From contig CBDDFN010000020.1 of the NCBI GenBank assembly GCA_965227065.1, forward strand, positions 411,471 through 475,470: a DNA stretch of 64,000 bases, in the 5' to 3' direction. A program made the position numbers and the translations under genes. Under the pieces are notes generated by a model that was not told the origin of the DNA, made no database searches, and was given only the letters and a program-made list of their open reading frames with translations. Source of the stretch: Alphaproteobacteria bacterium. Its GTDB lineage: Bacteria > Pseudomonadota > Alphaproteobacteria > SPJN01. Positions 1 to 64,000 of this stretch are shown one piece after another (the first letter of the stretch is position 1; the number at the start of each line of letters is the position of its first letter).

Positions 1-2
1 TC

Positions 3-881
3 GAAGACGGCTTTGTTCGCAGCCGCGGACTGGGGTCAAATTTCTATGCGGCCGGTTCCATGTCGCTTGATGATCAGGGAATCTATTTTGATCCAATCCG
101 GCCATCGCGGCTGGAGACATTGTTGCGCGAAACCCGCTTTGATCCGCCGCTGGTTGCGCGGGCGGCGGCCTTGCGGGAGCGCTTGGTCAAATCGGGGATT
201 TCCAAATATAATCTTGATCCTGACAATCAGGACCTGCAGGACTTGCCCGAAGGCCGCCGGGTTGCGCTGGTTGTCGGGCAGGTCGCCGACGACGCATCGA
301 TTTTGCGCGGCTGTACCGATATCAAATCGGATGCCGAGTTGCTGGAAGCCGTACGGGCAACCGTCCCCGACGATTTCATCGTGTACAAACCCCATCCCGA
401 TGTGGTCGCAGGAAACCGCAAAGGCGGGGCGTCAACGGAGGTTCTGGCACGCTATGCGGACCGGGTTGTGATCCAGGGCGATATTGTGTCGTGCCTGAAC
501 GTTGCGCACAGCGTACACACCATGACCAGCCTGTCAGGCTTTGAGGCACTGCTGCGCGGGCTTCCGGTCTATACCTATGGCGGACCATTTTATGCCGGGT
601 GGGGACTGACCCATGATCGTCAGACCTTTCCCCGCAGGGCGCGGCAGTTGAGCGTTGATGAATTGGTGGCCGCAGCTCTGATCCTTTACCCCCGTTACAT
701 GGACCCGGTGACATCGCTGCCTTGCACTGTGGAAGATCTGGTGGGCCGGATCGAAGCGCAGACCGAACAATCCCCCGAGCCGCGTCCCCAGCCCCGGACC
801 TGGCGCAAACGTCTTATCAAGGGACGCACCATGCGTGCGATCATTGCAAGCTTGCACAAGCCCCCTGAGGTCCGCTATTGA
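3..881 (+). CDS. kpsC: Capsular polysaccharide biosynthesis/export protein KpsC/LipA family (5' truncated by window)
   Basis: Frame is open from base 3: EDGFVRSRGLGS...D.QGIYFDP, VGQVADDAS, YKPHPDV, TMTSLSGFEALLRG, PFYAGWGLT are KpsC motifs. Confidence 0.85.
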   Translation, partial: EDGFVRSRGLGSNFYAAGSMSLDDQGIYFDPIRPSRLETLLRETRFDPPLVARAAALRERLVKSGISKYNLDPDNQDLQDLPEGRRVALVVGQVADDASILRGCTDIKSDAELLEAVRATVPDDFIVYKPHPDVVAGNRKGGASTEVLARYADRVVIQGDIVSCLNVAHSVHTMTSLSGFEALLRGLPVYTYGGPFYAGWGLTHDRQTFPRRARQLSVDELVAAALILYPRYMDPVTSLPCTVEDLVGRIEAQTEQSPEPRPQPRTWRKRLIKGRTMRAIIASLHKPPEVRY

Positions 882-911
882 GCGCTCCTTACTCTTTTTG
901 AGGATGGAGCA

Positions 912-1940
912 ATGGACCAGGCAAATCTGCTGATATTGGGTGCAAGCGGTTATACCGGGGCTGAGACGGTGCGTCTGGCGGCCCGGCATCCGCGTTTGCG
1001 CATCGGCGGATTGACCGCGGACCGGAAAGCCGGCGAGACGCTGGGTGCCGTGTTTCCCCATCTTGCCCCGCTTGATCTGCCCGAACTGGTTAAGATCGAC
1101 GATGTCCGGTTTGAGGATTTCGACGCGATTGTCTGTGCTTTGCCGCATGCCACCACCCAGGAGGTGATCAAGACCATCCCTCAATCGGTGAAGGTTGCGG
1201 ACCTGTCCGCTGATTTCCGGCTCGATGATCCCGCCCAGTATGAACAATGGTATGGCGGGCCCCATCAGGCGCTGGACCGGCAAAAAACAGCGACCTATGG
1301 CTTGAGCGAGTTTTACCGGGACAAGATTAAAACCGGTTCGCTGGCGGCCTGTCCGGGTTGTTACCCGACCAGTGCCTTGATGCCGCTTGTTCCCCTGCTG
1401 GATGCGGGCGCCATTGATCCCGCCCACATCATCATTGATGCGAAATCAGGCGTATCGGGAGCGGGCCGGGCCCCTGCAGAAGGCAAGCTTCATACCGAGG
1501 TTTCTGAGGGAATTCACGCCTATGGTGTAGGCCATCACAGGCATATGGCCGAAATTGATCAGGAATTGAGCAAGGCGGCCGGTTCAGTGGTGACGGCGAG
1601 TTTCACACCGCATCTGGTGCCGATGAACCGGGGCATCATTTCGACCATTTATGTGGCTGGCGAGGCCGATGCGCTGCACGCAACATTGCATGACAGGTTT
1701 GCTGATGAGCCCTTCGTGCATGTGCTGCCCAAGGGCCAGGTTCCGGCAACCCGCCATGTCCGGGGATCGAATCAGGTGCGCATCGGTGTGGTGGCGGACC
1801 GGCAGCCGGGCCGGGCGATCCTGGTTTCGGTGCTGGATAATCTGGTGAAGGGCGCTGCAGGCCAGGGTTTGCAGAACCTCAACCTCATGCTGGGCTTTGA
1901 TGAGACCGATGGTCTGATGCAAGAGCCGCTGTTTCCATGA
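912..1940 (+). CDS. argC: N-acetyl-gamma-glutamyl-phosphate reductase
   Basis: ILGASGYTG, ACPGCYPT, SGVSGAGR, DNLVKGAAGQ; GGAG RBS upstream. Confidence 0.97.
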   Translation: MDQANLLILGASGYTGAETVRLAARHPRLRIGGLTADRKAGETLGAVFPHLAPLDLPELVKIDDVRFEDFDAIVCALPHATTQEVIKTIPQSVKVADLSADFRLDDPAQYEQWYGGPHQALDRQKTATYGLSEFYRDKIKTGSLAACPGCYPTSALMPLVPLLDAGAIDPAHIIIDAKSGVSGAGRAPAEGKLHTEVSEGIHAYGVGHHRHMAEIDQELSKAAGSVVTASFTPHLVPMNRGIISTIYVAGEADALHATLHDRFADEPFVHVLPKGQVPATRHVRGSNQVRIGVVADRQPGRAILVSVLDNLVKGAAGQGLQNLNLMLGFDETDGLMQEPLFP

Positions 1941-2055
1941 TTTGATGGCGGAAAAGCTTGAGAAACTGGTATTTTCGCGGCAAAGTGCGCCCAATCGGGA
2001 TTGGCGGGGCCGCGACTGTGCGGATCTGGGCCGTAAGCTATGGACCGGGGATATT

Positions 2056-3210
2056 ATGAAGAAATTTGTGGGTGTTAGCATTCTTGCGCTGTCTCTTGCG
2101 GGCTGCGGTGGTGGTGAACAGGCCAGTCAGAGTGACGGCGGCAGCTGGTGGAGCTGGGCCGATCCAAACGCCTGGTTTGAAACGGCGGGACCCGCCCCGG
2201 ACGCACCGCGTCAGGTTGAGGGCAATGCTGTTCCCGCAAACCGCCTTCCCAATGAGCCCATGTCGCGGGGTCAGGGCCTGCCGTCCGACAATGCCAATGC
2301 GCAATATGCCGGTGATGTCCGGGGTTCTTCGCGCGGCACGGTGGGTGATGCCCCGTCGGCGAATGTGCCGAGCTTCCCGCAGCCCAACTCATCAGCATCT
2401 GATGCGGTGGCAACCCAGTCGCTGCAAAGCCCGACCCAGCTGGATGGATTTGGCCAGCCCGACAGTGATCCCTTGGTGGCCGAGGGCGACAAGCTCGCGG
2501 CCGATTTCCCCGCGCCGCAATTTGATTCGGACCTGAATGCCGACCCCAACCGGGTTGTGCTGCGTCCGCCGGTTTCGGACAAGGCTATTCCCGGCGCTGG
2601 CCCGTCGGGCTCGTTCGACACGTCGTTTGAGCAGATTGCCGGCCGGTCAATCGATTCTGGGACGCAGCGCCGGTCTGTGCGTGTCGCCCAACCTTCGCCC
2701 GTGCCGATGGCACCGCAACAGGTCGCGGCGAGTGCTTCGCGGTGGGGGGAGTTGCGTTTTGACGGCCAGCAGGCCGCCCAACCCGCCTATCAGCCGCAGC
2801 AGCAGGTTTTGTACACCCGTCCGCAGCCGCAAGTGCCGCAACAGGTCTATGTCGCACCCCAGCCGGTTCAACCGGTACAGCCCGTGGCGCAACAGCCCGC
2901 AGCCGTTTCGGGCCAGGGCACCTCGATCATGTTCGGGTCAGGCTCGGTCGGGTTGAGCCAGCAGGACCGCAAGGCCATTTTGCGGGCGGCGATTGCCCAG
3001 AAAGAACTTGGCGGCCGGATCCGTGTGATCGGACATGCCGACAATCCCGGTTCGGATGCGGCGGGCGGCAAATCCGGCTTTGCTTTGTCACTTGAACGGG
3101 CCAACAAGGTTGCTGTAGCACTGATGGACGCTGGTGTGCCGAACAGCGCGATTTTGGTCGAAGCGCGCGGCGTCACCGGCCGCCGGGCTGCTGATCTTAT
3201 CGTCGAATAA
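2056..3210 (+). CDS. Lipoprotein with low-complexity Q/P linker and C-terminal OmpA-like domain
   Basis: Lipobox MKKFVGVSILALSLAGC; C-terminal IMFGSGS...IRVIGHAD...LSLERANKVAVALMDAGV. Confidence 0.75.
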   Translation: MKKFVGVSILALSLAGCGGGEQASQSDGGSWWSWADPNAWFETAGPAPDAPRQVEGNAVPANRLPNEPMSRGQGLPSDNANAQYAGDVRGSSRGTVGDAPSANVPSFPQPNSSASDAVATQSLQSPTQLDGFGQPDSDPLVAEGDKLAADFPAPQFDSDLNADPNRVVLRPPVSDKAIPGAGPSGSFDTSFEQIAGRSIDSGTQRRSVRVAQPSPVPMAPQQVAASASRWGELRFDGQQAAQPAYQPQQQVLYTRPQPQVPQQVYVAPQPVQPVQPVAQQPAAVSGQGTSIMFGSGSVGLSQQDRKAILRAAIAQKELGGRIRVIGHADNPGSDAAGGKSGFALSLERANKVAVALMDAGVPNSAILVEARGVTGRRAADLIVE

Positions 3211-3396
3211 ACCAAATGGACGGCATGCTGGGCTGAAATGGTTCGGACGACGGGGCCGGTGGGCAATGAATTGGGCGTGATCACGCCGCAATTTGGCCCC
3301 ACCAGGGCCCATAAGCCCTGACAATTGAACACGATAGGGTCCCGAAAGGATGCTGAAGGGAAAGCTGGGGACGATATCGATCACCAAGGGTAAATC

Positions 3397-4617
3397 ATGA
3401 GCGAAGAATTCCACCGCATAAAGCGCCTGCCTCCATACGTCTTTGAAGAGGTTAACCGGCTCAAGGCGCGCGCCCGGGCGCAAGGCCGCGACATTATCGA
3501 TTTCGGGATGGGCAATCCCGATCTGCCGACCCCGCAGCATATTGTCGACAAGCTGACCGAAACGGTCCAGGACCCGCGCACCCACCGCTATTCCCAGTCG
3601 CGCGGCATTCCCGGCCTGCGCCGTGCGCAAGCCGCTTACTATGAGCGGCGCTTTGGCGTCACGCTCGATCCCGAAACCGAGATTGTCGCCACGCTCGGCT
3701 CCAAGGAAGGGCTGGCCAATCTTGCCCAGGCGATCACCACGCCGGGCGATGTCATTTTGGTGCCCAACCCGTCTTACCCGATCCATCCTTACGGCTTTAT
3801 CATTGCCGGTGCGGTTGTGCGTCATATCCCGACCGGGCCTGAGATCGACTTTTTCGAGTCGCTCGAACGCGCCATGAAACATTGCGTTCCGGCGCCCTCG
3901 GCGGTGGTGCTCAATTATCCTTCAAACCCGACCGCGCAAGTTGTTGATCTGGATTTCTACCGCGAGGCGGTGGCCTTTGCCCGCAAGCGAAACCTGATCA
4001 TTCTGAGCGATCTGGCCTATTCGGAAATCTATTTCGACGATAATCCGCCGCCCTCGATCCTGCAGGTGGAAGGCGCGCGCGACATTGCGGTGGAATTCAC
4101 CTCCATGTCGAAAACCTATTCAATGCCCGGATGGCGCATCGGCTTTGCCCAGGGCAATCGCCGCCTGATCGGGGCGCTCGCCCGGATCAAAAGCTATCTC
4201 GATTATGGGGCGTTCACGCCCATTCAGGTTGCCGCGACCACCGCACTGAATGGTCCGCAGGATTGTGTGGATGAGGCGCGGTCGATCTACAAAGCGCGCC
4301 GCGATGTGCTGGTCGATTGTCTGGGCCGTTCGGGCTGGGATATTCCAAGCCCGCCTGCCACCATGTTTGCCTGGGCGCCCCTGCCGGAACGGTTCAAGTT
4401 TATCGGATCGCTCGAATTCTCCAAATTGCTGCTCGAACATGCCGAAGTGGCGGTGTCACCGGGCATCGGTTTTGGGGAATATGGCGATCAATTTGTCCGG
4501 CTCGCGCTGGTGGAAAATGAACAGCGCATCCGCCAAGCGGCGCGCAATGTGAAAAAGTTTTTGAGCCAGGCCGACGACATTCTCGGCGACCGGCTTGATC
4601 GGCGCGCCGCCGAATAA
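3397..4617 (+). CDS. alaC: PLP class I aminotransferase, AlaC / LL-diaminopimelate aminotransferase-like
   Basis: RIKRLPPYVF, DFGMGNPD, NYPSNPT, SMSKTYSMPGWRIG; typical position upstream of hom. Confidence 0.8.
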   Translation: MSEEFHRIKRLPPYVFEEVNRLKARARAQGRDIIDFGMGNPDLPTPQHIVDKLTETVQDPRTHRYSQSRGIPGLRRAQAAYYERRFGVTLDPETEIVATLGSKEGLANLAQAITTPGDVILVPNPSYPIHPYGFIIAGAVVRHIPTGPEIDFFESLERAMKHCVPAPSAVVLNYPSNPTAQVVDLDFYREAVAFARKRNLIILSDLAYSEIYFDDNPPPSILQVEGARDIAVEFTSMSKTYSMPGWRIGFAQGNRRLIGALARIKSYLDYGAFTPIQVAATTALNGPQDCVDEARSIYKARRDVLVDCLGRSGWDIPSPPATMFAWAPLPERFKFIGSLEFSKLLLEHAEVAVSPGIGFGEYGDQFVRLALVENEQRIRQAARNVKKFLSQADDILGDRLDRRAAE

Positions 4618-4638
4618 GACGGCGGGCGAGGGGGTTTT

Positions 4639-5943
4639 ATGGGCGATGCGCTCAGGATCGGACTGGCGGGCTTGGGTACCGTCGGTGTCGGGGTCGTCAA
4701 GATTATCACGGACCATGCCGATATGCTGGCCGCCCGCGCCGGGCGTCCGATCATCATCACGGCGGTTTCCGCGCGTGACAAATCCAGAGAACGCGGTGTC
4801 GACCTGTCGGCTTTTGCCTGGGTAGACGATGCCGCTGCGCTGGCCGCGCGCGATGATGTTGACTGTGTGGTGGAGCTGATCGGCGGTTCGGAAGGTGTGG
4901 CGCGCAGCCTGGTTGAGGCCGCGCTCAGCGCCGGCAAACATGTCGTCACCGCCAATAAGGCCCTGATTGCTCATCACGGCACCGATCTGGCCAAACGGGC
5001 GGAAACCGCTTCGGTTGCGCTCAATTATGAAGCGGCTGTCGCAGGCGGTATCCCCATCGTCAAGGCGATCCGCGAAGGGCTGGCCGCCAATCAGCTCAGC
5101 CGCGTCTACGGTATCCTGAACGGCACCTGCAATTACATTCTGACCGAAATGGAACACACCGGACGCGCCTTTGGCGATGTGCTGAAGGACGCGCAGGATT
5201 TGGGCTATGCCGAGGCTGATCCCAGCTTTGACATTGGCGGCATTGATGCGGCGCACAAGCTGGCCATTCTGGCCGCGTTGGGTTTCGGTCATGAGGTTGA
5301 GTTTGACCGCGTACACATTGAAGGCATTGAAACCATTACGTCGGAAGACATTCGGCTCGCCCAGGAATTCGGCTATCGCATCAAGCTGATCGGTCTGGCG
5401 GAAATGCAGAATGGACAGGTTGCGCAATCGGTCAGCCCCGCGCTTGTCCCGCTCGGCACGCCGATGGCTGATGTGATGGATGCGTTTAATGCGGTGGCGG
5501 TTGATGCCGACCCGCTCGATCAAACCTTTTATCAGGGCCGGGGTGCAGGCGAGGGACCAACCGCATCGGCGGTTGTCGCTGATCTTGTCGATATTGCCCG
5601 CGGTTTGGTTTTGCCTGCCTTTGGCGTTCCCGCATCGGCCTTGCGGCCGCTGGAGCCCTTGGGCCATGGCGATCAGGTGGGTGAATTTTATGTCCGGCTT
5701 CATCTGAAGGATGAGCCCGGCGGCATGGCGCAGGTCTCAAAGGCATTTGCCGATCAAGGTGTGTCGATTGCCAGCATGATCCAAAGAGAGCGGGCCGACG
5801 CCCCGCAATCAGGTGTGCCGGTCGTGTTTTTGACCCATGAAACATCAACAGCGGCGCTTGAAGCCGCGCTTGACGAAATTGGCGGTCTCGATGCGTCACT
5901 GAGCGCACCGATGATGCTGCCGATTGCAACATTCGCCGGGTAA
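4639..5943 (+). CDS. hom: Homoserine dehydrogenase with C-terminal ACT domain
   Basis: GLGTVG, VVTANKA, YEAAVAGGIP, GILNGTCNYIL, GAGEGPTASAV. Confidence 0.97.
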   Translation: MGDALRIGLAGLGTVGVGVVKIITDHADMLAARAGRPIIITAVSARDKSRERGVDLSAFAWVDDAAALAARDDVDCVVELIGGSEGVARSLVEAALSAGKHVVTANKALIAHHGTDLAKRAETASVALNYEAAVAGGIPIVKAIREGLAANQLSRVYGILNGTCNYILTEMEHTGRAFGDVLKDAQDLGYAEADPSFDIGGIDAAHKLAILAALGFGHEVEFDRVHIEGIETITSEDIRLAQEFGYRIKLIGLAEMQNGQVAQSVSPALVPLGTPMADVMDAFNAVAVDADPLDQTFYQGRGAGEGPTASAVVADLVDIARGLVLPAFGVPASALRPLEPLGHGDQVGEFYVRLHLKDEPGGMAQVSKAFADQGVSIASMIQRERADAPQSGVPVVFLTHETSTAALEAALDEIGGLDASLSAPMMLPIATFAG

Positions 5944-5984
5944 ACCGGCGCGGCGGGTTCCGCCTCAATTGAAGGGAATGAAGA

Positions 5985-6962
5985 ATGTCTAGAAGTTCTG
6001 TCCTTGATCGCGTGCTGGTGATGGAAGTCGTCCGCGTGACCGAAGCGGCTGCGGTTGCAGCTTCACGGCTGACCGGGCGCGGTGATGAAAAAGCGGCCGA
6101 TCAAGCTGCCGTTGATGCCATGCGCACAGCGCTTAATGGTTTGCATGTGCAAGGCACCGTTGTGATTGGTGAAGGTGAGCGTGACGAAGCCCCCATGCTT
6201 TATATCGGTGAGGAAGTCGGTGCGGGCAGTGGACCCAAAATCGACATTGCGCTTGATCCGCTGGAAGGCACGACCATCACGGCCAAAGCCATGCCCAATG
6301 CGTTGGCGGTTGTGGCGATTGCTGAAGCGGGGAACTTCCTTCACTCGCCTGACGTCTATATGGACAAGATCGCGATTGGCGGTGGTTATCCCGAAGGCGT
6401 GATCGATCTCGACATGGACCCCGGTGAGGTCATGAAGGAACTGGCCAAGGCCAAAGGCACCGATGTGTCGGAAGTCACCGCCTGTGTGCTTGACCGTCCG
6501 CGTCACGCTGAAATCATTGCCAAGGTGCGCGAGGCCGGTGGCCGTGTCTATCTGATCGGTGATGGCGATGTGGCCGGCGTTATCTCAACGACCGATCCGC
6601 AAACCGGGGTTGATGTCTATATGGGCCAGGGCGGTGCGCCTGAAGGTGTGCTGGCGGCCGCTGCACTGCGCTGCACCGGTGGACAGATGCAAGGCCGTCT
6701 GGTCTTCCGCAATGATGATGAGCGTGCGCGCGCCGACCGGGCGGGCATCACCGATCTCAACCGAAAATATGCGCTTGAAGAACTCGCATCCGGCGATGTC
6801 ATCTTTGCTGCAACCGGCGTGACCGATGGCTCCATGCTGTCGGGCATCAAGCGTCTTCCCGGTGGCAAGGTCGAAACCCAGACCATCGTGATGCGCAGCT
6901 CGACCGGCACGGTGCGCTGGATCACCGCGCGGCACGCGACCGAAGCCAAGTTCGGCCTTTGA
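5985..6962 (+). CDS. glpX: Class II fructose-1,6-bisphosphatase
   Basis: VIGEGERDEAPML, DPLEGT, GDGDVAG, GGAPEGV. Confidence 0.96.
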   Translation: MSRSSVLDRVLVMEVVRVTEAAAVAASRLTGRGDEKAADQAAVDAMRTALNGLHVQGTVVIGEGERDEAPMLYIGEEVGAGSGPKIDIALDPLEGTTITAKAMPNALAVVAIAEAGNFLHSPDVYMDKIAIGGGYPEGVIDLDMDPGEVMKELAKAKGTDVSEVTACVLDRPRHAEIIAKVREAGGRVYLIGDGDVAGVISTTDPQTGVDVYMGQGGAPEGVLAAAALRCTGGQMQGRLVFRNDDERARADRAGITDLNRKYALEELASGDVIFAATGVTDGSMLSGIKRLPGGKVETQTIVMRSSTGTVRWITARHATEAKFGL

Positions 6963-8746
6963 TGCGGCCCACCGTCCTCGGCATAGACCAGTCTTTGTCG
7001 GGACGGCGCTGGTGCGCGCGGGCGGACGATGACCGTCTGGTCATCGCGCTTGCGCAAAAGCTTGGCATTTCCGAGCTGTTGGCCCGCGTGCTGGCCGCTC
7101 GCGGGACTGATCTTGAAACGGCGGACCGCGCGCTTGATCCCACCTTGCGCGCGCTCATGCCTGATCCCTCCACCATCACAGATATGGACAAGGCCGCCCA
7201 CCGACTGGCCGACGCTGTTGAAGCGCGTGAGACGGTGGCGATTTTCGGCGATTATGATGTCGATGGCGCGACCTCGACGGCGCTTTTGACCCGCTTTCTG
7301 CGCAGTCTGGGCTGTGACCCGATCCGCTACATTCCCGACCGGCTGTCGGAGGGCTACGGCCCCAATGCGGCGGCCATGGAAAAGCTCAAGGCCGATGGCG
7401 CAACCCTGGTCGTCACGGTGGATTGCGGCACGCTGGCCTACGGGCCGCTGGAACGGGCGGCCGAACTTGGCCTTGAAGTGCTGGTCGCTGATCATCATTT
7501 GAGCGAGCCGCTTTTGCCGCCCGCTTTCGCCGTGGTCAATCCCAACCGGCTTGATGACACATCAGGGCTAGGCGCGCTGGCTGCGGTCGGCGTGGTCTTC
7601 ATGCTGGTGATCGCCACCAACCGGGAATTGCGCAAGCGCGGTGCCTTTGATGACGGCGCCGAACCCAATCCGCTGGACTGGCTTGATCTGGTGGCTTTGG
7701 GAACGGTGGCTGACGTCGTCCCGCTTCAGGGGCTCAACCGCGCCTTTGTCACCCAGGGCCTCAAGATCGCCGCCCGGCGCGGCAATGCCGGGCTCACCAG
7801 CCTGTTTGATGTCGCCCGCGTGGATGAGCCGCCAAGCCCCTATCATCTGGGCTATGTGATCGGCCCGCGGGTCAATGCCGGTGGCCGGGTCGGCGAGGCC
7901 GGGCTCGGAACCGAACTCCTGATCTCCGATGATGCGCTGGCGTCTCAGCCCATGGCGCAGACGCTTGACCGCTACAATCAGGAACGCCGCGCGATTGAGC
8001 AGGCCGTGCTGGAAGCCGCGCTTGATCAGGCCCAAAACACCTATCAGGGTAATCGCGAGCATGCGCCCCTGATTGCAGTGGCAGACAAGGGCTGGCACCC
8101 CGGTGTCATCGGCATTGTCGCCAGCCGCTTGAAAGACAGGTTCCGCCGCCCCAGCCTTGTCATGGCACTGACCGAAGACGGGCTTGCCAAAGGTTCGGGC
8201 CGGTCGGTTGCGGGTGTGGATCTTGGCCGGGCTGTCACCGCCGCGCTTGAAGCGGGTCTTCTGGTCAATGGCGGCGGGCATGTGATGGCCGCTGGTCTGA
8301 CGGTTGAGGCGGACAAGATCGAACCCTTGCGCGAGTTTCTTGAAGAGCGCTTGGCCGCCCAGGTGCGCGACGCAATGGCCAGCCATGAGCTTGGCCTTGA
8401 TGGGGTGATCAGCGTATCGGGTGCAACGCTTGCGATGATTGAAGATATAGGCCGGGCCGGTCCGTTTGGCTCAGCCAATCCCGAACCGCGCTTTGCCGTC
8501 ACCGATGCGCGTATTGTGCAATCAAAAACCGTCGGCGATGGCAGCCATATCCATGCTGTGCTGACCGATTCCGCCGGCGGGCGGCTCACCGCCATCGGCT
8601 TTGGGCTGACCGAAACAGAGCTTGGCCAGCAGATCCTCAATGGCCGCGCGCCGCTTCACCTTGCCGGTCACATTCGCGCCAATCATTTCAATGGCCGGGT
8701 GACGCCGCAATTGGTGATCGAAGACGGGGCGTTGAGTGGCGATTAA
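6962..8746 (+). CDS. recJ: Single-stranded DNA exonuclease RecJ
   Basis: GDYDVDGATS, TVDCG, DHH, GTVADVV, GGGHVMAAG; TGATG overlap with glpX. Confidence 0.97.
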   Translation: MRPTVLGIDQSLSGRRWCARADDDRLVIALAQKLGISELLARVLAARGTDLETADRALDPTLRALMPDPSTITDMDKAAHRLADAVEARETVAIFGDYDVDGATSTALLTRFLRSLGCDPIRYIPDRLSEGYGPNAAAMEKLKADGATLVVTVDCGTLAYGPLERAAELGLEVLVADHHLSEPLLPPAFAVVNPNRLDDTSGLGALAAVGVVFMLVIATNRELRKRGAFDDGAEPNPLDWLDLVALGTVADVVPLQGLNRAFVTQGLKIAARRGNAGLTSLFDVARVDEPPSPYHLGYVIGPRVNAGGRVGEAGLGTELLISDDALASQPMAQTLDRYNQERRAIEQAVLEAALDQAQNTYQGNREHAPLIAVADKGWHPGVIGIVASRLKDRFRRPSLVMALTEDGLAKGSGRSVAGVDLGRAVTAALEAGLLVNGGGHVMAAGLTVEADKIEPLREFLEERLAAQVRDAMASHELGLDGVISVSGATLAMIEDIGRAGPFGSANPEPRFAVTDARIVQSKTVGDGSHIHAVLTDSAGGRLTAIGFGLTETELGQQILNGRAPLHLAGHIRANHFNGRVTPQLVIEDGALSGD

Positions 8747-8841
8747 GCGCTGAAAGCGCTGGGTGGCGACTGCCGCCCCGGCGAACTTTTTCGCCGCCCC
8801 GGCGGAGCTGCGGACCAAAGGTCCGCTGGCGTGAGCGCAAA

Positions 8842-9588
8842 TTAAGCCCAGCCGCCTGCAAACGGGATGACCTGGCCGGTGATGAAACCGCCATGCTCGC
8901 CGCACAGAAAGGCGATGGTCTCACCCGCCTCTGAGGGCTCTCCCAGCCTGCCCACCGGAATATTTTTAGTGATCTTGGCGAGAATGCCGGGATCAGAAAT
9001 CAGCCTGTCGGGGAAATAAGTCGGGCTTTTGATGAAGTTAAAGCCCAGCGCATTGATGGTGATATTGTGCGGCCCCATTTCAAGCGACAAGGTTTTGATC
9101 AACCCGTTTTGCGCCCCGCGCACGGCGGCATAAACCGGATAGTTGACGAGCCCGCGCATGGGCGCTGCCGAACTTGCCACCACAATGCGCCCGCCGCCCG
9201 ATGTCTGCATCAACCTTGAGGCCGCCGTGATCAACGAAAAGGGGCGGGTGACCATGGCGTCCAGCGCCTGCTGGAACTTGGTGTCGAGCACCGAAAGCTC
9301 TTCTTCAAAATAAATCAGCTTTTCGGCCGGGTGCCCATCGCTGGAGATCAGCGCATCAAGACGCCCGAACCGCGCTTCAATCGTGGCAATCAGCGCGGCA
9401 GGCGCTTGCGGGGCCAGCGCGGTGACACCCGTCATCCGGTCTTCAAAAGCGGTGCGCGCGCTTTCCTCTGCAAAGCTGTCATCGACGGCAAGACAGGTGA
9501 AGCCCGCCTTGAGGAGGGCGACAAGCGTGGGAATACCGACAAAATGCTCTGCATCGGTCACCAGTGCGATCTTAGACTTATTGGTCAT
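8842..9588 (-). CDS. hhe: Halohydrin dehalogenase (SDR-fold epoxidase)
   Basis: T-x4-F-x-G (TDAEHFVG) replaces the SDR TGxxxGxG; S-x12-Y-x3-R triad (SAAPMRGLVNYPVYAAVR) replaces YxxxK; ends GQVIPFAGGWA. Confidence 0.85.
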   Translation of the reverse strand: MTNKSKIALVTDAEHFVGIPTLVALLKAGFTCLAVDDSFAEESARTAFEDRMTGVTALAPQAPAALIATIEARFGRLDALISSDGHPAEKLIYFEEELSVLDTKFQQALDAMVTRPFSLITAASRLMQTSGGGRIVVASSAAPMRGLVNYPVYAAVRGAQNGLIKTLSLEMGPHNITINALGFNFIKSPTYFPDRLISDPGILAKITKNIPVGRLGEPSEAGETIAFLCGEHGGFITGQVIPFAGGWA

Positions 9589-9648
9589 GTCCCTGTCTCT
9601 TTAGGCTTGTTAGATAGAGGCCAAATTTGCGAATGACGGAGATGTATC

Positions 9649-9915
9649 ATGCCCCACAAGCAATTGCTCCACCTGGTCTTTGGCGGTCGTCTGAAAAAGA
9701 CGCAAGGGCTGGAATTTGAAGACCTCGACACGCTCGATATCGTCGGCATCTTCCCAGATTATGACAGTGCGGAAAAAGCCTGGAAGGCCAAAAGCCAGCG
9801 CGCCGTTGATGATGCCTATACGCGCTATTTCGTGGTGCATATGCATGAATTGCTCGACCCCGATGCGCCCATGGACGCCCATGGCCATGTCCTGCGTGAG
9901 GGCGAAGACGCCTAG
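9649..9915 (+). CDS. DUF4170-like conserved alphaproteobacterial protein
   Basis: QLLHLVFGGRL...DIVGIFPDY..A..AWKAKSQRAVDDA; GGAG RBS. Confidence 0.75.
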   Translation: MPHKQLLHLVFGGRLKKTQGLEFEDLDTLDIVGIFPDYDSAEKAWKAKSQRAVDDAYTRYFVVHMHELLDPDAPMDAHGHVLREGEDA

Positions 9916-10334
9916 CTTTGATCCAGCGCGTCGAGCACCGCTTCAAACGGCAAGTCGATACAGGCATGGCGCGCGGTGTGGGGGCGCACGCCGGCAAAGA
10001 TGCGATATTCGCCCGCAGCGTCGGGAACGGCTGCGGCTTCATCATCTTTGAGCATGGCTGAAACCGTACCGCGCAATTGGGTGACGTCCGCCTTTGTCTG
10101 GCCAAGCATGGTGGCACTCAGCATCGAGGCGGACGCCTGACAAAGCACGCAGGCCTCGCACTCATGGGCGATTTCGGTGATCGCGCCGTCCGCTACTTTG
10201 AGATCGACGGTAATGCGGTCGCCGCACAGCGGATTGTCGATGGTCGCGGTCGCGTCCGGGTCATCCAGCCGGCCAGCATGATCAACCGTGGCCGCCCAGC
10301 GCAACAGATCTTTTTGATAAAGATTAAGGCTCAT
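9912..10334 (-). CDS. sufU: SufU/NifU-N family Fe-S scaffold / sulfur-acceptor protein
   Basis: NPLCGD, CEACVLCQAS, RHAC; ATGA overlap with the cysteine desulfurase gene. Confidence 0.8.
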   Translation of the reverse strand: MSLNLYQKDLLRWAATVDHAGRLDDPDATATIDNPLCGDRITVDLKVADGAITEIAHECEACVLCQASASMLSATMLGQTKADVTQLRGTVSAMLKDDEAAAVPDAAGEYRIFAGVRPHTARHACIDLPFEAVLDALDQS

Positions 10335-11572
10335 TTTCGTCCCAACAGATCAAACACGCGATCTATGCCGGTCAAGGCGCGCTCAACATCCTCACCCGTA
10401 TTATAAGGTGCGAAACTGGCACGCACAGTGCCTTGAACACCCCAATGGGTCATCAAAGGCTGTGCACAATGATGTCCGCCGCGCATAGCAACGCCGCTGC
10501 TATCAAGGATCTGGCAAACATCGTGGGGATGAATGCCCGGCGTCGCAAAGGCGGTAATCCCCACCCGGTCAGGTCCATAAAGAGCCGGGGTGAACAAGCT
10601 CACGCGATTGTCGAACCGCTCTTTCAGGCCCAGCGCAAACTGTTCCGCCAGCCCGCGTGTATGGTTTTCGGCCCCCGCCATGTCTGTGTCCGCCACAAAG
10701 CGCATGGCTTCCCTCAACCCCACAGCCTGGGTGATCGGCGGGGTGCCCGCTTCAAACCGGTGGGGCGGGTCGGCATAGACAGAACGCTCAAAGGCCACTG
10801 TACGGATCATCTCTCCGCCGCTTTTGGCGGGCGGCAAATCAGCCAGAATGTCAGCCTTGCCCCACAAGATGCCCACGCCCGTGGGGCCAAACAGCTTGTG
10901 GCCCGACAGGGCGTAGAAGTCTGCGCCGAGTGCTGCCATGTCGAGCGGGCCATGCGGCGCGCCTTGTGCGCCATCGACAAGGATCAGCGCATCAGGGGCT
11001 GCGCGGCGCAGCGCCGGGGCCAAAGTTTCCAGCGGGGTGATATAGCCCGTCACATTGGAGACATGGGCAAGCGCGACAAGTTTCGTTCTGGGGCCAACCG
11101 CCTGAACCGCTTGCGCCTCTTCGATCCGGCCATGGGCATCAAGGGCCAGGGGGACCAACTTTGCCCCGCAGCGTTCGGCCAACAACTGCCAGGGAACCAG
11201 ATTGGAATGATGCTCAGCCAGGCTGACGGCGATCTCATCGCCGGGGCCAATCCGGCCAGTGAGCGCCCATGCCACCAGATTGATGCCGTCGGTGGCGCCA
11301 GACGTAAAAATGATTTCGTCGGGCTGTGCCGACAGATAATGCGCCGCTTCAATGCGGGCGGCGTCAAAGGACTGGGTGGCGGCTTCGGCAAGCCGGTGGA
11401 CGGAGCGTTTGACATTGGCCCGCGCGCTGCGCTCATGGGTGGCCATGGCGTCGATGACGCAGCCCGGCACTTGTGCACTGGCGGCATTGTCGAGATAGGC
11501 GAGCGGTTCGTCCCCGGCAAATATGGGGAAGTGCGCGCGCCAGTCGTGAGGATCAAAGCTCATATCGGACAT
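10331..11572 (-). CDS. sufS: Group II cysteine desulfurase (SufS/CsdA)
   Basis: YLDNAAS, EHHSN, SGHKLFGPTG, FEAGTP, RGGHHCAQP. Confidence 0.9.
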   Translation of the reverse strand: MSDMSFDPHDWRAHFPIFAGDEPLAYLDNAASAQVPGCVIDAMATHERSARANVKRSVHRLAEAATQSFDAARIEAAHYLSAQPDEIIFTSGATDGINLVAWALTGRIGPGDEIAVSLAEHHSNLVPWQLLAERCGAKLVPLALDAHGRIEEAQAVQAVGPRTKLVALAHVSNVTGYITPLETLAPALRRAAPDALILVDGAQGAPHGPLDMAALGADFYALSGHKLFGPTGVGILWGKADILADLPPAKSGGEMIRTVAFERSVYADPPHRFEAGTPPITQAVGLREAMRFVADTDMAGAENHTRGLAEQFALGLKERFDNRVSLFTPALYGPDRVGITAFATPGIHPHDVCQILDSSGVAMRGGHHCAQPLMTHWGVQGTVRASFAPYNTGEDVERALTGIDRVFDLLGRK

Positions 11573-11601
11573 ATGGGGGCCAGATGGCCCCCGCCGCAAG
11601 A

Positions 11602-13305
11602 TCAGATGAAGTAAAAGATCATCATCACGCCCAGCATGATGGCAACCCACAGCACCATGGTTCCGGTCTGCCAGCGCCGCGCCATCATCCCCTGCGGTCC
11701 ATGACTGTGATAGAGCCGCTCAATGCTCTTGCCGATGCCGCCACCGATCAGCGCGCGGGCATTGGTGTTCACTTCGCGGACACCTTCGGCAATCTCGTGC
11801 CACATGGCGGGCAGCAAGCGGCGATAGACCCAGTCAAAGTCGAGATTGATCGACCGCACCTCGGGCGGATAAAGCCCAGTCACCATCAGCACGATGAAGG
11901 CAAGCACCGCAAACATCAAAAGCTGCATCTGGCTGACAACATGGTCGGCCGTATAGGGGTGATAACCCGCATCAAAAGGCAGAATTTGATAGAGCGCGTC
12001 GGGATAGACGCCGATGCCGATACACAAGGCCGCCGTGATGGCCATGGCGAGCAGCATGTTCCACGGCGCTTCCTTGGGCCGCTTGCCCGAATCATGGGCG
12101 AAGAAGGCAAAGAACGGGATTTTGATGCCCGAATGCTCAAGCACACCAGCCGATGCAAACACCAAAATGCCCCAGACGATCACATGATGCTCTTGCGCGA
12201 CGGCTGTGAGGATCATGGATTTGGTGACAAAACCGGAGAATAGCGGGAAGGCCGAAATCGACATGGCCCCGATGATCGTGAAGATCGTGGTGTAGGGCAT
12301 GGATTTGTAGAGCCCGCCCAGTTCGGTCGCTTTGGTGGTGCCGACCCGGTACAAAACCGCGCCCATGCCCATGAACAGAAGGGCTTTATAAAGGATATGC
12401 GCAAAGGCGTGGCTGGCCGCGCCATTGAGCGCAAGCGCTGAGCCGACGCCGACGCCCACCACCATGAAGCCCAACTGGTTGTTGAGCGAATAGGCAAGCA
12501 CCTTGCGCAGATCATTTTCAATCACTGCGAAGAAGACCGGGAAGGCGGTCATGGCCGCGCCAATATAGATCAGCGGTTCAAACCCGGCATAGCCGCGCGC
12601 CAGCGAATAGACCGCAAGCTTGGTGGTGAAGGCCGACAGGATGACCGTGCCGGTGGCGGTCGCCTCGGGATAGGCGTCTTGCAGCCAATTGTGCAGGAAA
12701 GGGAAGGCGCATTTGATGCCGAAGGCGAGCAGGATGAGGGCTGAGCCCATGGTCAGATCATCCAGGGTTTTGACGCCAAAACTGTCAAAGGCAATCGAGC
12801 CTGTGGCGTGATAGTGCGCGACCAGACCGGCCAGCAGCAAAACACCTGATCCCACCTGAATGATCAGATAGCGGATGCCGACCGTCATGGCGCGTTCGGT
12901 GCGCCGCGCCCAGATCAAGAAGACCGAGGTAATCGCGGTCAGCTCCCAGAACACAAACAGGGTGACGAGATCACCGGCAAAGGCGGCGGCAATGCCTGCC
13001 CCGGCATACATGAGGGCTGAGACCTGCTGCATCACATCCTTGACGTGAAGCGCAAACAAAACGCCCAGAAAGGCTGCCAAATGAAAGATAAGGCCGAAAA
13101 TGAAGCTCAGCTTGTCGAGCCGCATGGTCTCAAGCGTCAGGCCGAAAAATTCGATCTGGCCATACACACCATGGTCAAGCTGGGTGAGGTAGGCGGCCGC
13201 CGCAACGGGCAGGGCCAGCATATAGATCTGGCGCAGGCGGAAGGGCAGCACCGGGACGAGCAGCGCGCCGACAATCAGGATCAGGCCAGGATTAATCGCG
13301 GTCAT
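11602..13305 (-). CDS. Mrp/Pha antiporter MrpD/MrpA-like subunit (NuoL/M/N family)
   Basis: Multi-TM; FWELT, KCAFPFLHNWLQDAYPEA, SAFTTK, HILYKALLF. Confidence 0.85.
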   Translation of the reverse strand: MTAINPGLILIVGALLVPVLPFRLRQIYMLALPVAAAAYLTQLDHGVYGQIEFFGLTLETMRLDKLSFIFGLIFHLAAFLGVLFALHVKDVMQQVSALMYAGAGIAAAFAGDLVTLFVFWELTAITSVFLIWARRTERAMTVGIRYLIIQVGSGVLLLAGLVAHYHATGSIAFDSFGVKTLDDLTMGSALILLAFGIKCAFPFLHNWLQDAYPEATATGTVILSAFTTKLAVYSLARGYAGFEPLIYIGAAMTAFPVFFAVIENDLRKVLAYSLNNQLGFMVVGVGVGSALALNGAASHAFAHILYKALLFMGMGAVLYRVGTTKATELGGLYKSMPYTTIFTIIGAMSISAFPLFSGFVTKSMILTAVAQEHHVIVWGILVFASAGVLEHSGIKIPFFAFFAHDSGKRPKEAPWNMLLAMAITAALCIGIGVYPDALYQILPFDAGYHPYTADHVVSQMQLLMFAVLAFIVLMVTGLYPPEVRSINLDFDWVYRRLLPAMWHEIAEGVREVNTNARALIGGGIGKSIERLYHSHGPQGMMARRWQTGTMVLWVAIMLGVMMIFYFI

Positions 13306-13549
13306 AATAATCCTCGTCGCGCATGATCAGCTTGCGCAATTGCTTGCCCAGCAAAACCAGGCCGAAAAAAGCGGCAAAACCCGCCAGGCCGTAGAACAGC
13401 GGGATATGGTCTTCGCCGAAATGGCCATGCCGGTGGATGAAAAACTCGGCGGCACCAAAGCCTGCGCAGATCGCCACCACCAGTGCGATCAGCGCGTTGA
13501 TGGTACTCTTCTTCTCAAAGAAGCCCGGCGTGTGATGAGGATCAGACAT
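13292..13549 (-). CDS. Small two-TM protein within the Mrp operon
   Basis: Two hydrophobic segments, C-terminal MRDEDYY; overlaps the next gene. Confidence 0.7.
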   Translation of the reverse strand: MSDPHHTPGFFEKKSTINALIALVVAICAGFGAAEFFIHRHGHFGEDHIPLFYGLAGFAAFFGLVLLGKQLRKLIMRDEDYYDRD

Positions 13550-13559
13550 GGGGCCTCCT

Positions 13560-15062
13560 TCAGGGCGCGATCACAGGTTGCAGGAACGCCGTAATATGAT
13601 CGGCGGTGAAAAACAGCACCAGCGTGCCAAGCGCGGTAAAGGACAGCGGCACCAGCATGAAGGCGGGCGCTTCCTTGATGCCCGCGCGGCTCATCCGGCT
13701 GACCTGGCCCGACACGCGATCTTCATCCGACCAGTCTTGCGGGGGTTTCATAAAGAAGCCGCGCGCGGGGATCGGCAACAGATAGGCGATGTTGAGCAGC
13801 GATGAGACGAGCAGCACGCCCATCAAAATGGCTTTGTCGGCCTCAACCGCGCCGAGCATCAGATAATATTTGGCCCAGCTTCCGCCCATGGGGGGCAGGC
13901 CAATGATTGACAGTGCGCCGATCAGGAAGGCGGCAAAGGTGATCGGCATTACCCGGCCAAGCCCGTCCATATCGGAAATTTCGGTCTTGTGGGCAGCGAC
14001 ATAGATCGCGCCCGCGCAGAAAAACAGGGTGATCTTGCCCATGGCGTGCATGGGGATTTGCAACGCCCCGCCCATGACACCGGCGGCTGAGGCGAGGGAC
14101 AGACCCAGCACCACATAGGCGAGTTGGCTGATGGTGGAATAGGCGAGCCGGGCTTTCAGATTGTCTTTGCTGATGGCGATCACCGAGGCCATGACCAGCG
14201 TGAAAGCGGCAATCCATTGCAGCCATGTGGTTGCGCCGGTTTCAGCGAGGAAATCAATGCCGAACACATAGATGCCGATTTTGAGCACACAGAACACACC
14301 GGCCTTCACCACCGCCACCGCGTGCAACAGGGCTGAAACCGGTGTCGGTGCCACCATGGCGTTGGGCAGCCAGCGGTGGAAGGGCATCAAGGCCGCCTTG
14401 CCGATGCCGAACATGTAAAGGGCAAGCAAAACGGGAACGAGGCCCACTTCAATCGTGTCGCGCAGAATGCCGCCTTGCGCAAACTGCATCGTCCCGGCGG
14501 CGTAATTGGTCCAGATGATGGCGGGCAGCAGCAGACAGATCGAGGTCAGCATCAAGATGCCGAGATAGACGCGGGCGCCGCGCTTGGCATCATCATTCTG
14601 CTTGTGGGCGACCAGCGGATAGGTCGACAGGGTCAACACTTCATAGGCGATGAAAAGGGTCAGCAGATTGCCCGCATAGGCCACGCCCAGCGCCCCGGCA
14701 ATGGCAATCGGGAAACACATGAAGAAGCGGGTCTGGTTCTTCTCCTTGTTGCCGCGCATATAGCCGATGGAATAGAGCGAATTGATAATCCACAGCCCGC
14801 TGGCCACCATGGCAAACAGCATGCCCAGCGGTTCAACGTCGAAGGCCAGTGCCATGCCGGGCATGACGTCGATCACATGCAGGCTGACCTCTTGCCCCGC
14901 ATTGATCATCTGCAAAACGCACAGCGTGATGCCGAACAGCGCAACGGCGGTGCCAAGCGTGACCGCCTCGCGCAGATTGGGGGCCTTGTCACACAGGCCG
15001 ATCAGAACGGTGGCACCGAGCGGCAGAACGAAACTGAGGGTGAGGGCAAGCTCAGGGGTCAT
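13560..15062 (-). CDS. mrpD: Mrp antiporter subunit D-like
   Basis: YEVLT, KAALMPFHRWLPNAMVAPTPVSALLH, LKARLAYST. Confidence 0.85.
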   Translation of the reverse strand: MTPELALTLSFVLPLGATVLIGLCDKAPNLREAVTLGTAVALFGITLCVLQMINAGQEVSLHVIDVMPGMALAFDVEPLGMLFAMVASGLWIINSLYSIGYMRGNKEKNQTRFFMCFPIAIAGALGVAYAGNLLTLFIAYEVLTLSTYPLVAHKQNDDAKRGARVYLGILMLTSICLLLPAIIWTNYAAGTMQFAQGGILRDTIEVGLVPVLLALYMFGIGKAALMPFHRWLPNAMVAPTPVSALLHAVAVVKAGVFCVLKIGIYVFGIDFLAETGATTWLQWIAAFTLVMASVIAISKDNLKARLAYSTISQLAYVVLGLSLASAAGVMGGALQIPMHAMGKITLFFCAGAIYVAAHKTEISDMDGLGRVMPITFAAFLIGALSIIGLPPMGGSWAKYYLMLGAVEADKAILMGVLLVSSLLNIAYLLPIPARGFFMKPPQDWSDEDRVSGQVSRMSRAGIKEAPAFMLVPLSFTALGTLVLFFTADHITAFLQPVIAP

Positions 15063-16633
15063 TGGGAACCCTCCCCGAAAAAGTCCATCATGCCGCTGCC
15101 CGCACCGCCCAGATCAACGCCGATCAGGCTTTGCGCGGCAAGGTCGGCGACCTCCACTGTGAAGGTGGCGTTGAGGCCAAAGGCGACATTGGCGATGACC
15201 AGCATGGCGGTCGGGATCAAAAGGCTGAGCGGTGCTTCCTGGCGGATGGCACCGGCCGGGGCGGGCTTGAGATAGGCCACCTCGATCAGACGCCAGACAT
15301 AGACGACCGCGAGCATGGAGCTGAGTACGATGAGGGCCGCGACCGGCCACCAGCCTTGTTCAATGGCGGCTTCAATCAGCACCCATTTGGAGATGAAACC
15401 AACCGTCAGCGGAACGCCGATCAGTGACAGGCCACCGGTGACGATCATCGCCATGGTCCAGGGCATGGTTTTGCCAAGGCCCGCCATCTTATCAAGGGTT
15501 GTGCCGCCCAGCCGGTAGGCGACCGCACCCAATGCAAGGAACAAGGCGCCTTTCATGAGCGCGTGATTGAACAGATGCAGCAATGTTGCCGTCAGACCCG
15601 TCGCGCTCATAAAGCTCAAGCCAAGCAGCATATAGCCGATCTGGGCAATCGAGCTGTAGGCGAGCAGGCGTTTGGCATTGACCTGCCAGATCGCCACAAT
15701 CGAGCCGGCAAACATGCCGATGACGCCAAGCGGCAACAGGAAATAAGTGAAGAAGTCGGCTTCGATGGAAAGCTCGACCCCGAACACAGTGAAGACGAAC
15801 CGCAGCAGCGCATAGACCGCGACCTTGGTGGCGGTGGCGGCGAGAAAGGCGGTCACGACCGAGGGCGCAAAGGCGTAGGCATTGGGCAGCCACAGATGCA
15901 GCGGGAACATGGCGAGCTTGAGCCCGAAGCCCACCGTGATGAACACAAAGGCGACGATGATCGTGCGCGTGCCGAAAATCTCGGGCAGCCGTTCGGCAAG
16001 GTCAGCCATATTGAGCGTGCCGGTCATCATATAGATGAGGCCAAGCCCGATCACATAGAAGGTCGCGCCGACCGTTCCCATAATCAGATAAGTGTAGGAC
16101 GCGGTGAGCGCCCTTCGGTCGCGCGAAGCCCCCATGGAAATCAGCACATAGGTCGACAGCGAGCTGATTTCGAGGAAGACGAACAGGTTAAAGGCGTCGC
16201 CGGTGATCGCAACGCCCATCAGGCCGGCCATGCACAGCAGCATGGCGGCGTAGAACAGGGGCTGTTGCTCTTTCTCGATCTCGCGATTGACGCTTTCATA
16301 GGCGTAGAGCGAAATCACCGCGCCGATGCCCGAGACGATCAGCAACACAAAGGCATTGACCATATCGACGCGGAATTCGATGCCGAAAGGCGGCTCCCAC
16401 CCGCCGAGCTGATAGGAGATCGGCCCATGGGCGGCAACCTCGCCAAGCAGCGTATAGGAGGCATAAAAGGCAAAGACGCTGGTCAGCACCATCAGCGCCC
16501 AGGCGACGATGCGGTTGTTCACAATCACCGCAAAGGGGGCGGCGATCAGCGGCACCATGATGGCAAGCGCGGGCAGATGCTCGGCCAGCACGAAACTGCC
16601 ATGCTGGACGATGTGATGTTCTTCACCGGTCAT
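15059..16633 (-). CDS. mrpD: Mrp antiporter subunit D
   Basis: DAFNLFVFLEI, KLAMFPLHLWLPNAY, KRLLAYSSIAQ, HALMKGALF. Confidence 0.9.
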   Translation of the reverse strand: MTGEEHHIVQHGSFVLAEHLPALAIMVPLIAAPFAVIVNNRIVAWALMVLTSVFAFYASYTLLGEVAAHGPISYQLGGWEPPFGIEFRVDMVNAFVLLIVSGIGAVISLYAYESVNREIEKEQQPLFYAAMLLCMAGLMGVAITGDAFNLFVFLEISSLSTYVLISMGASRDRRALTASYTYLIMGTVGATFYVIGLGLIYMMTGTLNMADLAERLPEIFGTRTIIVAFVFITVGFGLKLAMFPLHLWLPNAYAFAPSVVTAFLAATATKVAVYALLRFVFTVFGVELSIEADFFTYFLLPLGVIGMFAGSIVAIWQVNAKRLLAYSSIAQIGYMLLGLSFMSATGLTATLLHLFNHALMKGALFLALGAVAYRLGGTTLDKMAGLGKTMPWTMAMIVTGGLSLIGVPLTVGFISKWVLIEAAIEQGWWPVAALIVLSSMLAVVYVWRLIEVAYLKPAPAGAIRQEAPLSLLIPTAMLVIANVAFGLNATFTVEVADLAAQSLIGVDLGGAGSGMMDFFGEGSQ

Positions 16634-17052
16634 TGGGCATTCCCCGATGCGTTGAGGGCGGCATCCACGCGGGCCTCATCGTCCTGTTCAGCGGCATTGT
16701 CGGCGGCTTCGAGCTCATCTTCTTCGATCGTGCCATAGACTTCCTTGATGCGAACGACAAGCGCGAGCCCCAGGGCCGTGGTGGCGACGCCGACCACAAT
16801 CGCGGTCAGGATCAGCACATGGGGCAGGGGGTTTGAATAAGGCCGGTCGATCGTGTCGGCGAGGATGGGGGCGGTGCCGCCCTGGACCTTGGCGGCCGAG
16901 ATATAAAGCAGGAAGACCGAGGTTTGGAAAATGTTCAGACCAACGATCTTTTTGATCAGGTTGTCGCGGCTGACCACAATGTAAAGACCCGTCATCATCA
17001 GCACGACGACGATCCAGTAATTATAGTGGCTCCAGATCAGCTCAAGGCTCAT
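16630..17052 (-). CDS. mrpC: Mrp antiporter subunit C
   Basis: NLIKKIVGL, NPLPHVLILTAIVVG. Confidence 0.92.
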   Translation of the reverse strand: MSLELIWSHYNYWIVVVLMMTGLYIVVSRDNLIKKIVGLNIFQTSVFLLYISAAKVQGGTAPILADTIDRPYSNPLPHVLILTAIVVGVATTALGLALVVRIKEVYGTIEEDELEAADNAAEQDDEARVDAALNASGNAQ

Positions 17053-17486
17053 GGCGTGTCCTCCCCTTGCGGGGCCCGCCGGCCGGCGAAATGGTAGAAA
17101 ATGGCAATCATGGTGGCGGCCACCGTGACGCCGACGCCGAATTCAACGATCAAAATGCCGTAATGCTGGCCGTGATGGGGATCATGGGCGAGCACGTCAT
17201 AGTCGAGATAGACCGCGCCTTGCGCCAGTGAGTAAAAGCCCACAGCGGCGTATATGACAAACCCAAGCGCCATCAGTACGCGGATCACCGGAACCGGTGC
17301 CACGGCTTGGGCCGTGGAAAGCCCGAAGACCAGCGCATAAAGGACAAAGGCCGCCCCGATGATTACCCCGGCCTGAAAGCCGCCGCCGGGACCAAAATCG
17401 CCGTGGAACTGGACATAAAGGGCAAACAGGATGATCGGCGGCACCAGTAATTTGGTGGTCACGCGCAAGATCAGGTGATGTCTCAT
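17049..17486 (-). CDS. mrpB: Mrp antiporter subunit B
   Basis: HGDFGPGGGFQAG motif; ATGA overlaps. Confidence 0.9.
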   Translation of the reverse strand: MRHHLILRVTTKLLVPPIILFALYVQFHGDFGPGGGFQAGVIIGAAFVLYALVFGLSTAQAVAPVPVIRVLMALGFVIYAAVGFYSLAQGAVYLDYDVLAHDPHHGQHYGILIVEFGVGVTVAATMIAIFYHFAGRRAPQGEDTP

Positions 17487-18034
17487 GAGGCGCCTCCGCC
17501 CGATTTGCGGCGCCGCCGCCAATTGGCAAGCAGCAGCATGACGCCGACACCGGCGGTGAAGATCACCCCTGTTTCACCCAGCGTATCAAAGCCCCGATAG
17601 GAGGCGAGCACCGAGGTCACCACATTGGGCAGGCCGATTTCAGTACCTGACCCTTCAAGGTACCGGGGCGCGACATGCAGATTGGCGGGTGCTTCAGGAT
17701 CGCCGAAGGCGGGCAGGTCAAATGTGCCGTAGATAAGCGCCGCGCCGGTGACGACGACGACAAACAAGGGCAGCCACTGTGTATGGTGCGGGACTTTTTC
17801 TGTCGTCGTGGTCAGCGCCAGCGTTCCCAGCATCAAGACGGTTGAAATGCCTGCCCCAACGGCGGCTTCGGTAAAGGCAACGTCCACCGCATCAAGCGCG
17901 ACGAAGAATGCGGCGGAGACGAGTGAGTAAACACCCGCCAACATCACCACGGCAAACAGGTTGCGCAGCCGGGCGATGCCAAAGGCGGTCAGCGCCAGAA
18001 TGGCGAGAAGGACGATATTGATCAGCTCTTCCAT
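17483..18034 (-). CDS. MrpB-related / DUF4040 subunit (MrpA C-terminal-like part)
   Basis: AVDVAFTEAAVGAG, NVVTSVLASYRGFDTLGE. Confidence 0.85.
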   Translation of the reverse strand: MEELINIVLLAILALTAFGIARLRNLFAVVMLAGVYSLVSAAFFVALDAVDVAFTEAAVGAGISTVLMLGTLALTTTTEKVPHHTQWLPLFVVVVTGAALIYGTFDLPAFGDPEAPANLHVAPRYLEGSGTEIGLPNVVTSVLASYRGFDTLGETGVIFTAGVGVMLLLANWRRRRKSGGGAS

Positions 18035-18037
18035 CGA

Positions 18038-18418
18038 TCACGCCGCCCTTTCATCATCGCTGCCCGGATCAACGCCGAAGCGGCGCGCGCTTTCGGCATT
18101 GAGCCGGTTGTAAGCCAGTTGCGGGCGATGGCCCGACATGAGGGCCGACTGGGTCAGCGCATGGCTTGCCACAGGGCTGGTGAACCACATGAAAGCGAGG
18201 ATCAGGCCGAGTTTGACGAGCGTGATCCAGCTCAACGGGTCCACCGAATGGCACGCCAGTCCCGCCAGAATGCAGAAGGTCCCCAGCGTATCGGTGATCG
18301 AGGCGGCATGAACCCGCGTGTATACATCAGGCAGGCGCAACACGCCGATGCCACCCACCAGAAGGAAGAAAATCCCGACGACGAGCAGCCCGTCGCCGAC
18401 CCACTCAATCCATGCCAT
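18038..18418 (-). CDS. mrpG: Mrp antiporter subunit G
   Basis: RLPDVYTRVHA...DTLG, TSPVASHAL. Confidence 0.92.
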   Translation of the reverse strand: MAWIEWVGDGLLVVGIFFLLVGGIGVLRLPDVYTRVHAASITDTLGTFCILAGLACHSVDPLSWITLVKLGLILAFMWFTSPVASHALTQSALMSGHRPQLAYNRLNAESARRFGVDPGSDDERAA

Positions 18419-18719
18419 GACGCAACTCCTCTTCCCGGTCGGCCGGATCGGCAAAGCTGCGATAGCGGAAAAAGCGCAGGATCGCGATCGTGCCGATAAA
18501 GTTGATCAGCGCATAGGCAAGCGCAATGTCGAGAAAATCGGGCCGCTCGGTCACATAGCCGATGACCGCAATCAGCAACACGGTCTTGGTGCCGAACATG
18601 TTGACCGCCAATACCCGGTCAAACAGGCTTGGGCCGACCAGAAGACGGATGAGGGCCAGCCCCATCGTCACCAGCAAGGCCAGCGCAGCAGCGCCAAACA
18701 TGGAGATCATGCCATCCAT
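18405..18719 (-). CDS. mrpF: Mrp antiporter subunit F
   Basis: GPSLFDRVLAVN, DIALAYALINF. Confidence 0.92.
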   Translation of the reverse strand: MDGMISMFGAAALALLVTMGLALIRLLVGPSLFDRVLAVNMFGTKTVLLIAVIGYVTERPDFLDIALAYALINFIGTIAILRFFRYRSFADPADREEELRHGMD

Positions 18720-19198
18720 TACGGGTGAACCTCCGTTTGGGTTACCTTGGCGTCCATGCCGCCCTCTTCGAGATCCTTGGCGGCGGGCAGCGACAGCGCA
18801 TGCACCAGAATTTCATCATCCATCAAATCGATGGAGACCGTGCCGGGCGTCAGCGTGATCGAATTGGCGTAGAGCACCTGACCGATTTCGGTCTCCTGGC
18901 TGGTCTTGACCACAAACAGAGTGGGCGAAATATCAAGCGAGGGCGACAAGACCCGCTTGGTCACATCCCAGTTCGCCTTGACGATTTCCCAGAACAGCCA
19001 GGGCCAGTACAGCAGGATGCGGAAGGTAAGGTGAACTGGCGCGCCTTCATGGTCGACCACATCCATGCGGTGCGCGAGATAGACCACGAACAGCACCGAC
19101 AAGGCGCCAAACGTCAACAGCAGCCCATTGTCGAAATAGCCCGACAAAACGAGCCACAAGCCGCTCAAAAATAATCCCAGTGATAGTGTGTGCGCCAC
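18719..19198 (-). CDS. mrpE: Mrp antiporter subunit E
   Basis: LWLVLSG, ANSITLTPGT, VHAL; GTG start inferred. Confidence 0.9.
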   Translation of the reverse strand: MAHTLSLGLFLSGLWLVLSGYFDNGLLLTFGALSVLFVVYLAHRMDVVDHEGAPVHLTFRILLYWPWLFWEIVKANWDVTKRVLSPSLDISPTLFVVKTSQETEIGQVLYANSITLTPGTVSIDLMDDEILVHALSLPAAKDLEEGGMDAKVTQTEVHP

Positions 19199-19401
19199 GC
19201 ACCCGCCCCCGTCGGCAAACAAGACCCAGACCCGTCTCCCGCATGCGCGGAATCAGTGAAGCGCCTTTGTACACAACCACTTTCCCGACGCCAAGCCCTG
19301 TTGGGACACCGCCCAATTCAGACACTATTCGGGTTAAGTTTGAGGGTCTTTTCGATGACAGTGTGTCATGGTAACGTTCCCGTCATGGGGAGGACTAAGG
19401 C

Positions 19402-19986
19402 ATGGCCGCCAATCTGTCTCATAATGAACAAGGCCAGGCCGGGGGACAACCAATTGACGAAGAGCCGCTCGATCAACAACATATACGCGGCGCAGTGAAA
19501 TGGTTTGATCCCGTCAAAGGGTATGGCTTTATCGTGCCGGAAAACGGCATGCCCGATGTGCTGTTGCATATGTCATGTTTGCGGCAATCGGGCCATCGCG
19601 CGACTTATGAAGGCGCCACCATCGAAGTGATGGCCGTCAAACGGCCCAAAGGCTATCAGGCGCTGAAAGTGCTTGAGCTTGATAATTCGACGGCGGTTCC
19701 CGCAGCGCTTGAAAACGGGGGAGGACACGCGCATGAGCCGCATCCTTCCGCCAAACGGATGGACGTCGATGATGCCGGGGATTTTGAACCGGCCGTCGTG
19801 AAATGGTTCAACCGGGTCAAGGGCTACGGGTTTGTCAACAAGGCGCCCGGCGACCCCGACATTTTCATTCACATGGAAACCTTGCGCCAGGCGGGGCTGC
19901 AATCGCTGGAACCGGGCCAGGAGATCGAGGTGCGCATCGGGAAGGGCCCCAAGGGTCTTCAGGTTGCCGCCATCCGTCTCGTCTAG
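19402..19986 (+). CDS. Tandem cold-shock domain protein
   Basis: Two VKWF..KGYGF / D.F.H motifs; GGAGG RBS. Confidence 0.9.
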
Positions 19987-20020
19987 CCCTGCGCGGGGAT
20001 TGTCGTGTAAGACAGACGCC

Positions 20021-20479
20021 ATGATGCGCTTTGTTTTATCCTTTGGACTGGCTTTGCTGGCCGGGGCCTGTCAGGCGGGCGATTCCGCCAACACGCTCAC
20101 CGTTCAGCGGGGCACCAAGTCTGTCGCTGCTGTCACCATCACAATTGCCGAGACGGTCGAGCAACGGCAAACCGGCCTGATGCGGGTGAAATATATGCCC
20201 GCCGATCAGGGCATGTTGTTCCTGTTTGGCACTGAGCGCATCATCACCATGTGGATGCGCGAAACCTATATTCCGCTCGATATGATCTTTGCCCGTTGCG
20301 GCGGTGAAATCGTTCACATTCACGAAAACGCGGTCCCGCATGATGAAACCATCATTTCAAGCCAGCATCTCGCAAGTGCGGTGCTGGAGGTCAATGGCGG
20401 TTATGCGGCCAGGCACGGCATTCAGGTTGGCGACCGGCTGGTTCATTCCAAATTGCCGCGTGAGGTATGCGCCCCATGA
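20021..20479 (+). CDS. DUF192 family protein, probable lipoprotein
   Basis: GLM...GMLFLF, MWMRETYIPLDMIF, VLEVNGG; LLAGAC lipobox-like. Confidence 0.88.
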   Translation: MMRFVLSFGLALLAGACQAGDSANTLTVQRGTKSVAAVTITIAETVEQRQTGLMRVKYMPADQGMLFLFGTERIITMWMRETYIPLDMIFARCGGEIVHIHENAVPHDETIISSQHLASAVLEVNGGYAARHGIQVGDRLVHSKLPREVCAP

Positions 20480-20934
20480 GTTTTGAGTATCCCCGCTTTG
20501 ATGATGATGATCTGCCTGATGATCCGCCCGAGGGCTTCAAGCCTTATGAGCATGCCGGGCCGTTTTCATCCCGCAACGGCCCGTTCTATTACAAGAAGGA
20601 TGATGAGGGCGGCCATGTCCGCGCCTTCCGGGTGCGCACACGGCATTGCAATGGCGCGGGCGTCATTCATGGCGGCTGTCTGATGGCTTTTGCGGACGGC
20701 ATTTTGGGCTATACGGCGTGGAATGCGGTGGACGGCCCGACGCTCACCATCACCATGAATTCCGATTTTTTGTCGATTGCCCGGCCCGGCGACTGGGTTG
20801 AAGGCAAGGGGGAGGTGATCCGGGCGACCAAATCGGTGGTTTTCGTCAAAACCGACCTCAAGGTAGGCCACCGGGCCATCTTTCACGCCCAGGCGATTTT
20901 CAAGGTCATGCGCGCGCGGCGGCCGGCCCGCTGA
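20476..20934 (+). CDS. PaaI-family hotdog thioesterase
   Basis: HCNGAGVIHGGCLMAFAD. Confidence 0.85.
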   Translation: MSFEYPRFDDDDLPDDPPEGFKPYEHAGPFSSRNGPFYYKKDDEGGHVRAFRVRTRHCNGAGVIHGGCLMAFADGILGYTAWNAVDGPTLTITMNSDFLSIARPGDWVEGKGEVIRATKSVVFVKTDLKVGHRAIFHAQAIFKVMRARRPAR

Positions 20935-21009
20935 AGCGAAGCCTGTGCGGTGCGCCATCGCACCGCTTGCAGGCCGGGATTTTGGGGTGTACAGAGCACG
21001 ACACGCTTT

Positions 21010-21086
21010 CGGGGCGTAGCTCAGCCTGGTAGAGCGCCTGCTTTGGGAGCAGGAAGTCGTCAGTTCGAATCTGGCCGCCCCGACCA
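21010..21086 (+). tRNA. tRNA-Pro(TGG)
   Basis: CGGGGCG acceptor stem, anticodon arm CCTGC-TTTGGGA-GCAGG, GTTCGAATC T-loop, encoded CCA. Confidence 0.97.
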
Positions 21087-21127
21087 ATATTGGAAACGGC
21101 GGCACGCTTGAAAAAGGGATGATTGCA

Positions 21128-21424
21128 ATGGCCTTGGCCCGGATTTACAGACCGACCAAAAATGCGATGCAGTCAGGTCGCGGCAATGTCAAAAAATGGG
21201 TTCTCGAATTTGAACCCAAAAGCGCCAAGATCATCGACCCTTTGATGGGCTGGACGGGCTCGACCGACACCGATGGTCAGGTGCGCCTGAAGTTCGACGA
21301 GAAAGACGCGGCTGTGCGCTATGCCGAAAAATACGGGCTGGCCTTTCAGCTGATCGAGCCCAAGGAGCGCACACCCAAGCGCAAAAGCTACGCCGACAAT
21401 TTCAAATTTGAAGTGCCGGAATAG
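21128..21424 (+). CDS. Complex I NDUFS4-like accessory subunit
   Basis: ARIYRPTKNAMQSG...W.LEF...DPLMGW.GS.D...QV.L.F...KSYADNF. Confidence 0.9.
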   Translation: MALARIYRPTKNAMQSGRGNVKKWVLEFEPKSAKIIDPLMGWTGSTDTDGQVRLKFDEKDAAVRYAEKYGLAFQLIEPKERTPKRKSYADNFKFEVPE

Positions 21425-21659
21425 GCAGAGCCGACAATGTTGGTCGTCGTTCCGGTTTTCGCTCGGCAGAGCGGAAGACCGGAATCTTCTGAAGAGCGCA
21501 TAGACCAGACACAACGGTGCCTGAACAAGTCATCCGCCATCAGATTCCGGTCTTGGCCGAACGGGCAAACCGGAATGACGCGGCTTGTTTGGGATGACAT
21601 TGCCGCCAGAATCCCCGATAAAGCCATCGCTGATAAAGCCACCCCACCGGCTCTCATGC

Positions 21660-21736
21660 GCGCCCATAGCTCAACTGGATAGAGCACGTGCCTTCTAAGC
21701 TCGCGGTTGCAGGTTCGAGTCCTGCTGGGCGCGCCA
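21660..21736 (+). tRNA. tRNA-Arg(TCT)
   Basis: GCGCCCA acceptor stem, CTTCTAA anticodon loop (one T-T mismatch in the stem), GCAGG-TTCGAGT-CCTGC, CCA. Confidence 0.93.
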
Positions 21737-21875
21737 TTGCCCTTGGGGCCAGCGGCGTCCTAAGGGCAATGGCAATCATCATGTCTCGAACCGTTCGTCA
21801 GACGAGCGTGCATGCGCGCGAGGCGGGCGGAGGGAGCGACAGCGACTGACGACAGTCCTGCTGGGCGCGCCATTG
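21718..21875 (+). repeat. 22-bp direct repeat of the tRNA-Arg 3' end
   Basis: AGTCCTGCTGGGCGCGCCATTG at 21718-21739 and 21854-21875, each followed by a stem-loop. Confidence 0.92.
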
Positions 21876-21911
21876 ACCATGGGCCTTAGGCCCGGTGGTC
21901 AAGGCAGCGGA

Positions 21912-22340
21912 TTATTTGCGCAACACATCCGCCAGGGAGTCGGGCTGGGTTTCAAAGGCGTGTGCGCCTTCGGGCAGGACGATCCAGGATTGCGCCGAGC
22001 GGGTCCATAGATGCACATCGGGAACGACGCGGCTTGTGTCGTCAAGCGTGCCGGGCTGAAGTTTTGCCACGCCCGGTGTTGCGCTGCCCACGCCGTAAAT
22101 GATGTTGCCGCATTCAGCGCAGGAATAGCGCGTATTGCTGTCACCGCCATCAGAGGTGCGCGTGAACGCTGTCATTTCACCGGCAACCGCGAGAGCATCG
22201 AGCGGGTAAACCGCGCCCAGTGAAAACGCGCTACCGGTCCGCTTCTGGCAGGTCATGCAGTGACACGCATAGGTGAACAGGGGCGCGCCGGAGATCGTGT
22301 AGTGCACTTGCCCGCATTGGCAGGCTCCGTTTTGGGTCAT
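21912..22340 (-). CDS. GFA/CENP-V family Zn-binding protein
   Basis: GACQCG, CHCMTCQK, CAECG; GGAGG RBS. Confidence 0.9.
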   Translation of the reverse strand: MTQNGACQCGQVHYTISGAPLFTYACHCMTCQKRTGSAFSLGAVYPLDALAVAGEMTAFTRTSDGGDSNTRYSCAECGNIIYGVGSATPGVAKLQPGTLDDTSRVVPDVHLWTRSAQSWIVLPEGAHAFETQPDSLADVLRK

Positions 22341-22455
22341 GGCTGACCTCCGCTCCTGGATGAGACTTTTTGATTCTGGAATGGGACCACAAACAGGATG
22401 AGGTGTCATTTACCTGCCACGTTATGACGATGCACAATCAACTCCGCCGCTATCG

Positions 22456-22941
22456 TCAGTCCAAGTGGACAAATGAATCCATAACGGTGCCTTTGAGTTG
22501 CGTGACGCAAGTCTTAACGGCTTCGACAATCTCGCCATTTTTGAATGCATTGGGAAACAAGTGGGTTCCGCCAGCGAAAAATAGTGCTCTATTTTGATGA
22601 AACTGGATCGTGAAATAGGGTTGTTTGACAGCCTCAGCCATCAAAAAGCCGGCGGCTCCTCCGCCCGCTCCGGTATTAATCGGGTAATAATCCCGTGTGA
22701 TGGGGTAAAGCTTGCTTTCTTCCATATCCATAACCTCCCGGCGAAGAAAGCTTTTATCACTTTGTATGCGCAACCATTCGCCATGTGAGCAGTCGGCAAC
22801 TTGCCGGTCCGTTGGGCCCGACCAGTCAATCGCGGCGTAGATTTTTCGTTTGTCGCTGCCCGCCGGATTTCCCGAGCAGGCACCCATACTGATCAAAATT
22901 GCTGTAATCGTCGCGATGCGCACCGATATTTTCAAAAACAT
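22456..22941 (-). CDS. Hypothetical lipoprotein in a lower-GC stretch
   Basis: MFLKISVRIATITAILISMGAC signal/lipobox; AT-rich; no family recognised; start inferred. Confidence 0.55.
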   Translation of the reverse strand: MFLKISVRIATITAILISMGACSGNPAGSDKRKIYAAIDWSGPTDRQVADCSHGEWLRIQSDKSFLRREVMDMEESKLYPITRDYYPINTGAGGGAAGFLMAEAVKQPYFTIQFHQNRALFFAGGTHLFPNAFKNGEIVEAVKTCVTQLKGTVMDSFVHLD

Positions 22942-23118
22942 TTTGATAAAGTTCCAATAATAGAGGGCGTGTTTATTAAATATGCTATCACTTACTGGGG
23001 GTCGCGCAAATGTATTCAAAGTGCGTGACATTCTGCCAAATGGGTTGAAAAGCGCGTGAATTTTGTGCGCTGCTGGGGCATGGTGAGGGCGATTCATCTT
23101 GCCTTTTAGACCGGTTCC

Positions 23119-23988
23119 ATGCGCCTTCCAGCTCCTCTCGCTTTGATGCGGCCCCATCAATGGGTGAAAAACGGCCTTGTTGCCGCGCCATTGTTCTTCA
23201 CGCCCGAACAGGTCAATCTTGATTCGATCATTGCGGTTGTGATCGCGATTGCGTGCTTCTGCTTCATCTCAAGCTCGGTCTATATCCTGAACGATTATGC
23301 CGACCGTGAGGCTGACCGGCAGCATCCTGAGAAAAAGACCCGGCCGCTGGCGGCTGGAACGGTGCCGATCCCGGTCGCCTTTGCTTTGCTCGGCCTGTTG
23401 CTGGTGGCCGGCTTTGGCGGCAGTTTCGTGCTGATCGGCCCGCAAGTGGTGCCGTTTCTGGCGATCTATTTCGTGCTTAATCTGGCTTACAGTTTCGGGC
23501 TCAAGAAACTGGCTTTGATCGATGTGATGATCATCGCGCTGGGCTTTATCATCCGGGTTGAGGCCGGGGCGGCCGCGGCTGATTTGATCCCGTCTGTGTG
23601 GATCATGATCATGACCGGCCTGGGCGCGCTGTTCATCGCGCTCGCCAAACGCCGTGATGATCTGGTGCGCGCGCTTGATAGCGGTCACCGCAAGGCGCTG
23701 GAAGGCTACAATCTTCAATTCCTCGACTCGGCTATGTCGATCGTGATCGGGGCGGTTCTGGTCGCCTATCTCATCTACACGACCGATGCCGACGTGATCG
23801 CGCGTATGGGAACCAACAAGCTTTACTACACCGCGCCTTTTGTGGTTCTGGGCCTGTTCCGCTATCTTCAGATCACGCTGGTGGAGGAACGATCAGGCTC
23901 TCCCACCAAGGTTATTTTGACCGACAAGTTTCTGATGGGGGTGGGCGCGCTGTGGGCCCTGACCTTCGGCGCCCTGCTTTATATCTAG
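23119..23988 (+). CDS. UbiA-family polyprenyl-phosphate phosphoribosyltransferase (DPPR synthase-like)
   Basis: RPHQWVKN, YILNDYADREADRQHPEKKTRPLAAG, AKRR, GSPT. Confidence 0.88.
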   Translation: MRLPAPLALMRPHQWVKNGLVAAPLFFTPEQVNLDSIIAVVIAIACFCFISSSVYILNDYADREADRQHPEKKTRPLAAGTVPIPVAFALLGLLLVAGFGGSFVLIGPQVVPFLAIYFVLNLAYSFGLKKLALIDVMIIALGFIIRVEAGAAAADLIPSVWIMIMTGLGALFIALAKRRDDLVRALDSGHRKALEGYNLQFLDSAMSIVIGAVLVAYLIYTTDADVIARMGTNKLYYTAPFVVLGLFRYLQITLVEERSGSPTKVILTDKFLMGVGALWALTFGALLYI

Positions 23989-24009
23989 ACCGAGTTTTGG
24001 GAGGCCCGC

Positions 24010-25020
24010 GTGGCTGAAGGCGGCATCCGCAAGATCGTTTCCGACAAGGGGTTCATGGCCCGCGCCGAACGCTGGGTGCTGTATTCCATGCTCGGCTTTG
24101 TCGGCGTGTTTGCGATTGCCGCAATCCTGTCGGGCGGCGAAGAGGTTCTGGCCGCGCTCAAGCGTATTTCGATCTGGGAATATGGGCTGCTGCTGGGGTT
24201 GAGCCTGCTGAACTATGCGGGCCGGGCGGCGCGCTGGCAGCTTTTCACCCGCAAGCTTGATATTGATATCCCCTTTGGCCGCAACACGCTTTACTACATT
24301 GCCGGCTTTTCGATGACCGCAACGCCAGCCAAGGCGGGCGAGGCGCTGCGCCTGTGGTTCATGAAACGCGCGCACAAGATCCGCTACGCCAATTCGCTCA
24401 ACATTCTGGTGGCCGACCGTCTGTCCGATATGGGTGGCACGCTCATTCTGGTTTCGGTGTCGGTTGCGCTGTATGACGCCTATTGGTGGGTGACGGCGGG
24501 TGCGGCGGGGTTCACCGTGCTCGTCACCCTGTTCTTCATGCGCCCGCAAATCGGCATCATGCTGATCAACTGGGCCTATGCCCGGGTGGAACGCAGCCCG
24601 CGCCTGTTTGCCCAAGCCCGGCACATGATGCGCCAGTCGGCGCGTCTGGCCTCCATCCCGACCTATTCGGCCGCGCTTGTGCTGGCGGTGGGCGGCTGGT
24701 TCGCCGAGGCGTTTGCATTCTATCTGTTGCTCGACATTCTGGGCGCGCAAATCGGCCTTGGCGAGGCGGTGTTTATTTTCGGCTTTTCCATGCTGGTCGG
24801 CGCGGCGGCCATGTTGCCCGGCGGGCTCGGCGGGACCGAGGCGACCATGTTCGGGCTTTTGGTGGCGCTGGGTGTCAGCGCCGACATTGCGATTGCAGCT
24901 ACCGCGGTGATCCGCTCAACCACACTGTGGTTCGCCATATTGCTCGGCTTTATGGTGTTGCCCGCAACTTTGAAACGCGTGCGCGCCGATGAAACCAGCC
25001 TTGAAGGAGCGCCATCATGA
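24010..25020 (+). CDS. UPF0104 / lysylphosphatidylglycerol-synthase TM-like membrane protein (putative flippase)
   Basis: R..RW, TPAKAGEALR, DRLSD, LPGGLGGTEA, R..TLW. Confidence 0.8.
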   Translation: MAEGGIRKIVSDKGFMARAERWVLYSMLGFVGVFAIAAILSGGEEVLAALKRISIWEYGLLLGLSLLNYAGRAARWQLFTRKLDIDIPFGRNTLYYIAGFSMTATPAKAGEALRLWFMKRAHKIRYANSLNILVADRLSDMGGTLILVSVSVALYDAYWWVTAGAAGFTVLVTLFFMRPQIGIMLINWAYARVERSPRLFAQARHMMRQSARLASIPTYSAALVLAVGGWFAEAFAFYLLLDILGAQIGLGEAVFIFGFSMLVGAAAMLPGGLGGTEATMFGLLVALGVSADIAIAATAVIRSTTLWFAILLGFMVLPATLKRVRADETSLEGAPS

Positions 25021-26360
25021 ACTGGAATGAGATGCCGCTCACCGGATGGGGGCGCACCACTGTTGTTGAAGGGTCGGTGGGCAGGCCCGAACGCGGTTCA
25101 GACCTCGCCAAGCTGCTGCGCGAGGCCGACGGCCATCCGCTGATCACCCATGGCGGGGGACGCGCCTATGGCGACCAGGCCCTGCCGGTTGAAGATGGCA
25201 AGGTTATCCTGACGAGCCGCATGAACCGCATGTTGGCGCTTGACCCTGACGCGGCCACCATCACCGTTGAGCCCGGCGTGACGTTCCGTGATCTTGTCCG
25301 CTCACTGGTGCCGCAAGGTCTGCTGGTGCCGGTGACGCCGGGCACCGCCTTTGCCACCATTGGCGGGGCGGTTGCCAATGATGTCCATGGCAAGAACCAC
25401 AGCCATGGCAGTTTCGGCGACTATGTCACCGCGCTTGAGCTTATCCTGCCCGATGGCAGTGAAAAGACCGTCACCGAGGCTGAGACGCCGGAGCTGTTCA
25501 AAGCCACGATTGCGGGCCTGGGCCTGACCGGCCTGGTCAAGTCGATCAGTTTCCAGCTGAAGACAGTGCCGGGCGACTGCATGGTGCGGCGCGAACGCAA
25601 GATTAATAATCTCGAAGATTATCTGTGCGCCTTTGAAGAGGAAAACGCCAAAGGCACGCCCTATCTGGTCGGCTGGATCGATGCCATAGCCAGGGGCCGC
25701 AAGATGGGCCGGGGCATTTTGGAAGCAGCAGAACCGGCGGCGGAAACGTTGGGCGAGGAGCCAGCACCGGATAAGGCGGTGCCGATTGATTTCCCCGGCT
25801 TTGCGCTTAATCCCTTGTCGGTGCGCGCGTTCAACATGGCCTATTACAATCGCATTGGCGCCAAGGGGCGCGAGGCGCTGGTGCCGTTTGAGACCTTCTT
25901 TTATCCCCTTGATGCCATGGCCAACTGGAACCGGATTTACGGCAAGCGCGGCTTTTACCAGTTCCAATGTGTCGTCCCGCAGGCCGATGGCGAGCAGGCG
26001 CTGGCCAAGCTTCTGGACGAGATTTCGCGCGCAGGCGCGGCGTCTTTCCTGGCGGTGCTGAAATGTATGGGCCGGCGCGGCAAAGGCTATCTGAGCTTTC
26101 CCATGCCCGGCTATACGCTGGCGCTTGATTTCCCGGCCAGTTCCAAGACGGCCGAGCTGGTCGGCACGCTGAACAAGATTGCCCGTGATTATGGCGGGCG
26201 GGTCTATCTCGCCAAGGATGCGCTTTTGTCGTCGGATGATTTTGAGGCCATGTATCCCGAGGCAGACCAGTTCCGCTCTGTCCTGCGCGCGATTGATCCG
26301 GCCGGACGGATGGCATCGCCCATGGCGCGGCGTCTGAATTTGACGGGGGCAGGGCAATGA
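25017..26360 (+). CDS. DprE1-like FAD-dependent oxidoreductase
   Basis: LTGWGR, GRAYGD, VTPGT..ATIGGAVANDVHGKNH, YGKRGFYQFQ, GGRVYLAKD. Confidence 0.88.
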   Translation: MNWNEMPLTGWGRTTVVEGSVGRPERGSDLAKLLREADGHPLITHGGGRAYGDQALPVEDGKVILTSRMNRMLALDPDAATITVEPGVTFRDLVRSLVPQGLLVPVTPGTAFATIGGAVANDVHGKNHSHGSFGDYVTALELILPDGSEKTVTEAETPELFKATIAGLGLTGLVKSISFQLKTVPGDCMVRRERKINNLEDYLCAFEEENAKGTPYLVGWIDAIARGRKMGRGILEAAEPAAETLGEEPAPDKAVPIDFPGFALNPLSVRAFNMAYYNRIGAKGREALVPFETFFYPLDAMANWNRIYGKRGFYQFQCVVPQADGEQALAKLLDEISRAGAASFLAVLKCMGRRGKGYLSFPMPGYTLALDFPASSKTAELVGTLNKIARDYGGRVYLAKDALLSSDDFEAMYPEADQFRSVLRAIDPAGRMASPMARRLNLTGAGQ

Positions 26361-27118
26361 GCAAAGTGCAACGGCAAGATGGAACCTGCTGGGTGATTTT
26401 GGGCGCAAGCTCTGCACTTGCCCGCGCCTTCGCCCATAAAGTCGCCGGGCTTGGGGCTGATGTGATTGTGGCGGGCCGTGATCTGGATGATCTGTCGGCG
26501 ACTGCTGCCGATCTTAAAATCCGCTATGGTGTCGATAGCCATGTTTTGAGTTTTGATGCCGCCGATACCGCCAGTCATGATGGTGCGGTCGCGCGGATTA
26601 CCGAGCTTGCCACCAAGCCCATCAGCGTCTTTCTGGCTTTTGCGGTCATGCCCACCCAGGATGAGATTGATGCCGATCCGGACAAGGCGGTTGTGACCAC
26701 CCAGACGGGCTATGTTGGCGCGGTGTCGATCCTGCACCGACTGGCACCTGTGCTGGAGACGCAAGGCGAGGGCCGGGTCATAGGCATTGGCTCGGTCGCC
26801 GGTGATCGCGGGCGGCTTAAAAACTATGTCTACGGGTCGGCCAAAGCGGGGCTGCACACCTATCTGCAAGGGCTGCGCGCGCGGCTCTACGCCAAGAATG
26901 TCATGGTGACAACGATCAAGCCGGGCTTTGTCGACACGCCGATGACCTGGGGCGACAAGGGCCCGATCCCGATTGCCAGCCCCGATGCGGCGGCGACCCA
27001 GATTCTCAAAGTGTCGGACAAGGGCAAGGGCTCGGCTTACGTGCCCGGCTTCTGGTTCTTTATTCTTACGATTGTGCGCTTTATTCCCGAAAAGATTTTG
27101 TGGCGATTGCCTATTTGA
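26357..27118 (+). CDS. DprE2-like short-chain dehydrogenase
   Basis: ILGASSALA, SVAGDRGRLKNYVYGSAKAG, KPGFVDTPMT; overlaps the dprE1-like gene. Confidence 0.85.
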   Translation: MSKVQRQDGTCWVILGASSALARAFAHKVAGLGADVIVAGRDLDDLSATAADLKIRYGVDSHVLSFDAADTASHDGAVARITELATKPISVFLAFAVMPTQDEIDADPDKAVVTTQTGYVGAVSILHRLAPVLETQGEGRVIGIGSVAGDRGRLKNYVYGSAKAGLHTYLQGLRARLYAKNVMVTTIKPGFVDTPMTWGDKGPIPIASPDAAATQILKVSDKGKGSAYVPGFWFFILTIVRFIPEKILWRLPI

Positions 27119-27168
27119 TCGGTCTCGATAATCTGTCACTCTTAATCAGTTGAGGTGAGGGGAGTAAC

Positions 27169-28383
27169 ATGCTGATCGATTTGTTGTTTCAGCGGCTGAT
27201 TAAGCAGGGTGGACTGAAAGTATCAGGTCCCGGTGAAGCGGTGCGCCACTTTGGACCCGATGGTCACGCAGCCCCGGTTCATTTGCATTTTGCGACCAAG
27301 CGGGCGGCGCAAAGACTGTTTCTCAACCCCAAATTATCACTCGGCGAAGATTATATGTCGGGCGAGCTTGAGCTGCGTCAGGGCTCGATGGCTGATTTTC
27401 TGGAACTGGTCACCGCCAATATGGGCGCGGTCGGCTCCATCCCCTTTCAGGGACCGGCTGACAGACTGCGTCAGGCCCTGCGCTGGTTTGCCCAGCGCAA
27501 TCCGCTGGGCCTCGCCCAGGAACATGTGAAGCATCACTACGATTTGTCGGGCGAGCTGTACGATCTGTTCCTTGATGAAGACCGCAACTATAGCTGCGCC
27601 TATTTTGAACGCCCTGATATGAGCCTTGAAGAGGCCCAGCAAGCCAAAAAGCATCTGGTGGCGCGCAAGCTGAATATCGAGCCGGGCATGTCGGTTCTGG
27701 AAATCGGCTGCGGCTGGGGTGGTCTTGCTTGCACGCTGGCCCGTGATTATGGCGCCAACGTCACCGCGATCACGCTCAGCGAAAAGCAATATGCCTATTC
27801 GAAAGAACGGGCGCGCAGGGAAGGGCTCGAAGACAAGGTCAATTTCGTCTTTGAAGACTATCGCGACACCAAGGGCACGTTTGACCGCATCGTTTCGGTC
27901 GGCATGTTTGAGCAAGTCGGCACGCCGCATTTCAAAACCTTTTTCGACACGGTTTACGACCGGCTGGCTGATGACGGAATGATGCTGCTGCATTCCATTG
28001 GCCGGATGGATGGGCCGGGCACCACGCCCTCGTTCATCCGCAAATATATTTTCCCCGGCGGCTATGTGCCGGCCTTGTCCGAAATCCTGCCTCATATTGA
28101 GCAGACCGGGCTGTGGGTCACCGATCTTGAAATTCTGCGCCTGCATTATGCCGAGACGCTGAAAAACTGGCGCGCCCGGTTTATGAAAAACTGGGACAAG
28201 GCGGCCGAGCTTTACGATGAGCAATTCTGCCGGATGTGGGAGTTTTATCTCGCCAGTTCGGAAATGACCTTCCGCCACTGGGGACAGATGGTGTTCCAGA
28301 TCCAATTGTCGAAAAGCGTCGACGCGGCGCCGCTAACGCGCGATTATATGTGGAACACGCAAGCCAGATCGATGGCGCGATAA
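27169..28383 (+). CDS. cfa: Cyclopropane-fatty-acyl-phospholipid synthase family methyltransferase
   Basis: HHYDLS, YSCAYF, LEIGCGWG, SVGMFE, YIFPGG, RMWEFYL. Confidence 0.9.
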   Translation: MLIDLLFQRLIKQGGLKVSGPGEAVRHFGPDGHAAPVHLHFATKRAAQRLFLNPKLSLGEDYMSGELELRQGSMADFLELVTANMGAVGSIPFQGPADRLRQALRWFAQRNPLGLAQEHVKHHYDLSGELYDLFLDEDRNYSCAYFERPDMSLEEAQQAKKHLVARKLNIEPGMSVLEIGCGWGGLACTLARDYGANVTAITLSEKQYAYSKERARREGLEDKVNFVFEDYRDTKGTFDRIVSVGMFEQVGTPHFKTFFDTVYDRLADDGMMLLHSIGRMDGPGTTPSFIRKYIFPGGYVPALSEILPHIEQTGLWVTDLEILRLHYAETLKNWRARFMKNWDKAAELYDEQFCRMWEFYLASSEMTFRHWGQMVFQIQLSKSVDAAPLTRDYMWNTQARSMAR

Positions 28384-28490
28384 AAAACGGCGCTGCTAAA
28401 AAAACGAAGTGACAAAAATTGGCGGTTTGTTAGGGTTTGATCATCGACATTGGGGGTCACGCCCATGGAAACACTAAAGGGGGAGTTGTG

Positions 28491-29036
28491 ATGAATTTGA
28501 AAAAGACACTGGTGGCGGGGACTGCTGCCGTGGCGTTGGCGGTGACCGCATCGGCACCGGCCTTTGCCTTTGAGCCCAAAAATGACCGCCGGGTCATGGC
28601 CTATTGGTCGTTTGATCTGGGCGGACCGCAAAAAACCGCTGAAGACCGCACCAAGCTTGGCCTGTCGGTCAATTTCGACGCCAGCCACAATGGCGCCTAT
28701 GCAAGCCACGGCACAGCGTTCGGCTATTCGGATTTTGAGCGTCCCGCGTTCATGGATCTGCAGCTTGGCTTTGATGGCAAGATGAAGGGCCTGGCACTCA
28801 ACGGATCGGACATGCTGGCCCTTGACCAGGCGCTTTATGCCGATGGCGATGACGAAGGCGGCACCCTGTTCGGCATCAAATGGTATTATGTGCTGTTTGC
28901 AGCCATGGGCGCAGGCTCAGCCGGCTATCTGATTTATGACGCCTTCTCCGATGATGATTCGGATGACGAGGATGCCGGTGGCGGCGGTGGCGGCGGCGGC
29001 GTGCCGCTGGTCGGCGATTTGCCGCTTCCGCTCTAA
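28491..29036 (+). CDS. Hypothetical exported protein with C-terminal TM segment and acidic/poly-Gly tail
   Basis: Signal peptide ending AFA, GGGAG RBS, terminator downstream. Confidence 0.7.
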   Translation: MNLKKTLVAGTAAVALAVTASAPAFAFEPKNDRRVMAYWSFDLGGPQKTAEDRTKLGLSVNFDASHNGAYASHGTAFGYSDFERPAFMDLQLGFDGKMKGLALNGSDMLALDQALYADGDDEGGTLFGIKWYYVLFAAMGAGSAGYLIYDAFSDDDSDDEDAGGGGGGGGVPLVGDLPLPL

Positions 29037-29043
29037 GCGCTTT

Positions 29044-29079
29044 AAAACCCGGCCTTTCGACAGCGAGGCCGGGTTTTTT
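29044..29079. terminator. Bidirectional rho-independent terminator
   Basis: AAAACCCGGCCT-loop-AGGCCGGGTTTTTT between convergent genes. Confidence 0.85.
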
Positions 29080-29299
29080 ATGTTTCCATCACGGCGACCA
29101 GATCGCCTTCGGTCACCATATCTTCTTCGGCGACCTTGATTTCCACCAGCGTGCCGTCAATCGGCGCGGCCACGGGGATTTCCATCTTCATCGATTCCAG
29201 AATGATGATGGGATCGTCTTCTTCCAGCGCCTGGCCGGGCTTGGCGACAATACGCCAGACCTTGCCGGTGATTTCAGTGCGGACGGGTGTTTTTGCCAT
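29078..29299 (-). CDS. Stand-alone biotin carboxyl carrier domain protein
   Basis: ILESMKMEIPV biotinylation motif, 73 aa. Confidence 0.9.
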   Translation of the reverse strand: MAKTPVRTEITGKVWRIVAKPGQALEEDDPIIILESMKMEIPVAAPIDGTLVEIKVAEEDMVTEGDLVAVMET

Positions 29300-29312
29300 C
29301 GGTGTGAGCTTC

Positions 29313-30845
29313 CTACAAAGTGGCGGGCCAGTTGACCATCAGATGATCGCCAACACCTTGGGTGCGGCCCCGATCATGGATGGCCAGGGTTGATTTGAGA
29401 TAATCCCGGCTCTCGCGGGGGTCGATCACGGCATGGGCGAGATAGGGCGCAGCGAGATCATAGGCGCTGGTTTGTTTGGAGACCTGTTCGACCAGTTCGG
29501 CAAAGCGGTCCGGATCATCCTCGGCGCGCACCCCGAAAGCGACATTGACCGCCACGGCAGGGTCCATGAACGAAATTTCGCCGGTGAACCAGCTGGCGGT
29601 TTCATCGGCCTTGCCGCCGCCCAGATTGAGATAGGCCTGACCGAAACTCTTGCGCAGCACCAGCGCGATCTTGGGCACCGTCGACAACTCAAGCGCCTGC
29701 ATGAAGGTCATGATCTTGCCGCCAAGCCGCTTCTTCTCGCTTTCGGTGCCGACCAGAAAGCCCGGCGTGTCGGCCAGGAAAATGATCGGCAGATTATAGC
29801 AGTCGCACAGCATGATCAGATTGGCGATCTTGGAACAGGCATCGGGATCAAGCGCGCCGCCCTTGAAACGGGGGTTGGAGGCGGCAATGCCCACCGCACG
29901 GCCATCAATCCGGGCAAGGCCGGTGACCGCAACCTTGGCGTAGCGGGCTTTGATCGGAAAGAAGCTGCCCGGATCGACAATCGCCTCAATCACCTGGCGG
30001 ACGTCATAGACCTGACCGCGCGCTTCAGGCACCAGATCAAGCACGGATTGAATGGCGTCTTCGGCCCCATCGGGCACCGCCATGCGGCCGGGCGCAATGC
30101 CATTGTGATCAGGCATGTAAGATAAGAAGCGTTTGATGGTAGCGATGGCTTCTTCATCAGTGTCAACGACCGCATCGGCATAGCCGGTCACTTCGGTATG
30201 AAGCCGCCAGCCACCCAGCGCATCAGCGGCTTCGTCCTCAGAGATCGCCACCGAGGTCACATTGGGGCTGGAAACTGCCCAGATCGCATCCTTCCGCATA
30301 ACAGTGAAGTCAGACAGGATGGATGAAAATGCACCGCCGCCATAGGTCAGCCCCAAAACGGCAGAGGCGGTGGGAACGATGCGCGGGCGGTGATACTGAG
30401 CGCGTTCGCCCGACAGGCCAATGCCGCTGGCCCCCATAATGTCTGGGATGCGCCCGCCGGCGCATTCCATCAGATAGACCAGCGGATGGCCGTTCTCGCG
30501 CGCAATGCGGGCGACGCGGCCCTGTTTCTTGCCCATGATTTCAGCGGAGCTTGATCCCAACGTGGTGAAGTCGGCCGCATTGATGCCGATGAGGCGGCCA
30601 TCCACCCGGCCAAAGCCCGACACCATGCCATCCCCGGGTGTGCGGTCGGCATGGTCGGGATTGGTGGAATGGGCAAAAACGCCGGTTTCGGCAAAGCTGC
30701 CATCATCGCACAGAACCGCCACGCGCTCCCGCGCATTCAGGATGTGATCGGTAGCGGCGCGCTCTGCAAGTCGTTTGGCTGAGCCCATGGCGCGCGCCTG
30801 ATCAAGCCGCGCCTGATGGGCGTTGATCTTGTCATCATAGCTCAT
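29313..30845 (-). CDS. Acyl-CoA carboxylase carboxyltransferase (beta) subunit
   Basis: ARERV..L.D.GSF.E, DFTTLG, AGGRI, DTPGFLVG. Confidence 0.88.
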   Translation of the reverse strand: MSYDDKINAHQARLDQARAMGSAKRLAERAATDHILNARERVAVLCDDGSFAETGVFAHSTNPDHADRTPGDGMVSGFGRVDGRLIGINAADFTTLGSSSAEIMGKKQGRVARIARENGHPLVYLMECAGGRIPDIMGASGIGLSGERAQYHRPRIVPTASAVLGLTYGGGAFSSILSDFTVMRKDAIWAVSSPNVTSVAISEDEAADALGGWRLHTEVTGYADAVVDTDEEAIATIKRFLSYMPDHNGIAPGRMAVPDGAEDAIQSVLDLVPEARGQVYDVRQVIEAIVDPGSFFPIKARYAKVAVTGLARIDGRAVGIAASNPRFKGGALDPDACSKIANLIMLCDCYNLPIIFLADTPGFLVGTESEKKRLGGKIMTFMQALELSTVPKIALVLRKSFGQAYLNLGGGKADETASWFTGEISFMDPAVAVNVAFGVRAEDDPDRFAELVEQVSKQTSAYDLAAPYLAHAVIDPRESRDYLKSTLAIHDRGRTQGVGDHLMVNWPATL

Positions 30846-32019
30846 GGGTGAGCCTTTCAAATCCCGCGGCAAGATCGGCGATCAGATCATCCACCGCTTC
30901 AAGACCGATATGAATACGCATCAAGGGACCTCCCTCATAGGGAACAATGGTGCGGGCCGATTGCGGATTGGTTTTGATCAGCAGGCTTTCAAAGCCGCCC
31001 CAGCTATAACCCATGCCGAACAACTCCATCCCGTCCAGCATGGCGTCGATGGCTTTGGCCGGGACGGGCTTGAGCTCGAAGGCAAACAGGCCGGTTGCGC
31101 CGGTAAAGTCGCGCGCCCACAGATCATGCTGCGGATGGCTCGGCAACGCCGGATGAATCACACGCGCGACCGCGTCGCGGGTTTCAAGCCAGGCCGCAAT
31201 CTGGCGCGCGCTGCGGTCATGTTGGGCGAGCCGGGCGCCCAGCGTGCGCAAGCCGCGGGCTGCCAGATAGGCATCATCGGGACTGGTGGCAAAGCCAAGC
31301 AGGGCATGGGTTTTGAACACCGGCTCCCACAACTCTTCGCGCGCCACGGTGATCGTGCCGATCATCGCATCGGCATGGCCGACAATATATTTCGTTGCCG
31401 CGATCACTGAAATGTCCACGCCATGGGCCAGGCCCTTGAAATAAAGCGGGGTCGCCCAGGTGTTGTCCATGGCGACCAGTGCGCCTTTGGCATGGGCGGC
31501 TGCACAAATAGCGGGAATGTCCTGCACCTCGAAGGTCAGCGAGCCGGGGCTTTCGGTAAAGACCAGTTTCGTCTTCTCCGAAATCAGCTCGGAAATCGCA
31601 CTTCCCATGGTGGGATCATAATAGCTTGTGCTCACGCCCATACGGGTCAGGAACTGATCGCAGAATTTGCGGGTCGGGTCATAGACGCTGTCGGGGATCA
31701 ACACATGATCGCCCTGTTCAACAAAACTGAGGATCGCCACCGTCACCGCCGAAAGACCGGCGGGCGTCAGAATGGTGCGGAAGCCGCCTTCGAGGTCGGT
31801 CACTGCCTCTTGCAGGCCGAACTGGGTGGGGGTGCCCCGCCGGCCGTAATAGGGGCTGCCATAGGGTTGCGCGCCCGCGCGCCCCATATCGGCGGCAGTG
31901 TCGAACAAGATGGTGCTTGCCCGGTGGACCGGCACATTGACCGCGCCGGAGAAGCGCGATGGGTCGCGGCCGGAATGGGCCAGTTTGGTGAGATCGTCTT
32001 TGTCGGAGTTTTTGGTCAT
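30835..32019 (-). CDS. metC: Cystathionine beta-lyase
   Basis: VNVPVHRAST, YGRRGTPT, ESPGSLTFE, DNTWA, TKYIVGH, GYSWGGFESL. Confidence 0.95.
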   Translation of the reverse strand: MTKNSDKDDLTKLAHSGRDPSRFSGAVNVPVHRASTILFDTAADMGRAGAQPYGSPYYGRRGTPTQFGLQEAVTDLEGGFRTILTPAGLSAVTVAILSFVEQGDHVLIPDSVYDPTRKFCDQFLTRMGVSTSYYDPTMGSAISELISEKTKLVFTESPGSLTFEVQDIPAICAAAHAKGALVAMDNTWATPLYFKGLAHGVDISVIAATKYIVGHADAMIGTITVAREELWEPVFKTHALLGFATSPDDAYLAARGLRTLGARLAQHDRSARQIAAWLETRDAVARVIHPALPSHPQHDLWARDFTGATGLFAFELKPVPAKAIDAMLDGMELFGMGYSWGGFESLLIKTNPQSARTIVPYEGGPLMRIHIGLEAVDDLIADLAAGFERLTHEL

Positions 32020-32145
32020 GGATGCGCTGAAATTTTTGATGCGCCATCATGGCATTCATGGCGCGCGCCGCCAAGCGGACTGATTTGTGCTGGCCGGTGC
32101 CTGTGTTAGGTTCATCCCAAGCGGATTTGAAACAACAGGTGCCAC

Positions 32146-33159
32146 ATGACCCGATCCCTGATGATCGCAGCCCTGATGGGCGCACTTTTCACCCTTCCGG
32201 CGCAGGCCGGAACCTTGGAAACCGTCAAGGAACGCGGCGAGCTGGGCTGCGGGGTCAGCCAGGGGCTGCCCGGATTTTCCAATCCTGACGATATGGGCAA
32301 CTGGACCGGTATTGATGTCGAATTGTGCCGGGCGATTGCCGCAGCGATTTTCGGCGATGTCTCCAAGGTGAAATACCGGCCCTTGTCGGCCAAGGAGCGC
32401 TTCACCGCCCTGCAATCGGGCGAGTTTGATGTGCTGGTGCGCAACACAACTTACACGCTGTCGCGTGATGCAGCACTCGGCCTCGATTTTCCCGCGATCA
32501 ATTTCTATGACGGTCAGGGCTTTATGGTGCGCGCCGATCTGGGCGTGACATCGGTCAATGAACTTGATGGCGCCACTGTGTGCGTCAATGCCGGGACGAC
32601 GACCGAGCTTAATCTCGCCGACTATTTCCGTTCCAAAGGGATGGAGTTTGAAGTGGTGACCTTTGAGAAAGCCGACGAAGTGGTCGCCGCTTATGATGCG
32701 GGACGGTGTGATGCCTGGACCACCGACCATTCATCCCTGTTCGCCAATCGCCTGAAATTGAAGGACCCCAGCAAACACGTGGTCCTTCCTGAAATCATTT
32801 CCAAGGAGCCGTTTGGTCCCGTGGTGCGCCAGGGCGATAACCCCTGGGCTGATGTCGTGCGCTGGTCGCTTTATGCCATGCTGAACGCTGAAGAGCTCGG
32901 TGTAACAGCGGAGAATGTCGAGCAGATGCGCGATGAAAGTGAAAATCCTGAAGTGCGCCGCTTGCTGGGTGTCGAAGGGTCGATGGGCGAAAAGCTTGGT
33001 CTGTCCAATGATTGGGCGTTCAACATCATCAAGCTCGTTGGCAATTATGGCGAAGTGTTTGAACGCACGGTCGGCGCCGACAGCCCGCTTAATATTGACC
33101 GGGGGCTTAACGCGCTGTGGCGCGATGGTGGCCTGCATTACGCCCCGCCTGTTCGCTAG
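32146..33159 (+). CDS. aapJ: General L-amino acid ABC transporter substrate-binding protein
   Basis: TLETVKERGEL.CG, RFTALQSG, FYDGQGF, ISKEP.GP, GNYGE.F. Confidence 0.92.
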   Translation: MTRSLMIAALMGALFTLPAQAGTLETVKERGELGCGVSQGLPGFSNPDDMGNWTGIDVELCRAIAAAIFGDVSKVKYRPLSAKERFTALQSGEFDVLVRNTTYTLSRDAALGLDFPAINFYDGQGFMVRADLGVTSVNELDGATVCVNAGTTTELNLADYFRSKGMEFEVVTFEKADEVVAAYDAGRCDAWTTDHSSLFANRLKLKDPSKHVVLPEIISKEPFGPVVRQGDNPWADVVRWSLYAMLNAEELGVTAENVEQMRDESENPEVRRLLGVEGSMGEKLGLSNDWAFNIIKLVGNYGEVFERTVGADSPLNIDRGLNALWRDGGLHYAPPVR

Positions 33160-33175
33160 GGCGCGTTTCTGACCG

Positions 33176-34330
33176 ATGATGAACTGGTGGCATGACCGGC
33201 GGGTGCGCGGGGTGGCCTTTCAGGCTGCGCTCGTGCTCGCTGTGGTGATTGGCTTTGGCCTGATTGCCAATAATGCCCTGACCAATCTTGGTCAGCAAAA
33301 CATTGCGACGGGCTTTGGCTTTCTGGACGAAACAGCAGGCTTTGGGGTCAATCAAAGCCTGATCTCTTATTCCGAACAGGACAGTTATGGCCGGGTCTTT
33401 GTGGTCGGGCTTTTGAACACGCTGATTGTGTCGGTGATCGGTATCGCGCTTGCCACCGTGCTGGGTTTTTTGATCGGCGTGGCGCGGCTGTCGACCAACT
33501 GGCTGGTGGCGCAGCTTGCGGGCGCTTATGTCGAGCTGATCCGTAATGTGCCTTTGTTGCTGCAAATCTTTTTTTGGTATTTCGGGGTCTTGAAACAGCT
33601 GCCCCATCCGCGCGATAGCCTGACGCCGTTTGATGGATTTTACCTCAATATTCGCGGGCTGAGCTTTCCACGCCCTTTGTTTGAAGAGCCCTTTATGTGG
33701 GTTGCGCTGGCGTTGATGGCAGGATTGGCGGGATGGTTGTTTGTCCGCCGCCGCGCCAAACTGCATTTTCTCGCCACCGGTCAAACCAAACATCTGTGGC
33801 CCTATAGTTGGGGGCTTCTGGTTTTGCTTCCCCTGGCTGTGTTCGCCGCCACCGGCGCGCCGCTTGATTTTGAAATGCCGCGCGCCACGCGCTTTAACAT
33901 CACAGGCGGCATCCGCATCATCCCCGAAATGGTGGCGCTGATCCTGGCGCTGTCGATCTACACTGCCGCCTTTATTGCCGAGATCGTCCGCGCAGGCATT
34001 CTGTCGGTTCCCAAAGGCCAGACCGAGGCGGCGCGGGCGCTTGGCCTCAAGCCCGGAACGATCCTGCGCCTGGTGGTCATCCCGCAGGCCATGCGCGTGA
34101 TTATCCCGCCGCTCACCAGCCAGTATCTCAACCTGGCCAAGAACTCATCGCTTGCCGTCGCCATTGCCTATCCCGATCTTGTCTCGGTCTTTGCGGGAAC
34201 CGCGCTTAACCAGACCGGTCAGGCGCTGGAAATCATTGCCATGACCATGGCGGTTTACCTCATGATCAGCCTGTCAACCTCGTTCGGGATGAACCTTTAT
34301 AATACGCGTGTTGCGCGCCATGGCGGGTGA
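33176..34330 (+). CDS. aapQ: General L-amino acid ABC transporter permease
   Basis: GLLNTL, RNVPLLLQ, AEIVRAGI, KGQTEAA, KNSSLA. Confidence 0.9.
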   Translation: MMNWWHDRRVRGVAFQAALVLAVVIGFGLIANNALTNLGQQNIATGFGFLDETAGFGVNQSLISYSEQDSYGRVFVVGLLNTLIVSVIGIALATVLGFLIGVARLSTNWLVAQLAGAYVELIRNVPLLLQIFFWYFGVLKQLPHPRDSLTPFDGFYLNIRGLSFPRPLFEEPFMWVALALMAGLAGWLFVRRRAKLHFLATGQTKHLWPYSWGLLVLLPLAVFAATGAPLDFEMPRATRFNITGGIRIIPEMVALILALSIYTAAFIAEIVRAGILSVPKGQTEAARALGLKPGTILRLVVIPQAMRVIIPPLTSQYLNLAKNSSLAVAIAYPDLVSVFAGTALNQTGQALEIIAMTMAVYLMISLSTSFGMNLYNTRVARHGG

Positions 34331-34340
34331 GGGGGCTGGC

Positions 34341-35387
34341 ATGAGCTGGATGCGCGCAAATCTGTTTTCCTCTCCGCTCAACACTGTGCTGTCGCTGGGC
34401 AGCCTCTATCTTCTGTGGCTGATCATCCCGGCGGTGATTGACTGGGCGGTCTTGTCGGCCGTGTGGGTTGGAGAGGGGCGTGAGGATTGTCTGGGTGAAG
34501 GTGTTGGCGCGTGCTGGCCCTTTGTCACGGCAAAGTGGCAGCAATTCATTTACGGCCGCTATCCAACTGAAGAGTTATGGCGGGTCAATCTGACCTTTGT
34601 GATCGGCGCGGTCAGCATCGTCATGGCCTTGCGTGAAGGCCGATACCGGGCGCAGGCGGCCTTGTTCGCGGTTCTGGTGTTTCCGGTGCTTGCCTTTGTC
34701 TTGCTGTCGGGCGGAATGTTGGGTCTTGCCGAGGTCGGAACCGAATTGTGGGGCGGGCTGCTTGTCACGCTCGTGGTGGCCGTGACCGGAATTGCCGCGA
34801 GCCTGCCGCTGGGCATCGCGCTGGCGCTGGCCCGCCGGTCGGAGCTTCCCATCATTCGCTGGTTCGCGATTGCCTTCATTGAATTTTGGCGCGGCGTACC
34901 ATTGATCACGGTCTTGTTCATGGCCGCCGTCATGCTGCCCCTGTTCCTGCCCGATGGGGTCACCTTCGACAAATTGCTGCGCTGTCTGATCGGGGTGGCG
35001 CTGTTTGCATCGGCCTATATGGCCGAAGTGGTGCGCGGGGGCCTGCAAGCCATTCCGCGTGGCCAGTATGAGGCCAGCCGCGCCATGGGGCTGAGCTATT
35101 GGCAGTCCATGCGTCTGGTGATCTTGCCGCAAGCGCTGGCCAAAGTGATCCCCGGCATCGTCAACACGTTTATTGGCCTGTTCAAGGACACCACGCTCGT
35201 TCTCATTATCGGGCTGTTTGATCTTTTGGGGATCATTCAGCTTCATTTCACCGACGCCGGATGGGCGACGCCGCAAACCCACAATACCGGCTATGCGGTG
35301 GCCGCGATCATCTTCTGGCTGTTCTGCTTTTCCATGTCACGCTATGCGACGGGGGTTGAAAAACGCCTCGACCGGGCGAGGGTCTGA
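34341..35387 (+). CDS. aapM: General L-amino acid ABC transporter permease
   Basis: [34 protein letters not shown]; alternative start at 34320. Confidence 0.9.
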
Positions 35388-36124
35388 TGTCTCATCCCAT
35401 CATTGAAATCACCAAGCTCAACAAATGGTTCGACGATTTTCACGTGCTGAAAGATGTCGATCTGACCGTGACACAAGGCGAGCGCATCGTCATATGCGGG
35501 CCATCAGGCTCCGGCAAGTCCACGTTGATCCGCTGTATCAACCGCTTGGAAGAACATCAGAAGGGCGACATTGTTGTTGATGGCCACACGCTCAATGAAG
35601 ATTTGCGCAATGTTGAGGAAGTCCGGCGCGAGGTCGGCATGGTGTTTCAGCACTTCAACCTGTTTCCTCATTTGACCATTCTGGAAAACTGCACGCTGGC
35701 GCCGATCTGGGTGAAGAAGATGCCCAAGGCCGAGGCGGAAGAGCGCGCGATGCATTTCCTCACCCGCGTGCGCATCCCCGACCAGGCGGGCAAATATCCC
35801 GGTGAGCTGTCGGGCGGCCAACAGCAACGCGTGGCCATCGCGCGGTCTTTGTGCATGGCGCCAAAGATCATGCTGTTTGATGAGCCCACATCGGCGCTTG
35901 ATCCTGAGATGATCAAGGAAGTGCTTGATGTGATGGTTGAGCTGGCGCGCGAGGGCATGACCATGCTGGTCGTCACCCATGAGATGGGCTTTGCGCGCGA
36001 AGTTGCCGACCGGGTGATCTTTATGGATGAGGGCCGGATTGTCGAACAGGCCGATCCCGAGACTTTCTTCTCTGCGCCCGAACACCCCCGCGCGCAAGAG
36101 TTTCTGAGCCAGATCATGTTGTGA
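35387..36124 (+). CDS. aapP: Amino acid ABC transporter ATP-binding protein
   Basis: [28 protein letters not shown]. Confidence 0.93.
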
Positions 36125-36411
36125 TGAATGGGCCATGTGTTTACATGCTTGCCAGCCAGCGCAACGGCACATTGTATGTTGGCGTGACCAGCAATCTCAT
36201 ACGGCGCATCGCGGAACACAAGTCCGGTGAAATTAGCGGTTTTACGAAAACGTATGATGTGAAGCGGCTTGTTTGGTTTGAACAGCACGACACGATGGAT
36301 GCCGCAATCCTGCGAGAAAAGCGGATCAAACGATGGAAGAGGGATTGGAAGATCGCGCTGATTGAAGCAGCCAATCCACTGTGGCGTGATCTTTATCCCC
36401 AACTCATTTAA
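36124..36411 (+). CDS. Stand-alone GIY-YIG nuclease (UPF0213/YhbQ-like)
   Basis: VYMLAS.RNGTLYVGVT.NL.RR..EHK...FT..Y...LV.FE...REK.IK.W.R.WK..LIE..NP.W.DL. Confidence 0.9.
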   Translation: MNGPCVYMLASQRNGTLYVGVTSNLIRRIAEHKSGEISGFTKTYDVKRLVWFEQHDTMDAAILREKRIKRWKRDWKIALIEAANPLWRDLYPQLI

Positions 36412-36413
36412 TT

Positions 36414-36630
36414 GTCATCCCGGAGCTAGCGGAGCCCCGCCGGGAAGGCGGTTGGCGATGCTTGCATCCGGGACCCAGAAGTGTGGGCTTGTTTGAGAGT
36501 GCTGGGTCCCGGCTCTAAGCTTCACCAGCAAATGGGCGTTGCCCCTTTGGGTTCAGCTAAGGCCGGGATGACGAGTTATGAGAGAAATCGGAATTGTTCG
36601 CCCGGAGGCAGCGAAGCCCCGCCGGGATGA
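36414..36630. repeat. REP-like nested palindromic element plus partial second copy
   Basis: GTCATCCCGG (36414-36423) / CCGGGATGAC (36563-36572); inner CCGGGACCCAG (36468-36478) / CTGGGTCCCGG (36502-36512); 27-nt near-copy of 36419-36445 at 36601-36627. Confidence 0.8.
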
Positions 36631-36636
36631 GGAGGC

Positions 36637-37482
36637 TTAAACTTCAATCGGCAGGCTGTCGTCTGATCCCCATTCCGCCCAGGAGCCATCATAGACCGCG
36701 ACCTGTTTGTGTCCCGCATCGGTCAGCGCCAGGGCGAGCAAAGACGCGGTCACGCCCGAGCCGCAGGTCGTAATGACGGGCTTGTCAAAATCAATGCCCG
36801 CAGCGTTGAAGGCCGACTTGTTTTCCATCGGCCCGCGGAAGGTGCCATTGGGATGGGTGAGTGTATCAAACGGCAGGTTGAGTGCACCGGGCATATGGCC
36901 TGAGCGGACGCCGTCCCACGGCTCAGGCGCGGTGCCGGCAAAGCGGGCGGCCGAACGGGCATCAACAATCTGTTCAGACCCGCTTTCGATGGCAGCGAGA
37001 ACCTGGTCCTTGCTGCGCACCAGACCCTCTTGCAAACGCGCAGTGAAATGGCGTTCGCGCGGGAAGGGGGGCAGCGTGTCGATCATCCGGCCCTCAGCGC
37101 GCCATTTGGGCAGCCCGCCATCCAGCACGGCAATCTGGTCATGGCCGAAGGCTTTGAACATCCACCACACGCGCGGCGCGGAGAACATGCCTTGGCTGTC
37201 ATAAACGACAATGCGCAAGCCATCGCCCAGACCCAGACGGCGCACCCGGCTTGAAAACTTTTCAGGGCTTGGCAGCATATGGGGGAAGGGCGAGGTGGTA
37301 TCGGCAATCTCGTCAATATCGAAAAAGGCGGCGCCGGGAATATGACCCTTTTTGAATTCGGCCCGGCCGGTCTTTTCAGCCGTGGGCAGATACCATGTGG
37401 CGTCAACCACGCGCACATCGGGCGCGTCGATATTCTTGGCGAGCCAGTCGGTGGTAACAATATTGAGCTTAAGCCGATCCAT
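36637..37482 (-). CDS. sseA: 3-mercaptopyruvate sulfurtransferase (tandem rhodanese)
   Basis: HIPGA.FFD, PHMLP, VLDGG, DARS..RF.G, CGSGVTA, YDGSWAEW. Confidence 0.93.
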   Translation of the reverse strand: MDRLKLNIVTTDWLAKNIDAPDVRVVDATWYLPTAEKTGRAEFKKGHIPGAAFFDIDEIADTTSPFPHMLPSPEKFSSRVRRLGLGDGLRIVVYDSQGMFSAPRVWWMFKAFGHDQIAVLDGGLPKWRAEGRMIDTLPPFPRERHFTARLQEGLVRSKDQVLAAIESGSEQIVDARSAARFAGTAPEPWDGVRSGHMPGALNLPFDTLTHPNGTFRGPMENKSAFNAAGIDFDKPVITTCGSGVTASLLALALTDAGHKQVAVYDGSWAEWGSDDSLPIEV

Positions 37483-37492
37483 GATGTCTGCC

Positions 37493-38497
37493 TTATGAAT
37501 CCATCCAGTGCGGAACAGGAAGGCCTTTGTCGCGCAAAAAGGCCGGGTTGAACAGTTTCGACTGATAGCGCGTGCCATAATCGCACAGAATTGTCACGAT
37601 GGTGTGGCCGGGTCCCAGATCTTTGGCCAGCCGGATCGCACCGGCGACATTGATCCCGGTTGAGCCGCCCAGGCACAGCCCTTCATGCTCCAGAAGGTCA
37701 AAGACGATGGGCAGGGCTTCCTCGTCCGAAATTTTGTACGACCGGTCAATCGGTGCGCCTTCGAGATTTTTCGTCACCCGGCCATTGCCGATGCCTTCGG
37801 TGATCGAGGTGCCTTCGGCTTTGAGCTCGCCATGCGCGATATAATTGTGCAACGCCGAGCCACCGGGATCTGACAAAGCGGTGACAATCTTGGGGTTCTG
37901 GCCTTTAAGATATTCCGAAATGCCCGCAATCGTGCCGCCGGTGCCCATGGCGCAGATAAAGCCGTCGATCTTGCCATCGAGATCATTCCAGATTTCGGGG
38001 CCCGTGGTTTCAATATGGGCGCGCTTGTTGGCGACATTGTCGAACTGGTTGGCCCAGATTGCGCCGCCCTCCACCGTTTCATTCAGTTCAGCGGCCAGAC
38101 GGCCCGACACTTTGACGTAGTTTCCCTCATCCTTGTACGGCACCGCAGGCACCAGGCGCAGGTCAGCCCCGCACAGGCGCAGCATGTCCTTTTTTTCCTG
38201 GCTTTGGGTTTCGGGCATAACGATCACGCTTTTAAAGCCCATGGCGTTACAGACGAGCGCAAGCCCGATGCCGGTATTGCCGGCGGTGCCTTCGACCACC
38301 GTGCCGCCGGGTTTGAGCTCACCGCGTTCAATCGCATCCTTGATGATATAAAGCGCGGCGCGGTCCTTCACCGACTGGCCGGGGTTCAAAAATTCGGCCT
38401 TGCCGTAAATCTCGCAGCCTGTCTCGTCTGAGGCGCGGTTGAGGCGAATGAGCGGCGTGTTGCCGATCGCATCGATCAGATCGCGGCGAAGGACCAT
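37493..38497 (-). CDS. cysK: Cysteine synthase A
   Basis: IGNTPL, NPGQSVKDR, EGTAGNTG, GTGGT. Confidence 0.92.
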   Translation of the reverse strand: MVLRRDLIDAIGNTPLIRLNRASDETGCEIYGKAEFLNPGQSVKDRAALYIIKDAIERGELKPGGTVVEGTAGNTGIGLALVCNAMGFKSVIVMPETQSQEKKDMLRLCGADLRLVPAVPYKDEGNYVKVSGRLAAELNETVEGGAIWANQFDNVANKRAHIETTGPEIWNDLDGKIDGFICAMGTGGTIAGISEYLKGQNPKIVTALSDPGGSALHNYIAHGELKAEGTSITEGIGNGRVTKNLEGAPIDRSYKISDEEALPIVFDLLEHEGLCLGGSTGINVAGAIRLAKDLGPGHTIVTILCDYGTRYQSKLFNPAFLRDKGLPVPHWMDS

Positions 38498-38575
38498 GTT
38501 GATGAAAACTCCAAGGAAGATCGAAGGATTTTGTAAGTTGGCCAGACCCTAATGGCTCACTATTTGAAGCGCAAG

Positions 38576-39022
38576 CTAGTCCCCGGTTTCGGCCATCAGC
38601 GCGGCCATGGCCTCTTCACTGCCCGGACCAAGCGGCTGGCCGTAGGAAAACTCGACCACGATGCCGTCAGGATCATAAACCCCGCAATAATGACCGACGG
38701 GAAAGGGCTCGTCGACCGGCTCCCACGCCAGAATGCCCGCTTGGCGCGCCTTTTCGGCAATAGCGTCGACCGCCGCCCGGCTGTCCACCGCGATGCCGAG
38801 ATGGGAAAAGTCGTCCCTGGCCTGGTCTTTGCGCGCCCCGCCACCGATAAAGACAAAAACAAAGCGGTTTTCGCGGCCCGTTTCAGCCATCCAGATCACG
38901 TCAATGTCATGAGATGTGCGGCGATGTACCACTTTCAGTCCACAAAAAGACTGGTAAAAGGCTTCCGTAGCGTCAATGTCATGAACATGCAGCGCAAAAT
39001 GGGTCAGGGTTGGTGCGGCCAT
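38576..39022 (-). CDS. VOC/glyoxalase family protein
   Basis: LTHFALHV.D...T..FY, HLGI.V, DPDG..VE. Confidence 0.85.
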   Translation of the reverse strand: MAAPTLTHFALHVHDIDATEAFYQSFCGLKVVHRRTSHDIDVIWMAETGRENRFVFVFIGGGARKDQARDDFSHLGIAVDSRAAVDAIAEKARQAGILAWEPVDEPFPVGHYCGVYDPDGIVVEFSYGQPLGPGSEEAMAALMAETGD

Positions 39023-39083
39023 GCCGAGCTCTCTTTCTGGGCCAGATTTTAAGGCACAAATTATAACAAAAGGTGTGTCCGAC

Positions 39084-39779
39084 ATGGGGTTTCGTCAAGC
39101 GTTCCGGGCTGCTGGGCTTTGCCTGCTGCTGATCATGCCGTCTGCGCTCAGCGCCGGGCCGGGCATGGTGTGGGTGCCGGCCCATGGCGAAGAGCTGCAA
39201 TTTGACATTGAGCATAAGGGCAAGGTGATCGGCGAGATGACCATGCGCTTTGAGCGCGATGCCGACCAGACATTGACCATGCGGCGCACCCAGGCCTTCA
39301 AGGCCAAGAAATTCCTCGTCTCCATCCAGATGATGCAGCAGGTCGAAGAGGTCTGGCAGGCCGGTCATCTGGTGCGCATGAAAGCGCGCACCGATGTGGA
39401 CACCTCGGTCGGCGATCAACTGATCGAATTTTCCGCCCAGCGCACGCCCGATGGTCAGTTGCTGGTGCGCGGGGTTGATGGGGAAAAACTGCTGCCGGGC
39501 GATATCTGGCCCTCAGCGCTGTGGCACAAGGCCTTGTTGGGCGCGGAGCACTATTTCCAGCCCCGCGGCGGGCGGATCATTGCCATGGAACCCAAGCAGG
39601 TCGGACAGGAAACCCGCTCTTTCGGGGGTGAGCGCGTGGTCTGTGACAAGATCAAGGTGCTGACCGAAGGGCCTGAGGGCGAGCCTGCGGAAATTCTGGT
39701 GTGGTACACCCAGACCGGCCAGCCCTGCGCCATGCAGCTGTCATCGCAAATGGGTGAGCTGACTTATTCGCGCCGCTAA
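39084..39779 (+). CDS. Exported beta-rich protein, DUF6134-like
   Basis: Signal peptide; L.FDI...G..IG, E.W..G.L, PSALW pattern. Confidence 0.6.
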   Translation: MGFRQAFRAAGLCLLLIMPSALSAGPGMVWVPAHGEELQFDIEHKGKVIGEMTMRFERDADQTLTMRRTQAFKAKKFLVSIQMMQQVEEVWQAGHLVRMKARTDVDTSVGDQLIEFSAQRTPDGQLLVRGVDGEKLLPGDIWPSALWHKALLGAEHYFQPRGGRIIAMEPKQVGQETRSFGGERVVCDKIKVLTEGPEGEPAEILVWYTQTGQPCAMQLSSQMGELTYSRR

Positions 39780-39854
39780 AAGCGCCTTGTTGACCTTCCA
39801 AACGCAAACCGCGCATAAAACCGCCATACAAAATTCGTATTGCGGGAGAGCAAC

Positions 39855-41045
39855 ATGCTTGAGGGATTGCGCGTCGTAGAAATGGCCACTTATGTGGCTG
39901 CGCCGGCCGCCGGTGGAATTCTGGCCGACTGGGGCGCTGATGTGATCAAGGTCGAAAGCCCCAAGGGTGACCCGATCCGCCATTTCTTCGCCGGAACCAA
40001 AGCTGAAGATTTCGGCAATCCGGTGTTTGATCTCGACAATCGCGGCAAGCGCGGCATCGCGCTCGACGTCAAAACCGAAGCCGGAGCCAAGGCGATGCAG
40101 GCCCTGCTCGCCCAGGCAGACATTTTCATCACAAACTTGCGTCCCGGCGCGCTGGCCCGCGCAGGGTTGGACTATGACACCATGAAGGCGCTCAATCCCG
40201 GCCTGATTTACGGATCGGTCACCGGATATGGACTTGAAGGGGCCGAAGCTGACCGGCCCGCCATGGATATGGCGGCATTCTGGGCGCGCTCAGGCATGGC
40301 GATGCTGACAGGCCGCAAGGGCGAACCGCCTTTGCCGATGCGCATTGCGGTGGGCGATCACACAACCGGCATTGCGCTTGTGGCGGGCATTCTGGCGGCT
40401 GTGCATGACCGGGCGAAAACCGGGCAGGGGCGGCTTGTGGAAACCTCGCTTTTGCGCACCGGCATCTATTCGCTGGGCACCGATCTGTCGATCCAGCAGC
40501 GGATCGGCCGGGTGTCATCCACCAAATCGCGGCAGGAAGCGGCTGATCCGCTAACCAATGTCTACCCAACCAAGGATGATCGCTGGGTGATGATGCTGAC
40601 GCGCCAGGGCGCGGATGATTTTGAGGGCTATCTCAAGGCGCTGGGGCTTGATCTGTCGATTATGGACGATGAACGCTTTTCATCCCGCCGCGCGCGCATG
40701 AAAAATCGTGCCGAGGTGATTGAGCTGCTTGATCAGGGCTTTATGGCCTTCACGCTGGCTGAAATCATGCCCCGGCTCGATGAGCAGGACTTGATCTATG
40801 CGCCGGTGCAAAGCCCTGCCGATGTGATGGAAGACACACAAGCCCATGCGGCGGGTTCGTTCACCACAATTCCCACGCCGGAGGGGCCCATGGCTTCGAT
40901 CGCAACGCCGGTGCGCTTTCATGGCGAGGGGGGTGCGACTGATCCTCACGGACCCGCACCCACTGTGGGAGAACATACCGAAGCCGTCTTGCGCGAGATC
41001 GGCTGCGACGAAGGTCTTATTTCCTCAATCGTAACAAAAGCTTGA
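39855..41045 (+). CDS. CaiB/BaiF family III CoA-transferase
   Basis: LEGLRVVE, LADWGADVIKVE...GD, NRGKR, N.RPG. Confidence 0.93.
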   Translation: MLEGLRVVEMATYVAAPAAGGILADWGADVIKVESPKGDPIRHFFAGTKAEDFGNPVFDLDNRGKRGIALDVKTEAGAKAMQALLAQADIFITNLRPGALARAGLDYDTMKALNPGLIYGSVTGYGLEGAEADRPAMDMAAFWARSGMAMLTGRKGEPPLPMRIAVGDHTTGIALVAGILAAVHDRAKTGQGRLVETSLLRTGIYSLGTDLSIQQRIGRVSSTKSRQEAADPLTNVYPTKDDRWVMMLTRQGADDFEGYLKALGLDLSIMDDERFSSRRARMKNRAEVIELLDQGFMAFTLAEIMPRLDEQDLIYAPVQSPADVMEDTQAHAAGSFTTIPTPEGPMASIATPVRFHGEGGATDPHGPAPTVGEHTEAVLREIGCDEGLISSIVTKA

Positions 41046-41110
41046 TAAGAAACCTGCTGAGCGCGGGTTGAACCGGCTAAGGGCTTGATGCTCTTTTAAG
41101 AACCAGCCTG

Positions 41111-41157
41111 TGCCTGTTTTTTAGGCATTATGACCTCTAAAGCATCATGAAAATGCT
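41111..41157. promoter_or_regulatory. Two 17-bp dyads, possible NtrC-type binding sites
   Basis: TGCCT-GTTTTTT-AGGCA (41111-41127) and AGCAT-CATGAAA-ATGCT (41141-41157) upstream of the ATP-grasp operon. Confidence 0.35.
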
Positions 41158-41282
41158 TTTGTTTTCAAGGTGTTATGGTGTTAGGCTAAAGCTGTTGTGG
41201 CGAAACCAGCGTGCAACAGTGCCGTGTGCTTCGGGCGCGGCCGTCATTTTGGGACCGGCAATCAAGCGTGGGGCTCGCATCT

Positions 41283-42764
41283 ATGGCAACCGTGACAGTC
41301 TTGTCTGAACACGCCACAAATTTCCCGCTCGACAGTTATGATCCAGGCGGTTTCTTTTGCGAATTGATGGGCGAGCCGGGCGATCCCGCCCGCAAACTGA
41401 CCCAGCTTTTCGACAAGCTGCAAAAGCTTGATCTGGCCGCGTTGCGCGCCCGCTCGGAAGATGCTGAACGCGAGCTGTTTGCGCTGGGGATCACCTTTAC
41501 CGTTTATTCCGAACGCGATGTGATTGACCGCATCCTGCCCTTTGATGTGATCCCGCGGGTTCTGACGGCTGCGGATTGGGCGCATATTGATAAGGGCGTG
41601 CAGCAACGGGTTCAGGCCCTGAACCTCTTCCTTCACGACATTTATCATGACGGCAAGGTCATCAAGGACGGCGTTATCCCCGCCGATCTGGTTTACGGCA
41701 ACGCCAATTATCTGCCCCAGATGAAGGATATCGACGTTCCCGGCGGGGTTTATATCCACATTAACGGCACCGATCTGGTACGCGACGGCAAAGGTAATTT
41801 CCTTGTTCTGGAAGATAATGGCCGGGCGCCGTCGGGCGTTTCTTATGTGGTTGAAAACCGCCATTTGATGCAGCGCGCTTTCCCCGATTTGATGGAAGGC
41901 TTCCGTATCAAGCCAGTGTCTGATTACGGCGAACGGCTGCACGGCAAGCTGGCCGAGTGCGCGCCTGAAGGGGTGATGGACCCCCAGGTGGTTCTGCTGT
42001 CGCCCGGTGTTTTCAACTCCGCCTATTTTGAACATATCTTCCTCGCCCGCGAGATGGGCGTGCCGCTGGTTGAGGGCCGCGATCTGGTGGTTGAAGACGA
42101 CAAGGTTTTCATGAAAACCGTGTCGGGGCTGAAGCCGGTTCATGTCATCTATCGGCGGATCAATGATGACTTCCTCGATCCTGAAGTGTTCAATCCCGAC
42201 AGTATGCTGGGCGCCAAGGGCCTGATGCGCGCGGTGGCCAAAGGCACCGTCACGCTCGCCAATGCGGTGGGAACCGGGGTTGCCGATGACAAGGCGGTCT
42301 ATGCCTATGTGCCGCAAATCATTCGCTATTATCTTGATGAAGACCCGATCCTCGACAATGTCGAAACCCATATTTGCCGGACCCCGTCGGGTCTGAAATA
42401 TACGCTTGATCATCTGGATCAGCTTGTGACCAAGCCGGTGGGCGAGAGCGGCGGCTACGGCATTGTGATCGGTCCCAAAGCCTCGAAAACCGAGCTCAAC
42501 GCCCTGCGCGATCGTCTGAAAGAAGATCCCGGCGCCTATATCAGCCAGCCGATGATTGAGCTGAGTGTTTGCCCCACCCTGACCGATGAGGGCGTGGCCC
42601 CGCGCCATGTTGATTTACGGCCCTTTGCGATCACCGGCAAGGACACCTGGGTGCTGCCCGGCGGGTTAACGCGGGTCGCCCTCAAGAAAGGTTCGATCAT
42701 CGTCAATTCAAGTCAGGGCGGCGGCACCAAGGACACATGGGTTCTTGAGGAGCGCCGGTCATGA
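41283..42764 (+). CDS. Circularly permuted ATP-grasp type 2 protein
   Basis: GITF.VY, PFDVIPR, LEDNGRAPSGVSY, NSAYFEH, GVADDKA, VNSSQGGGTKDTW. Confidence 0.93.
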   Translation: MATVTVLSEHATNFPLDSYDPGGFFCELMGEPGDPARKLTQLFDKLQKLDLAALRARSEDAERELFALGITFTVYSERDVIDRILPFDVIPRVLTAADWAHIDKGVQQRVQALNLFLHDIYHDGKVIKDGVIPADLVYGNANYLPQMKDIDVPGGVYIHINGTDLVRDGKGNFLVLEDNGRAPSGVSYVVENRHLMQRAFPDLMEGFRIKPVSDYGERLHGKLAECAPEGVMDPQVVLLSPGVFNSAYFEHIFLAREMGVPLVEGRDLVVEDDKVFMKTVSGLKPVHVIYRRINDDFLDPEVFNPDSMLGAKGLMRAVAKGTVTLANAVGTGVADDKAVYAYVPQIIRYYLDEDPILDNVETHICRTPSGLKYTLDHLDQLVTKPVGESGGYGIVIGPKASKTELNALRDRLKEDPGAYISQPMIELSVCPTLTDEGVAPRHVDLRPFAITGKDTWVLPGGLTRVALKKGSIIVNSSQGGGTKDTWVLEERRS

Positions 42765-43771
42765 GTGCGCTTCTCAGCCGCTATGCCGAGGCGAGCTATT
42801 GGCTTGCGCGTTATTTTGAGCGCGCCTCAAGCCTTGCCCGGATCTTTGAAGTGCAGACCAGCTTTTCGCGCGGCCGGGCGGACGATAATGACTGGGCCTG
42901 GATCATCGCGCTTTATTCCGATGAGGAATTGTTCGCCGAACGTCATGATGAGGCGACCGCGTCCAATGTGACGAATTTCTATGTCGCGGATTTGCACAAT
43001 CCCAGTTCAGTCCTGTCATCGGTGCGCGCGGCGCGGGAAAATGCGCGAACCCTGCGGCCGCTGATTTCAACCGAGATGTGGACGCAGGCCAATGGCTTTT
43101 ACAACAAGCTGCTGGCTTTGGGTGCGACCGACTTTGGCGAGACGCGCCTGTCGCGCACCTGCGATATGATCAAGCATGGCGCTTACAATCAGATCGGTGT
43201 GGCAGAAAGCACGCTTTATCGGGATGAAAGCTGGTCGTTCTTCCGGCTGGGCCAGATGACGGAACGGGCCGATCAGATCTCGCGCCTGCTGGATGTGAAA
43301 TTTGCCCGGCGGGCAACGCGTGGCGATGATGAAGAGTATGATATCCGCGCGGATTTTTCGTCCTGGACGATCCTGCTGCGCTCGGCGGCGGCCTATCATG
43401 CCTTCCGCCGGGTCGAGCCGAGCGGGTCGGACCCCGACTCAATTGCGCGTTTTCTGATTTTTGATGCGCGCTTTCCCCGTTCGGTCGCCTTTTGCGTGGG
43501 CGAGGCTCAACGCTGCCTTTATACGTTGCGCTCCGCCTTTTATCTCAAAGGGGCCAACACCGCGCTGGAGCATATGGAGATCATGATTGAGGGGCTTGAA
43601 ACCGCTTCTCATGATGATTTGCTGGTCGACCGGCTTCACGAGTTTAATGACTGGGTGCAAGGCCAATTGATCGGTCTCACCGCCGAGCTTGGCGTGAGCT
43701 TCTTTGGCCATGACCCGGTGCCCGCCCAAAGCCAATTCCAATCTTCCGAGCCTGCGAAAAAGGCCGGCTAA
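42761..43771 (+). CDS. Alpha-E domain protein (DUF403)
   Basis: LSR.AE..YW.ARY.ERA, ARENAR..R..I..E.W, ERAD..SR.LDVK, FPRS. Confidence 0.9.
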   Translation: MSALLSRYAEASYWLARYFERASSLARIFEVQTSFSRGRADDNDWAWIIALYSDEELFAERHDEATASNVTNFYVADLHNPSSVLSSVRAARENARTLRPLISTEMWTQANGFYNKLLALGATDFGETRLSRTCDMIKHGAYNQIGVAESTLYRDESWSFFRLGQMTERADQISRLLDVKFARRATRGDDEEYDIRADFSSWTILLRSAAAYHAFRRVEPSGSDPDSIARFLIFDARFPRSVAFCVGEAQRCLYTLRSAFYLKGANTALEHMEIMIEGLETASHDDLLVDRLHEFNDWVQGQLIGLTAELGVSFFGHDPVPAQSQFQSSEPAKKAG

Positions 43772-43793
43772 TCGCATACAGGACGACCACGCC

Positions 43794-46700
43794 ATGACGC
43801 TCCAAGTCGCGCTGACGCACCGGACCGCCTATCAGTATGACCGGTTGGTCTCCATGGGTCCGCATATCATCCGCTTGCGGCCCGCCCCGCATGCGCGCAC
43901 GCCGATCCTGAGCTATTCGCAAAAACTGTCGCCCGATGAGCATTTCATCAATTGGCAGCAAGACCCGTTCGGCAATTATATGGCGCGGGTGATCATTCCT
44001 GAGAAGACGGATCATTTCTCGGTTACCATCGATCTGGTTGCCGAGCTTGAGCCGATCAACCCGTTTGATTTCTTCATTGCCGATGAAGCCAAGGAATGGC
44101 CGTTCTCTTATCCCAAAGAGGAAAAGGTCGATCTGCTGCCCTATCTGATCCCGGTTCCCGCCGGACCTTTGATGACGCGCTACCTGAAAAAAGTTGAAGC
44201 CATCAAGGAAGAGACGACGCTCGATTTCATTGTCGCCGTCAACCGCATGCTTGAGCAGGACATTTCCTACCTGATCCGCATGGAGCCGGGGGTGCAGACA
44301 CCCGAACAGACACTGAAAAACGGGTCGGGCTCGTGCCGAGATTCAGGCTGGCTGCTTGTGCAGATATTCCGCCATCTGGGTCTCGCGGCGCGCTTTGTGT
44401 CGGGCTATCTGATCCAGCTCAAGGCCGATCAGGAATCGCTGGATGGTCCATCGGGCGCGGCGGAGGATTTCACCGATCTGCACGCCTGGACCGAAGTTTA
44501 TGTGCCCGGTGCGGGCTGGATCGGGCTTGATCCGACATCAGGTTTGCTGGCGGCCGAAGGTCACATTCCGCTGGCGGCCACGCCCCATCCGATTTCAGCG
44601 GCCCCGATCACCGGCGCGCTTGACGAGGCCGAGGTCGAGTTTGAGTTCGACATGCAAGTCACGCGCATCAAGGAAACCCCGCGCGTCACCCTGCCTTATA
44701 CTGACGAGACCTGGGACGACATCAAGGCGCTGGGCGAGAAAGTCGACCGCGAGCTTGAAAAGGAAGATGTCCGTCTCACCATGGGCGGGGAGCCGACCTT
44801 CGTTTCCATCGACGATATGGAAGGGGATGAGTGGAACACCGCCGCCGTTGGTCCGACCAAGCGGTTCCTGGCTGAAAATCTGGCCCGGCGTTTGCAGAAG
44901 AAATTCGCACCCGGCGGGTTGATGCATTACGGCCAGGGCAAATGGTATCCCGGCGAGCAATTGCCGCGCTGGTCGTTTTCAATCTATTGGCGCGATGATG
45001 AGGAGCCCTTGTGGCTCAATCATGATCTCATCGACACTGAAAAGCCCAAACGCACGGTCGAAGCCGGCGAGGCACAAGCCTTTGCGCGCAAGCTGTGTAC
45101 CACGCTGGGCTTGGCCGATGATGTCGCCATTCCGGCTTACGAAGACCCCGCGCACTTCATGCTGGTTGAGCAGAAATTGCCGCTAAATGTCGATGTCACC
45201 GATCCCAAGATCAAGGATGTGCAGGAACGCAAACGCATCATCAAAGTGTTTGAGCGCGGCCTTGATAAGCCCTCTGGCTTTGTGCTGCCCATTCAGGTCT
45301 GGCATTCAAAGGACCGCCGCCGTTGGGTGACCGAACGGTGGCGCTTCCGCCGCGAAAAGCTGTTCCTGATGCCTGGCGATTCGCCGGTCGGCTTCCGGCT
45401 GCCGCTGCAGTCGCTCGATTTCATTCCTCAAAGCGCCTATCCCCATGTCCAGCCGCGCGATCCGTTTGATCCGCGCCCGCAAATGCCCAAACGCTCCGAG
45501 CTTGTCATGCAGCGCAAGACCGAAACGCTCAAAGCGCCGGAGCCGCCCCAGGACACGCCCGATGAAGTGACGGGCTCGGTACGGACCGCGCTGAGTATTG
45601 AGCCGCGCGATAATCATTTGTGTGTGTTCATGCCGCCGCTTGAAGATGCCGAAGATTATGCCGCGCTGATTGCCGCGATTGAGGAAACCGCCAAGGCGGT
45701 TGATTTGCCGGTTCATATTGAAGGCTATGAGCCGCCCTTTGATCCGCGGTTGAACGTGATCAAAGTGACGCCCGACCCCGGTGTGATCGAGGTCAATATC
45801 CATCCCTCCAAGAACTGGAAGGAAGCGGTCGCGACTACCGAAATCCTCTATGAGGAAGCGCGGCTGTCGCGGCTGGGGACCGAAAAATTCATGCTGGATG
45901 GCAAGCATTCGGGCACCGGCGGGGGCAATCATATTGTGCTGGGCGGCAAGGCGCCTGAACACAGCCCGTTCCTGCGGCGGCCTGATTTGCTGGCCAGCCT
46001 GATCCGCTATTGGCAGTGCCATCCCAGCCTGTCCTATCTGTTTTCGGGCCTGTTTATCGGGCCGACCAGTCAGGCCCCGCGCGTGGATGAGGCGCGCCAT
46101 GAAGGGCTGTATGAGCTTGAGATTGCGCTCAATCAGGTGCCTGAGCCGGGCGCGGGCCATATCCCGCATTGGCTGGTTGACCGGCTGTTCCGCAATCTGC
46201 TGATTGATGTCACCGGCAACACGCACCGGGCCGAAATCTGCATCGACAAGCTTTATTCGCCCGATGGACCGACGGGCCGGTTGGGACTGGTGGAGTTCCG
46301 GTCTTTCGAAATGCCGCCCCATGCGCGGATGAGCCTGGCCCAGCAATTGCTGCTGCGGGCGATCATTGCGCGGTTGTGGAAGGCGCCCTTCAAGGGCCGT
46401 CTGGTGCGGTGGGGGACCGCCCTTCATGACAAATTCATGCTGCCCCATTTTGTGTGGAGCGATTTTGAAGACGTCATTGATGATCTCAATCGCGCGGGCT
46501 TCCCCATCAAGGCCGACTGGTTCCGCCCCCATGCCGAATTCCGCTTCCCCGTGATCGGCACCCATGCGGTCAAGGGCATTGCGCTTGAGCTGCGCACCGC
46601 GCTTGAACCGTGGAACGTGCTGGGTGAAGAAGGCGCGGTCGGTGGCACGGCGCGCTATGTCGACAGCTCTTTGGAGCGGGTTCAGGTCAAGGTCACCGGC

Positions 46701-47084
46701 GATCAGGGCGAACGCTATCAACTGGCCTGCAATGGCGTGGCGGTGCCGCTGCAACCCACCGGGCGGGCGGGAGAATTTGTGGCAGGCGTCCGCTACCGGG
46801 CGTGGCAGCCCTGGTCGGCGCTTCATCCCACAATTGGTGTTCACACACCGTTGGGCTTTGATGTGGTGGATGGCTGGACGGGCCGGTCGGTCGGCGGATG
46901 CCGCTATCATGTCAGCCATCCCGGCGGGCGGTCCCACGACACATTCCCGGTCAATGCGTTTGAGGCCTCGGGCCGCCGCCGCGCGCGATTTGAAACAATT
47001 AACCATACCAGCGGCGCAATGACGCTGGGGCCTGCGCTGGTGGACCGCGATTATCCCCACACACTTGATTTGCGCCGGTTCTAG
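43794..47084 (+). CDS. Transglutaminase-like domain fused to DUF2126 putative amidoligase
   Basis: Triad GSCRD / LHAWTEVY / WIGLDPT; ligase motifs LTMGGEPTF, TPDPGVIEVN, GTGGGNH, GLVEFRSFE. Confidence 0.92.
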   Translation: MTLQVALTHRTAYQYDRLVSMGPHIIRLRPAPHARTPILSYSQKLSPDEHFINWQQDPFGNYMARVIIPEKTDHFSVTIDLVAELEPINPFDFFIADEAKEWPFSYPKEEKVDLLPYLIPVPAGPLMTRYLKKVEAIKEETTLDFIVAVNRMLEQDISYLIRMEPGVQTPEQTLKNGSGSCRDSGWLLVQIFRHLGLAARFVSGYLIQLKADQESLDGPSGAAEDFTDLHAWTEVYVPGAGWIGLDPTSGLLAAEGHIPLAATPHPISAAPITGALDEAEVEFEFDMQVTRIKETPRVTLPYTDETWDDIKALGEKVDRELEKEDVRLTMGGEPTFVSIDDMEGDEWNTAAVGPTKRFLAENLARRLQKKFAPGGLMHYGQGKWYPGEQLPRWSFSIYWRDDEEPLWLNHDLIDTEKPKRTVEAGEAQAFARKLCTTLGLADDVAIPAYEDPAHFMLVEQKLPLNVDVTDPKIKDVQERKRIIKVFERGLDKPSGFVLPIQVWHSKDRRRWVTERWRFRREKLFLMPGDSPVGFRLPLQSLDFIPQSAYPHVQPRDPFDPRPQMPKRSELVMQRKTETLKAPEPPQDTPDEVTGSVRTALSIEPRDNHLCVFMPPLEDAEDYAALIAAIEETAKAVDLPVHIEGYEPPFDPRLNVIKVTPDPGVIEVNIHPSKNWKEAVATTEILYEEARLSRLGTEKFMLDGKHSGTGGGNHIVLGGKAPEHSPFLRRPDLLASLIRYWQCHPSLSYLFSGLFIGPTSQAPRVDEARHEGLYELEIALNQVPEPGAGHIPHWLVDRLFRNLLIDVTGNTHRAEICIDKLYSPDGPTGRLGLVEFRSFEMPPHARMSLAQQLLLRAIIARLWKAPFKGRLVRWGTALHDKFMLPHFVWSDFEDVIDDLNRAGFPIKADWFRPHAEFRFPVIGTHAVKGIALELRTALEPWNVLGEEGAVGGTARYVDSSLERVQVKVTGDQGERYQLACNGVAVPLQPTGRAGEFVAGVRYRAWQPWSALHPTIGVHTPLGFDVVDGWTGRSVGGCRYHVSHPGGRSHDTFPVNAFEASGRRRARFETINHTSGAMTLGPALVDRDYPHTLDLRRF

Positions 47085-47151
47085 TTTCGGTCATAAGAGG
47101 CTGATATGGTCGCGGCCGCGCGCAAGGGGCGCGCCACGGTGAAAGTCTGAC

Positions 47152-49731
47152 ATGGAACAGCAAGTCCAGCTTCAAGGGGCGCGGCGGGGTGCCGATCTCG
47201 CCTCCAGCTATGCGCCCATTCCCGGTGTCCATGATGAGATGATGGACGCCAATGGCACTTTGCGGCCCCATTGGACGGGATTGGTCGACGCGGTCAATAC
47301 CATGACCCAGAAGGAGCGGCGCAATCTTGGCGATCAGATCAACCGTCTGGTGCGCGAACATGATGTCGCCCATGACATTTTCGCCGATCCCGATTCGCCC
47401 AGTGAACCCTGGGCGGTGGACCTCTTCCCGCTGATTTTTTCGCCTCAGGATTGGGCGGTGCTGGAACCGGCCCTTTTGCAGCGCGCGCGGCTGGCCAATG
47501 CTTTGCTGGGCGATATTTACGGGCCGCAACGAACCTTGAAGACGGGCCTTGTGCCGCCCGCCATGATTTTTAATGACCGGCATTTTGCACGGCCTGCTTA
47601 TGGTATCGCCCCGCGGTCGGGCTATGTGCAGTTCTTTGCGGTTGATGTCGTCCGCTCCGCCGAAGGGCAGTGGCAAATTGTCGATTGCCACACCGAAACT
47701 CCGGCCGGGCCGGGTCTGGCGCTCGCCAATCGGGTGATCACCGCCCAGACGCTGCCCAACCTGTTCCGCACCTGCAAGGTGGTGCGGCTGGCGCGCTATT
47801 TTCAGGCCATGCAGGCCGAGCTTGCCCGCCGCGCCGGCCGGGCCGATCCGCGCATTGCGCTGATCACGCCGGGCGCGCATCACGATGATTATTTCTCCCA
47901 CGCCTATCTGGCGCGCTATCTCAACTTCTTTCTGGTTGAGGGCGGTGATGTGCAGATTGTCGGCTCCCGCGCGTTTTTGAAGACGCTGGAAGGGCTGAAA
48001 TCGATTGATCTGATCGTGCGGTGTGCCGAAGGCATTTACAGCGACCCGCTTGAGCTTGATCCGTCGGGCTTTCTGGGCCCTGTCGGACTGTTACAAGCCT
48101 GCCGGACGGACACGGATTTTGTGGTCAATCCGATCGGCTCAGCGGTGGCGGAAAATCGTGGCCTGTCGCCCATTATGGGCGAGCTTGCGCGGGAGCTGCT
48201 CAATGAGGATTTGCTGATCCCCGATGTGCCGCGCGTGTGGCTCGGCGATCCTGGTGCACGGGACTATGTGCTGCAAAATCTCGACCGCTATATCATCAAG
48301 CCTGCCCAGGAAGGGACGGGACGCGCTGGTCATGGGGCCGGTGGGATTGTCGGCGCCGAACTTGATGAGGCCGCCCTTGAGGAGCTGAAGACCCGCATCA
48401 GCCTGTTTGGCGCAGAATATATCGCCGATGAAATCCGGCCCGTCGGCACAACGCCGAGCCATGGCCCCAAAGGACTTGAGCCGGTGCCGTTTATGGCGCG
48501 GCTTTATGTGTCGATGACGAGTGAAGGCTTTGCAGTGCTGCCCGGTGGTCTGTCGCTGACAGTGGGCGCTGATACAGCCAGCCTGCCCAAAGGTCCCGAA
48601 GGTCATTCGCGCGATGTCTGGGTGATCGCCGGTGAAGAAACACCCGCCGGCTTCCAGCCCAATCCGCCAACCGCTGAAACAGCGCGGATAGAGCGCTCCA
48701 GCCGGGGGCTGCAAAGCCGGGTGGCTGACAATCTGTTCTGGCTGGGCCGCTATGTCGAACGCGCCGACTGGGTCTTGCGGATGGAGCGGTCCGCCTTGCA
48801 CCGGCTTGAAAATGAGGAGCGGGACGGCGAGGGGCTCGCTTCGGTCAAAGCCGCGCTTGATCTGTTGCTCGACAAGGATGTCAGCACGCTCAAACCCTTG
48901 CCCGATGAGCCGCTCGGCTCGGCGGTCGAGGCCCGCATGCGTGCCTTGTTTGAAACCCCTGACCACGCCTTTTCGGTCCGCAATACTCTGGGCAATGTGC
49001 ACCAGGTTGCGGCCATGACGCGCGACCGGCTGTCATTGGAGGCGTGGCGGACGCTCAACACGTTCAACACCCATCCCGAATGGCGGCGCGAACGCATGCC
49101 GGTCAGCCCGCGGGTGGCGCTTGAACAGTTTGAATCGGGCATCACCACCATGGCGGCCTTTTCGGGCATGGCGGTTGAAAACATGACCCGCAATTATGGC
49201 TGGCGCTTCATGGATATGGGGCGGCGGATTGAACGGGCGCAGCATCTGTCGGAATTGCTGTCGACCCTGTTCCGCGAACCCAACTCCGATGAGACCCGCG
49301 AAGCCGAAGATTTGCTGTTCGTGCTGGAACTGGCCGACAGTTATATCACCTACCGCTCGCGCTACCGCTTTGCGCCGGCCTTGCCGCTGGTGCTGGACCT
49401 GTTGCTGATTGATGAGACCAATCCGCGCTCCATCGCCTTCCAGCTGCATCATATTGCCCAGCATCTTGATGCACTGCCACTGGCGGCCAAGGATGCGGTG
49501 CGCGAGGATGATCAGCGCAAGATCCTGATGATGCTGACGGCGGTTCGCCTGGCCGACGTCAATGATTTGAGTGAGACGGACGATGAGGGTGAGCGATCCG
49601 ATCTCGCCGCATTGTTTGATGCGTTGATCACCGGCCTGCCTGAATTGTCCGAAATTGTCACGCGGCGGTATCTGTCGCTGACGGAGGATATTCCCCGCCG
49701 TCTCTATACGCGTTTGGGGACACCGCTATGA
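47152..49731 (+). CDS. Circularly permuted ATP-grasp / alpha-E fusion (ATP-grasp motifs divergent)
   Basis: DEM...G.LRPHW, HAYLARYL, SRVADNLFWLGRYVERA, GRRIERA, DSYITYRSRY, NPRS. Confidence 0.9.
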   Translation: MEQQVQLQGARRGADLASSYAPIPGVHDEMMDANGTLRPHWTGLVDAVNTMTQKERRNLGDQINRLVREHDVAHDIFADPDSPSEPWAVDLFPLIFSPQDWAVLEPALLQRARLANALLGDIYGPQRTLKTGLVPPAMIFNDRHFARPAYGIAPRSGYVQFFAVDVVRSAEGQWQIVDCHTETPAGPGLALANRVITAQTLPNLFRTCKVVRLARYFQAMQAELARRAGRADPRIALITPGAHHDDYFSHAYLARYLNFFLVEGGDVQIVGSRAFLKTLEGLKSIDLIVRCAEGIYSDPLELDPSGFLGPVGLLQACRTDTDFVVNPIGSAVAENRGLSPIMGELARELLNEDLLIPDVPRVWLGDPGARDYVLQNLDRYIIKPAQEGTGRAGHGAGGIVGAELDEAALEELKTRISLFGAEYIADEIRPVGTTPSHGPKGLEPVPFMARLYVSMTSEGFAVLPGGLSLTVGADTASLPKGPEGHSRDVWVIAGEETPAGFQPNPPTAETARIERSSRGLQSRVADNLFWLGRYVERADWVLRMERSALHRLENEERDGEGLASVKAALDLLLDKDVSTLKPLPDEPLGSAVEARMRALFETPDHAFSVRNTLGNVHQVAAMTRDRLSLEAWRTLNTFNTHPEWRRERMPVSPRVALEQFESGITTMAAFSGMAVENMTRNYGWRFMDMGRRIERAQHLSELLSTLFREPNSDETREAEDLLFVLELADSYITYRSRYRFAPALPLVLDLLLIDETNPRSIAFQLHHIAQHLDALPLAAKDAVREDDQRKILMMLTAVRLADVNDLSETDDEGERSDLAALFDALITGLPELSEIVTRRYLSLTEDIPRRLYTRLGTPL

Positions 49732-50639
49732 TCTATGAAGTCTCGCATCGCACGATCTACCATTACGGCTCGCCGGTGGCGCGCTCGCACCATCTGGTGC
49801 ATCTGGCCCCCCGCACAGTGCGCCATCAGACCAATTTGAACCATTTGCTGACGGTTGAGCCCGCGCCGGCAACCCGATCGGACCTGATCGATTATTTCGG
49901 CAATCCCGCCTCAGTCCTGACAATTGATACCGAGCATAAATCGCTTGGCTTTCATGCCCGTTCGGTGATCGAGGTGCGGCCGCGCGAGGCGGTGTTCCTG
50001 GCCGCCACCAGCCCGTGGGAGCATGTGGCTGGCCGCCTGCATCAAAAGAGCAATTCCTATGATCTGGGCGTGCTGCATTATGCGTGCGTGTCGCCGCACA
50101 CACGGCCCAATGCCGACATCAAAGCCTATGCCATGGAAAGTTTCGGGCAGGGCCGTCCGCTGCTTGAGGCGGTCTCTGAACTCAACGCCCGGATCAATGA
50201 GGACTTTGCCTATGACCCGGCGGTGACCGATGTCACCACCTCGGTTGATGAAGTGTTCGAAATCCGTGGCGGGGTCTGTCAGGACTTTGCCCATTTTGCG
50301 CTGACCTGCCTGCGGGCACTTGATCTGCCTGCGCGCTATGTGTCGGGCTATCTGCTCACCCATCCGCCCGAAGGCCAGCAAAAACTTCTGGGCGCGGATG
50401 CAACCCATGCCTGGTTCTCGGTGTGGAGCCCTGAAACAGGCTGGATTGATTTTGATCCGACCAACAATCTGATGCCGTCCGACGAACATATCACCATCGC
50501 CTATGGCCGTGACTTTGGCGATGTCAGCCCGATTGGCGGCGTGCTGCTGGGCGGCGACGATCATTCGGTCGAGGTCGGCGTCGATGTCACCCCTGTGCAA
50601 GAAGGCAACATGCCGGGCTGGGCCACCACCGGCGCCTGA
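49728..50639 (+). CDS. Transglutaminase-like protein with bacterial N-terminal domain
   Basis: H.T.Y.Y, DYFGN, GVCQDFAH, ARYVSGY, THAW, FDPTN, GRDF.DVSP. Confidence 0.93.
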   Translation: MIYEVSHRTIYHYGSPVARSHHLVHLAPRTVRHQTNLNHLLTVEPAPATRSDLIDYFGNPASVLTIDTEHKSLGFHARSVIEVRPREAVFLAATSPWEHVAGRLHQKSNSYDLGVLHYACVSPHTRPNADIKAYAMESFGQGRPLLEAVSELNARINEDFAYDPAVTDVTTSVDEVFEIRGGVCQDFAHFALTCLRALDLPARYVSGYLLTHPPEGQQKLLGADATHAWFSVWSPETGWIDFDPTNNLMPSDEHITIAYGRDFGDVSPIGGVLLGGDDHSVEVGVDVTPVQEGNMPGWATTGA

Positions 50640-51860
50640 TCACTGTTGTGATGTTTCCACGGCCTCACCAATTGCGCGAAACAGGGCAAGGGTTTCCATC
50701 TCCCGCCAGCTGGTCTCATCATCGGTGGTGCCATAGTCGGAATTGGCCGACAGTTTGACGATGGTCAGCCCGCGCGAGGGGTTCACATAGACAAATTGGT
50801 TATAGACCCCGATGGCCGAATATTCACCTTCAAGGCTTTCGGGCACCCACCATTGATAGCCATAGCCGAATGGGAAATCGGGGTTGACGCCCGGTGCCAG
50901 ATGGGGCGCATCGGGGGTGACTGATGCAGTGATCCAGTCGGCGGGAACGATCTGGCGGCCATTGAAATAGCCTCCATTGCGGTAGAGTTCGCCGATCTTG
51001 GCATAGTCGCGCGCGGTGATCGACAAGCCGCCAAACACCATCTCCATACCTTCGCTGTCGACAAGCCAATGGCCGGTTTGTTCTGCGCCCATGGGGTGCC
51101 ACAGCTTTTCGGTCATATACTGCGTCACCGACCGGCCGGTGGCGCGCGTCAGCAACAGGCCCAGAACCTGGGTTTCGGCGGAATTATAGCGATAGTGGGT
51201 GCCGGGTTCGCGGTCCGGCTTCATGGTGGTCAAAAACTCATTGAGCGAACCGCCGACGGCAAAGATCTGACCAAAGCGCATGACATCGGAATTGGGGTCG
51301 CTGTAATCTTCGGTCCAGGCGGCCCCTGATGACATTTGCAGAATGTCTTTGATGGATACGCCATCATAGGCTGAGCCCTTGAGGGAGGGTGCATACACGG
51401 TCACCGGATCATCAATGGACTGGATGCGGCCTTCAGAGACCGCAATACCGACCAGCGTCGCCACAAAACTTTTGGACACCGACATGGACAACCAGGTGAC
51501 GTCGCGGCCGCCGGTCAGCCAATAATTTTCGTAAACTATTTTTCCGTCTTTCAGCACCACAAGCGCGGCCGTGTCGGTCTCTTTGAGGAACTGGTCGGTG
51601 TCGCTGTCGGCATCCTTGTAGCGAAAGTGTGCAGGCAGGGTGACAGGGGCGGCGGTTTCGAAACTGTAAGGCGTGGGCGAGGGGGTCAGCACCGCATTGG
51701 GGAATAGCTCATCCACCCGGTTAAAGCGCTCATATTGTTCCGCGCCGGTAAACAAGGTTGTGACGAAATAAAGCCGTTCGAGCCGGTCTTTGAAAATCAC
51801 GCCTGCGCCCAGCAGCACGACCAGAACGGCCACCAGACCGATCAAAATTTTTCGCAGCAT
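50640..51860 (-). CDS. Membrane-anchored serine hydrolase, beta-lactamase/class C esterase family
   Basis: SVSKS (SxxK), YNS, KLW.P.G, YGYQWW; N-terminal TM anchor. Confidence 0.88.
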   Translation of the reverse strand: MLRKILIGLVAVLVVLLGAGVIFKDRLERLYFVTTLFTGAEQYERFNRVDELFPNAVLTPSPTPYSFETAAPVTLPAHFRYKDADSDTDQFLKETDTAALVVLKDGKIVYENYWLTGGRDVTWLSMSVSKSFVATLVGIAVSEGRIQSIDDPVTVYAPSLKGSAYDGVSIKDILQMSSGAAWTEDYSDPNSDVMRFGQIFAVGGSLNEFLTTMKPDREPGTHYRYNSAETQVLGLLLTRATGRSVTQYMTEKLWHPMGAEQTGHWLVDSEGMEMVFGGLSITARDYAKIGELYRNGGYFNGRQIVPADWITASVTPDAPHLAPGVNPDFPFGYGYQWWVPESLEGEYSAIGVYNQFVYVNPSRGLTIVKLSANSDYGTTDDETSWREMETLALFRAIGEAVETSQQ

Positions 51861-52031
51861 TGCTTCCCCCCTCAGAATGGCGAGCACCATAGAGGAAGGC
51901 TGTATGACGGAAAAGTGGTCAGCGGTCCGGCAACAGCATGAACTTTCCAAAACCTCGGGTTCAATAGATAAGGGCCTATCTGTTTAAAAATCGCGAAAGA
52001 ATACAAAAGTATTCATGATCAATATTGTCCA

Positions 52032-52089
52032 TTGAAAGAATCAAATCATTAAATACTATAGTTAATATTATTCTTTGACGAGCTGGAGG
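52032..52089 (+). promoter_or_regulatory. Putative sigma70 promoter and RBS of the island operon
   Basis: TTGAAA-N16-TACTAT in an AT-rich stretch; GGAGG just upstream of the ATG at 52095. Confidence 0.4.
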
Positions 52090-52094
52090 GGGTC

Positions 52095-52283
52095 ATGAGG
52101 GGGGTAATGTTTGGTGTGGCGATCGCGATTTGTTGTGCGGTCTACAACCCTGTTTTTGTGTACATGCGTGACGTTCCGGGGCTTTTCCTTGGCGCGCCGC
52201 CAATCCTTCTGGGCGGCATCGCCGCCAGTGTTGTGTTGCTGATCGCGTTAGGCATTCTCGTCACTTTTGATAAGAGGCCGTGA
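52095..52283 (+). CDS. Small two-TM protein, SSS-transporter partner-like
   Basis: 62 aa, two hydrophobic helices around P.LFLG.P; TGATG coupling to the symporter. Confidence 0.7.
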   Translation: MRGVMFGVAIAICCAVYNPVFVYMRDVPGLFLGAPPILLGGIAASVVLLIALGILVTFDKRP

Positions 52284-53743
52284 TGTCATTGTTCGGATGG
52301 GTGATGATTTTTGCGGTGCTCTATGTGTTTTTTTTAGCGTGGAGCGCACGCAAGGCGCGGCAGATCAATGCCGGAGAAGCGCATGAAGATGCCTTCGCGG
52401 CCAGCGGAATTGGGCCGGTTCTGCTGTTCTTATCGTTCTCGGCAACATTGTTCAGCACATTTACCCTCATGGGGATTCCCAATTATTTTCGCGTTCACGG
52501 TGTAGCGACCTGGCTATTCATCGGTGTGACTGATGTGGCGCTTGGATTTGTCGTTTATCTTTTTGGTTGCCGATACAAAGAGGCGCTGCAAGCGCATGGG
52601 ATCCAGTCGATGACAAGCTTGTTGCGGCTGCGTTTTGGGACGTCAGTGTCTCGTTTCGTCTACATTGCCGGGATTTACATTTTCCTGGCTCCGTATCTGG
52701 CAATCCAGATCAAAGGGGTTTCCGATCTGTTTGTGCAGATCACGAATCCAGATGTGCCGCCGGTGTTCTGGTCAGTTCTGATGCTCGCAGCGATTGGTGT
52801 TTACAGTTGGGTCGGTGGATTCCGGGCTATCGTTTTCAGTGATGTGGTTCAGGGACTGATATTGTTGGTCGTGGTTTGGCTCATCGCGGCTGCTGTAACG
52901 GATCAATTTTCTGATGTTCCTTCAATATTTGAAACGATCAGGACTGAACGTCCAGAACTGCTGACGGCACCGGGACCCGTCGGGCTCATGAGCTACCAGT
53001 TTGTGCTGGCTTCGTTTCTTGCGATTCTATGGATGCCACTAACGCAACCACAATTGACAACACGCATCGCGGCGTCGCGAAATGCTCGTTCAGTGCCTCT
53101 GATGGCCTTGGGCGTCTCGTTCTTCGCGCTGGTCATGCTTGTGCCGACGATCCTTATCGGACTTTATGGTGCCGCTACACTTGACCCGGCTTATTCAAGT
53201 TCAGGATTTTTGGCGCGCGTCTTGATCGATGACAGACTTCCTATCATCGGTGCCCTGTCTATTGTGGGATTGGTTGCTGCGGCTATGTCGACTGCGGACA
53301 GTCAGCTTTTCGCATTGGGAACTGAGACACAGGTGGCCGCTGCAGAAAGCGAACAGGAAATTACACTCACTCAAAATCGGATTGTCACAGCAGTCTTCGC
53401 AATCGTGTGTTTGCTACTGTCTTTGCTTGCGAACGCTGAGTTGGTGAGTTTGGCTCGCGTTAGTTTTGCGGGCACCGCCATTATGGGGCCAATGATCGCG
53501 CTGGCAGTGTGGGGGCGGCGGAAATACTCAATCGTCAATCCTGTCGTCACAGGCATTGCCCTGCTCGTGTTCATGGCTTCAGCTACCAACCTGATACCGA
53601 ACACCGTGCTGGGCATCCGCCTCGACTTAATCCTATTTGCTGTCACTGCAACATGTTGCTTCGCTGAGTATCGCCTCACACGTGTGACGGCAGCGAAGCT
53701 CAAAAGCGTTCACGCGGTCGAAGAGGTTCGGACTGATGTTTGA
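52283..53743 (+). CDS. Sodium:solute symporter (SSS) family protein
   Basis: ATLFSTFT.MG.P, Y.AIQ..G, GGFRAIVFSDVVQG, AAAMSTADSQL; many TM segments. Confidence 0.9.
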   Translation: MSLFGWVMIFAVLYVFFLAWSARKARQINAGEAHEDAFAASGIGPVLLFLSFSATLFSTFTLMGIPNYFRVHGVATWLFIGVTDVALGFVVYLFGCRYKEALQAHGIQSMTSLLRLRFGTSVSRFVYIAGIYIFLAPYLAIQIKGVSDLFVQITNPDVPPVFWSVLMLAAIGVYSWVGGFRAIVFSDVVQGLILLVVVWLIAAAVTDQFSDVPSIFETIRTERPELLTAPGPVGLMSYQFVLASFLAILWMPLTQPQLTTRIAASRNARSVPLMALGVSFFALVMLVPTILIGLYGAATLDPAYSSSGFLARVLIDDRLPIIGALSIVGLVAAAMSTADSQLFALGTETQVAAAESEQEITLTQNRIVTAVFAIVCLLLSLLANAELVSLARVSFAGTAIMGPMIALAVWGRRKYSIVNPVVTGIALLVFMASATNLIPNTVLGIRLDLILFAVTATCCFAEYRLTRVTAAKLKSVHAVEEVRTDV

Positions 53744-55319
53744 TCCGTCACTGACCGAATATCTGAAGGCTGTGTCGAACAGTTATTCGAGGCGAGGACC
53801 ACTGACCCGAGCATTCATGATAATTTCCATGGCGTGCGCTGGATATGTGGCCCTTGTCGTTGCCATCAGTTCCGCCGTTTCCGAAAAGAGTTCTGCGGTT
53901 GGTGCGGCGCAAGTCTGGCAAGTTCTTCATCTTTCTCAGACACCAGCGGTGATGGCGTTTTCCGTGGCGTTTCTTGTCTCAACCGTCGGATTGATCTTGG
54001 CTTTTATGCCCCCTGAAATTGAATCGAGAAGCGCTGGTGAGGGCTATTTTCGGGGAGGGCGAGAGACGCTGACCGGTGGCGACAGAGGTAATGATGATGC
54101 CAGTATGGCGCCAAAGCCGCTGCCGGTTCGGTTTCCCGATACATTCCAGGTTTTTGTTCTGTTGCCCCTGTCGGGCGAGGCAAAAGGAGATGGTCTGTTG
54201 CAGGCCGCTGGAATCTTGGCGGGAGCCAAACTTTCGACCAAAGTGAATGTTGAATTTGCAGACCATGCCAACAACGCAAACACCGCTGCTCGCCTTGTCG
54301 AGGACTATTTGGTTCGCAGCCTGGTTCATCCGCGAGGCCCCGTCTGGGTGATTTGCACCATGAGCGGTGTTGCATCACGTGTTCGAGATGTGGTTCGAGA
54401 TCACATCGATGCCAATCCCGAAGTCGACAAATATCTGACAGTGTTCTTTACGGTTGCCGCCGACCCGTCAGCTCCGCACGAACCAGAATTGGGCGTGATC
54501 CGCTATTCCATCGACTGTCGCGACGAGGTGTTCGGAATCATGAATACGATTGAGAACAAGCTGGCAGATGACCCCACCATCCCGATCATGGTCGTTCAAT
54601 GTGAAAACGACTATTCACAAGCGACCGTCCGGCTATTGACGTCTTCGCTTGCGTTGGCACAGCATAATTTTATCCAGCTTCACCACGTCAGAGATGAGCA
54701 AGGTGGATCAGAAATCATAAACCGCCATGATCCGAATTTTCGAGTCCCGGATCGTCCTGCGATTGCGGTTGTCGCGGGGTATGATCTCGAGCTGTTTGAA
54801 ATTTTCGCAAAGCTGACACAAGAAGGTTTCAAAGGGTGGGTTGTGACGCCGGCGACATTGTCGGTGCCCGACTGGCAAAGCTATCTGCTCAATCAGGAAA
54901 ATCTAAATCCCCCCGGCGTTCAATATCAATGCCTCGCATTCGCCGAACCCGACCCCGCAGTGAGCCGTACTTTTCATAACAATCTCAACCACTATGATTT
55001 TCTGACTGTCACCAGTTCCCAACTTGTGTTTCGGGATGATTTTGGCTCTCCAGCTCGAAGTCGGTTCAATGCGCTTGAGCAGGAAGTCTACAGATCAATT
55101 GAGCCAAATTATATTTCGGCGCTGTGTTTTGATTGCATGCGTGTCATTCAGGCCTGTTTTCGGATGCAACTGATGCGTTTCCGCTCACTGGAAGAAATTG
55201 CGGATGAAATTGTGAACGACCCCGGCCCATTCGGAGGATGGGACTATGTTGCAGGCAACGGCTACAGCTTCTTCAAGCCTAATGCGCCCCTCAACACCCA
55301 GCGCGTGAGCCGCTTGTGA
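53736..55319 (+). CDS. Two-TM protein fused to a type-1 periplasmic-binding-protein-like (LivJ-like) domain
   Basis: Two N-terminal hydrophobic helices; VLLPLSGEAKGDG, VEFADH...A, TMSGV, VIRYS.D, ENDYS, VVAGY, GFKG, Y.SALCFD follow the LivJ-family motif order. Confidence 0.65.
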   Translation: MFDPSLTEYLKAVSNSYSRRGPLTRAFMIISMACAGYVALVVAISSAVSEKSSAVGAAQVWQVLHLSQTPAVMAFSVAFLVSTVGLILAFMPPEIESRSAGEGYFRGGRETLTGGDRGNDDASMAPKPLPVRFPDTFQVFVLLPLSGEAKGDGLLQAAGILAGAKLSTKVNVEFADHANNANTAARLVEDYLVRSLVHPRGPVWVICTMSGVASRVRDVVRDHIDANPEVDKYLTVFFTVAADPSAPHEPELGVIRYSIDCRDEVFGIMNTIENKLADDPTIPIMVVQCENDYSQATVRLLTSSLALAQHNFIQLHHVRDEQGGSEIINRHDPNFRVPDRPAIAVVAGYDLELFEIFAKLTQEGFKGWVVTPATLSVPDWQSYLLNQENLNPPGVQYQCLAFAEPDPAVSRTFHNNLNHYDFLTVTSSQLVFRDDFGSPARSRFNALEQEVYRSIEPNYISALCFDCMRVIQACFRMQLMRFRSLEEIADEIVNDPGPFGGWDYVAGNGYSFFKPNAPLNTQRVSRL

Positions 55320-55798
55320 GCACTCAAGGGTCATTGCAGCGGGCTCCGGTGTTGTTTTTGGGCGCCGCCTCTTCCAACGTACCCGAGCCATCACGGGGTG
55401 AATATCAAAGCTATGTAAAAGAGTTGGTCAGAATTTTGGCGGACTTTGAAGTGTTGGGTGGGGTAACAACGCCGGCGCCGATTGATCGCAGCAAAGATCT
55501 CAGATCTGACGACAAACGATTATATCAGTGGTATCGCGACCAGATATTGTCAGCGGACTTGTTTTTGGCGGAGATGACACACCCTTCGTTCGGTCTTGGA
55601 ATTGAGCTTGAAATTGCCGCCGAAGGGAACGTACCCATCATTGTGACAAGCGTTTCACATTCTGCAAACGCTCGCATTTCCAGAATGGTGCTGGGTTTGC
55701 CCGGAATTGCGCACATCATTTCTTATTCAAGCTATCAAAAAGCATTGGCGGGTGTGCCGCGCGATTTGGCCGAGCGGCTTGCCACGCTAAGCTCATAA
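55316..55798 (+). CDS. Nucleoside 2'-deoxyribosyltransferase / DNPH1(Rcl)-like N-glycosidase
   Basis: ADLFLAEMTHPSFGLGIEL and ISRMVLG resemble DNPH1 ADVVVAEVTQPSLGVGYEL and LSAMIRG; GTGA overlap with the upstream gene. Confidence 0.8.
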   Translation: MSTQGSLQRAPVLFLGAASSNVPEPSRGEYQSYVKELVRILADFEVLGGVTTPAPIDRSKDLRSDDKRLYQWYRDQILSADLFLAEMTHPSFGLGIELEIAAEGNVPIIVTSVSHSANARISRMVLGLPGIAHIISYSSYQKALAGVPRDLAERLATLSS

Positions 55799-55853
55799 AT
55801 TGTGAGCGCAGCGTTTGTCTCGTCGTCCGCCAAGTTTGTATTTTTCGGGAGGA

Positions 55854-55928
55854 TGGCTCCCCGGGCCGGATTCGAACCAGCGACCGAGCGGTTAACAGCC
55901 GCTTGCTCTACCACTGAGCTACCGAGGA
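55854..55928 (-). tRNA. tRNA-Asn(GTT)
   Basis: Reverse complement TCCTCGGTAGCTCAG...GCGGCTGTTAACCGC...GTTCGAATCC...GGAGCCA. Confidence 0.97.
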
Positions 55929-56081
55929 TCACCGTCTTCAGGCAGGGCCAAGCCCCGCAACTGAGGTTGCGTGTATAGCAAAAGCGGTCTTGAAAAAACA
56001 AGCGGTTCTTTCGGGTTTTTTCCGGCGACAAAACTGCGCAGGGCGATGGCGCAAAGGCACAAAGCTGCTTACCTTCCCCTC

Positions 56082-56339
56082 ATGGCACCCAAGATCACAT
56101 TTGCTGGACGAAAGTTTCATTTGCCCGGCCGGCGCATCTACCGGCTGGGGCTCGGCATTGTGCTGATCATTGGCGGCATTTTGGGATTTTTGCCCGTGCT
56201 GGGTTTCTGGATGATCCCGCTGGGGGTGCTGGTTCTGTCCTATGACTTCCACACCATCCGGCGCGGCCGCCGCCGCTTTGCCGTCTGGTGGGGCAAGAAA
56301 TTCCGCAAGTCCCAGGGTCAGGCCCAAGACGAGGTTTAG
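56082..56339 (+). CDS. Small conserved alphaproteobacterial membrane protein
   Basis: GIVLIIGGILGFLPVLGFWMIPLG; start uncertain. Confidence 0.7.
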   Translation: MAPKITFAGRKFHLPGRRIYRLGLGIVLIIGGILGFLPVLGFWMIPLGVLVLSYDFHTIRRGRRRFAVWWGKKFRKSQGQAQDEV

Positions 56340-57355
56340 GGAACAAGCACAAGCTTGCCCGCAATTTCTCCCACACCGAGCCGTTCGTGGGCGCGGGCTG
56401 CGTCTTGCAATGGGACGCGGTCGGCCACTTGGGGGTTGAGTTTGTCCAGTGCCAGCAGCTCAAACAGGTTTTCCAGATCAGCCCGGTACCAATCGGGCCG
56501 GGCATGGCTGAGCCGCCAGACATCATAGCCCGCAAAACTCTGGTTCTTTTCCATCAGCTTGAGACCCGACGGCTTGGGCTGCTTCAACATGCCTTTGATG
56601 GCAGAGGGCATGTGCCGCCGCCCATTCTTGAAGGCCGCAGAAAAACCGTAGGCGACAAGCCGGCCGCCATCGCGCAGGGCCGCGAAAGACCGGTTCCAGT
56701 GATCCCCGCCAATGGCGTCAAAGACGGCATCGGCGCCGCCGGCATCCTGCATTGCGGCGACAAAATCAGTGGAACGATAATCAATCGCGGTGGCGTCGCG
56801 CGCCTCGACCAGCGCGCGTTTGGCGGGTGAAACAGTGGCCCAGGCTTCAAGGTCGAGCAATCGGGCGCATTCGAGCAGTGCGGTCCCAACCCCGCCACCG
56901 CCGCCATGCACCAGAATGCGCTCGCCTGCGGCGACACGCGCGGTGCGGGTGAGCATTTGCCAGGCGGTCAGATAGTTCAAAATGAGCGAGACGGCCTGTG
57001 CGGCATCCACTTTTGCGGGGCAGCGCGCCACGCGGGCGGCGGGCAGGGCAATGTGGCTGGCGTAGGAGCCGGTGCGGGTCAGCGCGCCGACCCGGTCGCC
57101 GATTTTGAGGTCTGAAACCGAATCACCCAGTGCCACAATATGGCCGACACAGTCATATCCCGGCACAAAGGGGAAGGGCGGGGCTTCGGGATAAAGGCCC
57201 TCCCGCATGACAATATCGGCAAAGGCGACCCCGGCGGCCTCGATCTCCACCACCACATCTTGGGGCCCCGGATGGGGCATGGCAGCCTGATGGGGGCTCA
57301 AAACGCCCGGTCCGCCGCGCTTTTCATAGCGAATTGTGGTGATGGTTTCGGTCAT
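56336..57355 (-). CDS. Medium-chain dehydrogenase/reductase, quinone oxidoreductase/VAT-1-like
   Basis: GGPGVL, AAGVAFAD...R.G.Y, PGYD..G, VHGGGGGVG, GKLVL. Confidence 0.88.
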   Translation of the reverse strand: MTETITTIRYEKRGGPGVLSPHQAAMPHPGPQDVVVEIEAAGVAFADIVMREGLYPEAPPFPFVPGYDCVGHIVALGDSVSDLKIGDRVGALTRTGSYASHIALPAARVARCPAKVDAAQAVSLILNYLTAWQMLTRTARVAAGERILVHGGGGGVGTALLECARLLDLEAWATVSPAKRALVEARDATAIDYRSTDFVAAMQDAGGADAVFDAIGGDHWNRSFAALRDGGRLVAYGFSAAFKNGRRHMPSAIKGMLKQPKPSGLKLMEKNQSFAGYDVWRLSHARPDWYRADLENLFELLALDKLNPQVADRVPLQDAARAHERLGVGEIAGKLVLVP

Positions 57356-57435
57356 GCTCTGTCCCCCGATTATCCCGTAAATCTGGCGGTTTTTGCACAT
57401 TTTACAAGCGCGGGGCGCTCAAAATGCCGAGAAAT

Positions 57436-57509
57436 TGGAGGCCACGCCCGGAATCGAACCGGGGTATACGGATTTGCAATCCGCTGCGTCACCACTCCGC
57501 CACGTGGCC
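57436..57509 (-). tRNA. tRNA-Cys(GCA)
   Basis: Reverse complement GGCCACGTGGCGGAG...CGGATTGCAAATCCG...GTTCGATTCC...GGCCTCCA. Confidence 0.96.
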
Positions 57510-57670
57510 AGTCCACTTCTCATCGGAAGGACGCGCTATTTAACAGAGAGGTGACACTTGTGCAACGCGGCGGAATGGCCTTTGCGAAAAATTGTGAACA
57601 GCGGTATAAACCGCTGGAAATGTGGGCTTCTCTTGGAGGAGTCCGTCAGCCCCAAGGGTGCGGAGCGGCA

Positions 57671-58324
57671 ATGTCGGACTTTTTACAACAACGTAATTCA
57701 ATGGTTGATGGCCAGATCAGGCCCAACGGTGTGACCGATCCGCGGATCACGGACCGCATGCGCGCTGTTCCGCGTGAATTTTTTGTGCCCAAGCAAAAGC
57801 AGGCCATCGCCTATATGGACGAGGTGATCGAGATCGCGCCGGGCCGCTTTGCGATGGAGCCGATGTTTCTGGCCAAGCTTATCCAGGCGCTTGATGTTGA
57901 GCCGACCGACAGCGTGCTGATCATTGGCGCAGGGCTCGGATACAGCGCCGCGGTTCTGGGCGGGCTGTGCGATACGGTCATCGGCCTTGAAGAGGATGAG
58001 GCGCTCGCCCAGGCGGCCAGCGATGGGTTGCCCGAACGCGGTGTGGACAATGCCGCCATCGTAACCGGGCCTTTGGTGGACGGCTTTGCCAGCCAGGCGC
58101 CCTATGATGTCATTATGATCGATGGCGCTTATGAAACAGTTCCCGATAGTTTGCTTGAGCAATTGGCCGAGGATGGCCGGCTGGGCGGTATTCGGGTGGA
58201 TGGCCGGTCTGGCCAGGCTGAGATCTACGTCAAGTCTGACGGGGTTGTGTCGAAACGTGTGGCGTTTGATGCCGTCGTCCCGGTTCTGCCGGGATTTGAT
58301 GCGCCGCGCAGTTTTGTTCTTTGA
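57671..58324 (+). CDS. pcm: Protein-L-isoaspartate O-methyltransferase family
   Basis: R..MVDGQIRPNGV.D, VPRE.FVP, IGAG.GY..A, APYDVI; upstream of tolC. Confidence 0.9.
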   Translation: MSDFLQQRNSMVDGQIRPNGVTDPRITDRMRAVPREFFVPKQKQAIAYMDEVIEIAPGRFAMEPMFLAKLIQALDVEPTDSVLIIGAGLGYSAAVLGGLCDTVIGLEEDEALAQAASDGLPERGVDNAAIVTGPLVDGFASQAPYDVIMIDGAYETVPDSLLEQLAEDGRLGGIRVDGRSGQAEIYVKSDGVVSKRVAFDAVVPVLPGFDAPRSFVL

Positions 58325-58349
58325 GGAATTCGGAAGAGGGGGTGCCATT

Positions 58350-59786
58350 ATGGCTTATCTGACGAAGAAATCCCGGCCGGTGCAGGCGCTGGGTATTATG
58401 GGTGCGGCCCTGTTGTGGACCGCTCCGGCGAGCGCGGACATGACGCTCGATGAGGTTCTGGCGATCGCCTATACCAACAATCCGACCATTCAGGCCCAGC
58501 GGGAGCAGGTGCGTTCTGCCGATGAGCAGATCGCCGAAGCGTTTGCAAGCTTCCTGCCCAGCGTTGAGGTGACCGGTACGATCACCAAAGCGTGGACCCA
58601 CAACAGCAAGGGCAAAATCAAAACCGGTGATTTTGGTTTTCCCGGCTTCAACATTCCGATCCCGAGCTCGGATTCAGAAAGCAATCCCCGCGCGCTGACC
58701 ACCACGATTGATCAGCCGATCTTTACCGGCGGCCGCAATATCAACGCGATGAAACAGGTGCGCGCCTCGGTGCAGGGCAATCGTGCGCAGCTGACCGATG
58801 TTGAGCAGCAGATTTTCTTGCAGACGGTCGCAGCCTATATGGACGTGATCGCCAACCAGTCGGTTGTTGAGCTCAATGAAAACAATGTCAAAGTGCTTGA
58901 CCAGCAGCGCACGGCGACGCAAGACCGCTTTGATGTCGGCGAATTGACCCGGACCGACGTGGCCCAGGCCGAAGCCCGACTGTCGGGTGTGCAATCACGC
59001 CTGATCGCCGCTGAAGCGGATCTGCGCGGTGCAGAGGCTGCGCTGGCCAAGCTGATTGGTGCCGAAGTGGATGCGCTCACCGATCCGGCCACCTTGCCCG
59101 CGACCCCTGAAACAGAAGACACCGCCCAGGAGCTGGCGCGCGATCTGTCGCCGCAAGTTATTGCCGCCCGTGCTTTCGCCGAAGCGGCTAAAAGCGCCAT
59201 CAAGGTGGCGGGCGGCGAATGGCTGCCCACCGTGTCGGTGCGCGCGCAGCTTGAATATTCGCGGGACACTTCCGCGCTTTCGAGCATTTTCAACCAGACG
59301 ACTTGGACGCGCTCTGTGTCGGGTGTGCTGAACTGGAAGTTCTTCCAGGGCGGCGCGGTCCTGTCGCGGATGCGTCAGGCGCAGTTTGATGCCGCCCGCG
59401 CGCGCACCCAGATTTCGGAAGCCGAACGCGCGTCAGCCGAAGCGGTCACCAATGCCTGGACCGGCCTGAAAGCCGCCAAAGCAACCATCCGCGCGTCGCA
59501 AGCGGCTGTGGACGCCAACGAAATCGCGCTTGAAGGTGTGCGTCAGGAAGCCGATGTCGGGGCCCGGACCACGCTGGATGTGCTTGATGCCGAGCAGGAA
59601 TTGCTGGATTCGCGCGTGACACTCGTTCAGGCGCGCCGCAACGAAGTTGTGGCCACCTATCAGCTTCTGGCCGCGACCGGCCAGCTGACGGCCGGATATC
59701 TTGATCTGCCGGTTGAGCAGGCGGTTGTCACCAATCGCGCCGATGGCCTGTTCAACTTCTCGTCTGCGTCAGACGCAAGCGAGTAA
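58350..59786 (+). CDS. tolC: TolC family outer membrane channel
   Basis: AY.NNP, QPIF.GG, RFDVGELTRTDVAQAEARL, GARTTLDVLDAEQEL. Confidence 0.92.
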   Translation: MAYLTKKSRPVQALGIMGAALLWTAPASADMTLDEVLAIAYTNNPTIQAQREQVRSADEQIAEAFASFLPSVEVTGTITKAWTHNSKGKIKTGDFGFPGFNIPIPSSDSESNPRALTTTIDQPIFTGGRNINAMKQVRASVQGNRAQLTDVEQQIFLQTVAAYMDVIANQSVVELNENNVKVLDQQRTATQDRFDVGELTRTDVAQAEARLSGVQSRLIAAEADLRGAEAALAKLIGAEVDALTDPATLPATPETEDTAQELARDLSPQVIAARAFAEAAKSAIKVAGGEWLPTVSVRAQLEYSRDTSALSSIFNQTTWTRSVSGVLNWKFFQGGAVLSRMRQAQFDAARARTQISEAERASAEAVTNAWTGLKAAKATIRASQAAVDANEIALEGVRQEADVGARTTLDVLDAEQELLDSRVTLVQARRNEVVATYQLLAATGQLTAGYLDLPVEQAVVTNRADGLFNFSSASDASE

Positions 59787-59794
59787 AGCCCGCC

Positions 59795-60421
59795 ATGAGC
59801 ACCGAGCCCGAGGCCAGCGTCGAAGACATTCTCGCGTCGATCCGCAAGATCATCGCGGAGGATGACGCGCGCGAGGCTGGCCAGCAATCCGGGCCCGATG
59901 CTCACGCGCCTCAGGCCGATGGTGCGCCCGGGCACGCCAATGGGGGCGAGGCGGAGATGGAACCGTCAGCTCCGCAGGGGCGGCCGTCTGATTTTCAGGC
60001 GAGTGCCCCGCCACCACCTTTGCCGCGCTCCAACGGGGATGTGCTGACACTGACGCGCATGGTTCGCGACGATGGATCGATTGAGGAGCTGGCCGCTCAG
60101 AAGGTGGACCAATCGCCTGTCGATGAGACCGGACAGGTTGAAGAGGCGTTGGGCTATGTCGAACAGGCCGCCCCGGCGTCTGAAGACATCGCCAATGATT
60201 TCAATGACGGGCTGATTGATCCTGATGCGGCGCAGTCGGTCACTGTTTCCTTTGCGAGCCTTGAGGCGGCCATGGCCGATCAGCTGGGTGCCGATGTCGG
60301 CAACGACCAGATTGAACTGATTGCCCGGCCGATGATTAAAGACTGGCTCGACGCCAATCTGCCCGGGCTGGTAGAACGCGTCGTACGCGAAGAAGTTGAA
60401 CGCCTGGCGCGCCGCCGTTAA
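59795..60421 (+). CDS. popZ: Polar organizing protein PopZ (DUF2497)
   Basis: N-terminal EDILASIRKIIAED, P/E/D-rich linker, C-terminal RPMIKDWLDANLP.LVE..VREE. Confidence 0.9.
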   Translation: MSTEPEASVEDILASIRKIIAEDDAREAGQQSGPDAHAPQADGAPGHANGGEAEMEPSAPQGRPSDFQASAPPPPLPRSNGDVLTLTRMVRDDGSIEELAAQKVDQSPVDETGQVEEALGYVEQAAPASEDIANDFNDGLIDPDAAQSVTVSFASLEAAMADQLGADVGNDQIELIARPMIKDWLDANLPGLVERVVREEVERLARRR

Positions 60422-60498
60422 ACCCTTATCCAACCTTTTCCACGTGGCGCGCTTCTCAGCACAGAATGCGCGAGTTCCACCCTATTTGAGTGACTGCA

Positions 60499-63164
60499 AT
60501 GCTTGAAAAAACTTTCGATCCGGCCGGTGTTGAAGAACGGCTTTATGACGCCTGGGAAGAGGCGGGGGCCTTCAAGGCCGGCGCTGGTGCCGATGCGGGG
60601 GCTGAGACCTATTCGATCGTCATTCCTCCGCCCAATGTCACCGGCTCGCTTCATATGGGCCATGCGCTCAACAATACGCTTCAGGATGTGCTGATCCGTT
60701 ACAATCGTATGTTGGGCAAGGATGTGTTGTGGCAGCCGGGTATGGACCATGCCGGCATCGCGACCCAGATGGTCGTGGAACGCAATCTGGCCCAACAGGG
60801 CGGGCCGGGCCGTCGTGATATGGGGGCGTGAAAAGTTTCTTGAGACCGTGTGGGAATGGAAGGCTGAGTCGGGCGGTACCATCACCCGGCAATTGCGCCG
60901 TCTGGGTGCCAGTTGCGACTGGAGCCGTGAACGCTTCACCATGGATGAAGGGCTGTCCGAAGCGGTTTTGAAAGTCTTTGTCGAGCTTTACCGGCAAGGG
61001 CTGATCTATCGTGACAAGCGGCTGGTCAATTGGGACCCCAAGCTGCTCACTGCGATTTCCGATCTTGAAGTGGTCAATAAGGAAGTGCAGGGCCGGATGT
61101 GGCACTTCCGCTATCCGCTGACCGACGGCTCGGGCCACATCGTGGTGGCCACCACCCGGCCTGAAACGATGCTGGGTGACAGCGCGGTCGCCGTTCACCC
61201 TGAAGATGAGCGCTACAAGGCGCTGATCGGCAAGACCGTCACCCTGCCGCTGGTCGGCCGGGAGATTCCCATTGTGGGCGATGAGTATGCCGATCCCGAA
61301 CAGGGCTCCGGCGCGGTCAAAATCACGCCCGCCCATGACTTTAATGACTTTGAAGTCGGCAAGCGGCACGATCTGCCCCCAGATCAATATTTTTGACGAG
61401 CATGCCCATCTGAATGATGAGGTGCCTGAGGACTATCGCGGGCTGGAGCGGTTTGAAGCCCGCCGCCGCGTGGTCACCGAAATTGAGGCGCTGGGACTGC
61501 TTGAAAAAATTGATGAGCATACGCTGCAAGTGCCCTATGGCGACCGTTCCGACGTCGTCATTGAGCCCTGGCTGACCGATCAATGGTATGTCGATGCCGA
61601 GACGCTCGCCAAACAGGCGATCACCGCGGTTGAGGATGGCACCACCGCCTTTGTTCCCAAAAACTGGGAGAAGACTTATTTTGAATGGATGCGCAACATC
61701 CAGCCCTGGTGCGTGTCGCGCCAGCTGTGGTGGGGGCATCAAATTCCCGCCTGGTATGGCCCCGATGGCGAAGTCTTCGTTGCCTACACCGAAGACGAGG
61801 CGCGCGCCGAAGCGGAAAAGACGCTGGGCGCGGGGGTTGCGCTGACGCGCGATGACGATGTGCTCGACACCTGGTTTTCATCGGCTCTGTGGCCTTTTTC
61901 AACACTTGGCTGGCCTGATGAGACCGAAGAACTCAAACGTTACTATCCGACTTCGGTTCTGGTGACGGGCTTTGACATTATCTTTTTCTGGGTCGCCCGC
62001 ATGATGATGCAGGGCCTGCACTTCATGGACGAAAAGCCCTTCGACACGGTCTATGTCCACGCGCTGGTGCGCGATGCGCAGGGCCAGAAAATGTCGAAGT
62101 CCAAAGGCAATATCATTGACCCCTTGGAACTGATCGGTGAGTTCGGCGCCGATGCGCTGCGTTTCACCCTGACGGCGATGGCAGCCCAGGGCCGCGACAT
62201 CAAATTGTCGGGCGAGCGCGTGGCGGGCTACCGCAATTTCGGCACCAAATTGTGGAACGCTGCCCGCTTCTGCGAGATGAATGAATGCAACCCGGTTGAC
62301 GGTTTTGACCCGGCATCCGCGCAAGAGCCGGTCAACCGCTGGATTGCCGCCGAGCTGAAACAGGCGGCGGCGACCGTGGCGCAAGGCATTGAAGCCTTCA
62401 AGTTCGACGAAGCAGCCGGTGGCATTTACCGCTTTGTGTGGAATATTTTCTGTGACTGGTATCTCGAATTCGCCAAACCGCTTTTGAATGGCGAGGATGA
62501 AGCCGCCAAGGCCGAAACCCGGGCCATGGCCGCTTATGTGCTTGATCAGATCCTCAAGGTTCTGCACCCGGTGATGCCCTTCCTGACCGAAGAGCTGTGG
62601 CAGCAGATCGGCATGCGTACAGGCGGGCGCGATCAGCTGTTGATCCTGACCCGCTGGCCTGAACTGGCTTATGAGACCGATGAAACCGCGCGCAGCGAAA
62701 TGGACTGGGTGATCCGGCTGGTGAGTGAAATCCGCTCGGTCCGCTCGGAAATGAATGTCCCGGCGGGCGCGCAAGTGCCCTTGATGATCAAGGACGCGGC
62801 CGCCGCGACACAGCAGGCCGCGCAAAAGCACGCGCCCCTGATTGAGCGGTTGGCTCGTGTCAAGGACATCAGCTTCACCGACACCGATGTCAAAGGCGCA
62901 ATTCAGACCGTGGTGGACGAGGCGGTCTTGTTCCTGCCGCTGGCGGGCATTATGGACCTAGATGCCGAACGCGCCCGGCTGGAAAAAGAAATCGACAAGC
63001 TTGATGGTCTGGTCAAACGGATCGACGGCAAACTCGCCAATGAGAAATTCACCGCCAACGCCCCGGCCGAGGTGGTTGAAAAAGAACGTGAAAAGAAAGA
63101 CGACTTGCTGCGCACCCGCGAGAAACTGGCCGACGCCTTGACGCGTCTCAGTTCAGCAGCGTGA
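60499..63164 (+). CDS. valS: Valine--tRNA ligase, interrupted by two +1 frameshifts (likely sequencing errors)
   Basis: [43 protein letters not shown]; extra G in 60822-60826 and extra C in 61376-61380. Confidence 0.93.
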
Positions 63165-63179
63165 GGAGAGGACTGAGCC

Positions 63180-64000
63180 ATGGATAAGAAGACTTTCGAC
63201 AAATCTCATCTGCCGAGCCGTCATGTTTCGGTCGGCCCCAAAAGCGCGCCGCACCGCTCTTACTATTATGCCATGGGCATGACCGAGGAAGAGATTGAGC
63301 GTCCCTTTGTCGGCGTCGTGTCGGCCTGGAACGAAGCCGCGCCGTGCAACATTGCACTGATGCGTCAGGCTCAAAGCGCCAAAAAAGGCGTCACGCAAGG
63401 CGGCGCGACCCCGCGTGAGTTCTGCACCATCACGGTCACTGACGGCATCGCCATGGGCCATGAGGGGATGAAAAGCTCGCTTGTCAGTCGCGAAGTCATC
63501 GCCGATTCCATCGAGCTGACCGTGCGCGGCCATTGCTATGACGCGCTGGTTGGGCTGGCCGGGTGCGACAAGAGCCTGCCGGGCATGATGATGGCGATGC
63601 TGCGCCTCAATGTGCCGTCGGTTTTCATGTATGGCGGCTCGATCCTGCCGGGCCACTATAAGGGCCGCGACCTGACGGTTCAGGATGTGTTTGAAGCGGT
63701 CGGCCAGCATTCGGCGGGCAATATGGATGATGAAGAGCTGCACGCCATTGAATGTGTCGCGTGTCCGTCAGCGGGCGCATGCGGCGGGCAGTTCACCGCC
63801 AACACCATGGCGTGCGTGTCCGAAGCGATTGGCCTTGCGCTGCCCAACAGTTCGGGCGCCCCGGCACCTTATGAGGATCGCGACGCCTATGCGGTCGCCT
63901 CGGGTGAGGCGGTGGCGCGGCTGATCGCCGACAATATCCGCCCGCGCGATATTGTGACCCGCAAGGCGCTTGAGAATGCCGCCGTGGTGGTTGCCGCCAC
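63180..64000 (+). CDS. ilvD: Dihydroxy-acid dehydratase (3' truncated by window)
   Basis: LPSRHV..GP..APHRSYYYAMG, PCN, DGIAMGH.GM..SL.SRE, GCDKSLPG, GACGGQFTANTM. Confidence 0.95.
   Translation, partial: MDKKTFDKSHLPSRHVSVGPKSAPHRSYYYAMGMTEEEIERPFVGVVSAWNEAAPCNIALMRQAQSAKKGVTQGGATPREFCTITVTDGIAMGHEGMKSSLVSREVIADSIELTVRGHCYDALVGLAGCDKSLPGMMMAMLRLNVPSVFMYGGSILPGHYKGRDLTVQDVFEAVGQHSAGNMDDEELHAIECVACPSAGACGGQFTANTMACVSEAIGLALPNSSGAPAPYEDRDAYAVASGEAVARLIADNIRPRDIVTRKALENAAVVVAA

What the first reader, a model, noticed from the sequence alone, without database searches (positions are those of the whole stretch)
52095..55798. Candidate undescribed system: small membrane protein + SSS symporter + 2TM-LivJ-like sensor + NDT/DNPH1-like N-glycosidase
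Seen: four genes with overlapping stop/start codons (TGATG, 8-nt overlap, GTGA) on a foreign-looking islet beside a tRNA. Established: SSS carriers do not need binding proteins; NDT-fold enzymes are structurally related to TIR domains and occur in nucleotide-based conflict systems; 2TM-plus-sensor proteins are the effector layout in CBASS, Pycsar and Thoeris type II. I do not recognise this combination. Hypothesis A: the glycosidase makes a nucleotide-derived signal, the 2TM protein senses it and acts at the membrane, and the symporter imports the signal or its precursor, possibly between cells. Hypothesis B: uptake, sensing and breakdown of an unusual nucleoside, cobamide base or nucleoside antibiotic.
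Basis: partly seen in the sequence, partly recalled or inferred. Interest (0 to 1): 0.85.

Follow-up and report, generated by a model that had tools for sequence, protein, structure and literature searches.

The report
Transporter, tethered binding protein, N-glycosidase operon
A small, horizontally acquired four-gene operon couples a two-part sodium symporter to a rare membrane-tethered binding protein and a nucleotide-cleaving enzyme, and its relatives elsewhere always pair that binding protein with a nicotinamide-degrading enzyme, pointing to vitamin B3-type chemistry rather than a classic phage-defence system.

Summary
Four translationally coupled genes (52095-55798) lie on a low-GC islet that ends 55 nt from tRNA-Asn.

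- g1+g2 form a two-part SSS symporter. A g1-like ORF abuts the symporter gene in 139 of 160 related loci.
- g3 has a two-helix membrane anchor and a LivJ/LivK-type fold. Its family is very rare: 3 relatives among 5.8 billion proteins.
- g4 has the NDT/DNPH1 fold with the catalytic Glu.

New evidence concerns the g3 family. In all 7 g3 loci outside this lineage whose downstream DNA I could read, g3 sits between a secondary transporter (SSS in 5, MFS in 2) and a nicotinamidase-like gene. In one of these it is fused to that gene. Here the NDT-like gene fills that slot. g2 falls in an SSS clade that also holds pncB-linked loci.

My best reading (about 0.4) is a transport, bind and convert module for nicotinamide or a nicotinamide nucleoside or nucleotide.

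Against plain NAD salvage: 0 of 5 hosts of g3-PncA modules, and 0 of 4 genomes of this family, carry a PncB/NadV-type gene. Some g3 loci lie among defence genes, so a conflict role is not excluded. PADLOC matches none of the four proteins.

The parts
51951..55853 (.). Low-GC islet between a - strand 436-aa ORF (50640-51950) and the 3' end of tRNA-Asn
   Evidence: GC is 0.49-0.55 against 0.57-0.65 in the flanks. No g3 or g4 homologue was found in 60 relatives. In G001 and G002, relatives of the same family, tRNA-Asn and the small membrane gene beyond it are kept but the ORFs on the islet side are different; G003 also keeps both, but its islet side was not read.
52032..52059 (+). Promoter-like site (TTGAAA-16-TACTAT) in the AT-rich leader before g1
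   Evidence: Consensus scan, 9 of 12 matches. This is a pattern match only. No Rfam riboswitch was found in 51700-52400.
52095..52283 (+). g1: 62-aa small hydrophobic protein, probable small subunit of the symporter
   Evidence: No Pfam or NCBIfam match of its own. Jackhmmer seeded with g1 finds a homologous small ORF abutting the symporter start in 139 of 160 related loci. One such ORF (L051) gives weak DUF3311 and DUF4212 matches below cut-off.
52283..53743 (+). g2: sodium:solute symporter family (SSS) transporter, 486 aa from the ATG (487 from the GTG at 52280)
   Evidence: PF00474 at 44.3 bits against a cut-off of 22.8. panF, sss and PutP models all score far below their cut-offs. There are 701 relatives among the 8000 scored candidates, at up to 57% identity. 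It lies inside a 46/47-leaf clade (support 0.996/0.974) that holds every g3-, pncB- and NUDIX-linked locus.
53736..55319 (+). g3: 527-aa protein with an N-terminal two-helix membrane anchor (about residues 26-44 and 63-90), a ~45-residue low-confidence linker and a type-1 periplasmic-binding-protein fold (about 137-527)
   Evidence: AlphaFold model with pLDDT 63.3 and pTM 0.62, about 70-84 over most of the two lobes. Foldseek top matches are 3td9 LivK at 6.8e-11 and 4gnr LivJ. The Atlas's nearest clusters are Peripla_BP_6. It has only 3 relatives in 5.8 billion proteins.
55316..55798 (+). g4: 160-aa NDT/DNPH1-family N-glycosidase or transferase-like protein
   Evidence: Model with pLDDT 94 and pTM 0.88. 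Foldseek matches are CtNDT, human DNPH1 (TM 0.83 on the target), MilB and BcmB. phmmer against DNPH1 gives E 0.015, with GIELE aligned to GYELG. Of 56 aligned relatives, 47 match PF05014. E97, S91 and G93 are conserved in 90% or more of sequences, and G95 and G127 are invariant.
55854..55928 (-). tRNA-Asn (GTT), the right border of the islet
   Evidence: ARAGORN. It is 91-100% identical to copies in G001-G003.

Best explanation
The locus is a horizontally acquired 'transport, bind, convert' operon for a small pyridine compound of the vitamin B3 type: nicotinamide itself, or its riboside or mononucleotide.

Proposed roles:
- g1+g2 form a two-subunit Na+/solute symporter that brings the compound in.
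- g3 is anchored in the inner membrane by a helical hairpin. Its LivJ-like ligand-binding domain most likely faces the cytoplasm. There it captures the imported ligand beside the transporter and hands it to, or controls, the enzyme encoded next.
- In every other lineage found, that enzyme is a nicotinamidase-like hydrolase, once fused to g3. In this lineage it is g4, an NDT/DNPH1-family enzyme. g4 would cleave, or exchange the base at, an N-ribosidic bond using its conserved Glu.

Shown: the gene structures, the folds, the conserved order transporter, g3, hydrolase, and the clade membership of g2.

Inferred: the ligand class, the cytoplasmic orientation, contact between g3 and g4, and the physiological purpose. 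The purpose is unlikely to be classical Preiss-Handler salvage.
For: 1. g3 relatives lie directly downstream of the transporter gene in 5 of 160 fetched symporter loci (L010, L025 with two copies, L028, L089, L116). They also lie downstream of an MFS transporter in 2 further genomes (L186, L187).
2. In all 7 loci the next reading frame is an isochorismatase-family hydrolase (PF00857, E 1e-24 to 4.5e-35 for the six separate genes). Four were tested further, and three of these have solved nicotinamidases as their best PDB matches and NF008623 as their best NCBIfam model (below its cut-off): L010 (1ilw 2e-42, NF008623 2e-32), L186 (1ilw 2.4e-48, NF008623 163.9 of 174 bits) and L187 (NF008623 127 bits, no PDB search). 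The fourth, L089, has as best PDB match a chain titled isochorismatase (6a8l/5zn8, 2.3e-20), with nicotinamidases 3s2s and 3o90 next, and biuret amidohydrolase as its best NCBIfam model.
3. In L116 the g3-like part and the start of the isochorismatase domain share one open frame of 545 aa that runs to the contig end.
4. P0155 and P0161, close relatives of g2, share their longest-contig lengths (116170 and 12107) and sources with the g3 relatives P0003 and P0002.
5. In a FastTree of 184 symporters, g2 lies in a 46/47-leaf clade (support 0.996/0.974). This clade holds all 5 g3 loci and all 3 loci with a nicotinate phosphoribosyltransferase gene next to or near the symporter (L012, L099, L120; NF006695 2.5e-171 for L012; L120 also has a nicotinamidase, 2wt9 1.5e-47). 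It holds none of the GFO/SDR sugar-type loci.
6. g4 keeps the catalytic Glu and the PSxGxGxE motif. The Asp that DNPH1 uses (D80, the residue mutated in PDB entries 8rps and 8rpt) aligns to Tyr69 of g4, next to Trp68.
7. Charge counts around the anchor place the binding domain in the cytoplasm, or are compatible with that, in 10 of 12 family members, most clearly in L010, L116, L186 and L187. The partner hydrolases begin their Pfam domain at residues 2-11, so they carry no signal peptide.
8. Operon integrity is kept at about 8% nucleotide divergence, with no gaps in the four genes.
Against: 1. No g4-like gene occurs in any of the 160 symporter loci or in 400 other genomes of the phylum. The link between g4 and the system therefore rests on this lineage alone.
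2. The hosts of g3-PncA modules have NadA (5 of 5) but no NAPRTase-family gene (0 of 5 with PF04095, 0 of 5 with PF17767). The window's family has neither PncA nor PncB/NadV (0 of 4 each). Nicotinate or nicotinamide produced by the module has no known route into NAD in these genomes.
3. The three Bacteroidota hydrolases (L025, L028, L089) score biuret amidohydrolase slightly above nicotinamidase in NCBIfam, all far below cut-off.
4. In L089 and L028 the loop between the two anchor helices carries 11 and 9 Lys/Arg. This argues for a periplasmic binding domain there.
5. Other members of the g2 clade have unrelated neighbours: 9 with NUDIX and 6 with housekeeping genes.
6. No NAD-type riboswitch was found.
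7. The ligand was never tested.
Confidence: 0.4

Rival explanations
1. The module takes up and breaks down some other small amide, nucleoside or nucleotide-like compound, as a nutrient or for detoxification. On this reading g3 is a general ligand-trapping accessory whose specificity differs between lineages, and the nicotinamidase-like partners are simply one kind of cysteine amidohydrolase.
For: g2 is only 35-45% identical to the fetched g3-, PncA- and PncB-linked symporters. The Bacteroidota hydrolases score about equally for biuret amidohydrolase, nicotinamidase and RutB, all far below cut-off. g4's nearest solved relatives act on dNMPs, hmdUMP, CMP and hmCMP. Hosts lack PncB, so nicotinate has no obvious use.
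Against: The hydrolases of L010, L186, L187 and L120 have nicotinamidases as best PDB and NCBIfam matches (E down to 2.4e-48). Three loci of the same symporter clade carry pncB.
Confidence: 0.25
2. The module belongs to NAD-centred conflict with phages. It removes nicotinamide (PncA versions) or NMN/NAD-type molecules (the g4 version). Phages then cannot rebuild NAD+ after NAD-depleting immunity. Alternatively it tunes the nicotinamide pool, with g3 as the membrane sensor.
For: The distribution is patchy and island-like: 3 of 301, 1 of 301 and 1 of 61 genomes, each count including the query genome. The window copy has low GC and lies beside a tRNA. PADLOC on 54 neighbour proteins of the seven g3 loci finds type IIG RM (5e-277), MTase_II (2.4e-261), PDC-M11A (1.5e-173), type I MTase and PglW/PglX-like proteins. 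L089 has FRG and GmrSD_N genes upstream, and L028 has DUF2971 downstream. PncA without PncB makes no sense for salvage. Remote g4 relatives sit in a variable region of P1-like phage-plasmids. Phage NAD+ reconstitution from nicotinamide is in print (abstracts listed).
Against: None of the four window proteins matches PADLOC. The window's own flanks are not defence genes. I could not tell which g3 loci carry the PADLOC hits, and I have no background rate, so no enrichment is shown. SSS and AAHS-type MFS carriers are importers, which a nicotinamide-clearing defence does not obviously need. One search's listing showed nicotinamidase and anti-phage together in only one paper, one occurrence each, on viral communities.
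Confidence: 0.15
3. g4 makes a nucleotide-derived signal, g3 is a 2TM effector that senses it and damages the membrane, and the symporter imports the signal between cells.
For: g3 has two N-terminal helices and a ligand-binding domain. The NDT and TIR folds are related (recalled, not tested). There is a faint S_4TM match at E 0.46.
Against: The S_4TM match is at chance level (10.2 bits against 26.9). In 7 of 7 other loci the partner enzyme is an amidohydrolase, which does not make nucleotide signals. No cyclase, TIR or other signal synthase lies nearby. There are no PADLOC matches.
Confidence: 0.05

Closest known systems
Niacin salvage operons (NiaP, NiaX, NiaY or PnuC transporters with pncA, pncB or nadR)
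   Same: A transporter gene sits next to a nicotinamidase or a nicotinate phosphoribosyltransferase. In the g2 clade, 6 loci carry a PncA-like gene and 3 carry pncB. Two g3 loci use an MFS carrier of the aromatic acid:H+ type.
   Different: Passages of PMC2330246 and PMC6593275 name only NiaP, NiaX, NiaY and PnuC as B3 or NR transporters. They mention no SSS carrier and no binding protein. The window has no pncA or pncB. Hosts of g3-PncA modules lack PncB/NadV.
Binding-protein-dependent secondary transporters (TRAP, TTT) and LivJ-type ABC binding proteins
   Same: A type-1 binding-protein fold is encoded beside a secondary carrier. The fold match to LivK/LivJ is clear.
   Different: That TRAP and TTT use secreted periplasmic binding proteins is recalled, not tested. 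g3 has no signal peptide. It has a two-helix anchor, and charge counts mostly point to a cytoplasmic domain. There are no ABC, TRAP or TTT membrane genes nearby. It is fused once to a cytoplasm-type hydrolase.
AmiC, the cytoplasmic LivJ-like amide sensor of Pseudomonas (recalled, not tested here)
   Same: It is a LivJ-fold protein that binds a small amide inside the cell and works with an amidase operon.
   Different: AmiC is soluble and controls an antiterminator. g3 is membrane-anchored and is always next to a transporter. AmiC was not among the listed Foldseek matches.
DNPH1/Rcl, MilB, BcmB and nucleoside 2'-deoxyribosyltransferases
   Same: The fold (TM up to 0.83 on the target), the PSxGxGxE motif with the nucleophile Glu, and a Ser-x-Met stretch aligned to DNPH1's SAM.
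   Different: g4 scores below the PF05014 cut-off (15.5 against 28.8 bits). DNPH1's Asp80 aligns to Tyr69. By eye, the N-terminal GSIRGG-like loop (recalled from DNPH1) reads GAASSNVP. Its closest relatives (32-38% identity; P0005-P0009) form a subfamily of their own, four of the five sharing an APIDRS/LYxWY motif.
Small-subunit SSS symporters (DUF3311 or DUF4212 proteins with SSS carriers; YhdT-PanF is recalled)
   Same: A 60-95-aa hydrophobic ORF abuts the symporter gene in 139 of 160 loci. One homologue gives weak DUF3311 and DUF4212 matches.
   Different: g1 itself matches no Pfam model. Scores against panF are far below cut-off (65.7 against 328 bits).
2TM-sensor effectors of CBASS, Pycsar and Thoeris II
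   Same: Two N-terminal helices plus a ligand-binding domain.
   Different: There is no PADLOC match and no signal-making enzyme. The sensor fold is a type-1 binding protein. SLOG, SAVED and Macro folds did not appear among the matches.

Membership tests
Sodium:solute symporter family (PF00474 / TIGR00813) | Score above the curated cut-off of the family model | tested here: met
   g2 scores 44.3 bits on PF00474 against a cut-off of 22.8. The TIGR00813 superfamily model gives only 60.1 bits against 184.
PanF (TIGR02119), PutP (TIGR02121) equivalogs | Score above the equivalog cut-off | tested here: not met
   65.7 against 328 bits for PanF and 54.8 against 515.5 bits for PutP.
Peripla_BP_6 / LivJ-type binding proteins | Sequence model above cut-off | tested here: not met
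   12.6 against 31.7 bits. A profile of four sequences finds no PDB chain at E<=10.
Peripla_BP_6 / LivJ-type binding proteins | Two-lobe type-1 binding-protein fold | tested here: met
   At least 500 Foldseek matches at E<=0.001, led by LivK 3td9 and LivJ 4gnr, with TM 0.6-0.67 on the target. The model's pLDDT is only 63 overall.
Peripla_BP_6 / LivJ-type binding proteins | Secreted (signal peptide or lipobox) and encoded with ABC permease and ATPase genes | tested here: not met
   The N-terminus is a two-helix anchor. No ABC genes lie in 48000-60000. No dedicated signal-peptide predictor was available.
NDT / DNPH1 (PF05014) | Sequence model above cut-off | tested here: not met
   15.5 against 28.8 bits. 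However, 47 of 56 aligned relatives match PF05014 at E<=0.01.
NDT / DNPH1 (PF05014) | Fold and catalytic Glu nucleophile | tested here: met
   Foldseek matches to CtNDT, DNPH1, MilB and BcmB. E97 aligns to the Glu of GYELG in DNPH1 and is conserved in 90% or more of 56 sequences.
NDT / DNPH1 (PF05014) | Acidic residue equivalent to DNPH1 Asp80 | tested here: not met
   Asp80 aligns to Tyr69 of g4 in the phmmer alignments to wild-type and D80 mutant chains.
Known anti-phage defence systems (PADLOC-DB 2.0) | Any component matching a defence model | tested here: not met
   0 families at E<=1 for each of g1-g4. DefenseFinder was not available.
PncA-PncB (Preiss-Handler) niacin salvage | Nicotinamidase and nicotinate phosphoribosyltransferase present in the genome | tested here: not met
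   G000 (96.9% complete) has no PF00857 and no PF04095 match. G001-G003 have none either.
g3 family (unnamed): anchor + type-1 binding fold between a transporter and a small hydrolase | Conserved motifs (LLP..GD..Q..G, TMS, R-F/Y, Y-D/G, TLS-V/I..W) and gene order transporter, g3, hydrolase | tested here: met
   The alignment of 10 sequences has 12 invariant columns. The gene order holds in 7 of 7 other loci and in the window.

The most novel reading that the evidence does not exclude
g3 defines an undescribed class of cytoplasm-facing, membrane-tethered binding proteins. These proteins couple secondary transporters directly to an enzyme. In this operon g4 would be a new pyridine-nucleotide enzyme of one of two kinds. 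It could be an NMN/NAD-type glycohydrolase acting with g3 as a nicotinamide-pool control module that thwarts phage NAD+ reconstitution. Or it could be a PRPP-independent base-exchange enzyme that makes NMN or NaMN from imported nicotinamide or nicotinate, in a lineage that has no PncA, PncB or NadV.
Probability: 0.12. Interest if true: 0.85.

Novelty: new variant of a known kind. Interest (0 to 1): 0.6.

Why it matters
Passages of a 2019 survey state that known vitamin B3 transporters (NiaP, NiaX, NiaY) were confidently found in only about 25% of B3-auxotrophic gut genomes (PMC6593275). A symporter clade tied to pncA and pncB is therefore a candidate for part of the missing uptake systems.

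The g3 family matches no curated family model in Pfam, NCBIfam or PADLOC. It appears to be a new way of using the binding-protein fold: tethered to the membrane, probably on the inside, between a carrier and an enzyme.

Two findings need a new explanation. The partner nicotinamidase occurs in genomes without any PncB or NadV. In one lineage an NDT-fold enzyme replaces it. Neither fits textbook NAD salvage. The answer may lie in metabolism or in NAD-centred conflict with phages. Simple uptake, binding and enzyme assays would settle it.

Tried and rejected
- Direct search for g3 loci in genome contigs and metagenome contigs with alignment A1 confirmed no relative (148 and 185 pattern matches). 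I then reached g3 loci through the symporter.
- No direct repeat of the tRNA-Asn end and no integrase were found. An integrative-element origin is therefore not shown.
- No riboswitch was found. Window 51700-52400 gave only a chance lncRNA hit at E 0.49. Ten related loci gave no Rfam match at gathering score.

NAD auxotrophy of the host. NadA, NadC, PnuC, PncA and PncB/NadV models find nothing in G000, whereas G001-G003 have nadA and nadC. I do not use this as evidence, for two reasons:
- Synteny with G001 places the expected nadC-nadB-nadA locus exactly between the starts of contigs C15 and C11. Both contigs begin inside genes.
- The source run holds the organism at a word depth of only 5.6 among 3.6 million contigs.
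Absence of these genes is therefore not established.

Other steps:
- Complex prediction with g3 residues 130-527 and g4 gave 'weak support'. The median score was 0.35 and the best of 3 controls 0.00. The runs agreed in at least 87% of contacts and the partner's pLDDT was at least 80. At scores of 0.60 or under, only 7 of 80 solved complexes passed, as did both passing mismatches of 110. I give it no weight either way.
- No RNA holder was listed for the islet.
- Runs X2 and X3 hold only scattered identical 151-nt pieces, so they add nothing on habitat or strain.
- g3 has no match in 72,556 plasmid records.
- Remote g4 relatives in viral contigs have no ISO, NAPRT or NUDIX neighbours by phmmer. 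Their upstream 346-aa partner has no PDB relative.
- Literature searches were made, plus passages of two papers. The listings showed no paper that links an SSS carrier with pncA, or nicotinamidase with phage defence. This covers only the held library and only what the listings show. Supplements were not opened.
- I could not see the contigs of P0001-P0003 or P0005-P0009. The gene that follows g3 in the closest relatives therefore remains unknown.

Full report
**Observation.** Their junctions read as described: TGATG between g1 and g2, ATGTTTGA between g2 and g3, and GTGA between g3 and g4. GC falls to 0.49-0.55 across the islet, against 0.57-0.65 on either side. tRNA-Asn (55854-55928, - strand) points its 3' end at the islet, 55 nt after the g4 stop. 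A promoter-like site lies about 35 nt before g1. I found no integrase and no repeat of the tRNA end.

**The four proteins.**
- g2 is a sodium:solute symporter family member (PF00474, 44.3 bits). It does not reach any equivalog cut-off (panF 65.7 of 328 bits).
- g1 (62 aa) has no family match of its own. A jackhmmer search seeded with g1 finds a homologous small ORF abutting the symporter start in 139 of 160 related loci. g1+g2 is therefore a conserved two-part carrier.
- g3's AlphaFold model (pLDDT 63.3, pTM 0.62) shows helices at 22-51 and 70-90, a disordered linker, and two alpha/beta lobes. The best Foldseek matches are LivK and LivJ binding proteins (3td9 at 6.8e-11, 4gnr at 2.3e-10). The Atlas's nearest clusters are Peripla_BP_6. 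By sequence the match is at noise level (12.6 of 31.7 bits).
- g4 folds with pLDDT 94 and matches a cyanobacterial NDT, human DNPH1, MilB and BcmB. phmmer aligns its GIELE to DNPH1's GYELG at E 0.015. In the same alignments DNPH1's Asp80 faces Tyr69 of g4.

**How rare the genes are.**
- With the single proteins, g3 and g4 were found in 1 of 61 genomes, and that one is G000 itself.
- Among 5.8 billion clustered proteins, g3 has three relatives: one at 96% identity and two at 34%. g4 has only itself.
- A full HMMER pass over 1.84 billion representatives gives g4 148 relatives at E<=0.001. Seven reach 1e-10 or better, and the best is at 38% identity. Of 56 aligned relatives, 47 match PF05014.
- A profile of these 56 sequences found only G000 among 401 genomes of the phylum.
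- Remote relatives (25-30% identity) occur in 8 viral contigs and 79 plasmid records, of which 71 are E. coli. In one P1-like record the gene follows a 'YaaC family protein' gene.

**Lineage history.**
- G001-G003, of the same family, keep tRNA-Asn and the small membrane gene to its right. In G001 and G002 the ORFs on the islet side are different; G003's islet side was not read.
- A Logan contig of another study (run X4) is about 92% identical over 50600-55887. It shows 437 substitutions, and its 17 gap letters all lie outside the four genes.
- The operon is therefore older than this species and is kept intact. This is the same lineage, though, and not an independent occurrence.

**Symporter neighbourhoods.**
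- g2 has many relatives: 701 at E<=0.001 among the 8000 scored candidates. I fetched 80 genome loci and 80 metagenome loci at 35-45% identity and called ORFs in them.
- Most loci carry a sugar-type operon: about 460 aa, about 275 aa, a GFO/IDH/MocA oxidoreductase, an SDR, the small ORF and the symporter. A GH106 enzyme often follows.
- A FastTree of 184 symporters places g2 with its 11 closest metagenome relatives (support 1.0). This group lies inside a clade of 46/47 leaves (support 0.996/0.974) that holds no sugar-type locus.
- The 23 fetched loci in that clade break down as follows:
  - 5 have g3 relatives.
  - 3 have a nicotinate phosphoribosyltransferase gene next to or near the symporter: L012, L099 and L120. 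NF006695 scores 2.5e-171 for L012. L120 also carries a nicotinamidase (2wt9, 1.5e-47).
  - 9 have an RppH-like NUDIX gene.
  - 6 have unrelated neighbours.

**The g3 family.**
- An HMM of g3 and its three relatives hits the ORF directly after the symporter in L010, L116, L089, L028 and L025. L025 has two tandem copies.
- In each case the next frame is an isochorismatase-family hydrolase. In L116 the two parts share one 545-aa open frame that runs to the contig end.
- A wider profile (A5) found the family in 3 of 301 genomes of the class of L010's host, and in 1 of 301 of the order of L028's host. Both counts include the query genomes.
- The two new loci read MFS carrier, g3, hydrolase. The carrier is nearest the aromatic acid:H+ symporter model, below its cut-off. 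The hydrolases are the most nicotinamidase-like of all: NF008623 at 163.9 and 127.3 bits against a cut-off of 174, and 1ilw at 2.4e-48.
- The hydrolase of L010 matches a solved nicotinamidase (1ilw, 2e-42). That of L089 is closest to a chain titled isochorismatase (6a8l/5zn8, 2.3e-20), with nicotinamidases 3s2s and 3o90 next.
- The constant unit is therefore g3 plus a nicotinamidase-like enzyme, and the carrier type varies.
- P0155 and P0161, close relatives of g2, share their longest-contig length and source with the g3 relatives P0003 and P0002. I read this as two more symporter-g3 pairs. It is an inference, because the contigs could not be fetched.

**Topology of g3.**
- Lys/Arg counts around the anchor put the C-terminal domain in the cytoplasm most clearly in L010, L116, L186 and L187.
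- The window protein and its three close relatives have N-flanks with 3-4 Lys/Arg and no acidic residues. This also favours a topology with both termini inside, although their C-flanks are acidic.
- L089 and L028 have 11 and 9 Lys/Arg in the loop between the helices, which points the other way.
- The partner hydrolases start their Pfam domain within the first 2-11 residues, so they have no signal peptide. The L116 fusion places both domains in one compartment.
- I therefore favour a cytoplasmic binding domain, but this remains an inference.

**NAD gene inventory.**
- G000 (96.9% complete) gives no match for isochorismatase, NAPRTase, NadA, QRPTase or PnuC. It does have a CinA/PncC-type gene.
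- G001-G003 have nadA and nadC, but no NAPRTase and no isochorismatase.
- The tempting conclusion, an auxotroph rescued by the islet, does not stand. Synteny with G001 puts the expected nadCBA locus exactly between the starts of contigs C15 and C11, and both begin inside genes. The organism also sits at a depth of only 5.6 in a run of 3.6 million contigs.
- A more robust and more puzzling result comes from the five searchable hosts of g3-PncA modules. All have NadA (5 of 5). None has an NAPRTase-family gene by either of two models (0 of 5 with each). A nicotinamidase without PncB or NadV does not feed NAD synthesis by any known route.

**Defence check.**
- None of g1-g4 matches PADLOC.
- Among 54 neighbour proteins of the seven g3 loci, PADLOC finds type IIG RM, methyltransferases, PDC-M11A, PglW/PglX-like proteins and others.
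- Pfam finds FRG and GmrSD_N upstream in L089 and DUF2971 downstream in L028.
- I could not assign all the hits to loci and I have no background rate, so this is a lead and not an enrichment.

**Mechanism.** The reading that fits most of the evidence has four parts:
- A carrier brings in a small pyridine compound.
- The tethered g3 domain binds it at the membrane.
- The adjacent enzyme converts it. That enzyme is a nicotinamidase elsewhere and the NDT-fold g4 here.
- g4 keeps the nucleophile Glu. It has Trp68-Tyr69 where DNPH1 has its Asp. This would suit a substrate whose base leaves without protonation, such as a pyridinium. That is inference from chemistry and was not tested.

The purpose is open. 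It could be salvage by an unknown route, clearance of nicotinamide, or interference with phage NAD+ rebuilding. The last process is described in abstracts listed. A complex prediction for the g3 domain with g4 gave only weak support (0.35 against 0.00 in controls), and I do not lean on it.

**Literature.**
- Passages of PMC2330246 and PMC6593275 name NiaP, NiaX, NiaY and PnuC as the known B3 and NR carriers. They state that such carriers were confidently detected in only 25% of B3 auxotrophs of a gut reference set.
- Four searches listed nothing that ties an SSS carrier or a binding-protein-fold gene to pncA.
- I read listings and passages only, and no supplements.

**Limits.**
- The ligand is untested.
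- The link from g4 to the system rests on one lineage.
- The contigs of the closest g3 and g4 relatives could not be seen.
- The g3 model is of moderate confidence.

Noticed in passing
G000 contigs C15 (start) and C11 (start); L169 8747-12284: The nadC-nadB-nadA cluster of relative G001 has no counterpart in the G000 assembly. Its flanking genes map to the very starts of contigs C15 and C11, which face each other across an assembly gap. Absence of de novo NAD synthesis therefore cannot be concluded.
   Followed up: partly
L089 3755-5638; L028 13209-14621; neighbours of L010, L025, L028, L089, L116, L186, L187: Some g3 loci lie among defence-type genes. FRG and GmrSD_N sit upstream in L089 and DUF2971 downstream in L028. 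PADLOC hits among 54 neighbour proteins include type IIG RM at 5e-277, MTase_II at 2.4e-261 and PDC-M11A at 1.5e-173.
   Followed up: partly
L188 2955-4504 (E. coli plasmid pEC258-2) and L172-L179: Remote g4 relatives (25-30% identity) in P1-like phage-plasmids and viral contigs directly follow a ~346-355-aa gene annotated 'YaaC family protein', sometimes with start/stop overlap. The pair lies between 'maturation control protein' and 'N-6 DNA methylase' genes. The YaaC-like protein has no PDB relative by sequence.
   Followed up: partly
L033, L036, L112, L114, L119, L124, L125, L129, L159: Nine symporter loci of the same clade have a NUDIX (RppH-like) gene after the small ORF and symporter. 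Where the upstream DNA is held, most also show an epimerase and an HAD hydrolase gene before them (L033: NF001936 2.6e-37).
   Followed up: no
L051 and most of L009-L168: Outside the g2 clade, the small ORF plus symporter sits in a conserved sugar-type operon with a GFO/IDH/MocA oxidoreductase and an SDR. A GH106 alpha-L-rhamnosidase-family gene often follows.
   Followed up: no
L025 6943-9361: Two tandem g3-like genes (399 and 402 aa) lie between the symporter and the hydrolase. The first has a single predicted anchor helix.
   Followed up: no
window 47152-50639: Two long + strand ORFs (859 and 303 aa) overlap by 4 nt just left of the islet's neighbour gene. I did not annotate them.
   Followed up: no
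G000 contigs C9 (end) and C18 (start); C10 (end) and C7 (end): The last 22 nt of C9 equal the first 22 nt of C18. C10 and C7 share a 999-nt identical inverted end. The assembly breaks inside unique sequence, as expected for low depth.
   Followed up: no
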